NCBI GenBank assembly: GCA_044225365.1
Contig: JBGAIQ010000032.1
Coordinates: 1-59,403, forward strand
Source of the DNA: Planctomycetota bacterium
GTDB taxonomy: Bacteria; Planctomycetota; B15-G4; JADJEK01
Direction of reading: 5' to 3'
Length of the DNA: 59,403 nt
The position numbers and the translations under genes were made by a program. A model generated the notes under the pieces. That model was not told the DNA's origin. It ran no database searches and saw only the letters and a program-made list of their open reading frames with translations. Positions 1 to 59,403 of this stretch are shown here, one piece after another (position 1 is the stretch's first letter; every line of letters starts with the position of its first letter).

Positions 1-20
1 GAGTGCCGCGGACGGCACTC
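1..20. repeat. Perfect hairpin, REP-like, possibly cut by the window edge
   Basis: GAGTGCCG-CGGA-CGGCACTC, 8-bp perfect stem. Sequence differs from the main REP family in this window. Confidence 0.45.
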
Positions 21-62
21 CAGCCAAGGCTTTCCCCACGTGTCTTCGCGACGAACCTCATG

Positions 63-152
63 GGGTAGGAAGGAACGCGGTCACCTTGCGCGCCCGTAGC
101 ACGGTCATCTTTGAAGGCGGCCCGGATACCGGGGTCTACCCTTTCGTTGGCG
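63..152. repeat. Structured direct repeat, copy 1
   Basis: Ungapped match to 2910-2999 (offset 2847). The core 76-152 differs at 11 of 77 positions by my count. Confidence 0.85.
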
Positions 153-321
153 CGCGTCGAACGCGCGTCATCGCGGGATCATCGCCGACGGGAGTCCTGG
201 ATCACAGCCGGATCGCCGAGGGCGTGACGAGAACTCGTCGCCAAGAAACCAGAATGCCGTGATGCGCAGTAGGGAGAAAGTTAACGCTGGTAGACTTGGA
301 CATGGCGGTGACTGGTTCTGT

Positions 322-1890
322 TTATTTTACGACAGTCGGGACAAGCGAGACTGTTTCGAGTTCCCCACTCGCACACTCAACTCTCTGGGTTGCCGTCCAT
401 CCCGCTCCCTTGCACGAAATGTCCAAGAATCCGATCGGACACTCGATTTCGAAACTAGCGCTTTTCGACACATCGAAGATTTGCCAACCCCTACGCCCCC
501 GCCACTCTAGTGGCACCTTAGTGTCTTGTCGCGTAGGAGTCCAAGTCCACGAGACTGTAAAGTTGGTGTACGCACCGACGCTTCGAGCATCCTTGGGTTT
601 CAATTCGCATCGTATCTTGCACGGTCGAGGAATCTCAAACCCGATTACACCGGGCTTGTGAGCACCAATTTCATCGTATTGGTATACATGGATCGGGACG
701 ACACTCCGACCATCATCTCGCTCAATCGAGAAGACGTACTTTCCGGCAAGCAAACTGTCTATTCGCCATCGATAGACATCGGGACCTGTCAGGTCGGCAT
801 CGCCGATTCCGAAAAAGAAGTCGAATTGCGGATCCGCCAAGCACTGAGCGCGCAGCACTGGACGATTGATACGCCATTCTCTTGCCAGACGCACCTCAAC
901 AACTGCGCCCGAAACTTCAGCAGTCGAGGTGTCATGAAGGTCCAGTGGAAGCGTGTCATTACGATTCAATTTGTCCGCGTTAATGACGATTGACATCTGT
1001 GCTGCACATTTCCATTTGCTGTCAAGAGCGCTCTGGCACTCAATTGCTATCGAGTAGTCTCCGTTCGGGAGGCCTCGCAGCAGGCTCCTTAGCTCTCCTC
1101 GCGGCCCCGCGGCCATGTCTACGCTCCACTGGCCAAATAATTCACCGCTACGACGTACAACGACTCTAGACGCTGTTGGCGGCTTCGCAAATTCGCCGGC
1201 CCCGAGACCGATTACTTCCAGATCCATACCTGGCTCTACGATCATGCATTGCTCGTCGACCAGTGAAGATATGTCGATCGCTGCCCAGCAGAATCCCGTT
1301 TTGCTCACGAAGATTCTCGACGATGACTCGAAAGCTGGCGAGAGGTCATCGATCGATATTGGGAGATTTAGCTCTTGACTCGAAACGATTTCAAGGGATC
1401 CCGGATTTTGAAATCTTCCGCCAGAGCGTACACTAATCACTTTGACAGAGCCATCGAGTTCCCGGCCAGACGCGTCATCGAACAATCGGATTCTACGTTC
1501 ATCGACAGCGTTTAAGTAAACTACGTATTCACCAAAGTTCGTCGCAGAGCCATCCGATTCTATATCGACCGGTCGAACTTCTACCCCGTCGATGCGTACG
1601 AAAGCTGGAACACAATTCTTAGCGTCACCACTAGTAATGCGACCAACTCCATGGGCAATTTTCGTCTCTTGGAGTTGCGCGGGTGCGCTCGATCGATCGG
1701 AAGACAATTTCCAGATCAGCGCCCCCGTCGGAACGGGTGTTGCGCTTCCGTCACGGTGCCGAAAGCAAACCATTGCCGAGAAATTTCTTGGATCGCTTTT
1801 TCCCCCGGCGTTCGCTGCGATCGGACCCATTGCCATCGGGCCGCCAGAATTTATTTGCGACTCACTCGCGGGCGCGAGCGCGAGGAACAT
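322..1890 (-). CDS. Hypothetical protein, probably exported and beta-rich; atypically low GC
   Basis: Long ORF (track 322-1980) in visibly AT-richer DNA. Start is uncertain (ATG 1890 chosen). No family motif recognised. Confidence 0.65.
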   Translation of the reverse strand: MFLALAPASESQINSGGPMAMGPIAANAGGKSDPRNFSAMVCFRHRDGSATPVPTGALIWKLSSDRSSAPAQLQETKIAHGVGRITSGDAKNCVPAFVRIDGVEVRPVDIESDGSATNFGEYVVYLNAVDERRIRLFDDASGRELDGSVKVISVRSGGRFQNPGSLEIVSSQELNLPISIDDLSPAFESSSRIFVSKTGFCWAAIDISSLVDEQCMIVEPGMDLEVIGLGAGEFAKPPTASRVVVRRSGELFGQWSVDMAAGPRGELRSLLRGLPNGDYSIAIECQSALDSKWKCAAQMSIVINADKLNRNDTLPLDLHDTSTAEVSGAVVEVRLAREWRINRPVLRAQCLADPQFDFFFGIGDADLTGPDVYRWRIDSLLAGKYVFSIERDDGRSVVPIHVYQYDEIGAHKPGVIGFEIPRPCKIRCELKPKDARSVGAYTNFTVSWTWTPTRQDTKVPLEWRGRRGWQIFDVSKSASFEIECPIGFLDISCKGAGWTATQRVECASGELETVSLVPTVVK

Positions 1891-2909
1891 CGCAAACCGG
1901 AGGCTTCCACCGCGCCTGAAGCGTGTGTTTTTTCGCGACGCGCCAATCTTCACAATCCGAGCAAGTGTACATGTTAACAAACTTAGGACTCCTTTCGCCC
2001 TTGCGAAATTCGCGAAGCGTCTCCGCGCCTAGGCAAAGTTCTTGGAAACACAGTTTCAACTATCTTTCCGCTTACGCCCACCAATCTTCGCGGCAGCGTT
2101 TCGGCTAATTTCACGGCTGTGTAGGGCACGCGAAATTGATTCCGGTGCGACATTTAGACTCTGACACTCCACCTCGGAAAAAAAGAGTCGACGAGACCCT
2201 TCGGTGCAGCGCGACGCGGGCGCCGAGACAGCAGCGAGGTGAGCACCTTCTGATGCGGGAATTCGTTGGGTGTATCCGGGAGCGTAGCGGTCGCAAGAGC
2301 GCGGGAGCGTCGACTCGACCGGAGCTTCGTGCGCAGCACTGCGTGCACCCCTCCACTGGTCGGGCACTCCGATCTCATTGGCCGTCACGCGCATGATCGC
2401 GCTGGAATCAGCTTTGGCATCGCGCGCCTTTGTTAAGCCCACGCTCTCATCCGCCAGCGACGGCGCTTCCGCGCTGATCGCGGGTCTGGCGAAGGGGATG
2501 CTCTCCGTCAACTCAAGGCCCACCCCTGCCCGTGATGGGGAGTTCGAAGAACGGGGCGTCGGCGCGGTGCCTTCTTGCGCCGCGGGCCTTGTTCGTCTCT
2601 CGTGGCCTTTCGTCCACGTAAGCAAGCCTTCTGCCTCCCTTCGGCCTCCAAGGTAGCGAGAATCGCGTTACGCTCGCACTGACGCACCTGCCGCGCCGTC
2701 TCGCACTCGTAGAGCGCAGCGGACCTCGCCTACCCGCACGCTACGCACGCACGGGTGCAGAACGCGCTCCGCTGCGCGGCATCATACTCCCCGAGTTTGT
2801 CAGCGTCAGCCGGAAGTGCGGTTCGGTAGCCGAGCGTCCTACGCAAGCGACCCCCGTCGAGCACACGGACCGCGCCTACGAGCCGCACTTGCGCGCCTTC
2901 GAGCGGCAA

Positions 2910-2999
2910 GGGTATGTGAGATCGCGGTCATTTTGCGCGCCCGTAGCACGGTCCTCTTTGAAGGCTGCCCTTTCAGCGGGGTCTACCCGTTCGTCGGCG
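2910..2999. repeat. Structured direct repeat, copy 2
   Basis: CGCGGTCA..TTGCGCGCCCGTAGCACGGTC.TCTTTGAAGGC.GCCC.......GGGGTCTACCC is shared with 63-152. Confidence 0.85.
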
Positions 3000-3038
3000 T
3001 GCATGGCAACGCGTCGACATGGGTTGGACCGGCGGGCG

Positions 3039-3983
3039 TCAGCGGGTCGGGGGGCGCATCACGTCGAGCATGAAGGCCGGGAGCGCGTCGTCCGGGCGCG
3101 CCTGCGCGAGCGCCGAGAACAGCGGCTGGGCGTCCGTGGCGTTGCCGCTCGCGAAGCGGATGTAGCCGAGGAGCGCGAGGGCCTCGGCGTCGGTGGGATG
3201 CAGGCGCGTGTAGGACTCGAGGGCTCGCGTTTGATCTTCGAGATCCGTCGCATCGCCGTAGAGCGAGCGGATGTCCGATGAGAGTCGCGCGAAGTCGGGC
3301 AGGAGATCGAGGCCGCGCCGCAAATCCCAGGCGGCCGCGTCGTACTCGCCGAGCGCGAACGAGGCGAGCGCGGCGTGAAAGTGTGGAATGCCGTTCGTCG
3401 GCGCGAGGGGCGAGGCCTTGCACAACGCGTCGCGGGCCTTGCCGTAGTCGCGCTCCTTGAAGTGGTCGAGCCCCGCACGGAGGAGATCGAAGGCCTTCGC
3501 ATTCGATCGCAGCTCCTTCCCGGCCGTGACGACCGCCGAGCCCTCTCCCGCAGGCTGCGCGTCGACCGCCTTCGGAGGCCGCCCCGAGGCGTCGACGGCG
3601 CGACTGCTCGCGCTCACCGTCTTCGTCGTCTTGGTGCCGTCGTTCTTCGGAACCGTGGCGAAGCTCGATGTCGACTCCCGCGGGTTCAGCCATTTGTCGT
3701 AGCGCGCCACGACGCCGATCTCGGCCCACGCCGCGCGGCTCTCCTTCGAGTCGAAGCGTCGCGAACATTCATCGTCGAGCGCGCCCGTCTCCCGATTCCG
3801 ACTCACGCCCCCGCTGACGGCGACCTCCGCCGTCTCGCTCTCCTCGGCCGGCCGCGACTTCGCCGAATACGACTTCGTGAACCGCTTCGTGTCCGCTTCC
3901 TGCGGACGCAGCAGCGGAACCCCCGCGACGACCATCGCGAAGAACGCCGTGAAACGCAGGAATTGAACGCGGTCGGAAGCCAC
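3039..3983 (-). CDS. Tetratricopeptide-repeat protein with N-terminal signal or anchor
   Basis: TPR-like segments (AGLDHFKERDYGKARDAL, FALGEYDAAAWDLRRGL, EALALLGYIRFASGN). Hydrophobic N-terminus after GTG 3983. The upstream part of the track ORF overlaps the next gene. Confidence 0.75.
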   Translation of the reverse strand: MASDRVQFLRFTAFFAMVVAGVPLLRPQEADTKRFTKSYSAKSRPAEESETAEVAVSGGVSRNRETGALDDECSRRFDSKESRAAWAEIGVVARYDKWLNPRESTSSFATVPKNDGTKTTKTVSASSRAVDASGRPPKAVDAQPAGEGSAVVTAGKELRSNAKAFDLLRAGLDHFKERDYGKARDALCKASPLAPTNGIPHFHAALASFALGEYDAAAWDLRRGLDLLPDFARLSSDIRSLYGDATDLEDQTRALESYTRLHPTDAEALALLGYIRFASGNATDAQPLFSALAQARPDDALPAFMLDVMRPPTR

Positions 3984-4042
3984 GAAGGGATTATCGGCCC
4001 CCCGGACGCCGACTTGAGCGCGAAGCCCCCGCGCCGCGGAAA

Positions 4043-5371
4043 TCAGTTCTTGATCGTCACGAAGCGATCGTAGACGAGCCGTTTGTCGAGGTTCTCGTCG
4101 ATGCTGTCGAACACCGTCGTCAGCTCGGGAGTGGGCTTTCCGTGGAAGACCTCTCGCTCCTTGAGTCGCACGATGACGTCCTGCTTCACGTCGATCATCT
4201 GATCGTTGAGCAGGATCGTCAGTGACTCGGGCGGCGACCGTTCGAAGGTGATGTCGAACTCGTTGCCCTTCTTCACCACGACGATGCGCATCGCGTCTTC
4301 GGGCTTGTCGCAACGCAACCAGTAGAACTGATGCTGCACCTGCCGCGGTTGGGGGTCGCTTCCCTCGGGCCGCGGATAGGGATTCGACGCGTACTCCCAG
4401 ACCACTTTGTCGGGGAACGGCTTTCGCACGTGCTTGCCGAGGAACTCGAGGCAGCGCTCCGGCTCGCCCGGGGGGAACGCGTGCGCCATGCCCTCGAACA
4501 CTCGGAATTCGAGCTCCTGGTACCCGCTCTGATCCTGCGCCTTGATCTCCTGGAGGCGATCCCACGCGTAAAGGTAGGTCCCGGGCATCGTGTTCTTGTC
4601 CGCGGTGCCGATGTAGAACGAGAGCGGCAGATTGCGCACGTTCGGGAGGAAGCCGTGCTGCAGCGCCTTCACCTCCTCCTTCGTCTGCAATTGACTCTTC
4701 GGATCCGCCATGAAAACGCCCGGCCCCGGCGCCGCTGCCGCGAAGAGGTCGGGATGTCGGCCGGCGAAGAACCAGCTCCCGGTTCCCCCCATCGAGAATC
4801 CCGTGACGTAGACGCGATCCGGATCGACGTCGTCGTGCAGCTTCGCATCCTCGACCAGGGTCAGGACGAAGCGCTCGCCGTGCACCGTGTTCCAGGTGTC
4901 GTGAACGAGTCGGATGCCCTGCGGGTAGATCCCTTCGCAGTCCTTGCGATGGTAGATGAGGCACTCGTGCGCATCACCCGCACCTTCGCCGCCGCCGTGG
5001 AGCCCGATGATGAGCCCTTTCGATTTCGCGCCCGCCGCGGGCTTTGCGATCCATGATGCCTTTCCCCATGGCGTGTCGAACTCCGTGCCCTTGAACGGCG
5101 GGATCGCCTTCTTCGCCACTTTGAAGAGATGCTCGACGACTTCCTTCGTCGCTCCCTCTGGGAGCGGACCGAGCTTGACGACTTCGTCGATCAGCTTCTG
5201 GCGCGTGGCGGGATCCCATTCGGAGAAATGGGTGCGCGGCCTCGCTTCGAAGAACTGCTTCGCGACGGCATCGAGCTTCTTGAGATCGAGCGGCGGCGCG
5301 GGCGCGGCCGTACTCGCGGTCGCGAGCGGAGCGTGAACGAGCAGAAGCGCGATCAGGGTCGATGCGATCAT
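4043..5371 (-). CDS. Exported alpha/beta-hydrolase (esterase/peptidase type)
   Basis: Signal peptide MIASTLIALLLVHAPLA, oxyanion LHGGG, nucleophile GFSMGG, Asp in GTADK, His in GMAH. Confidence 0.85.
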   Translation of the reverse strand: MIASTLIALLLVHAPLATASTAAPAPPLDLKKLDAVAKQFFEARPRTHFSEWDPATRQKLIDEVVKLGPLPEGATKEVVEHLFKVAKKAIPPFKGTEFDTPWGKASWIAKPAAGAKSKGLIIGLHGGGEGAGDAHECLIYHRKDCEGIYPQGIRLVHDTWNTVHGERFVLTLVEDAKLHDDVDPDRVYVTGFSMGGTGSWFFAGRHPDLFAAAAPGPGVFMADPKSQLQTKEEVKALQHGFLPNVRNLPLSFYIGTADKNTMPGTYLYAWDRLQEIKAQDQSGYQELEFRVFEGMAHAFPPGEPERCLEFLGKHVRKPFPDKVVWEYASNPYPRPEGSDPQPRQVQHQFYWLRCDKPEDAMRIVVVKKGNEFDITFERSPPESLTILLNDQMIDVKQDVIVRLKEREVFHGKPTPELTTVFDSIDENLDKRLVYDRFVTIKN

Positions 5372-5415
5372 GTTTCCCAGTCCCAAGAACCTTCGAGGAC
5401 GCGGATCCGAATCGT

Positions 5416-7263
5416 TCAGAGTTCCGCCGAGGTCGTCCGAGTTTCGGGTCGCTCCCTCGCTAGCTCGCGAATGCGCCAGGAGTGCAGCATCGCTTTTTCA
5501 CGCGGCGGCAGCAACTCGACGAGGGGGAGTTCGCCAGCGTAGAGCGATGCAGACCTCGTATCGATCGTGACCAGCGATCCTTCGACGAGCTCCTCCACCG
5601 TCCCGTTCAGGACCGTTCCCGCATGGATCGTGACGACGGCGGTGTGGGGATCGACATGGGCATCGTCGAGAACGAGGCATGGAATACCGAGGCGCCGCGT
5701 CGCTCGCGCCACGCGCGAGGAGATTCCGCCGCCGAGAAGCAATACGCCCTGCGCAACGGCGAGGTCGAGCACGCTCATCGATTCCGCCGCTGCCCGATCG
5801 ACGACGAGCACCACATCGCACGGCGAGCGGCGATAGGCGAGTGCTTGCGCACCGGAGAACGCGAGTCGTCCGCACGCCGCGCCGGGCGACGCGACGACCC
5901 CGTTCGCGAGCGGTGCGAGGACCCCGTCGTCGAGCACGCCGCGCGATCGCAGGCGCGTGAGATCGAGGCCCTTCAACCGCTCGACTGCCTGAGCGCGCGA
6001 CATCGTTCCTCGCTCGGAGAGATCGACGAGCGTACGGAGGAGAGCGAGCGATGACGGATCGGCCGCGACCGGCCCGATCGATTCGATCGCGTTCGCCGCA
6101 TTCGCGGTGGCACGGAACTCGAGCGCGATGACATCGCCCCGTTCGGATTCGAGCCGGTGGAGCTCGCGGGCGACGGTCGCGTAGATCGAAGGGTGGGAAT
6201 GACGGAGACCACGCGCATCGAGCGAACGCCTCACGTCGCCCTGCGTCGCGCTCGCCTCCATCACTTGAACCGCCTCGCCCGTCGCGGGGTCCCGCGAGTA
6301 TGCGACCCCACAAACGACGGGGTCGGGCGGCGCTGCTTCCGCCATGACCACCGCGCGCGCAGCCGTCTCGACCTCGATCTCGTGGTGATGCTCCGCCCCG
6401 TTCACGCCGTTCGACGGTGCTGCTGCAGGTTCGCTCTCGATCGCCGCGACGACGGGGTCGGGCTCGAGTGCGGGAGCGGTCGCCGCTTCCAGCATCGACG
6501 ACGGCTCCGCAGCCACCGCCTCGAGGAGGCTCGGCGCGTCCTCGACGATTGGAAGCGGCACTTCGGCGGGTTGCGACGCCGCCGCGAGGACGAACGGCCG
6601 CACTTCGACGGGCTCGAGCACGAAGACCACGCCGCTCCGCTTGCGGGCGATGGCGTCGACGAACAGCGCGACTTGATCCGCGGGGTCGGAGCAGATCGTC
6701 TCGCGCGTCCTCGCCTCGACGAACTGCGCGACGAGAACGGCAGCAGCCCGAGCGCCATCGGGCGAGAGCGCAGCGCCGTCGTCGATCCCGTACTTGCCTC
6801 GCACGGCGGCCTCGACGGCGTCGAACTCCGAAGGGTCGAATCCCCCGACGTGCTCCGCGACCGCGAGCGCGACTCCGCGAAGCGCTTGCGCCGCCTCGCA
6901 CGGTCCGCCGAGCGAGCGCTCGAGTGCCGGCAGCGTATCGACGCTGGCGCCGAGGTGGAGGATCTCGATGATCTCGCCTTCGACGGTGTGGGCCCGGAGG
7001 GCGAGCGAACCGTCGAGCGACAGCTCAGCGAGCAACGTCCGCACGATGTCCGTGAATCCGACCGGCAATTGTCCGTCGTGGAGCAGGTGGTTCGAGAGTC
7101 GCGCCGTCATCACGATGAACGGCGTCCCGCCCGTCCCACCTCCGGCCACGGTGTCGAGCAGGGCTTCGGTGCGCGGGGTGAGGCAAGCTCGTTCCGCGGG
7201 CGGCACCGAAGCGTCTTCGGGTCGCGAGGTGAACAACCACGATGGTGTTGAAAGTCGGAGCAT
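5416..7263 (-). CDS. Degenerate pyruvate-phosphate-dikinase-like protein with PEP-utiliser swivel domain
   Basis: PPDK-like motifs GVAYSRDPATGE, ASPGAACGRLAF, GVLLLGGGISSRVARATRRLGIPCLV, EGSLVTIDTRSASLYAG. There is no C-terminal pyruvate domain. Confidence 0.7.
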   Translation of the reverse strand: MLRLSTPSWLFTSRPEDASVPPAERACLTPRTEALLDTVAGGGTGGTPFIVMTARLSNHLLHDGQLPVGFTDIVRTLLAELSLDGSLALRAHTVEGEIIEILHLGASVDTLPALERSLGGPCEAAQALRGVALAVAEHVGGFDPSEFDAVEAAVRGKYGIDDGAALSPDGARAAAVLVAQFVEARTRETICSDPADQVALFVDAIARKRSGVVFVLEPVEVRPFVLAAASQPAEVPLPIVEDAPSLLEAVAAEPSSMLEAATAPALEPDPVVAAIESEPAAAPSNGVNGAEHHHEIEVETAARAVVMAEAAPPDPVVCGVAYSRDPATGEAVQVMEASATQGDVRRSLDARGLRHSHPSIYATVARELHRLESERGDVIALEFRATANAANAIESIGPVAADPSSLALLRTLVDLSERGTMSRAQAVERLKGLDLTRLRSRGVLDDGVLAPLANGVVASPGAACGRLAFSGAQALAYRRSPCDVVLVVDRAAAESMSVLDLAVAQGVLLLGGGISSRVARATRRLGIPCLVLDDAHVDPHTAVVTIHAGTVLNGTVEELVEGSLVTIDTRSASLYAGELPLVELLPPREKAMLHSWRIRELARERPETRTTSAEL

Positions 7264-7320
7264 CGCAGACCGATCGAGGGAATGTTCTAATCGGGAAACG
7301 CTCCGGCCGGAAGGTGCAGC

Positions 7321-8577
7321 ATGCTGGCGTTTTTCGTGATCCTTGACGCAGTCTTGTTGATTGCAGGCGACCCTGCACCGACGTCGCCATCTCGTTCGGA
7401 GGTCGACAAGCTCGTCGATCGCTATTTCGACGCGCCGCGCCAGGAGCAGCTCACGATCGAGGAACGTCTCGATCTCCTTCCCGCGCTCACCGAAAAAGAA
7501 GTCGCTACCTGGAAGGAGAAGCTCTTGAAACGGGCGAAGAAGGGCAAGAAGGCCGCCCTCGACGCCACGAACTACTTCTACGACGCCAAGGCGAAGACCG
7601 GGAAATACCTGGTCGGCGGCGATACCAAGTCGACGACCCTCGTCATCTCGATGCATGGCGGCGGCCTCGGTTCCGGCGAGGCCGAACAGGCGAAGGGCTC
7701 GTTCGAGAGTGCGCTCGCGAAGATGCAGGTGCTCGCGATCTATCCCGAGGTGCTGCACAAGACGGAGCACGGCTGGGGCGAGGACGATACCGAGCGATTC
7801 GTCATCGACCTCATCGAGGCCGTGAAGCGCACGCGCCCGATCGACCCGAACCACATCTACCTGACCGGTCATTCGATGGGCGGCTACGGCACGTACACGA
7901 TCGGCGCGCACCATGCCGACATGTTCGGCGGACTCGCCGCGTTCGCCGGCGCGCCCACGCCCTACTTCGATTCACGCCAGCAGGGCAAGAAGGTCGTCTT
8001 CGGCATCGAGGACGGCATCGTGCCGAATCTCCGCAATGTCCCGCTCTTCTTCTATCAGAGCCTGGACGACAAGAACGTGAGCCCCGAGGTCAACGTCTAC
8101 ATCAACGAGCAGTTCCCCAAGTGGAAGGAGCAGTTCGGAGGCTACGACTTCGTCTCGGAGATCGTCGACGGACGCGGCCACGGATTCCCGGAGAAGGGCC
8201 CGCTGCCGGGCATCAAGTGGGCGATGTCCCATCCACGGGATCCGCGGCCGAAGCGAGTCCTCTGGCAACCCGCCCGCGAGTGGACGCACATGTCCTACTG
8301 GCTGTGGTGGGAGTCGCCGGAACTCGCCGCGAAGATCGATGCCTCGATCGAGCCGAACAACAAGATCACGATCAAGACTCCGGTGAAGGACCTGAAGAAG
8401 TTCGCGGTGTTCCTCGACGAGCGACTCGTCGATATGAAAAAGGAAGTCGTCGTCACCGTGAACGACTCGGGTCATTTTTCGGCGGTGCCGAAGCTCACGC
8501 TCTCGACGCTCCTGCGTACGATCTGCGAGCGTGACGATGCCGATCTCGCCTTTCCGGCGCGGATCGATCTCTTCTGA
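7321..8577 (+). CDS. Exported alpha/beta-hydrolase, paralogue of 4043-5371
   Basis: MHGGG, DPNHIYLTGHSMGG, PNLRNVP, GRGHGFP. Hydrophobic N-terminus. Confidence 0.85.
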   Translation: MLAFFVILDAVLLIAGDPAPTSPSRSEVDKLVDRYFDAPRQEQLTIEERLDLLPALTEKEVATWKEKLLKRAKKGKKAALDATNYFYDAKAKTGKYLVGGDTKSTTLVISMHGGGLGSGEAEQAKGSFESALAKMQVLAIYPEVLHKTEHGWGEDDTERFVIDLIEAVKRTRPIDPNHIYLTGHSMGGYGTYTIGAHHADMFGGLAAFAGAPTPYFDSRQQGKKVVFGIEDGIVPNLRNVPLFFYQSLDDKNVSPEVNVYINEQFPKWKEQFGGYDFVSEIVDGRGHGFPEKGPLPGIKWAMSHPRDPRPKRVLWQPAREWTHMSYWLWWESPELAAKIDASIEPNNKITIKTPVKDLKKFAVFLDERLVDMKKEVVVTVNDSGHFSAVPKLTLSTLLRTICERDDADLAFPARIDLF

Positions 8578-8588
8578 CTTGGGCCGCC

Positions 8589-9578
8589 ATGAAGGAACGT
8601 CGATTCCTGCTCCTCGCGATCGCGTCGACCCTGATCCTCGCGATCGGCTGTGGACACGACGAGACACGCCTCCGCCCCGGCGATCGAGTCGAGCGTCGAG
8701 GCGACGAGATCGTCGTCTGTGGGCAACTCTTCCACACCGGCACGCGAGTCGTGCTGTGGACGGACCCGGGCGGATACGACGCGTATCGCCCCGAACCCCG
8801 CTTCCCGACCGAGATGAATCCGAAGGACCTCGCGGCGTGGAAGTTCAAGCCGACCTTGTCACCGACTCGCGACAGCGTGGACGAATCCGCGAGGAAACGA
8901 ATCCTCGACAACGGCTGGACGCTCGACGACCTGCGCGCCTGCGTCGACCAGTTCGTGATGCACTTCGACGTCTGTGGGACATCGCGACGCTGCTTCAAGG
9001 TGCTGCACGATCAGCGCGCGCTGTCGGTTCAGTTCATGCTCGATGTCGACGGCACGCTGTACCAGACGATGGATCTCAAGGATCGCGCGTATCACGCGAA
9101 GCAGGCGAATGACCGTTCGATCGGCGTCGAGATTGCGCACATCGGCGCTTACACGAACAAGGACGACAAGATCTTCAAGGAGTGGTACCAGCAGACCGAG
9201 AAAGGTCCGTTGCTGCGGTTCCCCCCCGAGACCTTTCCGAATGGAACCGGAATCCGGACGACGAACTTCATCGGCCGACCGGCGCGTCCGAATCTCATCA
9301 CGGGCTCGATCCACGGCACGCCGTACTACCAGTACGACTTCACGAACGAGCAGTACGCAACTCTCGGCAAGCTCGTCGCCACCATCCACGAAGTGCTGCC
9401 GAAGGTGCGGCTCGACGCTCCACGTGACAGGGATGGACGCGTTCTGATGCGCGCCCTCAGTGATTCCGAATTCGCCGCGTACTCCGGCCTACTCGGGCAC
9501 TATCACGTGACGGATCAGAAGAACGACCCGGGCCCCGCGTTCGACTGGGAGCGCGTGTTGCGAGCTGCGCGGGAGTAG
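8589..9578 (+). CDS. N-acetylmuramoyl-L-alanine amidase (Amidase_2 type), lipoprotein
   Basis: Lipobox LAIGC. Motifs FVMHFD, SVQFMLDVDGTLYQ, AYHA, NDRSIGVEI, LLGHYHV, KNDPGPAFDW. Confidence 0.9.
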   Translation: MKERRFLLLAIASTLILAIGCGHDETRLRPGDRVERRGDEIVVCGQLFHTGTRVVLWTDPGGYDAYRPEPRFPTEMNPKDLAAWKFKPTLSPTRDSVDESARKRILDNGWTLDDLRACVDQFVMHFDVCGTSRRCFKVLHDQRALSVQFMLDVDGTLYQTMDLKDRAYHAKQANDRSIGVEIAHIGAYTNKDDKIFKEWYQQTEKGPLLRFPPETFPNGTGIRTTNFIGRPARPNLITGSIHGTPYYQYDFTNEQYATLGKLVATIHEVLPKVRLDAPRDRDGRVLMRALSDSEFAAYSGLLGHYHVTDQKNDPGPAFDWERVLRAARE

Positions 9579-9608
9579 AACCGAGAAGCGGGACGAGGCA
9601 GTGCCCCG

Positions 9609-11222
9609 TCAATCGCACTTGAAGCTGCACACCAGGTTCGCGAGCGATTGCGAGATGCGGGAGAGTTCGGACGACGCCGAATGGGCTTCTGCCGCGCACG
9701 TCGACCCGTCCTTCGCGCAAGTCTCCAGGTCGTGTACCTGCAGACGGATGTGCTCGGCCGTCGAGACGATCTCCGAGACGCAGCGTGAGATCGCGCTGCA
9801 CTCCGAGTCCTGACGACTCGCGGCATCGGCGAAACTGAACATGTTCTTCGACATCGCATCGATGATCTCGCGGATGCTCTCGATCGCGCGATGAGTCGCA
9901 TCGGAATCCGCTCGGATCTGCTTCACCTGCTTCTCGATGTCGATCGTCGCGGTCGCGGAACCCTTCGCGAGCTCTTTCACTTCGGTCGCCACGACGGCGA
10001 ATCCCTTGCCGGCCTCGCCGGCACGCGCGGCTTCGATCGTCGCGTTGAGCGCGAGGAGGTTGGTCTGCTCGGCGATCGACGTGATCACCTTGAGCACGTT
10101 GCCGATCTCCCGGCTCGCCTGGGCGAGGCGGATGATCGTTTCGCCGGCCTTCGATGCCTCGTCCACGGCCGAACGGCTGTTGGCCGAGGCGTTCCCCGCG
10201 TCGGTCTTGGCGACGTTCATTTCCTTCGCGAGCCGTTCGGCCCCTTCGGCGGCCTGCTCGAGGTTGTTGTGGATCGTCTTCGTTCCGTCGGAGACGGTGT
10301 TCGTGCGCTCCGCCGTGACGCGCGCCGAGCCAGCGATTCGCTCGCCGATCCCGAGGATCTGCTGCGAGGTCGAGGCGAGAGCCACCGATTGCTGCACGAT
10401 CTGCCGGACCATCGCCTGCTGCCGACTCATGAAATCGTTGAACGCGCGGGAGAGGTCCCCAAACTCATCGTTGCGCCACGCGGGCAGACGGAGCGTCAAG
10501 TCCGCCGCCCCGCTCGCCATCTCGCGCAGTTTCACGGCGGTATCGACGAGCGGTTTGCGAAGAGTGATGAAGACGAGGTAGGCGAGGAAGAGAAGCGCTG
10601 CGATTCCGAAGACGAGGCCACCGACGATCGCGAGTTCGCTCGAATTGCGCGCAGACGACTCGGCGTGAGCTTCGTCCGCAGCGCGCTCGGCAAGTCGTGC
10701 TCCGGCTCCGTCGATCGAGTCGCGAAGCTGCTCGAAATCCTTGTCGTTCGCTCCGAGCGCGATGTCGACGGCCTTTCCACGCGATTCGGTCGAGTCGGTC
10801 GCGAGCAGTGCGAGGACTTCTTCGTCTCCCGCGACGAACGATCGCAAGTTGTCCTCGATCTTCGCCGCGTCCGCCGAGAGTCCTGCGTCCTCGCTGAATC
10901 CGATGAGCTTCTTCACACCCGAGCGAGCGCTCGTGAGCGACGCTTCGCGATGCGATCGCAGTCTCGCCGCCGAGTCCGACTTCGGTGAAATCAGGAGCAG
11001 GGCGCGTGTATCCGCCCGTGCTTCCGATAGGTCGCACCGGACGCTCAAGAGATCGATGGCGCGGGGCAGGCTCGCCTCCGCCATCTGTCGCGCAGCGGTC
11101 TCCGCGCTGCGCATGGCGCGGTCGCCGATCCCGGCGATCACGAACATGAGGAAAGCGGCGAATCCTGCGAGGAGGATCAGCTTCGCTTTGATCTCGAGGC
11201 GGTGGATCCACTGCTTCAGCAT
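9609..11222 (-). CDS. Methyl-accepting chemotaxis protein
   Basis: Two TM segments, HAMP ([11 protein letters not shown]), signalling hairpin [37 protein letters not shown]. Confidence 0.95.
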
Positions 11223-11511
11223 CGTTCGAACTCGCGTGGCATCGAGCTCGCCCTGCAAGGTGGCGCTCCGATGCAAGGGGTTCGCACGGAGTGCTCCTCG
11301 GCACAGGGATACTCGGGCCGATCTCGATATCGGACACGCCGAACGCCAATCCTTAGTCTGCGGCAGCGAGCTGGAAAACCACCTCTCTCCATGCCGCATA
11401 TGTGAAACACGACCAGCGGTCGAGCGTCCGCGCGAGGCGTATCGGCGCACCGAGAGGTCCGCCACAAAAGCTGCGCCATTCTCGATCGAGCCCATTACGC
11501 TAGTCAGCGAA

Positions 11512-12789
11512 ATGGCGATGCTTGCTACCTCGAACGATTGGACGAGATCGACAGCGACGCTGTCGGCGCTCCTCGTCCTGCTCACGGTCCTTGCCTGCGA
11601 CCGCCTCGACTCCTCCCCCGCCGCATCGGTGCCGACCCCCACCGCGAGCGAATCCGAGGCTCTCGTCGTGAAAGTGGTCGATATCGCGCCGCAGCCATGG
11701 CCCACGACCTTGCGGGTCACCGGAAGCATCGAGGTCGACGAACGATCGGCACTCGGTGCGAAGATCGCGGGCCGGATCGCGGAGATCCTCGTCGATGTCG
11801 GGTCCGAGGTGAAGACTGGGGACCTCGTCGCGCGGCTCGACGACGTCGATGCTCGCCTGCGCGTTTCGCAAGTGACCTCCCTCGTCCGCCAAGCGCGCGC
11901 CTTGCTCGGTCTGCCCCTCGACGGCGATTCCGACGCGATCGAGTCCGAGGACACCGCCAAGGTCCGCCTCGCGCGCGCCGTGCTGGCCGATGCCGCCGCG
12001 AAACGCGCGCGCGCCGAGACCCTTCACGAACAAGATGCGCTCGACGATGCCGAGCGGGACGAGGCGATCGCCGCCGAGAAGGTCGCGCAGGAGCAGGTGC
12101 AGACCGCGCTGCAGGAGATCACGAATCTTCGCGGCGCACTCGAACAGCGACGCGCCGAACTCGCCATCAGCAAGCAGCAGCTCTCGGATACCGAGATCCG
12201 AGCTCCGTACGACGGCGTCGTCATGCAGCGTCTCGCGGGTCGGGGCGACTTCGTGACCGTGGGGACCCCGATCGTCGCTCTCTCCCGCGTCGATCCGATG
12301 CGGCTTCGTCTCGAGGTGAACGAGAGCGACGCGCCTCGCGTGATGTTCGGGCAGAAGGTCGAGTTCACGGTGCAAGGCGATCCGACGTCGTATTCTGCGG
12401 TGGTGAGCCGACTGCCTCCCGAACTCAACCCTCGCAATCGCTCGCTGATCGTCGAAGCGGCGGTCGAGAATCCTCCGCGGCACGACGACGCGAAGGGCAC
12501 TACCTTTCGGGCGCTGCGCGGCGCGTCTTTCGTTCGTGCCTCGATCGTCGTCGACGACAAGGCATCGGTGATCGCCGTTCCCGAGACTGCGCTGCGACGC
12601 TTCGCGGGCGTCGATCGAGTGCTCGTCGTCGAGAACGGCAAGGCGAAGGAAGTCCTCGTCGCGGTCGGACGACAGGATGGCGCTCGTCGCGAGATCACGA
12701 GTGGGCTCTTGGCGGGCGCGCGCGTGATCGTGGAACCAGGAAGCCTGCAGACCGGACGAGCCGTGCGCCCCGTGCCGATGACGAACTGA
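11512..12789 (+). CDS. RND efflux periplasmic adaptor (MFP) lipoprotein
   Basis: Lipobox VLAC. Motifs [24 protein letters not shown] and [10 protein letters not shown]. Directly precedes the RND permease. Confidence 0.93.
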
Positions 12790-12790
12790 C

Positions 12791-15700
12791 ATGCAGAAGC
12801 TCGCCGAACTGTGCATTCGACGGCCGGTGTTCGCGTCGATGCTGATCCTCACGCTCGTCGTGATCGGAGCCGCCTCGTACGTGCGCCTCGGAGTCGATCG
12901 CTTTCCTGCCGTCGACGTACCGACCGTCTCCGTTCGCACGTCCTTGCCGGGCGCGGCACCCGAAGAAGTGGAGACCCAGGTCTCGCAGAAGATCGAGGAA
13001 GTCGTCAACACGGTCGAGGGCATCGATCAGTTGCGATCCATCTCGGGCCCCGGGCAGTCCGTCGTGATGATCACCTTCCTGCTCGGTCGCGATATCGATG
13101 CGGCAACACAGGACGTGCGCGATCGCGTCGCGACGGTGCTTCGAGATCTGCCACGAGAGGCCGATCCGCCCATCGTTTCGAAGTTCGACAACGATCAAAC
13201 GCCGGTCGTGACGATCGCGCTCTCGTGCGACAGACCGCTGCGGGAGATCACGGAGATCGCCGACAAGCTCGTGAAGATCCCGCTCGAGCGCGTGACCGGG
13301 GTCGGCGAGGTGAAGATCGTCGGCGGCCTGGAACGTGCGATCTCGATCTGGGTCGATCCCGATCGGCTCGCGGCCTACCAGATCCCGATCACGGCGGTTC
13401 GCACGGCGATCCAGAACCAGAACGCAGAAGTCCCGGGTGGCAACGTCACGGGGCCCATCCACGAACAGTCGCTGCGAACACTCGGGCGCCTCGCCGATCC
13501 AGCGCACTTCGAGGATCTCGTCATCGCGACGATCGAAGGCGCGCCGATCCGCGTACGCGATGTCGGCCGCGCCGAAGACGGCACGAAGGAGCGTCGCAGC
13601 GTTGCGACGCTCGACGGGAAGCCCACCGTCACGCTCGAGATCCGCCGTCAATCGGGCGCCAATACGATCGCAGTGATCGAGGAAGTGAAGGCGCGCCTCG
13701 CGTCGCTCCGCGCCGACATCCCGCAGGACATTCGGCTCGAAGTGATCCGCGACCAATCGCGCTTCATCTACGAGGCGATGCACGAGATCAACACGCATCT
13801 CGTTCTCGGCAGTCTGCTCGCGTGCCTCGTCGTTCTCCTGTTCATGAAGGACTGGCGCTCGACCTTCATCGCCGGCATCGCGATCCCGACCTCGGTGATC
13901 TCGGCCTTCGGCGCCATGGCGGCCTTCGGGTTCACGCTGAACAGCGTCACGATGCTCGCACTCGTGTTGATGGTCGGCATCATCATCGACGACGCGATCG
14001 TCGTCCTCGAGAACATCTTCCGCAACGTCGAGGAGAAGGGCCTCGATTCGTTCGAGGCGGCACGCGAGGGCACGCGCGAGATCGGGCTCGCCGTGCTCGC
14101 GACGACGTTCTCGCTCGCCGTGATCTTCATCCCCGTCTCGTTCATGAGCAGCATCTCGGGACGCTTCTTGCATCAGTTCGGGATCACGGCGGCCGCCTCC
14201 GTGCTGGTATCGCTGCTCGTGTCGTTCACCCTCACTCCGATGATGAGCGCTCGCCTCTTGCGCGGGGTCAAGGCGAACGGACCCCTCGGCAAGCCGAGCA
14301 CCGTCGCTCACTCTCGACGCGGGCTCTACGGACTGATCGAGCGCGCCTACATGGCGATGCTGCGCGGCGCGATGCGCTTTCGATTCATCACGGTGATCCT
14401 GGTCATCTCGACGATCTCGAGCATTCCCTGGCTGTATTCGCACGTACGCCAGGAGTACATACCGAGCGATGTCGACGAAGCCGAGTTCGATGTCAACGTC
14501 ACCGCGCCCGAGGGTCTGGCGGTCGGCGGAATGGAAGAGGTGATGCGAGCCGTCGACGCGGAGATCAGAGCCACTCCGCAGGTGCGACTCGTGCTGTCGA
14601 CGGTCGGCGGTGGCTACATCGGCGGCCCGAACACGGCTCAACTCTACGTGAGGATCGCACCGCACGAGGAGCGGCGTTTCTCGATCGCTCGGCTCGTGAA
14701 AGCGACGATGCACGGCGACCCGATGGCCGCGTTCCGGGGCAACATCGCGCAACGCGACGTGATGTCGGACCTTCGCAGGCGCCTCGCAAAGTTCAAGGAG
14801 CTGCGATGCTCGGTGCGCAACGCGCCGTCGTTCTCGCTCGGTGGCGGACCTTTCGAGATCGACTTCGGAATCGTCGGTCCGGACCTGGTCTCGCTCGCGA
14901 ACTACGCCGATCGCTTGCGCGAGAAGACGAAGGAGCTGGGCGGAATCGTCGACGTGGACACCACGCTGAAGCTGACGAAGCCCGAACTCCGCGTGAACAT
15001 CGATCGCGACCGCGCGGCGGATCTCGGTGTCGAAGTGTCCGACATCGCCACCGCACTTCGCGTGATGGTCGGTGGCGACGAGCGCGTGTCGCGTTTCCGG
15101 GACGCGAACCTGAATGACGACTACGACGTACAGATCCGGCTCGACGAGCAGTGGCGGGCCGATGCCGCGACGGTGTCACGCCTCTACGTGCCGAGCCAGT
15201 CCGGGCAGCTCGTGCGACTCGACAATCTCGTGCGATTCGAGACCGCGCAGGCGGCGTCGCGGATCGATCGTCTCGATCGTCAGCGCGTCGTGAGTCTGCG
15301 CGCTTCCGTTGCTCCCGGATTCGCCCTCGGCGATCGACTCGCGGCGCTGCGCGGCGCATTCGCCGAGATGAACCTGCCCACCACCTACGGCACTAGGATC
15401 TCCGGCCGCGGACGCGAACTCGAGCGCACCGGTGTCGAGTTCTTGTGGGCTTTCCTGCTGTCGATCGTGTTCATGTACATCATCCTCGCGATGCAGTTCG
15501 AGAGCATCACGCATCCGTTGACGATCCTGCTGTCGCTCCCGCTCGCGCTTCCGTTCGGACTCCTCTCGCTGTACGGGACGAACAACACGCTGAACTTGTA
15601 TTCCGCGCTCGGCGTACTCGTGCTGTTCGGTGTCGTGAAGAAGAACGCGATCCTGCAAATCGATCACACCAACAAGCTGCGCGAAGCAGGCAAGCCGCGC

Positions 15701-15928
15701 ATGGAAGCGATCCTCGAAGCGAATCGGGATCGCCTGCGCCCGATCCTCATGACGACCTTCGCGCTCGTCGCGGGCATGCTGCCGCTCGCGGTCGGCACGG
15801 GCCCCGGATCCGAAGAACGCCGCGCGATCGCGGTCGTCGTCATCGGCGGGCAGTTGCTCTCGCTCCTGCTGACGCTCCTCGTCACGCCCGTCGCGTACTC
15901 GTTGTTCGACGACGTGCGCCGCCGCTGA
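12791..15928 (+). CDS. RND efflux permease (AcrB/MdtB family)
   Basis: 1045 aa. Motifs IRRPVFA, GIIIDDAIVVLENI, GVVKKNAIL, RLRPILMTT. Confidence 0.97.
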   Translation: MQKLAELCIRRPVFASMLILTLVVIGAASYVRLGVDRFPAVDVPTVSVRTSLPGAAPEEVETQVSQKIEEVVNTVEGIDQLRSISGPGQSVVMITFLLGRDIDAATQDVRDRVATVLRDLPREADPPIVSKFDNDQTPVVTIALSCDRPLREITEIADKLVKIPLERVTGVGEVKIVGGLERAISIWVDPDRLAAYQIPITAVRTAIQNQNAEVPGGNVTGPIHEQSLRTLGRLADPAHFEDLVIATIEGAPIRVRDVGRAEDGTKERRSVATLDGKPTVTLEIRRQSGANTIAVIEEVKARLASLRADIPQDIRLEVIRDQSRFIYEAMHEINTHLVLGSLLACLVVLLFMKDWRSTFIAGIAIPTSVISAFGAMAAFGFTLNSVTMLALVLMVGIIIDDAIVVLENIFRNVEEKGLDSFEAAREGTREIGLAVLATTFSLAVIFIPVSFMSSISGRFLHQFGITAAASVLVSLLVSFTLTPMMSARLLRGVKANGPLGKPSTVAHSRRGLYGLIERAYMAMLRGAMRFRFITVILVISTISSIPWLYSHVRQEYIPSDVDEAEFDVNVTAPEGLAVGGMEEVMRAVDAEIRATPQVRLVLSTVGGGYIGGPNTAQLYVRIAPHEERRFSIARLVKATMHGDPMAAFRGNIAQRDVMSDLRRRLAKFKELRCSVRNAPSFSLGGGPFEIDFGIVGPDLVSLANYADRLREKTKELGGIVDVDTTLKLTKPELRVNIDRDRAADLGVEVSDIATALRVMVGGDERVSRFRDANLNDDYDVQIRLDEQWRADAATVSRLYVPSQSGQLVRLDNLVRFETAQAASRIDRLDRQRVVSLRASVAPGFALGDRLAALRGAFAEMNLPTTYGTRISGRGRELERTGVEFLWAFLLSIVFMYIILAMQFESITHPLTILLSLPLALPFGLLSLYGTNNTLNLYSALGVLVLFGVVKKNAILQIDHTNKLREAGKPRMEAILEANRDRLRPILMTTFALVAGMLPLAVGTGPGSEERRAIAVVVIGGQLLSLLLTLLVTPVAYSLFDDVRRR

Positions 15929-16031
15929 CCGCCGGGCTCTGCCCGGCATATGGGTATCTTCCGGGGACCGCCGGGCTCTGCCCGGCATATGGGTATGGGA
16001 AGTCGGATGCCACGCTGGAGCGTGGCGGTCC
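15927..16031. repeat. REP/BIME-like cluster 1 (3 palindromic units)
   Basis: Two copies of GACCGCCGGGCTCTGCCCGGCATATGGGTAT, plus inverted ATGCCACGCTGGAGCGTGGCGGTCC, between convergent genes. Confidence 0.9.
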
Positions 16032-16036
16032 GGGGC

Positions 16037-18013
16037 CTACGAGCCCATCAACCGCTTGACGTCCTCGGCGATCGCGTCGGCCCAGATCTGATAACCCTTC
16101 GGCGACAGATGCAGGAAGTCCGGCATGATCTCGGGCGACAGCGAGCCGTCCTTCTCGGAGAGACTCGCGCCGATGTCCTTGAAGAACACGCGCCGATCGT
16201 CGGCGAACTTCGCGATCATCCCATTCAGCTCGATGATCTGCGCGCGGAACGGGTCGTTCGCGGACTGGCCGCGCGGGAACACGCCGAGCAGCAGGACCTT
16301 CACCTTCGGCCACGTCGTCAGCATGTCGTTCAGCACGAGGCGCACGCCGTCCGCGGTCTCCTTAGGCGTGTGCTTCACGTTGCCGAGGTTGTTGGTGCCG
16401 ATGAGGAGCACCGCGACCTTGGGATGGATCCCGTCGTAGTGGCCGGATTGGAAGCGATACGCAACGTGCTCGGTCTCGTCGCCCGAGACTCCGAGGTCGA
16501 TCGCGGAGAGCGGCGCGAATCGCTCGTCCCACACCGCCTTGCCGTTGCCCTCCCAGCCTTCGGTGATCGAATCGCCGACGAAGGCAATGTTGGCGTCGTG
16601 CTCGTGCGCGCGCGCCGCGATCGCGTTCATCCGCTCCTCGTAGTGCGGCGACGGCATCGTCGCGCGATGGTTTGGAACGTCGCTCATGAGATCGCGCACG
16701 TAGAGGTTCGCGAACTGGATCGGCCATCCGTGATGCTGCAGTGCGATCGGCCCGCGCGCCTTCACGCCCGGCAGCTCCACGTTCTCGATCACCGTCTTGC
16801 CGTTCAGGATCACCGTGAGATGGCTGCCGCGCATCGTGATGATGAAGCGGTTCCACTCGCCGATCGGCGCGTCGGCGGTCTCCTTCGGAGTGCACGCCGC
16901 TCGAATCTCGGGAGAGAGCGTCATGTCGTTGCGGTAGCCCCAGATCTCGCCGGAGCCGACGGGCCAGCACCAGATGTTGATCTGGGACTTGGAGTCACCG
17001 CGCAGGAAGATGCCGCTGTCGCCGGCCTCCTTGATGTGAACGACCTTCGGATTCCCGGCCGCGTCCTTCGCCGTCTCGCCGTTGCGCTTCACGTCGGGGA
17101 CGTCGATGTCGTGCACTGCGCCGCTCCAGCGCCAATCGGCGATGAGTTCGAAGTCGGAGAACTCCTCCTCGCTCCACAGGTCCTGACCCTTTCCGTCGTA
17201 GTCGAGGACCCAGTCGCTGACCTTCCAGTGCTGCGCATTCTCCGGCGTCGCTTTCCAGCCCGTGAGGTCCTTGCCGTTGAACAGACTGCGGAAACCGGGC
17301 GCATCCTTGCTCACCATGCGCGGGCCGAGCTCTCCCTTCGGCGTCATCGATGGCGGCAGCTCGGCGATCTTGATGTCCTTGAAGTTGACGAGCCCACCTT
17401 CCGACTCGAGGCAGATGTAGCCCTTGCGCGGATTGATCTCGGAACCGCCGGAGACCTCCTTGCCGTTGAGCTCCAGCTTGAGGGTGCCGTCCTTGGCGAT
17501 CACGCGATAGTGATTCCACTCCGGCGACGGCTTGCTGCGCTTCTCGCTCGGAAGGCACCGCTCCCATCCCTTCGGATGCGGTCGATCGGGCTTCATGTGC
17601 GCGCCATGGATCGCGAACATGTCGCCGTCGCTCGTGTAGTCCGCCGTCTCGATGCCGTCCATCACCTGACACTCGATCGCGCGCGTGAACGGTTGACCCT
17701 TCGCAGTGAGCGCGTCCGACCAGATGAAGAGGCCCGAGTTTCCACCCTTTTGCAGATGGCGATAATCGAGTTCGAGGATGAAGTTCTCGTACATCTTCGC
17801 GGTGCGCATCACGCCGGTCGGATGTCCGCTGCACACGATCATCCCGTCCTTCACGGTGAACGTGTCGTCGGCGCAGTTCACGTTGACCCAGCCCGTCAGA
17901 TCGACGCCGTTGAAGAGCGGCACGAATTGCGGGTCCTCGGCACGCGCGGCAGGCGCGCCGAACAGGACGAGGGAGAACACGACGGGGGCCGAAAAGCGCA
18001 GGGCCATGGGCAA
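16037..18013 (-). CDS. Exported protein with two DUF1080 domains and a C-terminal SGNH/GDSL esterase
   Basis: LFNGVDLTGW and LFNGKDLTGW, NSGLFI/DSGIFLRG, GEWN, GPIALQHHG, then GDSITEGW, LIGTNN, DFLHLS. Confidence 0.92.
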   Translation of the reverse strand: MPMALRFSAPVVFSLVLFGAPAARAEDPQFVPLFNGVDLTGWVNVNCADDTFTVKDGMIVCSGHPTGVMRTAKMYENFILELDYRHLQKGGNSGLFIWSDALTAKGQPFTRAIECQVMDGIETADYTSDGDMFAIHGAHMKPDRPHPKGWERCLPSEKRSKPSPEWNHYRVIAKDGTLKLELNGKEVSGGSEINPRKGYICLESEGGLVNFKDIKIAELPPSMTPKGELGPRMVSKDAPGFRSLFNGKDLTGWKATPENAQHWKVSDWVLDYDGKGQDLWSEEEFSDFELIADWRWSGAVHDIDVPDVKRNGETAKDAAGNPKVVHIKEAGDSGIFLRGDSKSQINIWCWPVGSGEIWGYRNDMTLSPEIRAACTPKETADAPIGEWNRFIITMRGSHLTVILNGKTVIENVELPGVKARGPIALQHHGWPIQFANLYVRDLMSDVPNHRATMPSPHYEERMNAIAARAHEHDANIAFVGDSITEGWEGNGKAVWDERFAPLSAIDLGVSGDETEHVAYRFQSGHYDGIHPKVAVLLIGTNNLGNVKHTPKETADGVRLVLNDMLTTWPKVKVLLLGVFPRGQSANDPFRAQIIELNGMIAKFADDRRVFFKDIGASLSEKDGSLSPEIMPDFLHLSPKGYQIWADAIAEDVKRLMGS

Positions 18014-18112
18014 GTCCTCGAGTGGGAAGCCGATCGGAGCGCGATGATACCGGCCGCTCGGCTACGATGAGCCCGCTTCCATTCCATCCCACGCAACGAA
18101 TCGGACGAGACC

Positions 18113-19540
18113 ATGCGACCCGGACGCAACGATCCCTGCCCCTGCGGCAGCGGCAAGAAGTTCAAGAACTGCTGTATCGATTCGACGTCACGTCCGATGC
18201 TCGTATCGCAAGGCGATGAGACCACCGCCCTCGAGCGACTCTTCCACTTCCTCGAGGCGCCGCGACATCACGCTCGAATGGCCGATTCGATAGGCAGGAT
18301 CGTCCCGAAGCGACTCTTCGAGATCGACGACGAGGAGGCCGAGGAGGAGATCCAGAGCACGCTCGCCGAGACCCTGCAGCCCTCGCTCTTCCAGGCGCTC
18401 GACGACCTGGACGAGGAAGGCCGGAGTCTCTGCCACGAGTTCCTCGCGTCGCGCGATGCCCGCGACCTCTCGCCGTTCGAGCGCGAGTACCTCGAGCGAC
18501 TGCTGCCCACCTACCTCGGCTTGTACGAAGTCGTCGCCCCCGACGAGAAGGGCCACGAACGGGTGCGGGAGTGCGTGACGGGCGAGGTGTTCACGTTGCG
18601 GCAGGGCGATCGCGACCCGCTCGCCCGCTTCGAGATCCTGCTCATTCGGCTCGTGCCGCGCAGCGATGGCCTGTTCGACACCGAGGGGATGCAGCTCGTC
18701 ATGCCGACCCCGGCTCGTGACGAGTACGTCGATCTCCTGAAGTCGCTTCGCGAGGACGAAGAATTCAAGGGCCTCTCCGAGATCGCCTTTCGCAAGGCAG
18801 CGGGCGCATTGCTCTATCGGGCGTGGATCGACTCGATCCACCCCGAGGAAGCTCCCGAGATCGATGGCGACGAGGATCGCGACGAAGCGTTCGAGGATGC
18901 GGACGACGACGGGATGCTCTCCAGTCCCACTTCGGCGTTCATGATCCACGACACGATGAAGTGCCTCGAGGCGCTCTCGAAGATCTCCAACGTCGAGGCG
19001 TACGGCGATTCGGGCACCTGGTTCGTCTACGTCGAACGCACTGGGACGGATCGCTTGCACAAGTCGCGAACGCTCGCGCGAATTCGTCGCGCGGCGAACC
19101 TGATGTTGATCTCCAGTTCCACGCCGGAAGACCTCGCGCGCGTCGTCGCCGCGATCGAACCCGCGATCGATTCCTTCGCCGCACGGATCGACTCCGAGGA
19201 CGGGGACATGCCGTCGCCCGCCGACGACGCCGACAACCATGATGCGGAGGACCACGACCCGGAGGAATGCGACGTCTGCAGTGGAACCGATCCCGTCTCG
19301 CTCGAGAGCCTGAAGGCCTGGGCCGATACACGCCACCCTGGCCTACGCGGGAAGACGCCGCGGGAGGCGCTCGCCGATCCTTCGCTCCGCACGTTCACGA
19401 TCGCGCTCGCGCGGGAGCTCGAACGCGAGATCCATCAACAGGAGATCGACCGCAAGGCCGACCCGGCGCAGCGATCGTCGAAGCCGTTCGAGTTCAGCGT
19501 GCTCGCCGATCTCGGCCTCGATCCGAACGATCCGAAGTAG
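18113..19540 (+). CDS. SEC-C motif protein with a C-terminal Xre/MbcA/ParS-like motif
   Basis: N-terminal GRNDPCPCGSGKKFKNCC, acidic linkers, WADTRHPGLRGKTPREA. Confidence 0.85.
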   Translation: MRPGRNDPCPCGSGKKFKNCCIDSTSRPMLVSQGDETTALERLFHFLEAPRHHARMADSIGRIVPKRLFEIDDEEAEEEIQSTLAETLQPSLFQALDDLDEEGRSLCHEFLASRDARDLSPFEREYLERLLPTYLGLYEVVAPDEKGHERVRECVTGEVFTLRQGDRDPLARFEILLIRLVPRSDGLFDTEGMQLVMPTPARDEYVDLLKSLREDEEFKGLSEIAFRKAAGALLYRAWIDSIHPEEAPEIDGDEDRDEAFEDADDDGMLSSPTSAFMIHDTMKCLEALSKISNVEAYGDSGTWFVYVERTGTDRLHKSRTLARIRRAANLMLISSSTPEDLARVVAAIEPAIDSFAARIDSEDGDMPSPADDADNHDAEDHDPEECDVCSGTDPVSLESLKAWADTRHPGLRGKTPREALADPSLRTFTIALARELEREIHQQEIDRKADPAQRSSKPFEFSVLADLGLDPNDPK

Positions 19541-19648
19541 TCGTTCGTCAGGAAGCGGGACGCCGGGACGATTTCGTTACGTCGATATCGCGCTCGCGGC
19601 GGACAATGACCAAGGGTCCGGGTCTGCCACGGAACGCGATCGAACGCG

Positions 19649-21505
19649 ATGGACGCGCCGTCACGCCACAAACCGCTCCTTCCCTTCGCGCTGTTCCTCT
19701 GCGGCGCGATCGGCATCGCATTGCTCGGATTGAGGCTCGTGCGCGCGGAGCGGCAAGGCGCCGAGCGAAGCGCCCGGGAGCGGCTGCGCGCCGAAGCGGG
19801 CGAGAAGGCGCGGCAAATCTCCGACGCCGCCGCATTGCTGGAGAAGCTCGCGCGCAGCGGCGGCGCGGGATCGGCCACGATGGTGAAGGGAGTCTTCACG
19901 ATCCCTCGCGAGCCCGTCGACGCGATTCCCCTCGTCACGATTCCGGGCCGCGACTCCGAGGGGGATTTCCTGCTCGCCGAAGCCGAGAAGAACGAGCGGG
20001 AAGGACGAATGGACCGCGCACGCGGCGAGCTCGCGGCGGCGGCCGGCCCGTCGCGAGATCCCACGATCCGAACCGTGGCGCGCATCCGTCGCGCCGCGAT
20101 GCTGCGCCGCGTCGAAGATCCGCAGGCGGAAGACGCGGCTCGCGAAGCGCTCGCCGAGCTCGCGCAATCGAATCCGGAAGCCCGTTCCCGCAGCCGCGAG
20201 GGGCTCCTCCTGCGATCGCTGCACGAATCGATCCCGGAGGCACGAGACTCCCTGACCGCCGACGTGGCCGCGTTGGTCGGTGGTCCGGACGACGTCTTCG
20301 CCCGCGCGTTGCTGCGTGAACTGAGAGCGAACGCGGCCGACCGGGACGCGGAGCTCGCACTCATCGCTCGCTTGCGCGCCGCGGCTCTCGAGCCGCCGAT
20401 GGGCGAGAGCCGCGCGACGTTCGACGGCTACGAGATGATCGTCGCGGTGAGCGTCGATGCCGACACGCGGCGGTTCGCTCGCACCACGCTCGGCTCCTGG
20501 CTCGATTCGAGCGATGGGACCGGCCTCGTGACCGCGAATGCGCCGCTGCGAACGGATGTTCTCGCGGAGCGCGTGCCGATCGGCGCACTGCTGCCGGACC
20601 TGTCCGTCGAGGCGCGCGCCGGCTTCGAATCCGTGCTCGAGGAAGCCCGCGAACGGACGTGGACGGTCCTCTTTCTACTCGTCCTCGTCGCGCTCGCCGG
20701 CGTCTCGTCCTTCGTGATGTTCGCGCGCGCTGCGCGGCATGAGCGCGATGCCGCCGCGGCGAAGAGCGAGTTCGTGACCCGAGTCGGCCACGATCTCCGC
20801 ACGCCGCTCACGCTGATCCGCATGTACGCGGAGACCATCGCGGAAGGCCGCGTCGGCACCTCGGGCGAGACGCGCGAGTTCGCGGGCATCGTCGCCCGCG
20901 AGTCCGAGCGACTCACGCGCCTGGTCTCGACCGTGCTCGACTTCGCGCGCATCTCCGCGCCGATGGCCGCTGGTTCCACCGCGCGCCGGGTCGTCGATCT
21001 CGTCGAGCTCGTCGACGAGATCGTCATCGCGCATCGACCGCTCGTCGAGCGCGGCGGAATGCGGATCTCGTTCCTCGCGCCGCATACGACGAACGGCGCG
21101 TGTGCCGTCGCGGTCGACGCGGATGCGCTGCGCGGCGCGATCGGCAACCTGATCGAGAACGCGCTCGTGCACGCGGCCGACGGCGGCGCAATCGACCTCC
21201 AGGTGGAAGGCGCACGGGATCTCGTCGAGATCTCCGTGAGCGATCGCGGCCCGGGATTGCCCGAGCGGTCGTTCGAACGCGTTTTCGAGCGCTTCGCGCG
21301 CGGCGACGATGCGAAGGGCAAGGGCACGGGCCTCGGCCTCGCGTTGGTGCGAGAGGTCGCGCGGGCGCACGGCGGCGACGCGGATGCGCGAGCACGCGAG
21401 GGCGGCGGGCTCGTCGTCACGATCCGCCTGCCAAGGTTCACCGATTCCGACGCGAGCGCCCCGAGCGCCCCGAGCAATTCGAATCGCAACGGGAGCCTCT
21501 CGTGA
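19649..21505 (+). CDS. Membrane sensor histidine kinase
   Basis: Two TM helices, H-box GHDLRTPLT, N-box NLIENAL, G1 DRGPG, G2 GTGLGL. Confidence 0.95.
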   Translation: MDAPSRHKPLLPFALFLCGAIGIALLGLRLVRAERQGAERSARERLRAEAGEKARQISDAAALLEKLARSGGAGSATMVKGVFTIPREPVDAIPLVTIPGRDSEGDFLLAEAEKNEREGRMDRARGELAAAAGPSRDPTIRTVARIRRAAMLRRVEDPQAEDAAREALAELAQSNPEARSRSREGLLLRSLHESIPEARDSLTADVAALVGGPDDVFARALLRELRANAADRDAELALIARLRAAALEPPMGESRATFDGYEMIVAVSVDADTRRFARTTLGSWLDSSDGTGLVTANAPLRTDVLAERVPIGALLPDLSVEARAGFESVLEEARERTWTVLFLLVLVALAGVSSFVMFARAARHERDAAAAKSEFVTRVGHDLRTPLTLIRMYAETIAEGRVGTSGETREFAGIVARESERLTRLVSTVLDFARISAPMAAGSTARRVVDLVELVDEIVIAHRPLVERGGMRISFLAPHTTNGACAVAVDADALRGAIGNLIENALVHAADGGAIDLQVEGARDLVEISVSDRGPGLPERSFERVFERFARGDDAKGKGTGLGLALVREVARAHGGDADARAREGGGLVVTIRLPRFTDSDASAPSAPSNSNRNGSLS

Positions 21506-22221
21506 TGACCCGGCGCATCCTGCTCGTCGAGGACGATCCCGACCTGTCGCGCGGCGTGCGCTTCAATCTCGAGCACGAAGGTCACGCCGTCGTCGGCGCC
21601 GCGACGGCGAAGACCGCCCGCTCGCAGCCGATCGCGGACTTCGATCTCGTCGTCCTCGACCTCAATCTCCCCGACGGGGACGGTCTCGACCTGCTGCGCG
21701 ATTGGCGTTCGAGCGGCATCGCCACGCCCGTGCTCTGCCTCACGGCGCGAGCCCAGGAGGCCGACGTAGTGATGGGGCTCGGCCTCGGCGCGGACGACTA
21801 TCTGCGAAAACCCTTCGGCCTCGCCGAGCTGCTTGCGCGAGTCGGCGCGCTCCTGCGACGGCGTCGCGATGCCGCCGCCAGTACCACGGGAGACGGGCGC
21901 GTCCGGATCGGAGACGTCGTCCTCGATCGGAGCGCGCATCGACTGCTGCGCGGCGAGTTGGAGGAGACGCTCACGCCGATCGAGCTGCAGCTCCTCGAGT
22001 ATCTCCTCGCCGCGAACGGCAAGGCCGTCGACCGCGCCGTGCTGCTGAAGGACCTGTGGGGCGTGGACCAGGCGGCGTCGACTCGTACGCTCGACAACCA
22101 CGTGGCTCGCCTGCGCAAGAAGATCGAGCGCGATCCCGGCAATCCGCAGCACCTCGTCACCGTGCATGGCATCGGGTATCGGCTCGATCTCGTTTCGACA
22201 CGGAGCGGTACATCTTGGTGA
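21505..22221 (+). CDS. OmpR/PhoB-family response regulator
   Basis: ILLVEDD, LDLNLPDGDG, GADDYLRKPF, TRTLDNHVARLRKKIE, TVHGIGYR. TGATG overlap with the kinase stop. Confidence 0.96.
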   Translation: MTRRILLVEDDPDLSRGVRFNLEHEGHAVVGAATAKTARSQPIADFDLVVLDLNLPDGDGLDLLRDWRSSGIATPVLCLTARAQEADVVMGLGLGADDYLRKPFGLAELLARVGALLRRRRDAAASTTGDGRVRIGDVVLDRSAHRLLRGELEETLTPIELQLLEYLLAANGKAVDRAVLLKDLWGVDQAASTRTLDNHVARLRKKIERDPGNPQHLVTVHGIGYRLDLVSTRSGTSW

Positions 22222-22298
22222 CGACATCGGGACCGAATGCGGAGTCCGTGCGGCGTTCAATCGGCGCACGAAGACGCTCGACACGAAAGGACTCCTCG

Positions 22299-24851
22299 AT
22301 GCTCCCTTCTCGTTCCACACTCCTCTTCCTCTTCTCCCTCACCATCCCCGGGCTCGCCGCGGGCCAGGCTCCCGCTTCGTCGGCTGCGTCACCTGCGGCG
22401 AATGAAGCGTTCTACCGCGCCTACTATCTCGAGAGCGGCCTGCGCGATTTCGAGAGCGCGATCGCCGCGTACGCCGCGATCGCCGCCGACCCGAAGTCCG
22501 AGAAGGCCGTCGTCGTCGCGGCCGAGATCGGACGCGCGCGCTGTCTGCAGGCGCTCGGGAAGATCGACGACGCCAGGAAGCAGCTCGAAGCCGCGCTCCT
22601 CCTCGATCCGAACAACGCGGAGGCGAAGCGGCTGATCGATGCGAAGGCCAACGACGGCATCGACCCGGAATTGAGGGTTCGGCTCTCCGCTCTCGTCGCG
22701 AAGCTCGGTGGCGCGGAGCGCGAGCAGGCCGCGAGCGACTTGAAGAAGGTCGGCGATCTCAAGCTGCCCTTCCTCGACGCGGGACTGCGAAGCCGCGATG
22801 TCGCCGTCGTGGAGGGCTGTGCCAATGTGCTCGCCGAAGGTGATGAGGAGGCCTTCGCGATTCTCGCCCGCGCACTGCAGGACCCACGCGTCTTGTTCCA
22901 AGCTTCACTGGCATCGATCTTCTTCAAGCTTCCCCACTCGGCCGCGGCATTCTCGGTCTGCGAAGCCGCGCTCGAATCGCAAGAGGTCAAGGTTCGCGTC
23001 GCGGCGGTGCAGTGGACCTTGAGTCCTTCGACGAAGAAGATGGGAATCGACGCCGCGCGGCTCACGAAGTTCCTCTCGCGAGCCGTCGATGATTCCTCCA
23101 TGGAAGTGTCGCGCGCGCTCCGCGACTTCGGGCGGATCGATGATCCAGAAGTGATCGCGCCGATCGCGCCGCGGCTCGCCGCCATGCTCGAGAAGGTGGA
23201 TCCCGAATCGAAGAGGCAAGCGATCCAGAGCGTGCGAGTGGGCTCGAGCGCGGCTCTCGACTCGTTCCTCTGGAAGATGCTCGAGGATCCCGATGATCGG
23301 GTCCGTGAGTTCGCGGTGAACCAAGCGAGGCTGGCGGCCAAGAACAAGCAGTTGTCGGTCGCGGCCGCAATCGAGACACTCGTTCCCCGGCTCTCGGATT
23401 CGAGCGTCGCGGTTTCCAGTGTGGCGATCGGGGGCCTTAACGAGCTCCATGCGGATCTCGACGCGACGGGATTGGCAATGGCGCTCGATCTCTTCGACCG
23501 CAGGACTCGTGTCGAGAACTACGTCGATGGGAACTTGCTGTACCTCATCACCCACGCGAAGAGCGTGTCGGACTCCGACCTCGTCCGAGTCTGGAATCGG
23601 ATCCTCGAGCAACGCGATCGACTGGGAGACGACGTCACGCTCCAATCGCTCTATTCGTTTGCGTCGAACCTAGGCGAAGGCGACGCCAACGACGAGAATC
23701 GCCGGACGCAGTTCCTGCTCGCGCGGTTCGCGGAAGCGAAGGCAGAATTCGTCGAGGGCCTCGTCCTCAAGCTGTTCTCGAAAAACTACCAGTCCGACCC
23801 CCTCACGTCGGCGAAGACGGTGGCCGCCCTCCTCCACTCGCAGCACCCCACGATCCGCCGCGCCGCCTACCGTCGTCCGCCGGAGTCGGCTTCCGGGCAA
23901 GTCTTGTGGGAACCGTTCTCGGATCCGATCGTGATCGAGCACACGAACGAGGATCTCCTGGCTGTGGACCCCCTGATTTCGGGCAGCGCTCTTTATTTCG
24001 CCGATTGGCAAGCGGGACCTCAATTCGCGCCGTCCGTGACGAAGTGGATCGCCGACAAGCGATCTCTGAACGCTGCGCAGCTCGGTTTCGTCGCCCGCTG
24101 CATCGGTCGCGACGCCCTTCCGATTCTCCGTGAGGAGCTCCAGGGCAAGATCGACATCTGGAGCATCGCGTGCTTCCATCTGCTGCGGCTGACCGGAGAG
24201 GAATCGATCCCCGCCATCCTCGCGAGCCTGGGCAGCGACCCGGAGAGGCTGACTGCTTTGCTCGATAGGTTCTCTGGGCTGCTGCGAAGCGACAAACTCA
24301 TCGCCTTGCCGGCCGTCGAGAAGTTCATTTCGACGAGTCCCATCGAGGTATGGTCGAGCGCGATGTTGGTCCATCCTGCATTGCTGACCGAGGTCTTCCC
24401 GCCTCTCGTCACGCGCGCCCTCGATTCGGCCGATGCACAGGTGCGATCCCAGGGCTGCAGTCTCGCCGCGAACTGGCGACTCGAAGGAGTCGAGCCGCGG
24501 CTCGTCGTGCTCCTCGACGATCCCAATGCCGGCGTAGCGGCCGGCGCCGAGCGCGCGCTCGATGCGATCCGCGCCAAGCGCGAAGCCCGCACCGCCGCGA
24601 AGCTCGCGACCTCGTTCGATCGATCGAAGACGATCGACGAAGCGCGAGCGCTGCTCTCGAGCGACGATCCCGTGAAACGCCGCGGCGGCGCGCTCGCGCT
24701 CGGCGCGCTCGGCGACGTCGCCGCGCTGCCCGCTCTGCTGAAGCTCCTCGACGACAAGGACCCGCAGGTGCGCGAGGCCGCGCTCACCGCGATGTCGAAG
24801 CTCGACGGAAGCCCCCACGCGCCAAGCTCCCCTCCGACGAAAGACGGTTGA
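22299..24851 (+). CDS. Exported TPR plus HEAT-repeat protein
   Basis: RBS AAAGGA, signal peptide, N-terminal TPR, HEAT repeats (LEDPDDRVRE, LLDDPNAGVA, LLDDKDPQVREAA). Confidence 0.85.
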   Translation: MLPSRSTLLFLFSLTIPGLAAGQAPASSAASPAANEAFYRAYYLESGLRDFESAIAAYAAIAADPKSEKAVVVAAEIGRARCLQALGKIDDARKQLEAALLLDPNNAEAKRLIDAKANDGIDPELRVRLSALVAKLGGAEREQAASDLKKVGDLKLPFLDAGLRSRDVAVVEGCANVLAEGDEEAFAILARALQDPRVLFQASLASIFFKLPHSAAAFSVCEAALESQEVKVRVAAVQWTLSPSTKKMGIDAARLTKFLSRAVDDSSMEVSRALRDFGRIDDPEVIAPIAPRLAAMLEKVDPESKRQAIQSVRVGSSAALDSFLWKMLEDPDDRVREFAVNQARLAAKNKQLSVAAAIETLVPRLSDSSVAVSSVAIGGLNELHADLDATGLAMALDLFDRRTRVENYVDGNLLYLITHAKSVSDSDLVRVWNRILEQRDRLGDDVTLQSLYSFASNLGEGDANDENRRTQFLLARFAEAKAEFVEGLVLKLFSKNYQSDPLTSAKTVAALLHSQHPTIRRAAYRRPPESASGQVLWEPFSDPIVIEHTNEDLLAVDPLISGSALYFADWQAGPQFAPSVTKWIADKRSLNAAQLGFVARCIGRDALPILREELQGKIDIWSIACFHLLRLTGEESIPAILASLGSDPERLTALLDRFSGLLRSDKLIALPAVEKFISTSPIEVWSSAMLVHPALLTEVFPPLVTRALDSADAQVRSQGCSLAANWRLEGVEPRLVVLLDDPNAGVAAGAERALDAIRAKREARTAAKLATSFDRSKTIDEARALLSSDDPVKRRGGALALGALGDVAALPALLKLLDDKDPQVREAALTAMSKLDGSPHAPSSPPTKDG

Positions 24852-24858
24852 TCGAGTA

Positions 24859-25075
24859 GGACCGCCACGCTCCAGCGTGGCATGCGGACCGCCACGCTCC
24901 AGCGTGGCATGCGGACCGCCACGCTCCAGCGTGGCATGCGGACCGCCACGCTTCAGCGTGGCATTCCTATTCCCATACCCATATGCCGGGCAGAGCCCGG
25001 CGCTCCCAGGACCGCCACGCTCCAGCGTGGCATCCTTTTTCCCATACCCATATGCCGGGCGGAGCCCGGCGCTCC
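24859..25075. repeat. REP/BIME-like cluster 2 (four tandem 27-bp units plus 3 more units)
   Basis: GGACCGCCACGCTCCAGCGTGGCATGC starting at 24859, 24886, 24913 and 24940, then alternating inverted GCCGGGC-type units. Confidence 0.95.
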
Positions 25076-25079
25076 ACCA

Positions 25080-26393
25080 TCAATTCCGTCGCCGTAGGAA
25101 CGCCGCGTAGATCAAGCATCCCGCGGCCACGAACAGCAGTCCGAACTTCGCCTCATCCCATTGAGTGAGCAGCATCCCGATCGTCACCGTGATCGCGAGT
25201 GCGGCGAAGATCGCGGGGACGATCGGGTAGCCGAGGCCGACGTCGCGCCGATCCATCTTCTTCACGAGTGCGAACAACGCGAGCGCGTTCAGCGAGAAGA
25301 ACATCCAATCCGCGAACGCGACGTAGTCCGTGAGCGCGCCGACGCTCTTCATCATGCAGAACGCGATCGCCACGAACGCCTGCACCACGATGGCCATGAC
25401 GGGCGTCCGAAAGCGCTGCGAGATGCTCGCGAAGCCCTTCGGCATCATCCCGTCCTCCGCCATCGCGAAGTAGATCCGAGGCAGCGACAGCAAGAGCCCG
25501 TTCACGATCCCGAACGCGGAGAGCAGGATGAGCAGCGCGGCGACATCTCCCGCGCGCGACCCGAGTGCGTGCTCGAGCACGTCGGCGGCGGGCGTCTTCG
25601 CGGCGAGCAACTCCGGCACCGTGAGGACGTGGACGAAGGCGTAGTTCGCGAGCAGATACAGGATCGCGACGCCGATGACGCCCTGAACGATCGCCGGCAC
25701 GAGATCCTTCTCCGCCGATTTCATCTCGCCCGCGACGTTCGACAGGTTTTGCCACCCGCCGAATGTGAAGAGCACTCCGGACATCGCCGCCGCGAGGCCC
25801 GCGATCGTGGACGGCGGCACATGCGTGGGCTCGACCGCGAAGGTGATCGGGACGTTGCCCCGCATCACGCCGGCAACGATCAACGCCGTGAGCGAGAGGA
25901 TCTTCATCACCGTGAAGACGTTCTGCACCCGACTGCCGGAGCGCACGCCCGTCACGTTGATCACCATCAGGACGAAGATCGTGAGCTGCGCAACGACGAT
26001 GCGAGTGTTTTCCGAGACGTCCTCATGCAGGAAGCGCGCCAGGTAGTCGACGAAGAGCAGACCCACGACGGCCGTCGCACCGGAACCGATCGCGACGAGG
26101 ATCATCCAGCCATACAAGAAGGCGGAGAGCCGTCCGAAGGCCTCGCGGAGGTAGACGTAGGGACCGCCCGTCTTGGGGACGAGCCGTCCGAGTGCGGCAT
26201 AGGTGAACGCGCCGGTCAGCGCGAGTACCGAGCCCAACGCCCATGCGACGAGCGACCAGCCCGCGCTCCCGGTTTCGCGGACGGTCTTCTGCGGATTGAA
26301 GAAGATGCCGATGCCGATGATCGTGCCCATCACGATCATCGTCGCGTCGAATCGCGTGAGGCTCTGTTGGAGCTTCGTCTCTTCGCTGCTCAT
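25080..26393 (-). CDS. APC-family amino acid permease
   Basis: GTIIGIGIFFNP, PKTGGPYVYLREAFG, FTFGGWQ, GEMK, and about 12 hydrophobic segments. Confidence 0.93.
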   Translation of the reverse strand: MSSEETKLQQSLTRFDATMIVMGTIIGIGIFFNPQKTVRETGSAGWSLVAWALGSVLALTGAFTYAALGRLVPKTGGPYVYLREAFGRLSAFLYGWMILVAIGSGATAVVGLLFVDYLARFLHEDVSENTRIVVAQLTIFVLMVINVTGVRSGSRVQNVFTVMKILSLTALIVAGVMRGNVPITFAVEPTHVPPSTIAGLAAAMSGVLFTFGGWQNLSNVAGEMKSAEKDLVPAIVQGVIGVAILYLLANYAFVHVLTVPELLAAKTPAADVLEHALGSRAGDVAALLILLSAFGIVNGLLLSLPRIYFAMAEDGMMPKGFASISQRFRTPVMAIVVQAFVAIAFCMMKSVGALTDYVAFADWMFFSLNALALFALVKKMDRRDVGLGYPIVPAIFAALAITVTIGMLLTQWDEAKFGLLFVAAGCLIYAAFLRRRN

Positions 26394-26586
26394 CGACCTC
26401 TCCGATTCGAAGGAAGAACTCTCGCCCGCCGCCAGGGAGGCGCGAGGCCGACAGCGTAGGGAGCGGTCGTGCTTTTCGCACGAAACTGAAAACGGCGCGT
26501 GACGCGGCGCGGGTTCCAACGCTGTTTCTTGTGCATTCTCTCCGGTCCCTCGATCCACACGCGTCTTCTTCCCACGAGGTCCTCCC

Positions 26587-27714
26587 ATGAATTCACAAAG
26601 ATCCCCGCGACGCGCGCTCGCGCGTACGGCATCGATGGCAGCGCTCCTGCTTCTCTCCGCACCCGCCTTCGGCGCCATCAGCACGACGGTCTCGCCGCCG
26701 CGCGCTCGAACCCTGACGCTCGCAACGAGCGCCGACGGGCCTCACTCCCCCACGGGATTGCGCGGGGTCTACTACTCGTTCGTGCTGAACGAAGAGGGAA
26801 ACTACGACTGCGTCGGCTGGTTCGAGGTGGGAGAGGAAGAGGGCGGCGAACTCCCGATCACCGGCGGCACGGGTGGCGGTGGATACATCATCCCGGATTC
26901 CCTCGACCCGAGTCACTACGAGGCGCACTTCGACGCTCTCGCGCCGTACACGATCGATCTCGACTTCGGTTCGGCGAGCGGCTGTTTCGAATTCAGCTTC
27001 GGCGGCCAGAGCGGCAAGCTCGTGCCGTACGGCGAGCCCGGCGACTCCATTCCTCCTCCTCTCCCCGACCCCGGCCCCGGATGGGGACATCACGGACGGG
27101 GAATGACGTTCTGGGTCGACGTCACCGGATTCCCGTGGGTGTACGACGTCGACTACATCCAGTTCTCTCGGATCAGCCTCACGTTCGAGATGACGGATGG
27201 ATCGAGTCCCCCCCAGGTGAGTCCCGCCTCGAGCGACCCCGTTCCCGCGACGGGCAACGGCGGATTCAAGACCCATGACCCGGTGACGGGGCAAGGCATG
27301 GAACTCATGGACGGTTCCACGATGTACGTCGATTCGGGCTCTCCCGGTGAACCCCGCTACATCGCGGCGGGCGGCTGGGGGACCACCAATGGCGGCGTGG
27401 TCTCGATGATCGACGAGCCAGGCTATCCCGAGGAAGATCTGAAGGCCGAGGTCGCGGACCTCCAGGCTGGCCTGCCTGCGCCGTGGCACATCACGTCGGC
27501 GTCGATGTACATCACGTTCTCGACCTACCTCATCGTCAACGACAACATCGTCTATGTCTGGCACACGCGCTACAGCTCGTTCCTCAACGCCGATACCGGC
27601 GAGTTCTACGAGACCTGTGAGCTCATCGACGAAGGCCCGGCCTCCTCGATGACGCCGAGCGAGAGCGCGGCGCTCAGCAACTTCCAAGCAGGGGGATTCT
27701 CCGGCGCGCCCTGA
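26587..27714 (+). CDS. Hypothetical exported acidic Gly/Pro-rich protein
   Basis: Signal-like ALLLLSAPAFG and host-like codon usage. No family recognised. Confidence 0.75.
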   Translation: MNSQRSPRRALARTASMAALLLLSAPAFGAISTTVSPPRARTLTLATSADGPHSPTGLRGVYYSFVLNEEGNYDCVGWFEVGEEEGGELPITGGTGGGGYIIPDSLDPSHYEAHFDALAPYTIDLDFGSASGCFEFSFGGQSGKLVPYGEPGDSIPPPLPDPGPGWGHHGRGMTFWVDVTGFPWVYDVDYIQFSRISLTFEMTDGSSPPQVSPASSDPVPATGNGGFKTHDPVTGQGMELMDGSTMYVDSGSPGEPRYIAAGGWGTTNGGVVSMIDEPGYPEEDLKAEVADLQAGLPAPWHITSASMYITFSTYLIVNDNIVYVWHTRYSSFLNADTGEFYETCELIDEGPASSMTPSESAALSNFQAGGFSGAP

Positions 27715-27840
27715 TCGTCGAGCGATCGGCGCACGCTGTTCGGCCGCGGGAGGCATCGCCCTTCCGCGGCCGATTCGTTTTCGATGTCTCCGCTAACTCA
27801 CAAGTCGGCGCAAGACTCTCTTCGGGGAAAGGAGACTCCC

Positions 27841-28545
27841 ATGTCGATCCCACGAAGATTCCTCCCACTCGTCGTCATCGCCTTCGCGCTGTTGTCGGGT
27901 GGCGGTGCGACGGCCGTATTCGCGCTGCGCGGCCCGCCGACGCTGTGCTTTCCATTCGAGATCGGAGATGCCAAGACGCTGCCCGATGCGGGCGAACGCG
28001 ACAAGCTCGGCGACACGCCGCTTCAAAAGGCCGCGATCGAAGTGCTCGATGCGAATCGCGACGCCGTCGTCCACATGGACACGCTGCGACGCGCATTCTT
28101 CATCGCGAAGGACCCGGCCGAGCGACTCTCGCTCCTCTCCGCGCTCGAGCGCCGCGTGCTCGAGCACGAGACCACCGAGCCCGCGCACTCCGCCCACGAC
28201 CTCGCGCTCTCGTGGTTCGATCTTGGCTACTGGCGGCGAGCGATCGATCAGGGGATGAACTACGAGCGGGGCTCGGCATTCCGATACGTCGACAAGGCGC
28301 TCCGCATCGACCCGGACGATGCGGGTCTTCGCCTCGGCGCGATGAATTGCGACTTCGACGACTCCGCACGACGCGAGCTCTTCTACGCCGATATCGTCGC
28401 CGCGCATCGTCTACTGTCCGACGAGACGACGCTGACCGCGCGCAATTTCAAAGCGATCGTCGAGCGCTTCGCACCCGAACTCATGAAAGACGGCTACGCG
28501 CATCTTGGTGAGCGCGCAGCCGTCCATGTCTCGAAGCGAGAGTAG
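27841..28545 (+). CDS. Hypothetical exported helical protein
   Basis: RBS AAGGAG before ATG 27841, hydrophobic N-terminus, GPPTLCFPFEIG motif. Confidence 0.75.
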   Translation: MSIPRRFLPLVVIAFALLSGGGATAVFALRGPPTLCFPFEIGDAKTLPDAGERDKLGDTPLQKAAIEVLDANRDAVVHMDTLRRAFFIAKDPAERLSLLSALERRVLEHETTEPAHSAHDLALSWFDLGYWRRAIDQGMNYERGSAFRYVDKALRIDPDDAGLRLGAMNCDFDDSARRELFYADIVAAHRLLSDETTLTARNFKAIVERFAPELMKDGYAHLGERAAVHVSKRE

Positions 28546-28553
28546 GGGAAGAA

Positions 28554-28641
28554 GGATGCCACGCTGGAGCGTGGCGGTCCGCATGCCACGCTGGAGCGTG
28601 GCGGTCCGGTCGGAGCGCCGGGCTCTGCCCGGCATATGGGT
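28554..28641. repeat. REP/BIME-like cluster 3
   Basis: Two copies of ATGCCACGCTGGAGCGTGGCGGTCC plus GCCGGGCTCTGCCCGGCATATGGGT, between convergent genes. Confidence 0.9.
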
Positions 28642-28649
28642 GATGTCGA

Positions 28650-30287
28650 TCAGGGTCCCGGCGGCGGCTGGAGCGCTGGCGGGAAGAGCACGTTCGAGAG
28701 CAGCGATTGGTCCGGCGTCTGCGCGCGATAGACCACGCACTGCATCGCGAACGTCGAGATCCCGAGATCGGGCGGGATGAAGATCGGGAGCGAGGTCTTG
28801 CCGTTGCCGTCCGCCGGCAGCGCAGTGAGCAAGAAGAACGGATACGCGAGCGAGATGCAGTTGGTCTGCGCGAGGCAGTAGCCGAGCGCCTTCGGACCGC
28901 CGAGGCTCACGAGGTAGTACACCGTCTCACCCGGCGCCGCGCCCTGGAAGTCGAAGCTCGCCGTCTTGCCGAGATAGAGCTGCGAAGCCGAAAGACCCGG
29001 GACGCAGTAGTCGATGATCCCGTTCTGATCGACGTCCGGCACCGCGCCCTGCGTGATCTCGCACCCGTCGGGGATCTGATTGCCGTTGGCATCGGGCCCG
29101 ACGGGACTGTCGGGGACGATGCGGAACAACTCGCCATCGACCGAGTCGAAGAAGTACATCTCGCCGTGCGTGTCGACGCCGAACGACGTGATCTTCTTGA
29201 TATCGCGACCGGGCGGGGCGAGCTCGGCGGTGCGCTCGGTGAATTCCGTCATCGTCGTGCCGTCATAGCGGAAGGACCAGATTCGCGCCTTGTTGTAGTC
29301 CGCGAAGAAGTAGGTGCCCTGCAGCCACGGCATCGCGCATCCGCGATAGACGAACCCGCCAATCACCGCGGTCCCGAATCCGCCGTGCGGATAGACGTGG
29401 ATCGGAGCCGTCACGTTGGGATTGCCGATGCATCCGAGCTGGTTCGTCGGCAGGTCGCCTTCGAGGCAGTGCCATCCGAAGTTCTGTCCCGACGTACCAC
29501 CCTTGATGAAATCGATCTCCTCGCGATTCTCCTGACCGACGTCGCCGATGTAGAGATCACCGGTCTGGGAGTCGATCGAGAAGCGCCACGGGTTGCGCAG
29601 ACCGTAGGCGAAGATCTCGGGCTTCGCACCGGGAGTGTTGATGAACGGATTCGTCGGCGGGATCGCGTACGGCGTTCCGCCATCGACGTCGATGCGGATG
29701 ATCTTCCCTTTCAACGTGTCGAGGTGCGATGCGTAGTCGAACGGGTCGTAGGCGCCGCCGCCGTCTCCGATCGACATGTACAAGTATCCGTCCGGGCCGA
29801 ACTGAATCATGCCCGAATTGTGCTGCAGGAACGGCTTCGGCTCCCGCAGGATCAGTACGCCGCTGTTCGAGTCCGCGAGTTCGGGATTCGACGTGGAGCG
29901 CGTATACCGCCACAGGGCCACGTTTCCGAACACGTCGGAGAAGCACACGTAGACGTAGCCGTTCTGCGCGTAGTTCGGATGGAAGGCCATCGACAAGAGG
30001 CCCTGCTCGCTCAGGGTCGACATGAACGGGAAGAGATTGAGGAAGTTGTGGTTCTTCCAATCGGTCTCCGGCAAGTTCATCGTGTGGATGTAGCCGGAAT
30101 TCTTCTCGAGGATGAAGATGCGATTGGGCGCCGTCGGATCCGCGATCATGAACGTCGGGAAGTCGATCCCCGTCGCCACGAGTTGCGAAGTCATCTTCGG
30201 CGGATTGGTCGCGAGTACATTCGAAGCGGAACCGATCCCCACCACAACGATCGCGGCGCTGGCCGCGAGCTTGCGAACGTCGAACAT
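28650..30287 (-). CDS. PQQ-dependent glucose/sorbosone dehydrogenase-family beta-propeller with C-terminal extension
   Basis: EQGLLSMAFHP, HNSGMIQFGPDGYLY, GDGG, YGLRNPWRFS, GDVGQ..EEID, ITSFGVD. Signal peptide present. DANGNQIPDGC/DVDQNGIIDYC repeats. Confidence 0.92.
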   Translation of the reverse strand: MFDVRKLAASAAIVVVGIGSASNVLATNPPKMTSQLVATGIDFPTFMIADPTAPNRIFILEKNSGYIHTMNLPETDWKNHNFLNLFPFMSTLSEQGLLSMAFHPNYAQNGYVYVCFSDVFGNVALWRYTRSTSNPELADSNSGVLILREPKPFLQHNSGMIQFGPDGYLYMSIGDGGGAYDPFDYASHLDTLKGKIIRIDVDGGTPYAIPPTNPFINTPGAKPEIFAYGLRNPWRFSIDSQTGDLYIGDVGQENREEIDFIKGGTSGQNFGWHCLEGDLPTNQLGCIGNPNVTAPIHVYPHGGFGTAVIGGFVYRGCAMPWLQGTYFFADYNKARIWSFRYDGTTMTEFTERTAELAPPGRDIKKITSFGVDTHGEMYFFDSVDGELFRIVPDSPVGPDANGNQIPDGCEITQGAVPDVDQNGIIDYCVPGLSASQLYLGKTASFDFQGAAPGETVYYLVSLGGPKALGYCLAQTNCISLAYPFFLLTALPADGNGKTSLPIFIPPDLGISTFAMQCVVYRAQTPDQSLLSNVLFPPALQPPPGP

Positions 30288-30634
30288 TGATTGCTCCAAG
30301 GTGCGAGACTGCGAATCACGTTCGGGTGTGATTCGCTTTCTTCGATTTGGGAACTCGATCTGGTCGGACAAGCGTCGCCCGGCAACGAACCGCTACTCCG
30401 TCGAATTCGCCGAAACATCCTGACACGGTGAGTAAACCTCATACCGCGCCGATGCGCAAGTGCGCCGCCGCAGGGGTGGGTCGCACTCCGGAAGGTGGCC
30501 CGCGAAGGGCGGCCTCGTGCGAGGTCGGCGGAGTCGTTCGGGACGGACTCTCGCGGCGACACTTCGCGGACGAAACCCGGTTCGACCGTTTCGCGAACGG
30601 CGCATCGAAAACGCGAGAATTCGCCGAATCTCGC

Positions 30635-30663
30635 TTGAGTCGTCGAAATCGCGTAGTTACTGT
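30635..30663 (+). promoter_or_regulatory. Putative sigma70-type promoter of the histone gene
   Basis: TTGAGT-N17-TACTGT, followed by an AT-rich leader and RBS GGAGG at 30709-30713. Confidence 0.6.
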
Positions 30664-30720
30664 GCGGGCCTGTTTCGTTTCCCAATTCAAACTTTTGGCT
30701 CGTTCGCTGGAGGGCTCACG

Positions 30721-30927
30721 ATGGCAGCTAAGAAGGCCGGTGGCAACAAGAAGCGCGACACTCTCGTCGTTGGTAGCAAGTGCAAGGAGTACGTCCGCTC
30801 CAAGAACCTGATGGCGGCGGGCGACCTGATCGACGCGATCAGCGAGAAGGTCTACGCGATGCTGGACGCCGCGGGCAACCGCGTCAGCGCGAACAAGCGC
30901 TCGACGATGCGTCCGCACGACCTTTGA
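30721..30927 (+). CDS. Bacterial histone-fold protein (short-alpha3, Bd0055/face-to-face type) with basic N-terminal tail
   Basis: MAAKKAGGNKKRDTLVVGSKCKEYVRSKNLMAAGDLIDAISEKVYAMLDAAGNRVSANKRSTMRPHDL. LVVxSKxK alpha1 and A..N.RxTxxxxDL end are typical of prokaryotic histones. Strong RBS. Confidence 0.9.
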   Translation: MAAKKAGGNKKRDTLVVGSKCKEYVRSKNLMAAGDLIDAISEKVYAMLDAAGNRVSANKRSTMRPHDL

Positions 30928-30985
30928 TTCCTGAATCAGATGTCGACCGCGCGGCTCGCGAACTCAGGTCGCTTCACGAAACCGA

Positions 30986-32677
30986 TCAGGATCGGAACAG
31001 ATCGCTCATGTTCCTGCCGAGAAGACGCCCGGCCACGAAGAGCGAATACAGCAGCACGAGCGACCCCACGACGCCCATGGCGCTGGCGATCTGCGGGCCG
31101 TTCTTCAGATCGCCGGCGAGGATGTAGATCGACTTCGCGATGGGATACGACTCCTTCGTCGGCGCGAGAATGAGGCTCTCCGAAACTTCGAGAAGGGCGA
31201 AGGAGAAGGCCAGGATGCCGCCCGCGAGGAGATGGCCGGCGACGAGGGGGAGCGTGATGCGTCGCGCCACGACGGTGTTCGATGCCCCGAATCCGCGCGC
31301 GGCTTCCTCGAGCGCGACCGGGAGCTGGCGGAAGCCCGCGTCGGCCGAGCGCACGAGATAGGGCAAGCGACGCAGCGCGTAGCCGAGCACGAGCAGGAGT
31401 CCGGGATGCGCGAGCACGTCGAGCGGCGATCCGCTGAAGGCGTACACGTAGCCGAAGGCGAGCACGATTCCGGGGAGTGCGAGCGGCAACATCGAACAGA
31501 CGTCGAGGAGACTCGCAAAGTTCCCTCCGCGGCGAACGACGAGCCAGGCGATCGCGCCGCCCAGCGCGATGTCGATCAGCGTCGAGCACGAGGCGTAGAC
31601 GAGCGAATTCTTCACTCCGAGGAATGCGATCTCGTCGGTGGCGACGTGAGCGTAGTGCGCGAGCGTCCAGTGCTCGGGCAGGATCGTGAAGAACCAACTC
31701 TTGGCGAGCGAGAGAACGAGCACGGCCGCATGCGGCATCAGCGTGAGTGCCGAGAGCAGGCACAGTGCGACGTAGAGGAGCGCGCGCTGCTTCGTCGTGA
31801 TCGGTCGCGGCCGCGCGACGACGATTCCCTTGGCGGCGGACGACGGCGACGTGCGCTTCACCGCGGCGCGTGCGAGCAGGAACGACCCGAGCGTGGCGAC
31901 GATCACGAAGAGCACGAGCGCGTAGCCGACGGGATCGCGACTCGCTTCGGAAGCGCGCTCGAAGATCTGGATCGGTACGAGCATGCGCGCATCGAACACG
32001 ATCGGCGCACCGAGATCGGTGAGCGCAAAGATGAAGACGATGACGGCGCCCGCGAAGTATCCGGGAAGGACGAGCGGGAGTCCGATGCGCGACAGGCGCA
32101 GGAAGCGGGATGCGCCCGCGCTCTCCGCCGCCTCGAACAGCGTGGGGTCGATGTTGGCGAGCGTCGCCTGCAGGTTGACGAAGAGGATCGGATAGAGATG
32201 GAGCGTGCCGACGAGCACGACGCCGATCAGCGGATTCGCGCCGAGGAAGTCGATCGGCTCGCTCACGATTCCGAGCTTCAGGAGCAGGAGATTGAGCGAT
32301 CCGAATCGCGCGAACACCTGCCGAAATCCGACGGAGCCCACGATCGGAGGCAGGACGAGACCGGCGAGCATGAACGTCTGGAACACCGCCTTGCCCGCGA
32401 AGCGATAGGCGTGGAACACCCACGCGAGCGGCAGTGCGATGAGACTCGCGAGCACGGTGATCGTGACGGCGACGAGGAACGAGTTGCGGACCGACTCGAC
32501 GAAGACCGAGTTGTTGACCGCGAGCCGGAACGCATCGAGAGTGAACCGGCCATCGACGATGAACGCGCCGCGAACGACGTGCGCGATCGGATAGAACAGG
32601 AAGAGAGCGAAGAAGAGAGCGGCGATCGCAGCGAACGCCGTCGGCACGTAGGACCTGCTCGTCGCGGCGGGCGTCAC
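30986..32677 (-). CDS. ABC transporter permease, FbpB/AfuB (Fe3+/thiamine) type
   Basis: Two EAA motifs (LFEAAESAGAS, LEEAARGFGAS), LPGIVLAFG, many TM helices. Confidence 0.93.
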   Translation of the reverse strand: MTPAATSRSYVPTAFAAIAALFFALFLFYPIAHVVRGAFIVDGRFTLDAFRLAVNNSVFVESVRNSFLVAVTITVLASLIALPLAWVFHAYRFAGKAVFQTFMLAGLVLPPIVGSVGFRQVFARFGSLNLLLLKLGIVSEPIDFLGANPLIGVVLVGTLHLYPILFVNLQATLANIDPTLFEAAESAGASRFLRLSRIGLPLVLPGYFAGAVIVFIFALTDLGAPIVFDARMLVPIQIFERASEASRDPVGYALVLFVIVATLGSFLLARAAVKRTSPSSAAKGIVVARPRPITTKQRALLYVALCLLSALTLMPHAAVLVLSLAKSWFFTILPEHWTLAHYAHVATDEIAFLGVKNSLVYASCSTLIDIALGGAIAWLVVRRGGNFASLLDVCSMLPLALPGIVLAFGYVYAFSGSPLDVLAHPGLLLVLGYALRRLPYLVRSADAGFRQLPVALEEAARGFGASNTVVARRITLPLVAGHLLAGGILAFSFALLEVSESLILAPTKESYPIAKSIYILAGDLKNGPQIASAMGVVGSLVLLYSLFVAGRLLGRNMSDLFRS

Positions 32678-32693
32678 CCCATTCCTTCCGATC

Positions 32694-33128
32694 TCAACTC
32701 TTGCCGCGCAGCTCGGCCCACGTCGAGCCGGGAGCCGCCGTCTTCGTCACGGGCAGTGACGAACCGGACCATCCCTTGCGCACGCTCTCGTCCGCCGCGC
32801 CGCCGCGACCGCCGAAGCCACCGTCGATGTTCTTCAGCTTCGTGAAGCCGGCACCGTCGAGGACTTCGCACGCGCGCGCGGAGCGACCGCCCATCTGGCA
32901 ACCGATGACGAGCGGGGCGTCCTTCTGGAACTTCGCCGTCATGACCTTCAAGAAGTCGAGGTTCGGCGACATCCCGCCTCCCGTGAGATGGGCGATCGGA
33001 ACGTTCACGGCGCCGACCGCGTGGCCCGCCGCGAATTCCTGTTCCGATCGAACGTCGACGTAGACGACTTTCGCATCCGTCTGCATCGCTTCATGCGCCT
33101 GTTTCGGGCTGACCGTTTCGTAGCTCAT
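32694..33128 (-). CDS. Single-domain rhodanese (sulfurtransferase)
   Basis: YVDVRSEQEFAAGHAVGAVNVP, active loop CQMGGRS, IDGGFGG. ATGA overlap with the ATPase stop. Confidence 0.92.
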   Translation of the reverse strand: MSYETVSPKQAHEAMQTDAKVVYVDVRSEQEFAAGHAVGAVNVPIAHLTGGGMSPNLDFLKVMTAKFQKDAPLVIGCQMGGRSARACEVLDGAGFTKLKNIDGGFGGRGGAADESVRKGWSGSSLPVTKTAAPGSTWAELRGKS

Positions 33129-34249
33129 CGTTCGTTCCTCGTTCCGTCGTCGCGGAAGTCCTCGGGTCCGTATGCGAGTGCGTCCTCGACGATCACGCTC
33201 ACGTTCTCTCCCTCCTCGAGGGTAGGAGAGCCAGAGAGCGCGAGAGTCCGCACGATCGTGCCGCCGACCTCGACTTCGTACTGCTGGAATTCGCCGAGGA
33301 ACGTCACGCTCTTGACCCGTCCGGACAGGCGATGCGTGCGCCGATCGGCGCCCGTCGACGAATCGCTCGAAGCCGCCTTGCCCTCGAGCCGGATCCGTTC
33401 CGGCCGGAGGTAGACGCGCACGTTCGAATCGGGGAGCTTCTGCTTCCCGCAGGCTCGCGCGACGACTCTTCCGTAGGGGCCTTCGACTTCGACGCCTTCT
33501 TGCGTGCGACCCACGACGCGTCCCTCGTCGAGTGCGTTGATGTCGCCAACGAACGAGGCGACGAAGGGACTCGTCGGCGCGTCGTAGATCTCGCGCGGGC
33601 TCCCGAGCTGTTCGATGATTCCGCCACGCATCACAGCGATGCGATCGGCAAGCGCGAGCGCTTCGGCGCGATCGTGCGTCACGTAGATCGCGGTTCGCTT
33701 CGTGCGCTTCTGGATCTCGCGAATCTCGACGCGCAGATCCACCCGCAGCTTCGCGTCGAGATTCGACAGCGGTTCGTCGAGGAGCAGGATCTGCGGCCGA
33801 ACGACGATCGCCCGGGCGAGAGCGACGCGCTGCTGCTGTCCGCCCGAGAGCCGCCCGGGAGGTCGATCGGCGAATTCCTCCATCCGCACGAGCTCGAGCG
33901 CTTCGCGAACGCGACGCTCCTTCTCGGCCTTCTCCACCTTGCGAACGTCGAGCCCGAAGGCGACGTTCTGCGCCACCGTGAGATGCGGCCACAACGCGTA
34001 GTTCTGGAACACCATTCCGCAGTCGCGCTTCGCCGCGGGCACGCCCTTCATCGATTGCGTCCCGAAGCGAATGTCGCCCGAAGCCGGCTCGATGAATCCT
34101 GCGATCGAGCGCAAGAGCGTGGTCTTGCCGCAGCCGGACGGTCCGAGCAGGAAGAAGAACTCACCGTCGCGGATCTCGACATCGACCCCCTTCAGGATCG
34201 TGTTCGCTTCGTAGGCGACGACGAGCTTCTCGACGCGAACCGATGTCAC
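33125..34249 (-). CDS. ABC transporter ATP-binding protein, FbpC/PotA type
   Basis: Walker A GPSGCGKT, LSGGQQQR, LLLDEP, YVTHD, C-terminal TOBE-like region. GTGA overlap with the binding-protein stop. Confidence 0.95.
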   Translation of the reverse strand: MTSVRVEKLVVAYEANTILKGVDVEIRDGEFFFLLGPSGCGKTTLLRSIAGFIEPASGDIRFGTQSMKGVPAAKRDCGMVFQNYALWPHLTVAQNVAFGLDVRKVEKAEKERRVREALELVRMEEFADRPPGRLSGGQQQRVALARAIVVRPQILLLDEPLSNLDAKLRVDLRVEIREIQKRTKRTAIYVTHDRAEALALADRIAVMRGGIIEQLGSPREIYDAPTSPFVASFVGDINALDEGRVVGRTQEGVEVEGPYGRVVARACGKQKLPDSNVRVYLRPERIRLEGKAASSDSSTGADRRTHRLSGRVKSVTFLGEFQQYEVEVGGTIVRTLALSGSPTLEEGENVSVIVEDALAYGPEDFRDDGTRNER

Positions 34250-35748
34250 CGCGACCGTCCCTTCGCCTCGAGTGACGCGGATGCCGTGCCGTGGAACGCA
34301 ACGGACTCGTACCGGGCGCGAGCGAACGCCGTCCATTCGGACTTCATGCGCTCGCGCTTCGTCGTGTCCTTCCAATCCGCAAGGATCCGATTCGACATCT
34401 CTTCCTCGGTGAATGGCAGCGAGAAGAGGATCTTCTCGGCCTCCAGCTTGGTGTCGCCTTCGAGGCGGCGCCAGACCGCGATCGCTTCCGCGAGCTCTTT
34501 GCGGGTGTCGATCAAGAACGCGCCAAGAAGGTCGTTCACGACGCTCCAGCGCCGATTCGCGAGCGCGTAGTCATAGTGGAAGTCGAAACGCAAGGAAAAC
34601 GGATTCTGAAGCACGAGCGTCTTCGGCGTGCCCGCGCGTGCGAGTGCGTCGAGCTGCGTGAAGACTCTCGGCAGCACGGTCGCGCGATTGAGGCCGAATC
34701 GCGTCGGTCCGCGAAACTCCCCCACGGATTCGCCGCGCTTCAACATCCACAGGTGCGCCGCGTCGTCGGAGAGCAGGAAATCGATGAAACGGCGCGCAGT
34801 CGCTCGATGACGCGAACCACGGAGGATGCCGACGGCGTCGGCATTCACGAGCGCGTGACCAGAGGGAAGGATGAACTCGAGCGCCGCGGGAGCGCCGGGC
34901 TCCTCGAATTCGGCGACCTTCTCGATCTGCGCGAGCGCGTACTGATCGATCGTCGGCGCGACGATGCATTGCCCCACCGCACACAGCTTCGGTATCTCGG
35001 CGGAGAACTTCGTGTAGCCGTAGACGTTGCCACCGATCTCGCGCAGGAGGCGCAGACCCGCGGTCACGCTGCCCGCCTGCTGCAAGATGATCTCGAAGAA
35101 GGTGTGATACGACGAAGAGCTTCGCGGATCCGCCGCACCGACGAAGCCGAAGAGACGCGGATCCGCGAGATCGGACCAATCGGCAACTTCGAGACCGTCG
35201 ACGCGATCGCCGAGAGTCGTCATGGCCTTGCGATTCACGAGGATCCCGAATCCCGTGAGACACGTGCCGAACCAGGTGTGGTCCTTGTCGTAGAGCGGGA
35301 AGCCCGCGATGTCGGGCGGCATCCGCTGCGGGTCGAGCAACTCAGGAGGCGGGTCGTACGACTCGAGGAGTCCCTTGCCCTTCAGCGACTCGTAGGGATC
35401 GGTGCCGCCGCCGAAGAGGACATCGGCCGCGATGCCGGCGTCCTTGTCCTTCGCAGCGGCGTATTGCTGCTCGATCCAGATCAGCGTCTTGCTGCCGCCG
35501 CCTTGCTCGAGCCACGTGACGTCGACGCCAACTCCATCGTGCTCGTAGAGCCACCGCCGAAACGCCTCTTCGACCTCGAACCGGATCCCCTCCCATTGCG
35601 GCGACGCGATCACGAGCTGTCGCGTCTCCTTCGGCGGAGCCGGATATCGATAGCGCTCCTCCCCGCTCGACACGGCGAAGAGCAGGACGGGAAGGAGGAA
35701 GAGCGGCGCGAGGAGCAGCGCCGCGCGCACGAGGAGATTCTGCGGCAT
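34246..35748 (-). CDS. ABC transporter substrate-binding protein (FbpA/AfuA-like)
   Basis: N-terminal anchor, ADVLFGGG, DWSDLADP, ADPRSSSS, ARRFIDFLLS. First gene of the ABC cluster. Confidence 0.88.
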   Translation of the reverse strand: MPQNLLVRAALLLAPLFLLPVLLFAVSSGEERYRYPAPPKETRQLVIASPQWEGIRFEVEEAFRRWLYEHDGVGVDVTWLEQGGGSKTLIWIEQQYAAAKDKDAGIAADVLFGGGTDPYESLKGKGLLESYDPPPELLDPQRMPPDIAGFPLYDKDHTWFGTCLTGFGILVNRKAMTTLGDRVDGLEVADWSDLADPRLFGFVGAADPRSSSSYHTFFEIILQQAGSVTAGLRLLREIGGNVYGYTKFSAEIPKLCAVGQCIVAPTIDQYALAQIEKVAEFEEPGAPAALEFILPSGHALVNADAVGILRGSRHRATARRFIDFLLSDDAAHLWMLKRGESVGEFRGPTRFGLNRATVLPRVFTQLDALARAGTPKTLVLQNPFSLRFDFHYDYALANRRWSVVNDLLGAFLIDTRKELAEAIAVWRRLEGDTKLEAEKILFSLPFTEEEMSNRILADWKDTTKRERMKSEWTAFARARYESVAFHGTASASLEAKGRSR

Positions 35749-35786
35749 GGAAGAAAGGCTACCGACCGCCCGATCTCCCATCCCCG

Positions 35787-38306
35787 CTAATCCTTCATTC
35801 CAAGGAGAGCGAGCGCCGTCGCAGCGGCGCGGCCGATTCCGGGGAGGTCCTCGAAGCTGCCGTCCGCGAATCGGTGCTTCCCCATCGCCGCGAGGATCTG
35901 CGTCCGCGCGCTCGCGGATTCCTTCGCGTCGAGTTCGCGCGTCGCGACGAGTGCGAGCCAGTAGTCGTACATCAGGTAGTGGGCGCCGAAGCCTTCGGGC
36001 TCGGTGTGGCACAGCGCCTTGTGGAACGCGCGGCCGAATCGATCCTGTTCCTCGATGAAGAACCGAAGGGATTGCTCGATCTCAGCGACTCCTCGCGAGC
36101 GATCATTGGAGGCGCGCAGTACCGCGAGTGCGCAGGCGGGGCCGCGTCCCGCGGCTTCGGGCGCTCGTCCGAGCACGCGCGTGTTCGGCAAGTCGGGCAT
36201 GTATCGAAAGACGCCGTCGGGATCGCGCATTTCCTCGAGGAACGCAACCGCCCGATCGACCGCCCCATCCGCAATCGCGGCACCCGAGGCCCTCGCTTCG
36301 ATCAACGCGAGGAGCGCGCCCGCGGTGAGGAAGCTCGCGGACGGATCGAAGCCGTTGCCCGCTTCGTCTCCCGCGATCGCGATGTACGGCCAGCCGCCGC
36401 TCTTCATCTGCGAGGCGACGACCTTCTTCACCAGCTCTTCCAGTGGTGCGCGGAGTTCCTCTCGCGAGAAACCGTGAACGAGTCCCGCCTGACTCGCGCG
36501 CGCCACGAACCAGGTCGCGAACACGCGACCCCAGATCGTGTAGGGACCGGCGGCGCCGCTTCGCGCATCGAGCGCTCCCGCCCGCAGGGATTCGAGTGTC
36601 CGCGCGAGCGCGCGTTCGACGGCTCCGCGTGCGGCGGGATCGCTCCGAAACGGCAAGAGCGCCATTCCACACGCCGCAGTCACCGACGGCGTGTAGAGGT
36701 TCGAATCGAATCCGAACGCATCCATCGGGCACACCCACGTTCCGTCGGCGCGCTGCATTCGTACGAGGTACTGGACGGCTTCCTTCTCGGTCCGCTCGAT
36801 CTCCTTCGGATCCTCCATCGACACCGCCGAACGCGGCGACGGCGCGATGCTGGCGAGCGAATCCGCATCGGGCCACGAGAGTCGCTCCGCTCCGTTGATG
36901 AAGGCTCCTATCGCGGCGAGGTTCGCCGCCGCCTTCCATGCGAAGCGATCGCTCTCGGAGTCCGCGACGAGTCGACGCCATCGCTCGGTCCCGTTCGGCC
37001 AGCCCGCTCTCAGCACGTCCATCGCACCGAGCCAGAACTCGGCTTCGGTTCGCCTGGGATCGTCGGACTTCGCGGCGACCCGAAGGAATGCCTCTCGCGA
37101 TTCCTCGAGTCGCCCGAGGCGCATCAGGACGAGAGCGCGGTCGGCGTCGGAATCGGGCACGCCGTCGAGTTCGGAAAGCGCCTCGTTCCCCCGGCGCTCG
37201 CGACGCAGGATCTGCGCGCGAATGCGCCGTGCCTCTTTCGTCGTCGATCCATCGATCGTCTTCTCGGCGAGGGCGAGATCGCCGCTGCGGAGCGCAACCT
37301 GCGCGATCGCGAGCGCTTCCGGCCCGTCGCGATGCGATGTAGCCTCGAGCGTCTCCTTCACCGCGAACGCATTGCGCGCCGCCAGTATCCCGCGCAGGAA
37401 TTCGTCGAGATACGAGATGTCGTAGACGCTCGTCTCCGCGACGACCTCACCCGCGGCGTCGACGCAGTAGAACGCGGTGCCGAAGCTCGACGGGCCCATT
37501 CCATACGCGCCCTCGGCCCGGAACGGGGCGACCGTATCGGCTTCGATACGCATTGGAACGAATCGTTCGTCGATGAGCGCGACGAGATCGGGATCCATGA
37601 AGATCCCCGATGGCGTCGTGCGCGGGACCGCGATCATTCGGTACACCTCGAAGACGGCGAGGATCAACTTGCCTTCCGCGGTGGCTCGCGCGCTCGCCTC
37701 GGTCCAGTCCTTCGCGAATCGAACTTCGCTGCCGCAGCGCTTTGCCAGATCGCGCGCCTTCTCGAGCAGCGGATCGACCACGGGCGCGGCGACCTCGATC
37801 GCCTTGAACGACGCGAGGACGTGTGAGACGTCGCCCGGCGGCGTCCTGCCCGCATCCGCGGCCCACGCGCTCTGCAGGATGAACATCGTCGCGCCGACCG
37901 AAACGTAGTCGTATTCGAGATAGAAGTCCGGGAGGCCCGGCTTCGACGACTTGCCCTCGACGCACGCGGCGTTCGATCCATCGATCTTCCTGTCGAAGGT
38001 CTCGATGTCCTTCGCGCCCGTGCTCGCGAGCTTCGTCACCGCGGCATCGCGCAGTTCGAGATTCGACTTCTTGCCGTCCCACTTCGCGACGTACACGACG
38101 ACGCTCGGCACTCCTTGCGAGCCCTTCGGGAACAGAGTCAGTGAATACTTGGCTTCGCCCTGATCCTCCGCCGCGAGCGACCGCCACGTCGCGTCCGGCC
38201 GCTCGACCTGGAATCCATACTGCGTGTTCTTGACGAGGAGCGACTCGTCCGGCGTCCCTCCTTCGAGGAACGACAGCAGAAGGAGCGCTGCTGCGAACGG
38301 CACCAT
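35787..38306 (-). CDS. Exported multidomain protein (thioredoxin-like, TPR, prenyltransferase/squalene-cyclase-like barrel)
   Basis: RBS AAGGAG and signal peptide. QW-like repeats YLVRMQRADGTW, SQMKSGGWPY, RDPDGVFRY, RFADGSF. ASARATAEGKLIL thioredoxin-like segment without CxxC. Confidence 0.75.
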   Translation of the reverse strand: MVPFAAALLLLSFLEGGTPDESLLVKNTQYGFQVERPDATWRSLAAEDQGEAKYSLTLFPKGSQGVPSVVVYVAKWDGKKSNLELRDAAVTKLASTGAKDIETFDRKIDGSNAACVEGKSSKPGLPDFYLEYDYVSVGATMFILQSAWAADAGRTPPGDVSHVLASFKAIEVAAPVVDPLLEKARDLAKRCGSEVRFAKDWTEASARATAEGKLILAVFEVYRMIAVPRTTPSGIFMDPDLVALIDERFVPMRIEADTVAPFRAEGAYGMGPSSFGTAFYCVDAAGEVVAETSVYDISYLDEFLRGILAARNAFAVKETLEATSHRDGPEALAIAQVALRSGDLALAEKTIDGSTTKEARRIRAQILRRERRGNEALSELDGVPDSDADRALVLMRLGRLEESREAFLRVAAKSDDPRRTEAEFWLGAMDVLRAGWPNGTERWRRLVADSESDRFAWKAAANLAAIGAFINGAERLSWPDADSLASIAPSPRSAVSMEDPKEIERTEKEAVQYLVRMQRADGTWVCPMDAFGFDSNLYTPSVTAACGMALLPFRSDPAARGAVERALARTLESLRAGALDARSGAAGPYTIWGRVFATWFVARASQAGLVHGFSREELRAPLEELVKKVVASQMKSGGWPYIAIAGDEAGNGFDPSASFLTAGALLALIEARASGAAIADGAVDRAVAFLEEMRDPDGVFRYMPDLPNTRVLGRAPEAAGRGPACALAVLRASNDRSRGVAEIEQSLRFFIEEQDRFGRAFHKALCHTEPEGFGAHYLMYDYWLALVATRELDAKESASARTQILAAMGKHRFADGSFEDLPGIGRAAATALALLGMKD

Positions 38307-38390
38307 CGGGAACTCCTTGTCCGCCGTCGGCGCGGGCGGGTCCCGCATCGTAGTCGCGCGCAGTGCAGCGCGGAACACGATTGGATTCGT

Positions 38391-40232
38391 TCACATCGTG
38401 AGTTTCGGCGCCTTCTCGGCGTCGAGTACGCGGACGGCGTTGCGGCCTTCCTGCTTCACCTGGTAGAGCGCCGTGTCGGCGAGCTTCAGGAGGCGCTCGC
38501 GATTCGCGTCGCTCCCACCGCGAACGACGACGCCGATGCTGACCGACAAGAGGAGTCCGTCGGTGGACTCGAGGCCGGCGAGTTCGACGCGTTCGCGAGT
38601 CCGGTCGAAGATCTGTTGGGCCTGTTCGAGTTGTGTCCCCGGAAGGATTGCGAGGAACTCATCGCCGCCGTAGCGGCCGAGCAGATCGTTCGAGCGCAGT
38701 GCGAGACGCACCACCTCGGAGATCCGCCGCAGGTACTCGTCGCCGTAGAGGTGGCCGAAGTTGTCGTTCACCTTCTTCAAGTGATCGCAATCGATGAGGG
38801 CGACGGCGAGTCCGCGTTCGCCGAGATCGGGCAATTGGAGTTGTCGTTCGAGCGCCTCGAGGATTCCGCGGCGATTGAAGAGCCCGGTCAGTTCGTCGAT
38901 CTTCGCGGCCTCGGACTGGCGCTTCAGTTCGACGGTGCGCAGTGCGAGTCCGGCGTGTGAAGTCACCGCCGCGAGCAGATCCGGTGACACCTGGCGCGGA
39001 TCGTGATGCTCGAGACCGAGCAATCCGACGACCTCCTTGCCGCCGACGATCGGCACGAAGTAGGCCGTCGCGTCCAGCGAGGAGTGCAGTTTCTCCAGGC
39101 CCGAGCCGCGCACCCCGTGGAAGAGTGGCCGACCGCATCGCAGCGCGCTCTGCAGCGCTTCGCTGAGCGAAGGGATCGCGAATTCGAGTTCGGGAAGGCT
39201 CATCGGCACGTTGCCATGACACGTCAGCACGGCGCGCCGCAACATCCCGTCGTCGATGCGCAGGCAATAGGCGCGGGAAGCGCCGAGCTCTTCGACGATG
39301 CCGGCCGTGAACGCGACCGCGAGCGATTCTTCGTCGGTCGCCGACGCCACCCGCGAGAAGAGGGCGGGCAACGGACCGAGGTCGCGTGTCGAGGCCTGGG
39401 AGATGAGATCCGGCATCACGATCTGAGGCAGTTCGTGCATCGCAGAGCGCGTCGCCCGAACTCCCCGCTCGTCGAGGACCGCGGAGGCGAGTTCCTCGAT
39501 CGATGCCGCGAGTCGGTCGGCCGAGCCATTCAGCGCGGCGACGTTCGCCATGAAACGGTGAGGCCGCGGCTGTTGACAACGCTCCGGCATCGCATAGCCG
39601 ATTCGGGTCGCGAACAGATCCGCCGTACCGAGGATCGAAGTCTCGATCGAGACCGGATCGTCCGCGCTGTCGCGCAGGATCGCGTAGTCGCGTACCGCCG
39701 CGATGAGCGACGCCGGCGCGTCGACTCCACACAGCAGTTCGGATCCAACGAGCCCGCATTCCTCCTCGTCGAGCCATCGGTCGCTCGAGAACGCGAGGCA
39801 CGCCGCGTCGCAGAGATGATGCAAGAGCCCAAGCGAGTAGGCGTGGATCGGATCGACGATGCCACTCTCTCGGCCGAGCGGCTCGGCAGCGATGGCGGAC
39901 GCGAGGCTGTGACGAAGCAACGGCGGAAAGAGTCCCGAGTTGCCGGCAAGAGCCTTCAGCCAGAGCGAGCCCGCGGCAAGCAGCGCGAGGCGCATGCTCT
40001 TGGTTTCACCGAGCAGGGGAACGGCTTCGCTCGCCGCGAGGAGCCGTCGACCCGGGAGCACTTGTCGCGAGAGCCGCAAGAAGCACTCGGTGGTCTCCTC
40101 GTCGCCCTTCAATGCCATGAGGAGCGCGCGCGTGGTCTTCAGTTCGTCGCTTGCAACGAGCAATCGACGCAGTGCCGTGGGCGCGGCGGCGGCGTGCTCG
40201 AGGATCGAATGGATGCTCGGCGTCGTGGACAT
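38391..40232 (-). CDS. HDOD-like/GAF/GGDEF diguanylate cyclase
   Basis: DELTGLFNRR, DCDHLKKVNDNFGHLYGD, I-site RSND, RYGGDEF. N-terminal RHSLASA..AYSLGLLH HDOD-like region. Confidence 0.92.
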   Translation of the reverse strand: MSTTPSIHSILEHAAAAPTALRRLLVASDELKTTRALLMALKGDEETTECFLRLSRQVLPGRRLLAASEAVPLLGETKSMRLALLAAGSLWLKALAGNSGLFPPLLRHSLASAIAAEPLGRESGIVDPIHAYSLGLLHHLCDAACLAFSSDRWLDEEECGLVGSELLCGVDAPASLIAAVRDYAILRDSADDPVSIETSILGTADLFATRIGYAMPERCQQPRPHRFMANVAALNGSADRLAASIEELASAVLDERGVRATRSAMHELPQIVMPDLISQASTRDLGPLPALFSRVASATDEESLAVAFTAGIVEELGASRAYCLRIDDGMLRRAVLTCHGNVPMSLPELEFAIPSLSEALQSALRCGRPLFHGVRGSGLEKLHSSLDATAYFVPIVGGKEVVGLLGLEHHDPRQVSPDLLAAVTSHAGLALRTVELKRQSEAAKIDELTGLFNRRGILEALERQLQLPDLGERGLAVALIDCDHLKKVNDNFGHLYGDEYLRRISEVVRLALRSNDLLGRYGGDEFLAILPGTQLEQAQQIFDRTRERVELAGLESTDGLLLSVSIGVVVRGGSDANRERLLKLADTALYQVKQEGRNAVRVLDAEKAPKLTM

Positions 40233-40507
40233 GTACTCGCGGCACATTGCTGCGCCGTATTCCCGTGACCTACGCTGGTTTTCGGCCAGTTCATGGTCGC
40301 GACTTGACCGCCGTTCTCGATTCGATTGCAGCGACGTTCAGCGATCGAAATCGCACGCCTCCCCCTGCCGCGGGTTCGTGCCCTGGGCAACTTGGTTTGG
40401 AACTCCCTGTTCTCGAGTTGCATCCCTGGCGCAAGGGCCCGCTATCATGGCCCTTTCGACCTCAGGGGTCGAAGCCACGACGTGACGAAACGGAGCTCGG
40501 AGCCCTC

Positions 40508-41605
40508 ATGACGAATTCCCCCACCGCCGACGACTATGCGAAGTCTGGCGTCGACTCCGATCGCGGCGAGTTGTTCCTCCAAGCCCTCCTCTCGTCCGTG
40601 AAGAAGTCGCTGAACCACCGCCCCGGCATCGGCCGCTCGATGCTCGACATCGGTTACTACGCCGCGGTCCTCGACCTGGGCCGCGGGCAAGGCCTCGCGC
40701 TCACCACCGACGGCGTCGGCACGAAGATCCTCATCGCCGAGATGATGGAGAAGTACGACACGATCGGCATCGACTGCGTCGCGATGAACGTGAACGACCT
40801 CATTTGCGTGAACGCCGAACCGATCGCGATGCTCGACTACCTCGCGGTGGCGGACGTCGAACCCGACGTCGGCGGGCAGATCGGCCGCGGGCTCCTCGAA
40901 GGTGCGAAGCAGGCCGAGATCAGCATCCCGGGCGGCGAACTCGCGCAGCTTCGCGACATGATCAAGGGCGTCCGCGAAGGCAGTGGCCTCGACCTCGCTG
41001 GCGCGGCATTCGGTCTCGTCGAACTCCGCGACGTCAATGTCGGCGCGGAGATCCAGGAAGGCGACGTCCTCATCGGGCTCGCGAGCACGGGACTCCACAG
41101 CAATGGATACTCGCTCGCTCGGCGCGTGCTCTTCGAACAGGGCAAGCTCGAACTCGACGCGAAGCTCGACGGAGTGAAGCAGCCGCTCGGTCTCGCGCTC
41201 CTCGAACCGACGCACATCTACGTGAAGGAGTGGAAGGCGCTGCGCGATCGTCACGTGCGGATGAAGGCGATCCTCAACATCACGGGCGACGGACTGTTCA
41301 ACCTCGCGCGCGTGCAGTCGAACGTCGGCTTCGTGATCGACCATCTGCCCCAGCCGCCCGCGATCTTCGAGCACATCCAGCGCATCGGCCAATTGCCGCA
41401 TTCCGATATGTACAAGGTCTTCAACATGGGCATCGGCTTCTGCTTCGTCGTGCCCGAGCGCGAAGTCGGCGATGCGCTGTCCGTGCTCTCGCACTTCCCG
41501 ATGAAGGCCAACGTGATCGGCCGCGCGGTCGCCGACCGCGAGAAGAAGATCTCCGTCCCCGCGCTGAAGATGCTCGGGAAGGACGATCACTTCTTCAGTA
41601 TCTGA
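40508..41605 (+). CDS. purM: Phosphoribosylformylglycinamidine cyclo-ligase (AIR synthetase)
   Basis: YAKSGVD, TDGVGTK, IGIDCVAMNVND, GGE, STGLHSNGYSLAR, LLEPTHIY, FNMGIG. Confidence 0.96.
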   Translation: MTNSPTADDYAKSGVDSDRGELFLQALLSSVKKSLNHRPGIGRSMLDIGYYAAVLDLGRGQGLALTTDGVGTKILIAEMMEKYDTIGIDCVAMNVNDLICVNAEPIAMLDYLAVADVEPDVGGQIGRGLLEGAKQAEISIPGGELAQLRDMIKGVREGSGLDLAGAAFGLVELRDVNVGAEIQEGDVLIGLASTGLHSNGYSLARRVLFEQGKLELDAKLDGVKQPLGLALLEPTHIYVKEWKALRDRHVRMKAILNITGDGLFNLARVQSNVGFVIDHLPQPPAIFEHIQRIGQLPHSDMYKVFNMGIGFCFVVPEREVGDALSVLSHFPMKANVIGRAVADREKKISVPALKMLGKDDHFFSI

Positions 41606-41623
41606 TTCACGAGGATCGCGCGG

Positions 41624-43222
41624 CTACGGCGTTTCCTTCGCCGGAGACACGTCGAAGCGCGATTCCGTGAGGCGCTCCATCATGTTGCCGACGGGGAAGG
41701 GCTTGCCCGTCATCGTGGGCCCCGGCTGCACGCCGAGCAGAGCGAAGACCGTCGCCGTCACGTCCTCGATCGGACGGCCGGGTTCGACGTCGTAGGCGAG
41801 GCGCGTCATCGCGAACACACCGGACTTCTCGTCGGGCGCCGAAGCAGCGACGAGCAACGCGATCGACTCGCGTCGGTCCCGCTTGTCGATCCGCGCGAGG
41901 ACTTCGCCGAGGAGCGTGTCGAGCGCGCCCGCGGCCGCGTCGCGCATGTGCGAGACCTTGATGCGCCGGCCCGCGAATTCGACGATCGCGTCGGGCTTCG
42001 TACTCGCCACCGCATCGAACCAGCGGACGTCGTCGAGCACTCGCGTTTCGAACAAGAGTACGCGGAAACCACCGGCGGCGAGCGTATTCGAAACGATGGC
42101 CTTCTCGGCCGCGAACTCGGCGTCGAGCGCCGCAGCCGCGTCGCGCTCGTCGAGGAGACCCGCGGCGAGCGCGGCGTGCGGGAAATCCCCGCTGAACCGA
42201 GGCAGGGTTCCATGCGCTTTCTCGAGCGTGGCCGCGAAGTTCGCTGGAGAGGAGAGCTGCTGCCACGCGGGCGGCAGGATCGGGTCGAAATCGACCGGCT
42301 CGATGTACACCTGCAGCGATTCATCTCCCGTCGGTCGGATGTACACGCGGCAGCGCGCGTAGATCGAGAAGTCCTTCGTCGGTTCGAAGCGAACTCGGAT
42401 CGGGCGCGTGAACACTCCGGCGAACGCCGGTTCGAAGTCATCCTTGCTGCGCACCTCCGCACGCATGCGGTCGCGTGTCGTTCGGATCTCGATCTCGGCG
42501 AGGAGTGGCGGCGCGTCGGGAGCGAGGCGCGGTCCCTCGATCTGGAAAACGAAGATCGCGCCATCGCCCGAGCGCGCGGTCGCAGGAGTCGCGAGGACCC
42601 GGCCGCCGGGAACCTCCGTCGTCACCGGCTCCTTCGCCTTCGTCTCGCGGACGAAGAGGAAGCGGCCGTTGTCGAACGACGCAGCCGGGATGCCTCCCGA
42701 GAGCACTCGCCGATTCTTGTCGTCCGGATCCATGAAAGCAGCAGGCGCCCGCAGCGCGATGACTTGAAGCCCGGCCTTCGTGAGGTCAGGGATGAGGCCC
42801 GCCGTCGCCTTCTCGAACTCGAGCGCAGGGAGTTGCTCCGGAATCTGGTCGAGGTCGGAGCGGATTTGAACCAGGGATTTCGTCGGGGAGTAGACGAGCT
42901 TCGGAGCGGCGAGTGTCCCCTTCGCCGATCCTGTCCAGAGTGCGGTGCGGCTCGCCGCACCGATCCGCGCAACGGTACCTTCGACGCGGACCCGCCGCAT
43001 GTTCGGCAGGTATCCGTCGCGGACTTCCTGTTCGAAATGATCGGCGTCGAATCCCGGCACCGAGAACAGGATGACCTTCGACGGCGGCGCCGGCACTTCT
43101 TCGGTTCCCGGCGGGAGCGGCACCGACTTCTTCGCTTCACCGCTCCTGTCGGTCTGGCACCCGATGAGGAGGGCCCCCACGAAGCACCCGACGACCCGCA
43201 ACACCAAGGTTTCGATTCTCAC
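41624..43222 (-). CDS. Lipoprotein, divergent alkaline-phosphatase/phosphodiesterase-like fold
   Basis: Lipobox LLIGC. KVILFSVPGFD..GYLPNMRR and C-terminal IEDVTATVFALLGV...MTGKP resemble AP-superfamily ends. Confidence 0.6.
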   Translation of the reverse strand: MRIETLVLRVVGCFVGALLIGCQTDRSGEAKKSVPLPPGTEEVPAPPSKVILFSVPGFDADHFEQEVRDGYLPNMRRVRVEGTVARIGAASRTALWTGSAKGTLAAPKLVYSPTKSLVQIRSDLDQIPEQLPALEFEKATAGLIPDLTKAGLQVIALRAPAAFMDPDDKNRRVLSGGIPAASFDNGRFLFVRETKAKEPVTTEVPGGRVLATPATARSGDGAIFVFQIEGPRLAPDAPPLLAEIEIRTTRDRMRAEVRSKDDFEPAFAGVFTRPIRVRFEPTKDFSIYARCRVYIRPTGDESLQVYIEPVDFDPILPPAWQQLSSPANFAATLEKAHGTLPRFSGDFPHAALAAGLLDERDAAAALDAEFAAEKAIVSNTLAAGGFRVLLFETRVLDDVRWFDAVASTKPDAIVEFAGRRIKVSHMRDAAAGALDTLLGEVLARIDKRDRRESIALLVAASAPDEKSGVFAMTRLAYDVEPGRPIEDVTATVFALLGVQPGPTMTGKPFPVGNMMERLTESRFDVSPAKETP

Positions 43223-43480
43223 CTGATCACTCCGCACGCACGCTCGATGGGACGAGAGCAACTCGCTCCGCTGGGACTCTGTGCCGCTGTGCGTCCGCAC
43301 GACGCGCGGCAAAGCCTATAGGACCGTTCACGATTCGACCAGCGTACCGAGACCGCGACGGTCCGCCGCCCTGCGAAACTCCCCGGGCTCGATCCCGCGC
43401 CGCTGCGCGATCCTGCTCAACAATCGCATCGTCCCGCGCACGAAGCTGTGGGACCGGGGTGAGTTCGACGACTTCCCCAC

Positions 43481-43495
43481 CGGCATGCGGAATGC
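43481..43495 (+). promoter_or_regulatory. Putative sigma54 -24/-12 promoter
   Basis: CGGCATGCGGAATGC (GG-N10-GC). The same motif and spacing occur upstream of the paralogue. Confidence 0.6.
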
Positions 43496-43550
43496 GCGCC
43501 GACTGGATGTCGACGCATTCCTCTCGTTTCCGTTTCATGAAGGAGTCGCC

Positions 43551-44660
43551 ATGTCGTCCTCGAGGATCCAGTTTCCCGTCGTCGCGACGTTGATCGTCGC
43601 CGCATTCGGATTCATCGTGTCGCCCGCCCGGGCCCAGCTCGTTTCCTACGACGGTTTCGGAAATGGCCCGTTGTCGAATCTCGCGGGGAGCACCGGCGGA
43701 ACGGGTTGGACCTCCGCATGGTCGAACGTCTCGACGGACCTCACCAAGGTGTCGGGTCCAGGACTCTCGTACCCGGGTCTCGCGACGACGCCGGGCGCTG
43801 CGGTGACGCCGATGGTGAGCGACGTGTGGCCGAGCTCGATCTACCAGCGCTCGTTCCCACTTCCCGCCGGGACCACGAAGCTCTACCTCTCGTTCCTGCT
43901 GAGAGACGATGCTGGAGGCGGCATCTGGGGCGGCCTGTCCTTTGGCCAATACACGGGAAAGCTCATGATCGGTTCGCCGATGGGTTACTACACGTACGGT
44001 CTGCAGTGGGGTGAGTACAACGTCCACCTGTCCAACAAGCCGCTGGTCCAGGGACAGACGACGCTCGTGGTCCTGCGAATCACGCAGAACGCAGTGGCGA
44101 ACGCAACCTCCTACGACATGTTCCTCGATCCGGCGATCGGCTCGCCCGAGGCATCGATTCCAAATGCCTCGCTCGGACTCGGCGGCACCATCCCGCTCCC
44201 GGGCTACTTCGCGATCGACAACGGAACCGGCTTCACGACCGACGAGATTCGAGTGGGCACGACGTGGTCCTCCGTCCTGCCTGCCGCACCGAACGCATGG
44301 ACCGACGTCGGATTCGCGAAGCCCGGAATCTCCGGCGCGCCCCACCTCTTGGGCACGGGACCCCTGACCGCGAACTCGACGAATACCGTCACGCTCACGA
44401 ACGCGAAGCCGCAAACGTCGGCGATGCTGATCCTCGGTGCGAGCGCGTGGAACGCTCCTTTCATGGGCGGGTACCTGGTTCCCGCGCCCACGATCCTGCT
44501 CCCGATGACGACGAATGCGAGCGGCTCCGTGACCCTCCAATCCACGTGGCCCGGCGGCGTGCCCGCCGGCACTCCGATCTTCCTGCAGTACTGGATCGAG
44601 GATCCCGCCGCGACGCTCGGCCTCGCGGCGAGCAACGGACTCCTCGGAACGAGCCACTGA
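43551..44660 (+). CDS. Exported beta-rich protein, tandem paralogue 1 (369 aa)
   Basis: RBS AAGGAG, signal ending ARA-Q, YDGF..GGTGW, DEIRVGTTW, C-terminal QYWIEDP..GLAASNGL domain. Confidence 0.88.
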   Translation: MSSSRIQFPVVATLIVAAFGFIVSPARAQLVSYDGFGNGPLSNLAGSTGGTGWTSAWSNVSTDLTKVSGPGLSYPGLATTPGAAVTPMVSDVWPSSIYQRSFPLPAGTTKLYLSFLLRDDAGGGIWGGLSFGQYTGKLMIGSPMGYYTYGLQWGEYNVHLSNKPLVQGQTTLVVLRITQNAVANATSYDMFLDPAIGSPEASIPNASLGLGGTIPLPGYFAIDNGTGFTTDEIRVGTTWSSVLPAAPNAWTDVGFAKPGISGAPHLLGTGPLTANSTNTVTLTNAKPQTSAMLILGASAWNAPFMGGYLVPAPTILLPMTTNASGSVTLQSTWPGGVPAGTPIFLQYWIEDPAATLGLAASNGLLGTSH

Positions 44661-44918
44661 CTCCCTACGAGTGCGTCTCGATACGACGACTCTCCACCGC
44701 GGCCACCGCGACATCGCGGCGGCCGCGGTTCTTTCGCTCGATGGCGAGAAAGATGACAACGGCTCGAGCGGATCGAATCCACGACGAAGCCGTGGGCGAT
44801 TCCCGGATCGGGGATTCGGTCCCGCTGACCCACGTGGAATCTCCCCACCGATCGCGGAATTCACGGTCCGAGGCGCGACTCATGGTGCCTCGCTCGCGAG
44901 ATGACGGGAGTTGGGACT

Positions 44919-44933
44919 CGGCATACCGGATGC
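44919..44933 (+). promoter_or_regulatory. Putative sigma54 -24/-12 promoter
   Basis: CGGCATACCGGATGC (GG-N10-GC), followed after 11 nt by ATGTCGACG as in copy 1. Confidence 0.6.
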
Positions 44934-45009
44934 ACCAGGGCTCCATGTCGACGACGACCCCACCGCGTCGGCAGTGCGAAACCGATTTCAAGATCATGAA
45001 GGAGTCGTT

Positions 45010-46119
45010 ATGTCTTGCCGCAAGTTCCGCTTCCCCCTCGTTGCGTCGATCCTCGTCTCCGGTCTCTGCCTCATCGCTCCGCGGGCGAACGCGCAGCTCC
45101 TCTCGTACGATGGATTCGGAAACGGGCCATTGCCGGACCTTCAAGGCAGCGCGGGCGGAACCGGTTGGGTCGGTAGCTGGAGCAGCGGGAGCACCGACGT
45201 CACGAAGATCCAGGGCGCGGGTCTCAACTACACGGGTCTCGCTACGACGCCGGGTGGCGCCGTGACGCCGACCGCGGGTGGAGTGTGGCCGAGCTCGATC
45301 TATGCGCGCGCCTTCCAGGCCCTGCCGCCCGGAACGACCAAGCTCTACGTCTCCTTCCTGATGCGCGATGACGCTGCGTACGGGATCTGGGGTGGCGTGT
45401 CGTTCGGCAGTTATCCGTACGCGATGTACGTTGGTTCGCCGCAGGGTTACTACTCCTACGGCCTGATGATGAGCCAGGGCCTTGGCGACATCACGAACAA
45501 GCCGCTGGTCCAAGGCCAGACGACGCTCGTCGTCGTGCGAATCACGAAGAACGCGGGTAGCGGCGTGACCTACAACATGTATCTCGATCCGGCGATCGGT
45601 ACGAACGAGCCCGCGTTCCCCGCGGCGACGTACACGCTCGGGCCCGTGAACGCGCTGCCGACCTCGATCAAGATCGACAATGGCACAGGCTTCACGACGG
45701 ACGAGATCCGCGTCGGCACGACCTGGGAATCGGTGCTCCCCGCGGCGCCGAATCCGTGGATCGACCTCGGGTTCGCGAAGCCGGGCAGCAATGGCGCGCC
45801 GCACCTCGTCGGCTCCGGTCCGCTCACGGCGAATTCGACGAACTCGATCACGCTCACCAACGCGAAGGCGAACACGACTGCGACGCTCATCCTCGGACTC
45901 AACGTCCTCAACGTCCCGTTCATGGGTGGCACGCTCGTCCCCGAGCCCACGATCATCGTTCCGCTCACGACGAACGGCACGGGCACGGTGAACCTGCAAT
46001 CGACCTGGCCGGCGGGCATCCCGGCGGGCACGGCGGTCCGCTTCCAATACTGGATCCAGGACCCGACCGCGACCCTCGGCCTCTCGGCGAGCAATGGTCT
46101 GCAAGGCACGAGTTCGTGA
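45010..46119 (+). CDS. Exported beta-rich protein, tandem paralogue 2 (369 aa)
   Basis: Same length as and colinear with 43551-44660, same CATGAAGGAGTCG RBS block. Confidence 0.88.
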   Translation: MSCRKFRFPLVASILVSGLCLIAPRANAQLLSYDGFGNGPLPDLQGSAGGTGWVGSWSSGSTDVTKIQGAGLNYTGLATTPGGAVTPTAGGVWPSSIYARAFQALPPGTTKLYVSFLMRDDAAYGIWGGVSFGSYPYAMYVGSPQGYYSYGLMMSQGLGDITNKPLVQGQTTLVVVRITKNAGSGVTYNMYLDPAIGTNEPAFPAATYTLGPVNALPTSIKIDNGTGFTTDEIRVGTTWESVLPAAPNPWIDLGFAKPGSNGAPHLVGSGPLTANSTNSITLTNAKANTTATLILGLNVLNVPFMGGTLVPEPTIIVPLTTNGTGTVNLQSTWPAGIPAGTAVRFQYWIQDPTATLGLSASNGLQGTSS

Positions 46120-46149
46120 CGTCGATCCCGTCGTGATCGACGGAGGACG

Positions 46150-46190
46150 GAAGGCCCGCGCCACCTCGGTGGCGCGGGCCTTCTTCGTTT
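46150..46190 (+). terminator. Rho-independent terminator
   Basis: GAAGGCCCGCGCCACC-TC-GGTGGCGCGGGCCTTC perfect inverted repeat followed by TTCGTTT, after paralogue 2. Confidence 0.85.
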
Positions 46191-46300
46191 GCAGTCGACG
46201 CCGTCGTGAGATGACGCCGCGCTATGATCGTGATCTCGACGGATGGCGCGCGGCGAGTCGCGCGCATCCGCTCGTGGACCAACCTTTCGAGGGACTTCGA

Positions 46301-48028
46301 ATGCTCTCCGTGCTCTTCACTCTGGCTCTCGCCGCGGCTCCCGCCGGCGAGGACGGCGCCGTAGACGATCCGGGCACGATCGCCATCGCCAACTTCAAGG
46401 GGCTCGACCCGCGCGAGCAGCAAGCGGTCATCGTCGCCATCAAGGAGAAGATCGAGGCATCGAACGATCCGGCCTTGAAGGCGCTGCTTGCGCTGCGCGA
46501 TCGCGCCAAGAAGGAGCTCGTCACGCAGCCCGGTAAGGCGTTGTCGTTCTACGAGCACTCGGTCTACGCGCCGGTGCAGGCCGCGCGGAGTTTCGTCGAT
46601 CCCACGAGCGCGAACGGCGTCCAGCAGTACGAGATGCTGCGACCCTGGGAGAGCGAGCCGCCGTTCAACTACGTGCGAGTGCGATACGACTTCGCGACGA
46701 ACGCCGCGCACCAGACCCTCGACGACGAGAGCTTCATCGCTCAAGTGTCGGACTTCCTCTTCGGATGCATTCCGGACAACGACGCCCTCGTCGCGTGGAT
46801 CACGTGGAAACTCGACAAGCGGGGCGACCTCGACGGGGTCGCGGATTACTTCGGACACGCCTACTGCGACCGCGTCGGCAATTGTTATACGAACATCACG
46901 ATGTACGACGCGTTCGCGAGTCAGGAGGACATCGAGCGCTCCGACATCGACGTCATCGCGTTCGCGCGGAACATCCTGAAGGACGACTCCTTCGTCTCCC
47001 CCATCCCGGGAGATAGCAAACAACAGAAACTCTATGATTCGATCGGCGAGGCCTTCCTCGACTACTTCCGTTATCGCTCCTCGATCGAATACGTCGCCGA
47101 TCTCTTCGTGAATCCGGACTCTGCGATGCGCAAGGATCACGAGGCGCTGCGCGAATACTACTGGACGCTTTTCGCCAAGGCCGACTCCATCGACGACCTG
47201 CTCGAGAAGTGGAACGGCTTCAAGGATCGCGAAGCGTTCAAGGCCGCGGTGAACGCGTGGCGCAAGGAGCCGGGCGTCGCCGATCGCGCCGTCGCATGGC
47301 GCGTCGCGCGCAATCAGGTCCGCTGGACGGTGAACGGCATCGCCACGGCCGTGCTGAAGGAGCGCTCGATCTGGCCGCCCGAGGAATCGAAGGCGGGCGC
47401 AAAACAGGAATCGCCTCCGACCGGCGGCGGCACGGCGAACTCCGACGACTCCTCGAAAGAGTCGCATCCGGAAGCGGCCGCGGCGACGAAGAGTGAATCC
47501 AAGGACACCGTGAAGGAAAACAAGATGTTGAACGTCGGCGACGTCGCCCCCGATTTCTCCGTGCCCGATGAATCCGGTAAAGTTCGAACCCTCACCGAGT
47601 TCAAGGGCAAGACCGTGCTGATCTGGTTCTACCCCAAGGCCAACACCCCTGGCTGAACGCTCGAAGGATGCGGGTTCCGTGATCGAACCCCCGAATTCGA
47701 GAAGCTCGGCATCGTCATCCTCGGTTGCTCGTTCGACTCGCAGGAAGACAATCGCGCGTTCAAGGAGAAGCAGGGCTTCTCCTACTCCCTGCTCTGCGAC
47801 ACCGACAAGAAACTGTGCATCGCCTACGGCGCAGCGAAGAGTGAAAGCACGGTCTGGCCCGACCGCATGTCAGTGGTCATCGGGCCCGACGGCAAGATCC
47901 TGAAGATCTACCCCAAGGTGAGCGCGAAGACGTTCTTCGACGACGCGTTGAAGGACCTCGGTGGCACCCCGCCCGCGGCGCCACCGAGCAAGGGCGGCGG
48001 CTTCTTCAAGCGCTTGTTCGGCTCGTAG
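46301..48028 (+). CDS. bcp: Exported unknown domain fused to a selenocysteine BCP/PrxQ peroxiredoxin (UGA at 47654-47656 read as Sec); possible internal start at 47525
   Basis: MLNVGDVAPDF..WFYPKANTPG*TLEGCGFRD..ILGCSFDS..FSYSLLCD..RMSVVIGPDGKI continues in frame to TAG 48026-48028. The TGA occupies the peroxidatic Cys position. Confidence 0.85.
47672..47690 (+). promoter_or_regulatory. Candidate bacterial SECIS hairpin
   Basis: GGGTTC-CGTGATC-GAACCC, starting 15 nt after the in-frame UGA, with G near the start of the apical loop. Confidence 0.6.
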
Positions 48029-48043
48029 TCGGCACCGACGTTC

Positions 48044-48424
48044 CTAGACGCTGGCTCCGTGTTCGATCAGGAGTGTTTTCAACACGGAGCGATGACATCG
48101 CTCCTCATTTTCGCAGTAGCACCCCACCGCAATCGACGCGTCATGCGAGAGCGCCGCGAGGAGCATCAGCAATCGCTCCGCCGGCGGACGCTTCATCTCG
48201 GCGCGATAGCGTTTCACGAATCGCTGCCACGCCTTCTCGTCCTTCGCTCCGAGAGCCGTTTTCACGAGCTCTTCGGACGGCGCGAGTTCGGGCAGCCACG
48301 CGTCGTAGTAATCGCGCGAGGCGTACTCCGCCTTCGGCACGCCTCGCGGCGGCCTTCGCACGGTGCCAATGCGCAACCCCTCGCCGGGCGTGCGCGCACT
48401 ACCGAGTCGGACGATTCGGATCAC
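48044..48424 (-). CDS. DUF488/YeaO-family protein
   Basis: GLRIGTVRRPPRGVPK, WLPELAPSEEL, YRAEM, CYCENEERCHRS. Confidence 0.88.
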   Translation of the reverse strand: MIRIVRLGSARTPGEGLRIGTVRRPPRGVPKAEYASRDYYDAWLPELAPSEELVKTALGAKDEKAWQRFVKRYRAEMKRPPAERLLMLLAALSHDASIAVGCYCENEERCHRSVLKTLLIEHGASV

Positions 48425-48905
48425 GACGCCTCGGCCTCTGCTTCGCGGAGATGGATTTGATGACGAGGCGCCCGCGACCGCTCCTCGGCATGGGGACCTT
48501 CAGATACGCAAGCGACGCCCGAATGAGCGCTTCCACTGCGGGCTGCTTCAACGTGGCGGGTCCCTCCAAGCGCACGAATCGGGTCTGCTTCCCGCCTCCG
48601 AGTAGGATCTTCTTCGGATCGGGCAACGACGCCCCATGGAAGAAGCAGAGCGCCACGCCCTTCGGTGAGATGGCGAGCGACATTGGAGTTTCGGACACTC
48701 GTTCGGTCGCGGAGTACCCGATCGCCAGGAATTGATAGTTGTCGTAGACGAGCTCGTTCGCGGTCGGCAGCCGCTTTCGCATCGCTCCGCGCAGCGATGT
48801 TGCCAACTTCGCGACGGATCGTTCGTACTTGGCGATGAACCCAGCGAGTTGCTTCGCGGGCGAGTCCTTGGATGTCGAGACTTTCGCTCGGCGTTTCGTT
48901 GCCAC
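48399..48905 (-). CDS. DUF1801-family protein
   Basis: LPTANELVYDNY, GVALCFFHGASLPDPKKILLGGGKQTRFVRL. GTG start at 48905 inferred. Confidence 0.8.
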   Translation of the reverse strand: MATKRRAKVSTSKDSPAKQLAGFIAKYERSVAKLATSLRGAMRKRLPTANELVYDNYQFLAIGYSATERVSETPMSLAISPKGVALCFFHGASLPDPKKILLGGGKQTRFVRLEGPATLKQPAVEALIRASLAYLKVPMPRSGRGRLVIKSISAKQRPRRRDPNRPTR

Positions 48906-49087
48906 GGTTCCCACCCACGCATCGAGGATATGGACGCGGATTCGCCCGGCCCGAAGGCGCCGAATCGCTTGGTCTAGATTCGGTGCTCGGCCGGCTTCTT
49001 CGCCGCGTCCTTTCTCGGCAACGCGGTGCGCATCCGTTGCATTCGGATTAGAGTCGGTGGCCGAAGCCCTTCGCCAGAGGAAATCCC

Positions 49088-51856
49088 ATGCTGTCACGAT
49101 GGCTCATCGTTCTTACGGTCACCGCGTCCACGGCTTTCGCGGGCCCCGATCCCGCCTCCTTCCAGCACTACTCCTCCGGTTATCGCTACACGCAGGACGG
49201 CTGGATCGTGCTGCACATCGAAGGCGCGCCGTACGAGCGCGGCGTCCAGCACGGTCGGCTGATGGCTCCCGAGATCGAGAGCTTCCTGCGCTGCAATGCG
49301 ACGATGCTGTCGAACGAGTCCCCCGAGGATGGCTGGAAGCTCGCGCGCACGTTGACCGACACGGTCTTCCTGCGCGGTTTCGATCGCGAGTACATCGACG
49401 AGATGAAGGGGATCGCCGACGGCGCGTCGGCCGCGGGCGCACGCTTCGACGATCGACCGATCGATCTCGTCGACGTCGCCGCGCTCAATCTCTGGTCCGA
49501 ACTCATGACGCTCGACGACGCGAACGCCGCGCGGCCGACCGGCCTCGAAGGTGTCGTCTTCCCGCATTCGCCGGGCAAGCCCGCGCGCGCCCCGCAGGAA
49601 GGGCACTGCTCGGCCTTCGCCGCCACCGGCAAAGCGACGAAGGACGGCCACGCGATGATCGGCCACGTGACGATGTTCAGTCTCTATCCCTCGGGCTTCT
49701 ACAACGTGTGGATCGACGTCAAGCCCGAGCGCGGCCATCGCCTGACGATGCAGAGCTACCCCGCCGGGATCTACAGCGGGATGGATTACTACTTGAACGA
49801 CGCCGGCCTCGCGATGGTCGAGACCACGATCGATCAGACTCGCTTCGATCCGTCCGGCATCTCGGTCGCGTCACGAGCGCGCAAGGCGCTGCAGTACGCG
49901 AATTCCATCGACGCCGCGGTCGCGATCCTGAAGGAGAACAACAACGGCCTCTACAACAACGAGTGGCTGTTCGCGGACATGAACACCGACGAGATCGGGA
50001 TGTTCGAACTCGCCACCCATTCGGGCAAGCTGTGGCGCAGCGGCAAGAACGAATGGTTCGGCGGCACCGAGGGTTTTTACTGGGGCTGTAACAACGCGAA
50101 GGACCTCGCGGGCAGGCTCGAGACGATCGCGGCGACCAACGACAAACCGGCGAACATGGTCTGGCACCCGTCCGATCGCGATCTCAAGTGGGTCGAGTTG
50201 TATTCCAAGTACGCGGGACGGATGGACGAGGATTTCGCGCGGACCGCGTTCACGACGGCGCCCATCTGTGCGTCGCCGTCGGTCGACGTGAAATTCACGA
50301 CGGGCACGCTCGCGAAGACGACGCAGAGCTGGTGCCTCTTCGGGCCACCGCTGGGTCGCACCTGGCTGCCCACGCTCGACGAGAGCAAGAAGTACAAGGA
50401 AGTGCGCCCGCTCGTCAGCAATCCTTGGACACTGCTCGGCCCCGCTGCGCCGCCGCCGGCCGCAGGCCCGTCGGCCGTGGACCTTCCCGATCCTTCCGCG
50501 AGCGAGATCAAGAACCTGATCACGCAACTGGGCGACGACGAGAAGAAGAAGGCGGCGATCGAACCGCACACCGAGCCCGCCTGGCACGGCACCATCCTGC
50601 CCGCAACCGACGCCGACCTGTGGCTCGCGAGCGCGTTTCCCGAATTCGAGTCGATCGTGAGTCGCGAACGCGGGTTCGTCGAGTGCAGCAAGGAGAAGTG
50701 CCTGTGTGATGCCGATGCCGACAAGGTGGCGGTGAACCTGTTCGCGGCGCGCGCGCGCTATCTCGCGGGAACTCGAGCCGATGGCGACGTTTCCCTCTCC
50801 GCGCTGAAGCCCGACTACTCGAAGCAGGGTTGGTATCAGGTCGCGTCGGGCAAGGGCGTGCTCGTCCTCTCCGAACTGCGTCGCCTGCTCGGCGATGAAG
50901 CGTTCCTCGCGCTGATGGACGACTTCGGCCGGGCGAATGCCGGCAAGGCCGCGAGCACGGCGGACTTCACGGCAGCGGCTTCCAAGTCTGCGGGTCGCGA
51001 TCTCTCCGCGTTCTTCTCGTACTGGCTCACGGGGGCCGGACTCCCGAAATTCGAGCTCACGGACGCGACGCTCGAACCCGTTGCCTCTCCGCAAGACGGC
51101 TTCGTGTGCCACGCCGTCGTGAAGCAAACGGGCGGTCCCGCGATCTCGAACGTCGAGGCCACGCTCGAGTACTTGGGCGGTGAGACGACCAAGGTGGTGA
51201 CGGTCGATTCCGCGGGCCGTTTCGAACTCCGTGCTCCCCATTCACCCGTTCGTCTCGTCGTCGACAAGTACGCGCGAATGGCGCGCGGCGGCAACGAGGC
51301 CGATCTCACGGAATTCCGCAGCGATCTCGCTCACACGCTCATCGTCATCGGTTCGCTGGGTGATCTCGAAGCCAACAAGGACGCCGCCGAGGTCTGCCAG
51401 CGTTCGATCCGCACGACGCGCTTCAACGTCATCGTGCCAATGAAGCTCGACCGCGACGTGAGCGACAGCGACCTCGCGACGAATCACCTGATCCTGATCG
51501 GACGGCCGTCGACCAACTCGGTCGGCGCGCGCGTCGCGTCGTCGCTCCCCGTGTCGTTCGGACCCGCCTCGTTCACCGTGCGCGCTTCCCTCTACGCGCA
51601 TGGAAACAGCGCCGTGCTCGCCGCCGGCATCAACCCCTTCAACCCGCGCTTCACGGTCGTCGCGCTCGCCGGCAACTCGGCGACGTCGACCTACCTGCAC
51701 GCGACGGACGTGGCGACCGCCGAGCCGGGCTCTCAGGTGCGGCTCTTCGCACCCAACGGCAAGGCCACTTCGCTCGTGATGCCCGACCCGAAACTCGTGA
51801 AGAGTTTCTCCAGCTCGGGTGGGCCATCCAAGGCCAGCGTGGGTGCGCCTCCTTGA
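49088..51856 (+). CDS. Exported Ntn-hydrolase (peptidase C45/phospholipase B-like) with an M1-aminopeptidase-like helical region and C-terminal domain
   Basis: IEGAPYERGVQHG, nucleophile H-CSAF, NNGLYNNEW. KGVLVLSELRRLLGDEAF..FFSYWLTGAGLP resembles the M1 C-terminal region, but there is no HEXXH. Confidence 0.82.
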   Translation: MLSRWLIVLTVTASTAFAGPDPASFQHYSSGYRYTQDGWIVLHIEGAPYERGVQHGRLMAPEIESFLRCNATMLSNESPEDGWKLARTLTDTVFLRGFDREYIDEMKGIADGASAAGARFDDRPIDLVDVAALNLWSELMTLDDANAARPTGLEGVVFPHSPGKPARAPQEGHCSAFAATGKATKDGHAMIGHVTMFSLYPSGFYNVWIDVKPERGHRLTMQSYPAGIYSGMDYYLNDAGLAMVETTIDQTRFDPSGISVASRARKALQYANSIDAAVAILKENNNGLYNNEWLFADMNTDEIGMFELATHSGKLWRSGKNEWFGGTEGFYWGCNNAKDLAGRLETIAATNDKPANMVWHPSDRDLKWVELYSKYAGRMDEDFARTAFTTAPICASPSVDVKFTTGTLAKTTQSWCLFGPPLGRTWLPTLDESKKYKEVRPLVSNPWTLLGPAAPPPAAGPSAVDLPDPSASEIKNLITQLGDDEKKKAAIEPHTEPAWHGTILPATDADLWLASAFPEFESIVSRERGFVECSKEKCLCDADADKVAVNLFAARARYLAGTRADGDVSLSALKPDYSKQGWYQVASGKGVLVLSELRRLLGDEAFLALMDDFGRANAGKAASTADFTAAASKSAGRDLSAFFSYWLTGAGLPKFELTDATLEPVASPQDGFVCHAVVKQTGGPAISNVEATLEYLGGETTKVVTVDSAGRFELRAPHSPVRLVVDKYARMARGGNEADLTEFRSDLAHTLIVIGSLGDLEANKDAAEVCQRSIRTTRFNVIVPMKLDRDVSDSDLATNHLILIGRPSTNSVGARVASSLPVSFGPASFTVRASLYAHGNSAVLAAGINPFNPRFTVVALAGNSATSTYLHATDVATAEPGSQVRLFAPNGKATSLVMPDPKLVKSFSSSGGPSKASVGAPP

Positions 51857-51885
51857 ACAGGGGAACAGTGGAACAGTGCAACCAC

Positions 51886-51974
51886 GGGGACCGCCGGGCT
51901 CTAGCCCGGCTCTTCTCTTGCGATTCGACACTTTCACCCGTCCATCAGGATGCCGGGCTGGAGCCCGGCGGTCC
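51886..51974. repeat. REP/BIME-like cluster 4
   Basis: GGACCGCCGGGCTCTAGCCCGGC plus inverted ATGCCGGGCTGGAGCCCGGCGGTCC. Confidence 0.85.
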
Positions 51975-51995
51975 GCTCGCTCCGCTCAGTCCCGG

Positions 51996-52271
51996 GCGCG
52001 CTTCCCTCTACGCGCATGGGAACAGCGCGGTGCTCGCCGCCGGCGTCAACCCCTTCAACCCGCGCTTCACGGTCGTCGCGCTCGCCGGCAACTCGGCGAC
52101 GTCGACCTACCTGCACGCGACGGACGTCGCCCCGCCGAGCCGGGCTCTCAGGTGCGGCTCTTCGCACCCAACGGCAAGGCCACTTCGCTCGTGATGCCCG
52201 ACCCGAAACTCGTGAAGAGTTTCTCCAGCTCGGTTGGGCCATCCAAGGCCAGCGTGGGTGCCCCTCCTTGA
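51996..52271 (+). pseudogene. Duplicated 3' end of the C45 hydrolase gene (copy of 51580-51856), frameshifted
   Basis: Near-identical 276/277-bp direct repeat ending at the same TGA. One-base deletion (GTGGCGACCGCC vs GTCGCCCCGCC). No start codon. Confidence 0.9.
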
Positions 52272-52360
52272 GCATTCAAACATTGAAAACGTCCGGGGAG
52301 CGGATCCGACGAAGACCCCGCAACTCGCAGATCGGGCCAAGCGCGATCGTCATCGGTCGT

Positions 52361-52621
52361 TCAGGCCGCTCCTCGGGCCCGGTTCCCGGCTAGCAAGCCT
52401 TCCACGCTGAGATCCTCATCCGCTTCCGGCCAGTGAATGCCTTCGCCATCGCCTAGGATTTCCCATTTGTCCCGAGCTGCGGTGGTCGCACGCAGGAGAC
52501 GAGGAAACCAGACGAGCGGAACGGAGATCGCGCGTCCATCCGCGAGTTGAACGGTCAGCGCGTCCTCCGACACGACGACAGCGCGCGCCAATGGGCGTAG
52601 CTCAATGCGCGAAGTACTCAT
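52361..52621 (-). CDS. DUF2442-family protein (putative antitoxin)
   Basis: LTVQLADGRAISVPLVWFPRL, GEGIHWPEADEDLSVEGLL. Confidence 0.92.
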   Translation of the reverse strand: MSTSRIELRPLARAVVVSEDALTVQLADGRAISVPLVWFPRLLRATTAARDKWEILGDGEGIHWPEADEDLSVEGLLAGNRARGAA

Positions 52622-52841
52622 TCCAGACCTTCAAGATCATGATCAGGTTCTCGGAAACGATGCCTTCGATCCTTCGGAGTTCGCGAGGATCGAATCCGGT
52701 GGATCTCGCGAGTGCGAGCGGCTCGAGCCAAAACTTCGCCAACTTGCGTTCACGCTGGACATGAACATGAGGTGGTTCTCCCGCCTCATTGCTGAAGAAG
52801 AACAAACGGTAGGGACCCGATCGAAGTACCGTTGGCGACAC
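52602..52841 (-). CDS. DUF4160-family protein (putative toxin)
   Basis: PTVLRSGPYRLFFFSNE, EPPHVHV, AKFWL. Overlaps the DUF2442 gene. Confidence 0.92.
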   Translation of the reverse strand: MSPTVLRSGPYRLFFFSNEAGEPPHVHVQRERKLAKFWLEPLALARSTGFDPRELRRIEGIVSENLIMILKVWNEYFAH

Positions 52842-52909
52842 TTCGCCATTCTACCACCTTCGCCTCCGTCGAGGCGCGTGCTGCGGCCCGAACTCGCTCC
52901 CCACGATCC

Positions 52910-53704
52910 TCACTTCCGCCGGACTTCGAGGATCGTGTACCAGGACCAGTTCTTCACGATCGGAACGATCGCGAGGAAGCGGTCGAGTCCGCGCAGGAGG
53001 CGCGACACGAACAACGCGAGACCGGCGGGGAGCTTCTTCAGCACGGGCACGAGGTCGGGATTGTCGCAGAACACGTAGCCGATGAATCCGAACCGTTGCT
53101 CGCGCGCGACCACGAGGCCGGCCTTGCCGAGCAACTCGCGCATCTGACCCCGAGTGTACGCGCGATCGATCGTGTGGATCTTGCCGAAGCTCGGGCGGCG
53201 CTTCACCCACCAGCGGGCGAGGCGGAAGATCGGGAAGTCATTCGCCGGCTCCCCGAGCACGAGCCGGCCCTCGGGCTTCAGGACGCGGCAGATCTCGGAG
53301 AGCACGCCGATCTCGTCGTCCATGTGATGCAGCGCAGAGCGGCAGAGCACCACGTCGAGCGAACGGTCCTGGATCGGCAACGCCGCCATGTCCGCGCGTG
53401 CGAGGCCCACGCTCGCGCCTTCGCGCTGACCCGCCCTGTCGTACCCTTCGAGCATCTCTTGGCTGATGTCGAGACCAAAGACCCTCGAGTAACGCATGGA
53501 GAGCTTGTGCAACATGAGGCCCGTGCCGCAGCCGAGGTCGGCGGCGCGTAGGTCGTTTCCGGATGGCGCCATCGAGAGCAAGAGGTCGTTCCGTTCCTGC
53601 TGGAACTCCTCGGCGAAGCGATAGGTCGCGCGACGTTTGTACATCGCCGCGACCTCGCGGTGCATCTCGATCTGATCCTTGCGGTGGTCGGTGAGGGAAC
53701 TCAT
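52910..53704 (-). CDS. Class I SAM-dependent methyltransferase
   Basis: ADLGCGTG, GLDISQEML, ADMAALP, LHH, RVLKPEG. Confidence 0.92.
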   Translation of the reverse strand: MSSLTDHRKDQIEMHREVAAMYKRRATYRFAEEFQQERNDLLLSMAPSGNDLRAADLGCGTGLMLHKLSMRYSRVFGLDISQEMLEGYDRAGQREGASVGLARADMAALPIQDRSLDVVLCRSALHHMDDEIGVLSEICRVLKPEGRLVLGEPANDFPIFRLARWWVKRRPSFGKIHTIDRAYTRGQMRELLGKAGLVVAREQRFGFIGYVFCDNPDLVPVLKKLPAGLALFVSRLLRGLDRFLAIVPIVKNWSWYTILEVRRK

Positions 53705-53839
53705 GGTCGTTCGCGGGAAGAGCATACGCCGGAAAATCGCTCCGCGCGAACGATCGCGCGGACATCGCTTTCATCGCTTCCGAGTCGTGCCTCCTTTCGC
53801 TACCTTCGGTGCATTCGACAGAGTGCGGAGTTCGAGCTC

Positions 53840-54406
53840 ATGAGTGAAATCAGTATCGACGATCGTGGTCGCGCCCTCGAGGATTCGTTCTTCCGGGATC
53901 GCGACAAGCGGCTCGTCGCCGAGATGAAGGCGGCGAAGGACAAGAAGCGCGCGCTGGAGGACCTGAAGCTCGTTTCGGGGATCCGCGACGACGCCGTGAT
54001 CGAACAGCTCTGGGAGATGAAGGTCTCGCCCGAGTCGATCGGCTCGCTCTCCATCGTTCCGCTCGTCCTCGTGGCGTGGGCCGATGGCGTTGTGTCGAAG
54101 AAGGAGCGCGAGGCGATCCAGCAGTCCGCCGTCGCGGTCGGAATCACCAAGGGCAGCACGGCGGAGCAGCTCCTCACGCACTGGCTCACGAATCCGCCCG
54201 CCGAGAATCTGTTCGATACCTGGGAGAGCTACACGAAGGCCCTGTGCAAGGGCATCGATCCCAAGGCCCGCACGGCGCTGTGTAGCGAGGTCATGGACCG
54301 CGCGCGCAAGGTCGCGGAGTCGACGGGCGGCCTCCTCGGACTCGTTTCGAAGGTCTCGAGCGAAGAGGAATACGTGCTCGCCAAGCTGAAGAAGGCCTTC
54401 GCCTGA
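53840..54406 (+). CDS. Conserved hypothetical protein with TerB-like helical domain
   Basis: RGRALEDSFF, PLVLVAWADGVVSKKEREAI, VAESTGGLLG..VSSEE. Confidence 0.8.
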   Translation: MSEISIDDRGRALEDSFFRDRDKRLVAEMKAAKDKKRALEDLKLVSGIRDDAVIEQLWEMKVSPESIGSLSIVPLVLVAWADGVVSKKEREAIQQSAVAVGITKGSTAEQLLTHWLTNPPAENLFDTWESYTKALCKGIDPKARTALCSEVMDRARKVAESTGGLLGLVSKVSSEEEYVLAKLKKAFA

Positions 54407-54443
54407 ACCCGGCCTGGGTTCTCGCGAGACTTCGAGCGAAGCG

Positions 54444-55211
54444 ATGCGGATCGCAACCTGGAACGTGAACTCCGTGCGCGCGCGCCTGCCGCGGCTCCTG
54501 CCGTGGCTCGAGGCGCAGCGCCCGGACGTCGTGTGCTTGCAAGAACTGAAGTGCCAGGATGCGGAGTTCCCGAAGGAACCGATCGAAGCGCTCGGCTACC
54601 GCGTCGAGATGCACGGTCAGAAGACCTACAACGGCGTCGCGATCCTCTCGCTCCTGCCGATCGCAAACGTGAAGAAGGGCATGCCCGGCGATCCGGTCGA
54701 CACCGACCGTCGCGTGATCTGCGCCGAGGTGGGTGGCGTGCTTGTCGCGAACGTGTACGTCGTGAACGGCCAGGAAGTCGGCAGCGACAAGTACAAGTAC
54801 AAGCTCGAGTGGATGGCGCGACTCGGAGACCATCTGCGCGGGCTCGACCTCGGATCTCCCGTGGTACTGCTCGGCGACTTCAACGTGACGTTCGACGATC
54901 GCGATGTCTACGACCCGAAGGCGTGGCACGAGAAGATCCTGTGCTCGACGCCCGAACGGGACTCGCTCGCTTCGATCTGCAAGCTCGGTTTCACGGATTC
55001 GTTCCGCCGCTTCCACGAAGAGGGCGGTCACTACACGTGGTGGGACTTCCGCACGCGCGGATTCCAAAGGAAGCAGGGCCTACGAATCGATCACCTGCTC
55101 ATGACGAAGAAGGCTATCGATCGGTGCACGAATGTGACGATCGATCTTGCGGCGCGCGATGGCGAGAAGCCGTCGGATCATGCGCCGGTCATCGCGACCC
55201 TCGAACTCTGA
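54444..55211 (+). CDS. xth: Exodeoxyribonuclease III
   Basis: IATWNVNS, LQELK, YNGVAI, GDFN, YTWWDFR, GLRIDH, PSDHAPV. Confidence 0.96.
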   Translation: MRIATWNVNSVRARLPRLLPWLEAQRPDVVCLQELKCQDAEFPKEPIEALGYRVEMHGQKTYNGVAILSLLPIANVKKGMPGDPVDTDRRVICAEVGGVLVANVYVVNGQEVGSDKYKYKLEWMARLGDHLRGLDLGSPVVLLGDFNVTFDDRDVYDPKAWHEKILCSTPERDSLASICKLGFTDSFRRFHEEGGHYTWWDFRTRGFQRKQGLRIDHLLMTKKAIDRCTNVTIDLAARDGEKPSDHAPVIATLEL

Positions 55212-55219
55212 GGAATTCC

Positions 55220-56230
55220 ATGCTCTTCCGCCTCGGCCTCCCGCTCGTCGGCGTCGTCTTCGCCCTTCACTTCGCCCACGCGCTCCCGTTCGACGAACCG
55301 AAGCCGCAGGAGCCCGCGAAGAAGGAAGACGCCGCGAACAAGCCGACCGAGTTCATGCGCTTCGTGAAGAACCCGGACGGCTCGGCCACGCTCGAAACGG
55401 CGATCGTCCGCTACAAGGACAAGGACGGGAACATCGTCGACCTCATCGGCGCCGTTCACGTCGCGGACCCGCCCTACTACGCGACGCTCAACAAGGTGTT
55501 TCGCAGCTACGACGCCCTGCTCTACGAGATGGTGAAGCCGAAGGGCATGGAGATGCCGAGCAAGCACGAAGAACTCGGTAGCGAGGACGACAAGGCGAAG
55601 AAGACCGACGGCAAGGCCAAGGTCGAGAAGGACGGCAAGGAACCCGATCCCGCGGAGTCGACCCGCCGCAGCGGATCCTGGGTGGGACAGTTCCAACGCC
55701 TGTTGAAGGACGTGCTCAATCTGCAGTTCCAGCTCGACGGGATCGACTACGGCGCGAAGAACTTCGTCCACGCCGATCTCGATGCCGAGACATTTGCGAA
55801 GAAGCAGGAAGAGCGCGGCGAGAGCATCCTGCTGCTCATGCTGAAAGCGTCGCTCGATCAGGCGAGCAAGGCCGGCGCCAATCTCGACACCGCGAAGGAC
55901 AGCATGACGCAGCAGATCCAGCTCATGATGTCGCTGTTCTCGAAGGACCGCTCGAAAGCACTGAAGCGCATCCTCGGCGAGCAGTTCGGCGACCTCGAGA
56001 AAGTCTCGGCGGGCTTCGAGAAGGGTCCGCGCGGCGAGGAGTCCGTGCTCGTGATCGAGCGCAACAAGGCCTGCCTCTCCGTGCTCAAGGAAGAGCTCGC
56101 GAAGGGCAAGAAGCGCATCGGCATCTTCTACGGCGCCGCGCACTTCCCGGACATGGAACGACGGCTCATCAGCGAGTTCGGGTTCCAGAAGACGAGCCAG
56201 GACTGGATGGTCGCCTGGAGCATCGAGTGA
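55220..56230 (+). CDS. Exported hypothetical protein (TraB/GumN-like motifs)
   Basis: Signal peptide, VDLIGAVHVAD..YY, LLYE, FVHAD, LVIERN, IFYGAAH. Confidence 0.78.
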   Translation: MLFRLGLPLVGVVFALHFAHALPFDEPKPQEPAKKEDAANKPTEFMRFVKNPDGSATLETAIVRYKDKDGNIVDLIGAVHVADPPYYATLNKVFRSYDALLYEMVKPKGMEMPSKHEELGSEDDKAKKTDGKAKVEKDGKEPDPAESTRRSGSWVGQFQRLLKDVLNLQFQLDGIDYGAKNFVHADLDAETFAKKQEERGESILLLMLKASLDQASKAGANLDTAKDSMTQQIQLMMSLFSKDRSKALKRILGEQFGDLEKVSAGFEKGPRGEESVLVIERNKACLSVLKEELAKGKKRIGIFYGAAHFPDMERRLISEFGFQKTSQDWMVAWSIE

Positions 56231-56254
56231 TGGCGTTCGATCGATGAAGCGTCC

Positions 56255-57232
56255 GTGGAGCGTCTGCCGGTGAATTCCGTTTCTTACGACCCTTCCGCGA
56301 AGCTCCGCACTCTCCGCCGGCTCGCCTACGCGACGACCGTCGCCGTCTTCATCACGGTCGCTGCCGGTAGCTTCGTGCGCGCCGCCGGCGCGGGGCTCGG
56401 CTGTCACTCGTGGCCGAAGTGCTTCGAGTGGAGTTGGTTCCCGCCGACCTCGGTCGATCAGATCCCAGAGGCGGAGCGGGCGAGCATCTCGATCCCGAAG
56501 GCGTGGATCGAGTACCTCAATCGACTGGTCGGCGTCGCCCTCGGTATCCTCACCGTCGCGACGTGGATCACGGCGTATCGAGTCGCGCGGAAGCGGACCG
56601 ACATCTTCCCGGCGCTCGGGTGGGCGCTCTTCCTCGTCCTCGCCGAAGGCGCGCTCGGCGGCGCCGTCGTGCGCTTGAAGCTCGATCCGAGGATCGTGTC
56701 GGTGCACCTGTTCGGCGGACTCGCTCTCGCGTTGATCATGGTCGCGGTCACGATGAACGCGGCGCGCAGCGAGCCGTTCGTGGACCAGCCGGCAGGATGG
56801 TCGACGGCGCGCACGCGATTTCATCGCTTCACGTGGGCGCTCCTCTCGATCGTGATCGGCAACGAGATCGTCGGCGCGCTCGTGCGCGGCACGATCGAGA
56901 AGGACGTGCAGCCGCGGACGGACCTCGTGCGCAGTCAATGGATCGAGCAGCTCGGGTTCGTGTACATCGCGCACCGCGAGCTCGCGCTCGTGACGTTGAT
57001 CCTCGTCATCCTCGGCGTGTTCCTCGCGGTGAAGCTGAAGGAAGAAGGCAGTGAGCGCGTCGTGAAGGCCGCGGCGTTGTCGAGTCTTCTCGCGTTCTCA
57101 CAGATCTTCGCCGGCATCGCGCTCGCCTATCGCGCCCTGCCACCCGCAGCGCAAGTGATCCACGTCACGTGCGGGATCCTGCTCGTCGGCTGCTTGTTCC
57201 GTCAGGCGATCGTCACGCGACGACTCGCGTGA
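56255..57232 (+). CDS. ctaA: Heme A synthase (COX15/CtaA family)
   Basis: VRAAGAGLGCHSWPKC, WIEYLNRLVG, conserved His residues (VHL, AHR, IHV), about 8 TM helices. Confidence 0.85.
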   Translation: MERLPVNSVSYDPSAKLRTLRRLAYATTVAVFITVAAGSFVRAAGAGLGCHSWPKCFEWSWFPPTSVDQIPEAERASISIPKAWIEYLNRLVGVALGILTVATWITAYRVARKRTDIFPALGWALFLVLAEGALGGAVVRLKLDPRIVSVHLFGGLALALIMVAVTMNAARSEPFVDQPAGWSTARTRFHRFTWALLSIVIGNEIVGALVRGTIEKDVQPRTDLVRSQWIEQLGFVYIAHRELALVTLILVILGVFLAVKLKEEGSERVVKAAALSSLLAFSQIFAGIALAYRALPPAAQVIHVTCGILLVGCLFRQAIVTRRLA

Positions 57233-57235
57233 CGA

Positions 57236-57790
57236 TCAGGTTCGCTTCAAGATCGCGCGCTGCACGCTCTGCAGCGCATAGCTGCGCAGCGGCGGCGACA
57301 CGGCGCCCGACTGCGACGACCGTTGCGCGATCGTTCCGAACGCGACGATCTCGTAGAGAAGGACATCGCCACTGAGGGTCATCCGCGCGTCGTAGCGGCT
57401 CGCACCGATCTCGTACTGCGCGAACAAGGTGTCGCCGACGAGGCGCGTCTCGAACGTCACGCCGTCCTTCTGATCGTTCACGAACTTGTTCAGCGCGCCG
57501 TCGATTGGAGCGAGTTCCCAGTCGTGGGCCGGCGTGGACTCGTCGGAGGTCAGCTTGAACGATCGCACTCCACCCTCGGCACCCTCGAGGATCTCGATCG
57601 CGAGCGGCGACGTGGCGACGATCTTGCCGTCGTCGGAGTAGACCTCGAGCTTGCCGCGAAACGTGCCCGTCCACGCCGCCGGCAGACTCGCGCGCGCAAC
57701 TTTGGTTTCGTCGTCGTCGCGCACCTTTCCGGATGCGAGCCAGGCGAACGCGGACGCGACGAGGAAGAAGGTGAGGATGATCGTTCGCAT
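57236..57790 (-). CDS. Hypothetical exported protein
   Basis: Signal MRTIILTFFLVASAFA, LPAAWTGTFRGKLEV, host-like codon usage. Confidence 0.72.
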   Translation of the reverse strand: MRTIILTFFLVASAFAWLASGKVRDDDETKVARASLPAAWTGTFRGKLEVYSDDGKIVATSPLAIEILEGAEGGVRSFKLTSDESTPAHDWELAPIDGALNKFVNDQKDGVTFETRLVGDTLFAQYEIGASRYDARMTLSGDVLLYEIVAFGTIAQRSSQSGAVSPPLRSYALQSVQRAILKRT

Positions 57791-57882
57791 GGTGCATCTC
57801 CGAGCTTTCGCGCGGGAACGGACGCGGGTGAGCGTAATATGCGAGACCACGTCGCATGCCTACGAAGACCGCTCGCACCGCC

Positions 57883-58365
57883 ATGAACCTGCTCGCTCCT
57901 CGCCTTGCGATCCTCGCAGTTCTCTCCTGCTTCGCCGGCTGCTCCGATGCGAAGAAGGACGAGATCGCGACGCTTCTCGGTCGCGCGACGACGCTCGAAC
58001 AGGGCGGACAGTTCTACGACGCGATCCAAGTCTACAAGGATGTCGTCGCCCGCGAACTCGCGCCGTCGCAACGCGCGCACGTGCGATTCGATCTCGCCCG
58101 CTGTCAGATCGCAGGCAACGACCTGAACGGCGCGATCGCGACGCTCGAAGACCTCACCGCCGAGGACGTGAAGGAGACGCAGCTCGACATCGGCGAGCTC
58201 TACCTCTCGCTCGGCGACAAGTACTTCGACAAGGGCGACAAGAAGAAGGCGCAGATCGCGTGGCAGATGGGTCGCGGCGTCTCGCCGGCCCGGGTCGTCA
58301 CGTTCAACAAACGCATCGAACAACTCATCCCGGCGGCGCCGGAGAAATCCGACGACAAGAAGTAG
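57883..58365 (+). CDS. TPR lipoprotein
   Basis: Lipobox FAGC. TPR-like segments GQFYDAIQVYK, LARCQIAGNDLNGAI, LGDKYFDKGDKKKA. Confidence 0.8.
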   Translation: MNLLAPRLAILAVLSCFAGCSDAKKDEIATLLGRATTLEQGGQFYDAIQVYKDVVARELAPSQRAHVRFDLARCQIAGNDLNGAIATLEDLTAEDVKETQLDIGELYLSLGDKYFDKGDKKKAQIAWQMGRGVSPARVVTFNKRIEQLIPAAPEKSDDKK

Positions 58366-58384
58366 CACGGAAGGCAGAGCAAGA

Positions 58385-59179
58385 ATGGATCTCGGGATCG
58401 AGGACAAGATCGCGGTCGTCACGGGTGGCTCGCGTGGAATCGGCTATGCGGCCGCCGAAGCGCTCGTTCGCGAGGGCGCGAAGGTCGCGATCGGCGCACG
58501 CAGCGTGGAAGCGCTCGACGTCGCGAGCTCCAAGCTGCGAAAGGTGAAGAAGGGCGCGAGCGTGCTCGCGCTGCCGCTCGATGTCAACGATCCGAGTTCG
58601 GTCGAGACCTTCGCAGGACGAGTGCGCGACAAGCTCGGCGATCCATCGATCCTGGTCTCCAACGCGGGCGGACCGCAAGCGGGCAGCTTCGACGAGGTCG
58701 ATCCCGCGCTCTATCCGAAAGCGCTCGAGCAATGCCTCTACTTCGCAGTGCGCCTGTTCCACGAATTCTTGCCCTCGATGCGCAAGAATGGATTCGGTCG
58801 CATCGTGCACGTGGCGTCCGTCTCCGCGCGGCAACCGATCGACTCGCTCGTGCTCTCGAACACCGGCCGCGCCGCCGTCCTGGCGTTCGCGAAGTCCGTC
58901 GCGAATCAGGTGGGCAAGGACGGCGTCAACGTGAACGTCGTGCTCCCGGGGTATACCAAGACGGAGCGCCTCGTCGAACTCGCCGACCTCGCCGCGCAGC
59001 GGGCCGGAAAGAGCGCCGAAGAGATCCTCGAGGGTTTCGCAGCGCAAACGCCGCAGAAGCGCCTCGGCGAGGCGCGGGAGATCGGCGACGTAATCGCGTT
59101 CCTGTGCTCGGAGCGCTCGAGCTTCGTCACCGGCACCGCGATCGCCGTCGACGGTGGGTTCGTTCGCGGAATTCCCTGA
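58385..59179 (+). CDS. Short-chain dehydrogenase/reductase (atypical active site SNTGR)
   Basis: TGGSRGIG, LVSNAGGP, GRIV, NVVLPG, VDGG. Confidence 0.93.
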   Translation: MDLGIEDKIAVVTGGSRGIGYAAAEALVREGAKVAIGARSVEALDVASSKLRKVKKGASVLALPLDVNDPSSVETFAGRVRDKLGDPSILVSNAGGPQAGSFDEVDPALYPKALEQCLYFAVRLFHEFLPSMRKNGFGRIVHVASVSARQPIDSLVLSNTGRAAVLAFAKSVANQVGKDGVNVNVVLPGYTKTERLVELADLAAQRAGKSAEEILEGFAAQTPQKRLGEAREIGDVIAFLCSERSSFVTGTAIAVDGGFVRGIP

Positions 59180-59199
59180 TCGCGGGGATCGGGTGGGAC

Positions 59200-59260
59200 G
59201 GACCGCCGGGCTCCGCCCGGCATCTTGGGTTACTTAGGCCACGCTGGAGCGTGGCGGTCC
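59200..59260. repeat. REP/BIME-like cluster 5, next to the intron insertion point
   Basis: GGACCGCCGGGCTCCGCCCGGCAT plus inverted GCCACGCTGGAGCGTGGCGGTCC. Confidence 0.88.
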
Positions 59261-59263
59261 AGT

Positions 59264-59403
59264 ATCGACATAGGTAGGCCCTCACGGGCTGTCCCTGTCA
59301 CACCACCGTGCGTACGGGTCCGTACACGGCGGTTCGGTGGTTTAGCGGTGGCGCGGGGGAGCGAGACGCGGGAGGCCGAGATTCGTGAAGTATTTGACGG
59401 ACA
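59264..59403 (-). mobile_element. 3' end of a group II intron (class IIC-like), partial
   Basis: The minus strand reads GAACCGCCGTGTACGGACCCGTACGCACGGTGGTGTG (short domain V), then domain VI ..GGGACAGCCCGTGAGGGCCTACCTATGTCGAT, ending in AT. Confidence 0.9.
59342..59401 (-). CDS. C-terminal fragment of the intron-encoded reverse transcriptase/maturase (partial)
   Basis: ..SVKYFTNLGLPRLAPPRHR* matches the YFxxLGLPxL tail of class C maturases. The stop lies just before domain V. Confidence 0.7.
   Translation of the reverse strand, partial: SVKYFTNLGLPRLAPPRHR

What the first reader, a model, noticed from the sequence alone, without database searches (positions are those of the whole stretch)
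30721..30927. Stand-alone bacterial histone with a Lys/Gly-rich N-terminal tail
Seen: a 68-aa ORF hidden inside a longer track ORF, with RBS GGAGG, its own promoter, a divergent upstream neighbour and a convergent downstream one, so it is monocistronic. Known: LVVxSKxK...A..N.RxTxxxxDL with a truncated alpha3 matches prokaryotic histones such as Bdellovibrio Bd0055 and the face-to-face class. Seen: the fold is preceded by MAAKKAGGNKKR, a basic, probably disordered tail similar in composition to eukaryotic histone tails. Inference: an abundant chromatin protein whose tail lysines could be modified, giving tail-regulated histone chromatin in a bacterium.
Basis: partly seen in the sequence, partly recalled or inferred. 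Interest (0 to 1): 0.85.

Follow-up and report, generated by a model that had tools for sequence, protein, structure and literature searches.

The report
Planctomycete face-to-face histone with basic tail
This small gene encodes a genuine bacterial histone of the already described "face-to-face" type, whose short lysine-rich tail is a known, variable feature of that family, so it is a good but ordinary example.

Summary
Window 30721-30927 (+) is a conserved, single-copy, monocistronic 68-codon gene with GGAGG 7 nt before the ATG.

It is a histone of the alpha3-truncated face-to-face (FtF) class. Its closest solved relative is Leptospira perolatii HLp, PDB 9QT0 (phmmer E 3.2e-16, family profile E 1.4e-23). 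Bd0055/HBb is far weaker, at profile E about 1e-6.

The FtF signature R54-x3-N58-x-R60-x-T62-x4-D67 is invariant in 41 of 41 homologues, and the chain ends one residue after D67. A four-copy model scores 0.91 against 0.00 for the best control, with the dimer-dimer contacts on exactly those residues.

The 12-residue tail is real. Conservation starts at Met1, no other start codon precedes M31, the model is low-confidence there, and the tail carries +5 of the protein's net +7 charge.

Neither the protein nor the tail is new. FtF histones in Planctomycetota, with common and mostly positive tails, are already published (PMC11390915, PMC10627809). Here 183 of 401 sampled genomes of the phylum carry the gene, and tails in relatives are basic, absent or acidic.

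No tool gave evidence on tail modification or abundance. New member of a known kind.

The parts
30613..30625 (+). Conserved, relatively AT-rich block GCGAGAATTCGCC, 9 nt upstream of the -35-like hexamer. It could be an UP-element-like sequence or a regulator site; its function is unknown.
   Evidence: Recognisable in 6-7 of the 9 aligned orthologous upstream regions. In the genome there are 39 sites with at most 1 mismatch, against 3 for the reversed control, but most lie in coding-looking sequence.
30635..30640 (+). -35-like hexamer TTGAGT
   Evidence: TTG is in register in 9 of 9 orthologous upstream regions. The consensus scanner did not call it.
30658..30663 (+). -10-like hexamer TACTGT, 17 nt after the -35-like hexamer
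   Evidence: TAnnnT in 9 of 9 regions, with a 17-nt spacer in 8 and 18 nt in 1. It matches TATAAT at only 3 of 6 positions, so the scanner missed it.
30709..30713 (+). Shine-Dalgarno GGAGG, 7 nt before the ATG
   Evidence: Read from the sequence. A 5-of-5 SD-type match is present in all 9 closest loci and aligns among them.
30721..30756 (+). Codons 1-12: basic N-terminal tail MAAKKAGGNKKR, net +5
   Evidence: M1 and A2 are invariant and A3, K4, K5 are at least 90% conserved in 41 sequences, with a variable-length linker after them. pLDDT is below 50 for residues 5-8 and 10-14. Residues 1-12 are not named in the modelled interfaces. Charge.
30757..30924 (+). Codons 13-68: alpha3-truncated histone fold (alpha1 residues 17-27, alpha2 36-56, one-turn alpha3 65-67). 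Includes the FtF tetramer residues R54 and N58 and the RxTxxxxD motif R60/T62/D67.
   Evidence: HLp 9qt0_A phmmer E 3.2e-16. Profile E 1.4e-23. Foldseek E 6e-4. Helices. Invariant columns. Four-copy model.
30925..30927 (+). Stop codon TGA. No convincing intrinsic terminator lies in the 58-bp gap to the convergent gene.
   Evidence: The fold of 30915-31000 has z-score -0.44.

Best explanation
The gene encodes a bacterial face-to-face (FtF) histone, a member of the alpha3-truncated histone family and an orthologue-level relative of Leptospira HLp.

Shown here:
- It has histone-fold sequence and model similarity.
- The complete FtF signature is present.
- The gene is single-copy and monocistronic, with a conserved start, SD and promoter-like hexamers.
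- It persists across about half of the sampled genomes of its phylum.

Inferred by homology to HLp and HTkC:
- Two handshake dimers close into a torus-shaped homotetramer. R54 and N58 of one dimer would pair with R60, H66/D67 and the C-terminal end of the other.
- DNA (about 60 bp in HLp) is bound without sequence specificity around the rim. The contacts would be the alpha1 N-terminus (G18-S19-K20, K22, R26) and the L1/L2 loops (G34, S61-T62).

Inferred from the sequence:
- Four flexible tails leave the torus next to the alpha1 N-termini, that is, at the DNA path.
- Each tail carries +5 of the monomer's net +7. The tails would therefore act mainly as electrostatic arms that raise DNA affinity and neutralise phosphate charge.
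- The protein would work as a nucleoid-associated protein alongside the genome's single HU.
For: Sequence similarity to solved histones:
- phmmer against PDB gives HLp 9qt0_A at E 3.2e-16 over residues 8-67.
- The family profile gives HLp 1.4e-23, HBb/Bd0055 (8cmp, 8fvx) 1e-6 and 1.6e-6, HTkC (9f2c) 7.2e-6, and NF-YB about 1.3-1.6.

Signature and DNA-contact residues:
- R54, N58, R60, S61, T62, R64 and D67 are invariant in 41 of 41 sequences, as are G18, S19, K20, K22 and G34.
- Through the alignment these map onto HLp tetramer residues R49/N53/R55, the RD clamp R55-D62, and DNA contacts A13-S14-K15, K17, G29 and T56-T57 (PMC12701072, sections 7 and 9).
- They also fit the FtF definition R-x3-N-x-R-x-T-x4-D in PMC11390915, section 7.

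Structure models:
- The monomer model has helices 17-27, 36-56 and 65-67. Foldseek's top hits are 9qt0_A (E 6e-4, probability 1.00) and then HBb 9f0e_A (E 0.14).
- The four-copy model scores 0.91, with the best of 3 controls at 0.00. That mark was reached by 20 of 30 solved same-chain pairs and 1 of 23 single chains.
- The three runs agree in at least 88% of contacts, and the partner pLDDT is at least 87.
- One partner is contacted over residues 13-68 (the handshake). Another is contacted over 53-54, 57-58, 60, 64 and 66-67.

Gene reality and start:
- 41 homologues, 154 species loci, 183 of 401 phylum genomes and 7 of 7 in its own family, and 1141 representative clusters at E up to 0.001.
- Upstream in-frame translations of relatives diverge until the Met.

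Tail:
- Charge split.
- pLDDT is below 50 for residues 5-8 and 10-14.
- All 9 Lys codons are AAG in a 65% GC genome, so the tail is not a by-product of AT-rich DNA.
Against: - No experiment exists on this protein or on any Planctomycetota FtF histone. The literature searches turned up none.
- Pfam and NCBIfam give 0 hits for the protein even at E up to 10. PF00808 and PF09123 find nothing in the genome.
- The monomer model is only moderate: pLDDT 70, and rmsd 8.3 A to 9qt0_A with TM 0.55/0.65.
- HLp and HTkC tetramers are already solved, so the complex score may reflect memory of them. The calibration also used two copies, not four.
- HLp binds and wraps DNA with a tail that is not basic in its aligned part. 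A basic tail is therefore not needed for the core function.
- 26 of 76 relatives have almost no tail and 10 of 76 have a neutral or acidic one.
- HU is present, so this protein need not be the main chromatin protein.
Confidence: 0.8

Rival explanations
1. The tail lysines (K4, K5, K10, K11), or the processed N-terminus, are reversibly modified, and this tunes DNA wrapping. That would give a eukaryote-like, tail-regulated histone chromatin in a bacterium.
For: - M1 and A2 are invariant, and A3, K4 and K5 are at least 90% conserved in 41 sequences, while the linker after them varies in length. This is position-specific conservation beyond mere composition.
- Synonymous third-position changes in codons 2 and 3 leave the residues unchanged.
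- The tail is modelled with low confidence and lies outside the modelled interfaces.
- Modification of other bacterial nucleoid proteins is in print. I saw this as search listings only: PMC5931751 and PMC12449154.
Against: - No writer, eraser or reader domain appears among the 13 flanking ORFs scanned.
- The five-residue N-terminal cap occurs in only 9 of 76 species loci, and these are the 9 closest.
- Other Planctomycetota-labelled loci have almost no tail or an acidic one.
- Ala and Lys codons just after the start are also favoured for efficient translation in highly expressed bacterial genes. This point is recalled and was not tested.
- No proteomic data could be reached.
Confidence: 0.12
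2. It acts like Bd0055/HBb. A free dimer bends or coats DNA, rather than a closed tetramer wrapping it.
For: - It shares the alpha3-truncated fold.
- The profile hits 8cmp and 8fvx at about 1e-6.
- Foldseek's second hit is HBb 9f0e_A, at E 0.14.
- HTkC R45A behaves like a DNA-bending dimer, so the dimer mode is latent in the fold (passages of 10.64898/2025.12.06.692711).
Against: - HLp is about 17 orders of magnitude better than HBb in the profile search.
- HBb has Ser and Asp at the positions of the invariant R54 and N58.
- The four-copy model places the dimer-dimer contacts on residues 53-54, 57-58, 60, 64 and 66-67.
Confidence: 0.07
3. It is a real FtF histone but a minor or condition-specific nucleoid protein, as HTkC is in Thermococcus. 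HU would do the bulk packaging.
For: - The genome has one HU gene, at C93:7985-8248 (94.6 bits). The Leptospira species in which the FtF histone is dominant lack HU.
- HTkC is expressed 34 times lower than HTkA.
- The histone gene was not found in 218 of the 401 sampled phylum genomes, so it is dispensable at phylum scale.
Against: - The SD is strong and optimally spaced, and the promoter-like hexamers are conserved in 9 of 9 orthologous loci.
- The gene is present in 7 of 7 genomes of its own family and in 11 of 11 and 3 of 4 in the two sister families.
- It is single-copy.
- None of this measures abundance.
Confidence: 0.3
4. It is not a gene, or the true start lies downstream so that there is no tail.
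For: - The frame is open for 155 codons, and an antisense 159-aa ORF overlaps it. Both are typical mechanical ORFs of high-GC DNA.
- Pfam and NCBIfam are silent.
Against: - Conservation begins exactly at M1, whereas the upstream in-frame translation differs in every relative.
- The SD lies 7 nt before M1.
- The next ATG, GTG or TTG in frame is M31, inside loop L1, and starting there would delete alpha1.
Confidence: 0.02

Closest known systems
HLp, the face-to-face histone of Leptospira perolatii (PDB 9QT0, 9QT1, 9QT2; PMC12701072)
   Same: - Alignable over residues 8-67 (E 3.2e-16) and 50% identical over the 56 columns Foldseek aligned.
- Same length class and the same one-turn alpha3.
- Same tetramer residues: R49/N53/R55 correspond to R54/N58/R60.
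- Same RD clamp: R55-D62 corresponds to R60-D67.
- Same DNA-contact positions: S14-K15, K17, G29 and T57 are identical, while K21 is R26 and T56 is S61 here.
   Different: - HLp's N-terminus before the fold is 7 residues, disordered in the crystal, and not basic in its aligned part. Here it is 12 residues with +5.
- HLp's host has no HU; this genome has one.
- hlp lies next to smc and map; this gene lies between transporter and dehydrogenase genes.
- Substitutions at contact positions: A13 to G18, T27 to A32, S52 to A57, T61 to H66, and F63 to L68.
HTkC, the archaeal face-to-face histone of Thermococcus kodakarensis (PDB 9F2C; PMC11390915 and bioRxiv 10.64898/2025.12.06.692711)
   Same: - Toroidal tetramer class.
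- The conserved Arg, equivalent to R54, bridges to the opposing C-terminus.
- Truncated alpha3.
- Profile E 7.2e-6.
   Different: - HTkC is archaeal.
- Archaeal FtF histones generally lack tails.
- HTkC replaces the Asp of RxTxxxxD with His, whereas D67 is kept here.
- Sequence similarity is much lower.
HBb / Bd0055 of Bdellovibrio bacteriovorus (PDB 8CMP, 8FVX, 9F0E), the bacterial dimer histone class
   Same: - Alpha3-truncated singlet histone.
- LVVxSKVK alpha1 start and the RxT...D loop.
- Profile E about 1e-6.
   Different: - It is strictly dimeric and bends or coats DNA.
- It has Ser and Asp at the R54 and N58 positions.
- It has no basic tail in the aligned chain.
Basic N-terminal tails of eukaryotic and Asgard histones
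   Same: Short, Lys-rich N-terminal extension that leaves the fold near the DNA path and is predicted to be disordered.
   Different: - Only 12 residues.
- Not homologous.
- Variable, absent or acidic in close relatives.
- No modification machinery or marks are shown.
- The published view is that such tails are easily gained and lost (PMC10919886, section 9 passage).
Lys/Ala-rich tails of other bacterial nucleoid proteins, such as mycobacterial HupB/MDP1
   Same: A low-complexity basic extension on a small DNA-packaging protein. This is the analogy behind my electrostatic-arm reading.
   Different: - The fold is different (HU), and the tail is C-terminal and much longer.
- I saw these papers only as search listings (PMC5974015) and as one cited title in a reference list.

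Membership tests
Face-to-face (FtF) histones, alpha3-truncated histone family (Schwab 2024; HLp, HTkC) | Histone fold: alpha1-L1-alpha2-L2-alpha3, singlet, no other domain | tested here: met
   Helices 17-27, 36-56 and 65-67. Foldseek top hits are HLp and HBb. The profile hits only histone-fold chains below E 1e-5.
Face-to-face (FtF) histones, alpha3-truncated histone family (Schwab 2024; HLp, HTkC) | Alpha3 truncated to 3-4 residues, with the chain ending just after the Asp | tested here: met
   D67-L68-stop. Model helix 65-67.
Face-to-face (FtF) histones, alpha3-truncated histone family (Schwab 2024; HLp, HTkC) | RxTxxxxD motif (RD clamp plus the L2 Thr) | tested here: met
   R60, T62 and D67 are invariant in 41 of 41 sequences.
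Face-to-face (FtF) histones, alpha3-truncated histone family (Schwab 2024; HLp, HTkC) | Dimer-dimer residues: an Arg six residues and an Asn two residues before the R of RxT (HLp R49 and N53; D4GZE0 R41 and N45) | tested here: met
   R54 and N58 are invariant in 41 of 41 sequences. The mapping comes from the alignment and the papers' text.
Face-to-face (FtF) histones, alpha3-truncated histone family (Schwab 2024; HLp, HTkC) | Closed toroidal homotetramer | tested here: met
   By prediction only. Score 0.91 against a best control of 0.00, with second-dimer contacts at 53-54, 57-58, 60, 64 and 66-67. The pass may come from memory of the solved HLp and HTkC tetramers. The torus shape itself was not inspected.
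Face-to-face (FtF) histones, alpha3-truncated histone family (Schwab 2024; HLp, HTkC) | Conserved solvent-exposed Lys on alpha1 for DNA binding | tested here: met
   K20 and K22 are invariant. They correspond to HLp K15 and K17, which contact DNA.
Face-to-face (FtF) histones, alpha3-truncated histone family (Schwab 2024; HLp, HTkC) | Non-specific DNA binding and wrapping of about 50-60 bp | not testable with these tools
   Needs EMSA, MNase or a structure. Known only for HLp and HTkC.
Bacterial dimer histones (HBb/Bd0055 class) | No FtF tetramer residues; strictly dimeric | tested here: not met
   This protein has R54 and N58 where HBb has Ser and Asp. The four-copy model supports a tetramer.
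Pfam DUF1931 (PF09123, pseudodimeric histones) | Match to the family model above its cut-off; doublet fold | tested here: not met
   0 Pfam hits at E up to 10. No PF09123 match in the genome at E up to 1. The protein is a singlet. The name on 9qt0 is the depositors' label.
Pfam CBFD_NFYB_HMF (PF00808, nucleosomal-type histone fold) | Match to the family model above its cut-off | tested here: not met
   0 hits. There is only weak profile similarity to NF-YB chains, E 1.3-1.6, over alpha2-L2.
Modifiable, eukaryote-like histone tail (functional class, not a homology family) | Disordered, basic N-terminal extension | tested here: met
   pLDDT is below 50 for residues 5-8 and 10-14. Charge +5 in 12 residues.
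Modifiable, eukaryote-like histone tail (functional class, not a homology family) | Position-specific conservation of target lysines across the family | tested here: inconclusive
   K4 and K5 are at least 90% conserved in the 41 closest homologues. The same N-terminal cap is found in only 9 of 76 species loci, and tails are short in 26 and non-basic in 10.
Modifiable, eukaryote-like histone tail (functional class, not a homology family) | Actual modifications and dedicated writers, erasers or readers | not testable with these tools
   No such domain appears in the 13 flanking ORFs scanned. A genome-wide search for acetyltransferases or deacetylases was not run, and these would not be diagnostic. 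No proteomics was available.

The most novel reading that the evidence does not exclude
In this Phycisphaerae-like clade the tail has a fixed architecture. Its N-terminal cap (Met-Ala-Ala-Lys-Lys) has M1 and A2 invariant and A3, K4 and K5 at least 90% conserved. A Lys-Arg pair sits next to the fold. Between them is a freely expanding Gly/Ala/Lys linker.

The boldest reading not excluded is that the cap is a recognition or modification site. Candidates are Met removal followed by N-terminal or Lys acetylation or methylation. Such a site would switch the four arms of the tetramer on and off DNA, giving a simple histone-tail code that evolved independently in bacteria.
Probability: 0.1. Interest if true: 0.8.

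Novelty: new member of a known kind. Interest (0 to 1): 0.3.

Why it matters
Bacterial histones were recognised only recently. The only two characterised structurally and functionally are HBb and HLp (PMC12701072 discussion), and none of these is from Planctomycetota.

This locus is a clean, well-conserved planctomycete example with three useful properties:
- it carries a strongly basic tail;
- it coexists with HU;
- Pfam and NCBIfam do not recognise it, so such genes are filed as hypothetical proteins.

It would be a reasonable candidate for testing what basic tails add to an FtF tetramer, for example by comparing the full-length protein with a version lacking residues 1-12. It could also show how histone and HU share a bacterial chromosome. 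It does not open a new category.

Tried and rejected
- Pfam and NCBIfam scans of the protein gave 0 families at E up to 10. PF09123 and PF00808 found no match in the genome. The family can be placed only through PDB sequences and the literature.
- Promoter and terminator scan: 0 promoter-like sites. The 2 terminator-like sites are not placed to end this gene, and shuffles give a mean of 1.0. The fold of 30915-31000 has z-score -0.44, so there is no hairpin terminator.
- Expression: no RNA holder was listed for window 29800-31800. Read laying was therefore not used. This says nothing about expression.
- Upstream 13-mer: I asked whether it marks a regulon. There are 39 sites against 3 for the control, but their contexts are mostly coding-looking. 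I dropped it as evidence for a shared promoter element.
- Neighbourhood as a clue to tail modification: nothing relevant in the 13 flanking ORFs.
- Paralogues: a search for a second histone in the genome found only the gene itself.
- Supplements are closed. Supplementary Figs 13, 19 and 20 of PMC11390915 (tails of bacterial FtF histones) and Supplementary Figs 10-13 of PMC10627809 (Planctomycetota histones) may already show this clade's tail motif. I could not see them.
Full report
**What is in the sequence**

Window 30721-30927 (+) translates to a 68-residue protein, kept as P0001. It starts with ATG and ends with TGA. It lies in frame inside a mechanical 155-codon GTG ORF at 30460..30927, and an antisense 159-codon ORF overlaps it. 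Both are usual in 65% GC DNA.

GGAGG lies at 30709-30713, 7 nt before the ATG.

The upstream gene, 28650..30371 (-), is a glucose/sorbosone dehydrogenase (PF07995, E 5.5e-39) and is divergent. The downstream gene, 30986..32677 (-), is an ABC permease (PF00528) and is convergent. The gene is therefore alone on its strand.

The wider neighbourhood holds a HEAT-repeat protein, an amino-acid permease, an ABC ATPase, a solute-binding protein, a rhodanese-domain ORF and a GGDEF protein. Nothing there is chromatin-related or modifies lysines.

**Is it a real gene, and is the start right?**

A word-indexed search found 41 proteins of 62-82 residues, 41 of 41 candidates at E up to 0.01. This count includes the window's own protein. 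Where they carry a name, it is a hypothetical protein of Planctomycetota MAGs.

In their alignment M1 and A2 are invariant and A3, K4 and K5 are at least 90% conserved. A linker of variable length follows, and then the fold.

In 80 species loci the in-frame translation upstream of the Met is different in every lineage, so conservation begins at the Met. No other ATG, GTG or TTG lies in frame before M31, which is inside the fold. The tail is therefore part of the protein.

The nine closest loci all have a full SD-type match before the same start.

Their upstream DNA aligns. TTGnnn, a 17-nt spacer (18 nt in one sequence) and TAnnnT are in register in 9 of 9 (window 30635-30640 and 30658-30663). 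A GCGAGAATTCGCC block (30613-30625) precedes them in most. The simple scanner had called no promoter, so 'own promoter' rests on conservation alone.

Synteny is partly kept. A divergent amino-acid permease lies directly upstream in L003, L005-L008, L010 and L077. A convergent ABC permease lies downstream in L004, L008, L009 and L012. In the window, extra genes (26587-30371) sit between the permease and the histone gene.

**What family is it?**

Pfam and NCBIfam give nothing, and PF00808 and PF09123 find nothing anywhere in the genome.

Against PDB sequences the single protein hits 9qt0_A at E 3.2e-16 over residues 8-67, and 9f2c_A at E 0.08. The family profile gives:
- 9qt0_A: 1.4e-23
- 8cmp_A: 9.9e-7
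- 8fvx_A: 1.6e-6
- 9f2c_A: 7.2e-6
- NF-YB chains: about 1.3-1.6

9QT0 is HLp of Leptospira perolatii. It is a bacterial face-to-face histone that forms a stable tetramer and wraps about 60 bp (PMC12701072: abstract, sections 6, 7, 9 and 13 read). 9F2C is the archaeal FtF histone HTkC (PMC11390915, section 7 read). 8CMP and 8FVX are Bd0055/HBb, the dimer class.

FtF histones are defined by the toroidal tetramer and by conserved R...N.R.T....D at the C-terminal end. Here R54-x3-N58-x-R60-x-T62-x4-D67 is present and invariant in 41 of 41 sequences. The chain ends at L68, one residue after the Asp, as in HLp.

Through the alignment (window residue = HLp residue + 5), the following HLp features are kept:
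- tetramer residues R49, N53 and R55
- the RD clamp R55-D62
- DNA contacts S14-K15, K17, G29 and T57

Three further DNA contacts are changed conservatively: A13 to G18, K21 to R26, and T56 to S61. T27 is A32 here.

HBb has Ser and Asp at the R54 and N58 positions.

**Models**

The AlphaFold2 monomer, built with the 41-row alignment, has mean pLDDT 70.2. It shows helices at 17-27, 36-56 and 65-67, and pLDDT is below 50 for residues 5-8 and 10-14.

Foldseek against the PDB ranks 9qt0_A first (E 6e-4, probability 1.00, TM 0.55/0.65, rmsd 8.3 A). HBb 9f0e_A follows (E 0.14), and then the MHF and CENP-S/X histone-fold chains at E above 0.8. An isolated histone monomer is not expected to model well.

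Four copies folded together score 0.91, 0.91 and 0.90, and the best of 3 controls scores 0.00.
- That mark was reached by 20 of 30 proteins solved as same-chain pairs and by 1 of 23 solved as single chains.
- The runs agree in at least 88% of contacts, and the partner pLDDT is at least 87.
- The scored copy touches one copy over residues 13-68 (the handshake). It touches another over 53-54, 57-58, 60, 64 and 66-67, which are the positions homologous to HLp's dimer-dimer interface.
- Residues 1-12 are not named in any interface.

Two caveats apply, both stated by the tool. A like complex is already solved, so the pass may come from memory. The calibration also used two copies, not four.

**Distribution**

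The genome is 6.53 Mb in 103 contigs, 94% complete. It has one copy of the gene and one HU gene at C93:7985-8248 (94.6 bits).

In a sample of 401 genomes of the same phylum, 183 have a match at E up to 1e-5. Among high-quality genomes the figure is 121 of 244. The gene is present in 7 of 7 genomes of its own family, and in 11 of 11 and 3 of 4 genomes of the two sister families.

In one-genome-per-species contigs, 154 loci encode a relative. By their titles, the best 80 come from Planctomycetota (many Phycisphaerae), Myxococcota (Nannocystis, Polyangia), Patescibacteria, Melainabacteria, some Gammaproteobacteria MAGs and one Nanoarchaeota MAG.

Among 1.84 billion cluster representatives, 1141 match the profile at E up to 0.001 and 231 at E up to 1e-10.

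This agrees with print. FtF histones are reported in Spirochaetota, Planctomycetota, Bdellovibrionota and Myxococcota. [quoted passage not shown]

**The tail**

The protein has a net charge of +7, of which +5 sits in residues 1-12 and +2 in the fold. The pI is 9.9 for the whole protein and 8.9 for the fold alone.

All nine Lys codons are AAG and GC3 is 88%. The Lys-rich tail is therefore not the AT-rich read-through by-product proposed for some tails (PMC10919886, section 9 passage).

For relatives I took the ATG nearest the fold as the start, which gives minimal tails, and counted from the printed output by hand. Of 80 loci, 4 were not assignable: two are cut by contig ends, one has no upstream ATG, and one is masked. 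The other 76 divide as follows:

| Tail type | Loci (of 76) |
|---|---|
| Basic: at least 8 residues, net charge at least +3 (9 to 48 residues) | 39 |
| Short: 7 residues or fewer | 26 |
| Long (at least 8 residues) but neutral or acidic | 10 |
| Intermediate (11 residues, +2) | 1 |

Only the 9 closest loci share the window's five-residue N-terminal cap.

Loci labelled Planctomycetota occur in all three main classes. CPR and Melainabacteria loci are in the short class, and most Myxococcota loci are basic.

**How it most likely works**

By homology, two handshake dimers close into a torus through R54, N58, R60 and the C-terminus. DNA runs around the rim over the alpha1 N-termini and the L1/L2 loops, as shown for HLp and, in a preprint, for HTkC.

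The tails emerge directly before the alpha1 N-terminus (G18-S19-K20), which is a DNA-contact site in HLp. I therefore infer that the four +5 arms lie on or between DNA segments and add non-specific affinity and charge neutralisation.

The core does not require this. HLp works with a tail that is not basic in its aligned part, and many relatives have almost no tail. I read the basic tail as a lineage-specific tuning of affinity.

Whether the protein is the major nucleoid protein is open. The strong SD and conserved promoter-like hexamers point to good expression, but HU coexists and no expression data could be reached.

**Novelty**

Three full-text searches found no paper on an experimentally studied Planctomycetota histone. 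Four papers hold 'Planctomycetota', 'histone' and 'face-to-face' together; three were listed, and they are Schwab et al. and its preprint, and Hu et al..

The class, its phyletic range and its basic tails are in print. The finding is therefore a new member of a known kind.

What is specific here is the fixed N-terminal cap and the juxta-fold Lys-Arg around a variable linker in one clade. This leaves a small chance of a recognition or modification site. Nothing I could run supports or excludes that.

Noticed in passing
window 30613-30663: The orthologous upstream regions of 9 species share a promoter-like TTGnnn-17-TAnnnT. Most also share a GCGAGAATTCGCC block 9 nt upstream of it. The 13-mer has 39 genomic sites with at most 1 mismatch, against 3 for the reversed control. 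Most of these look coding, so the excess may be codon or peptide bias.
   Followed up: partly
P0044, P0045, P0051 and other two-stretch hits: Many of the best profile hits are doublets of about 118-128 residues, with two tandem FtF-type folds in one chain. These are fused pseudodimers of this family.
   Followed up: no
P0042, P0043, P0058: Some doublet relatives begin with a hydrophobic stretch that looks like a signal peptide. That would be odd for a DNA-packaging protein. It could be a wrong start call, or an exported histone-fold protein.
   Followed up: no
L078 (Myxococcota MAG), upstream of 3923: One relative carries a 48-residue Lys/Ala/Pro/Thr-rich repetitive tail, nearly as long as the fold itself. 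It is reminiscent of linker-histone or HupB-type tails.
   Followed up: no
window 21309-24851 (+): A 1180-aa HEAT-repeat protein about 6 kb upstream has a weak Cnd1 (condensin non-SMC subunit) Pfam match, E 3.7e-7 and 30.8 bits against a cut-off of 26.4. It is probably generic HEAT-repeat similarity.
   Followed up: no
window 26587-30371: In several relatives the amino-acid permease gene lies directly upstream of the histone gene. In the window, about 3.8 kb lies between them, holding ORFs without Pfam matches and the dehydrogenase gene. This suggests an insertion or rearrangement.
   Followed up: partly
G000:C93:7985-8248: The genome also encodes one HU-family protein (PF00216, 94.6 bits), so histone and HU coexist. 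This differs from the Leptospira species in which the FtF histone was studied.
   Followed up: partly
L019, L020, L049, L054, L066: Close relatives of the histone occur in MAGs labelled Gammaproteobacteria and Nanoarchaeota. This could be patchy horizontal spread or a binning error.
   Followed up: no
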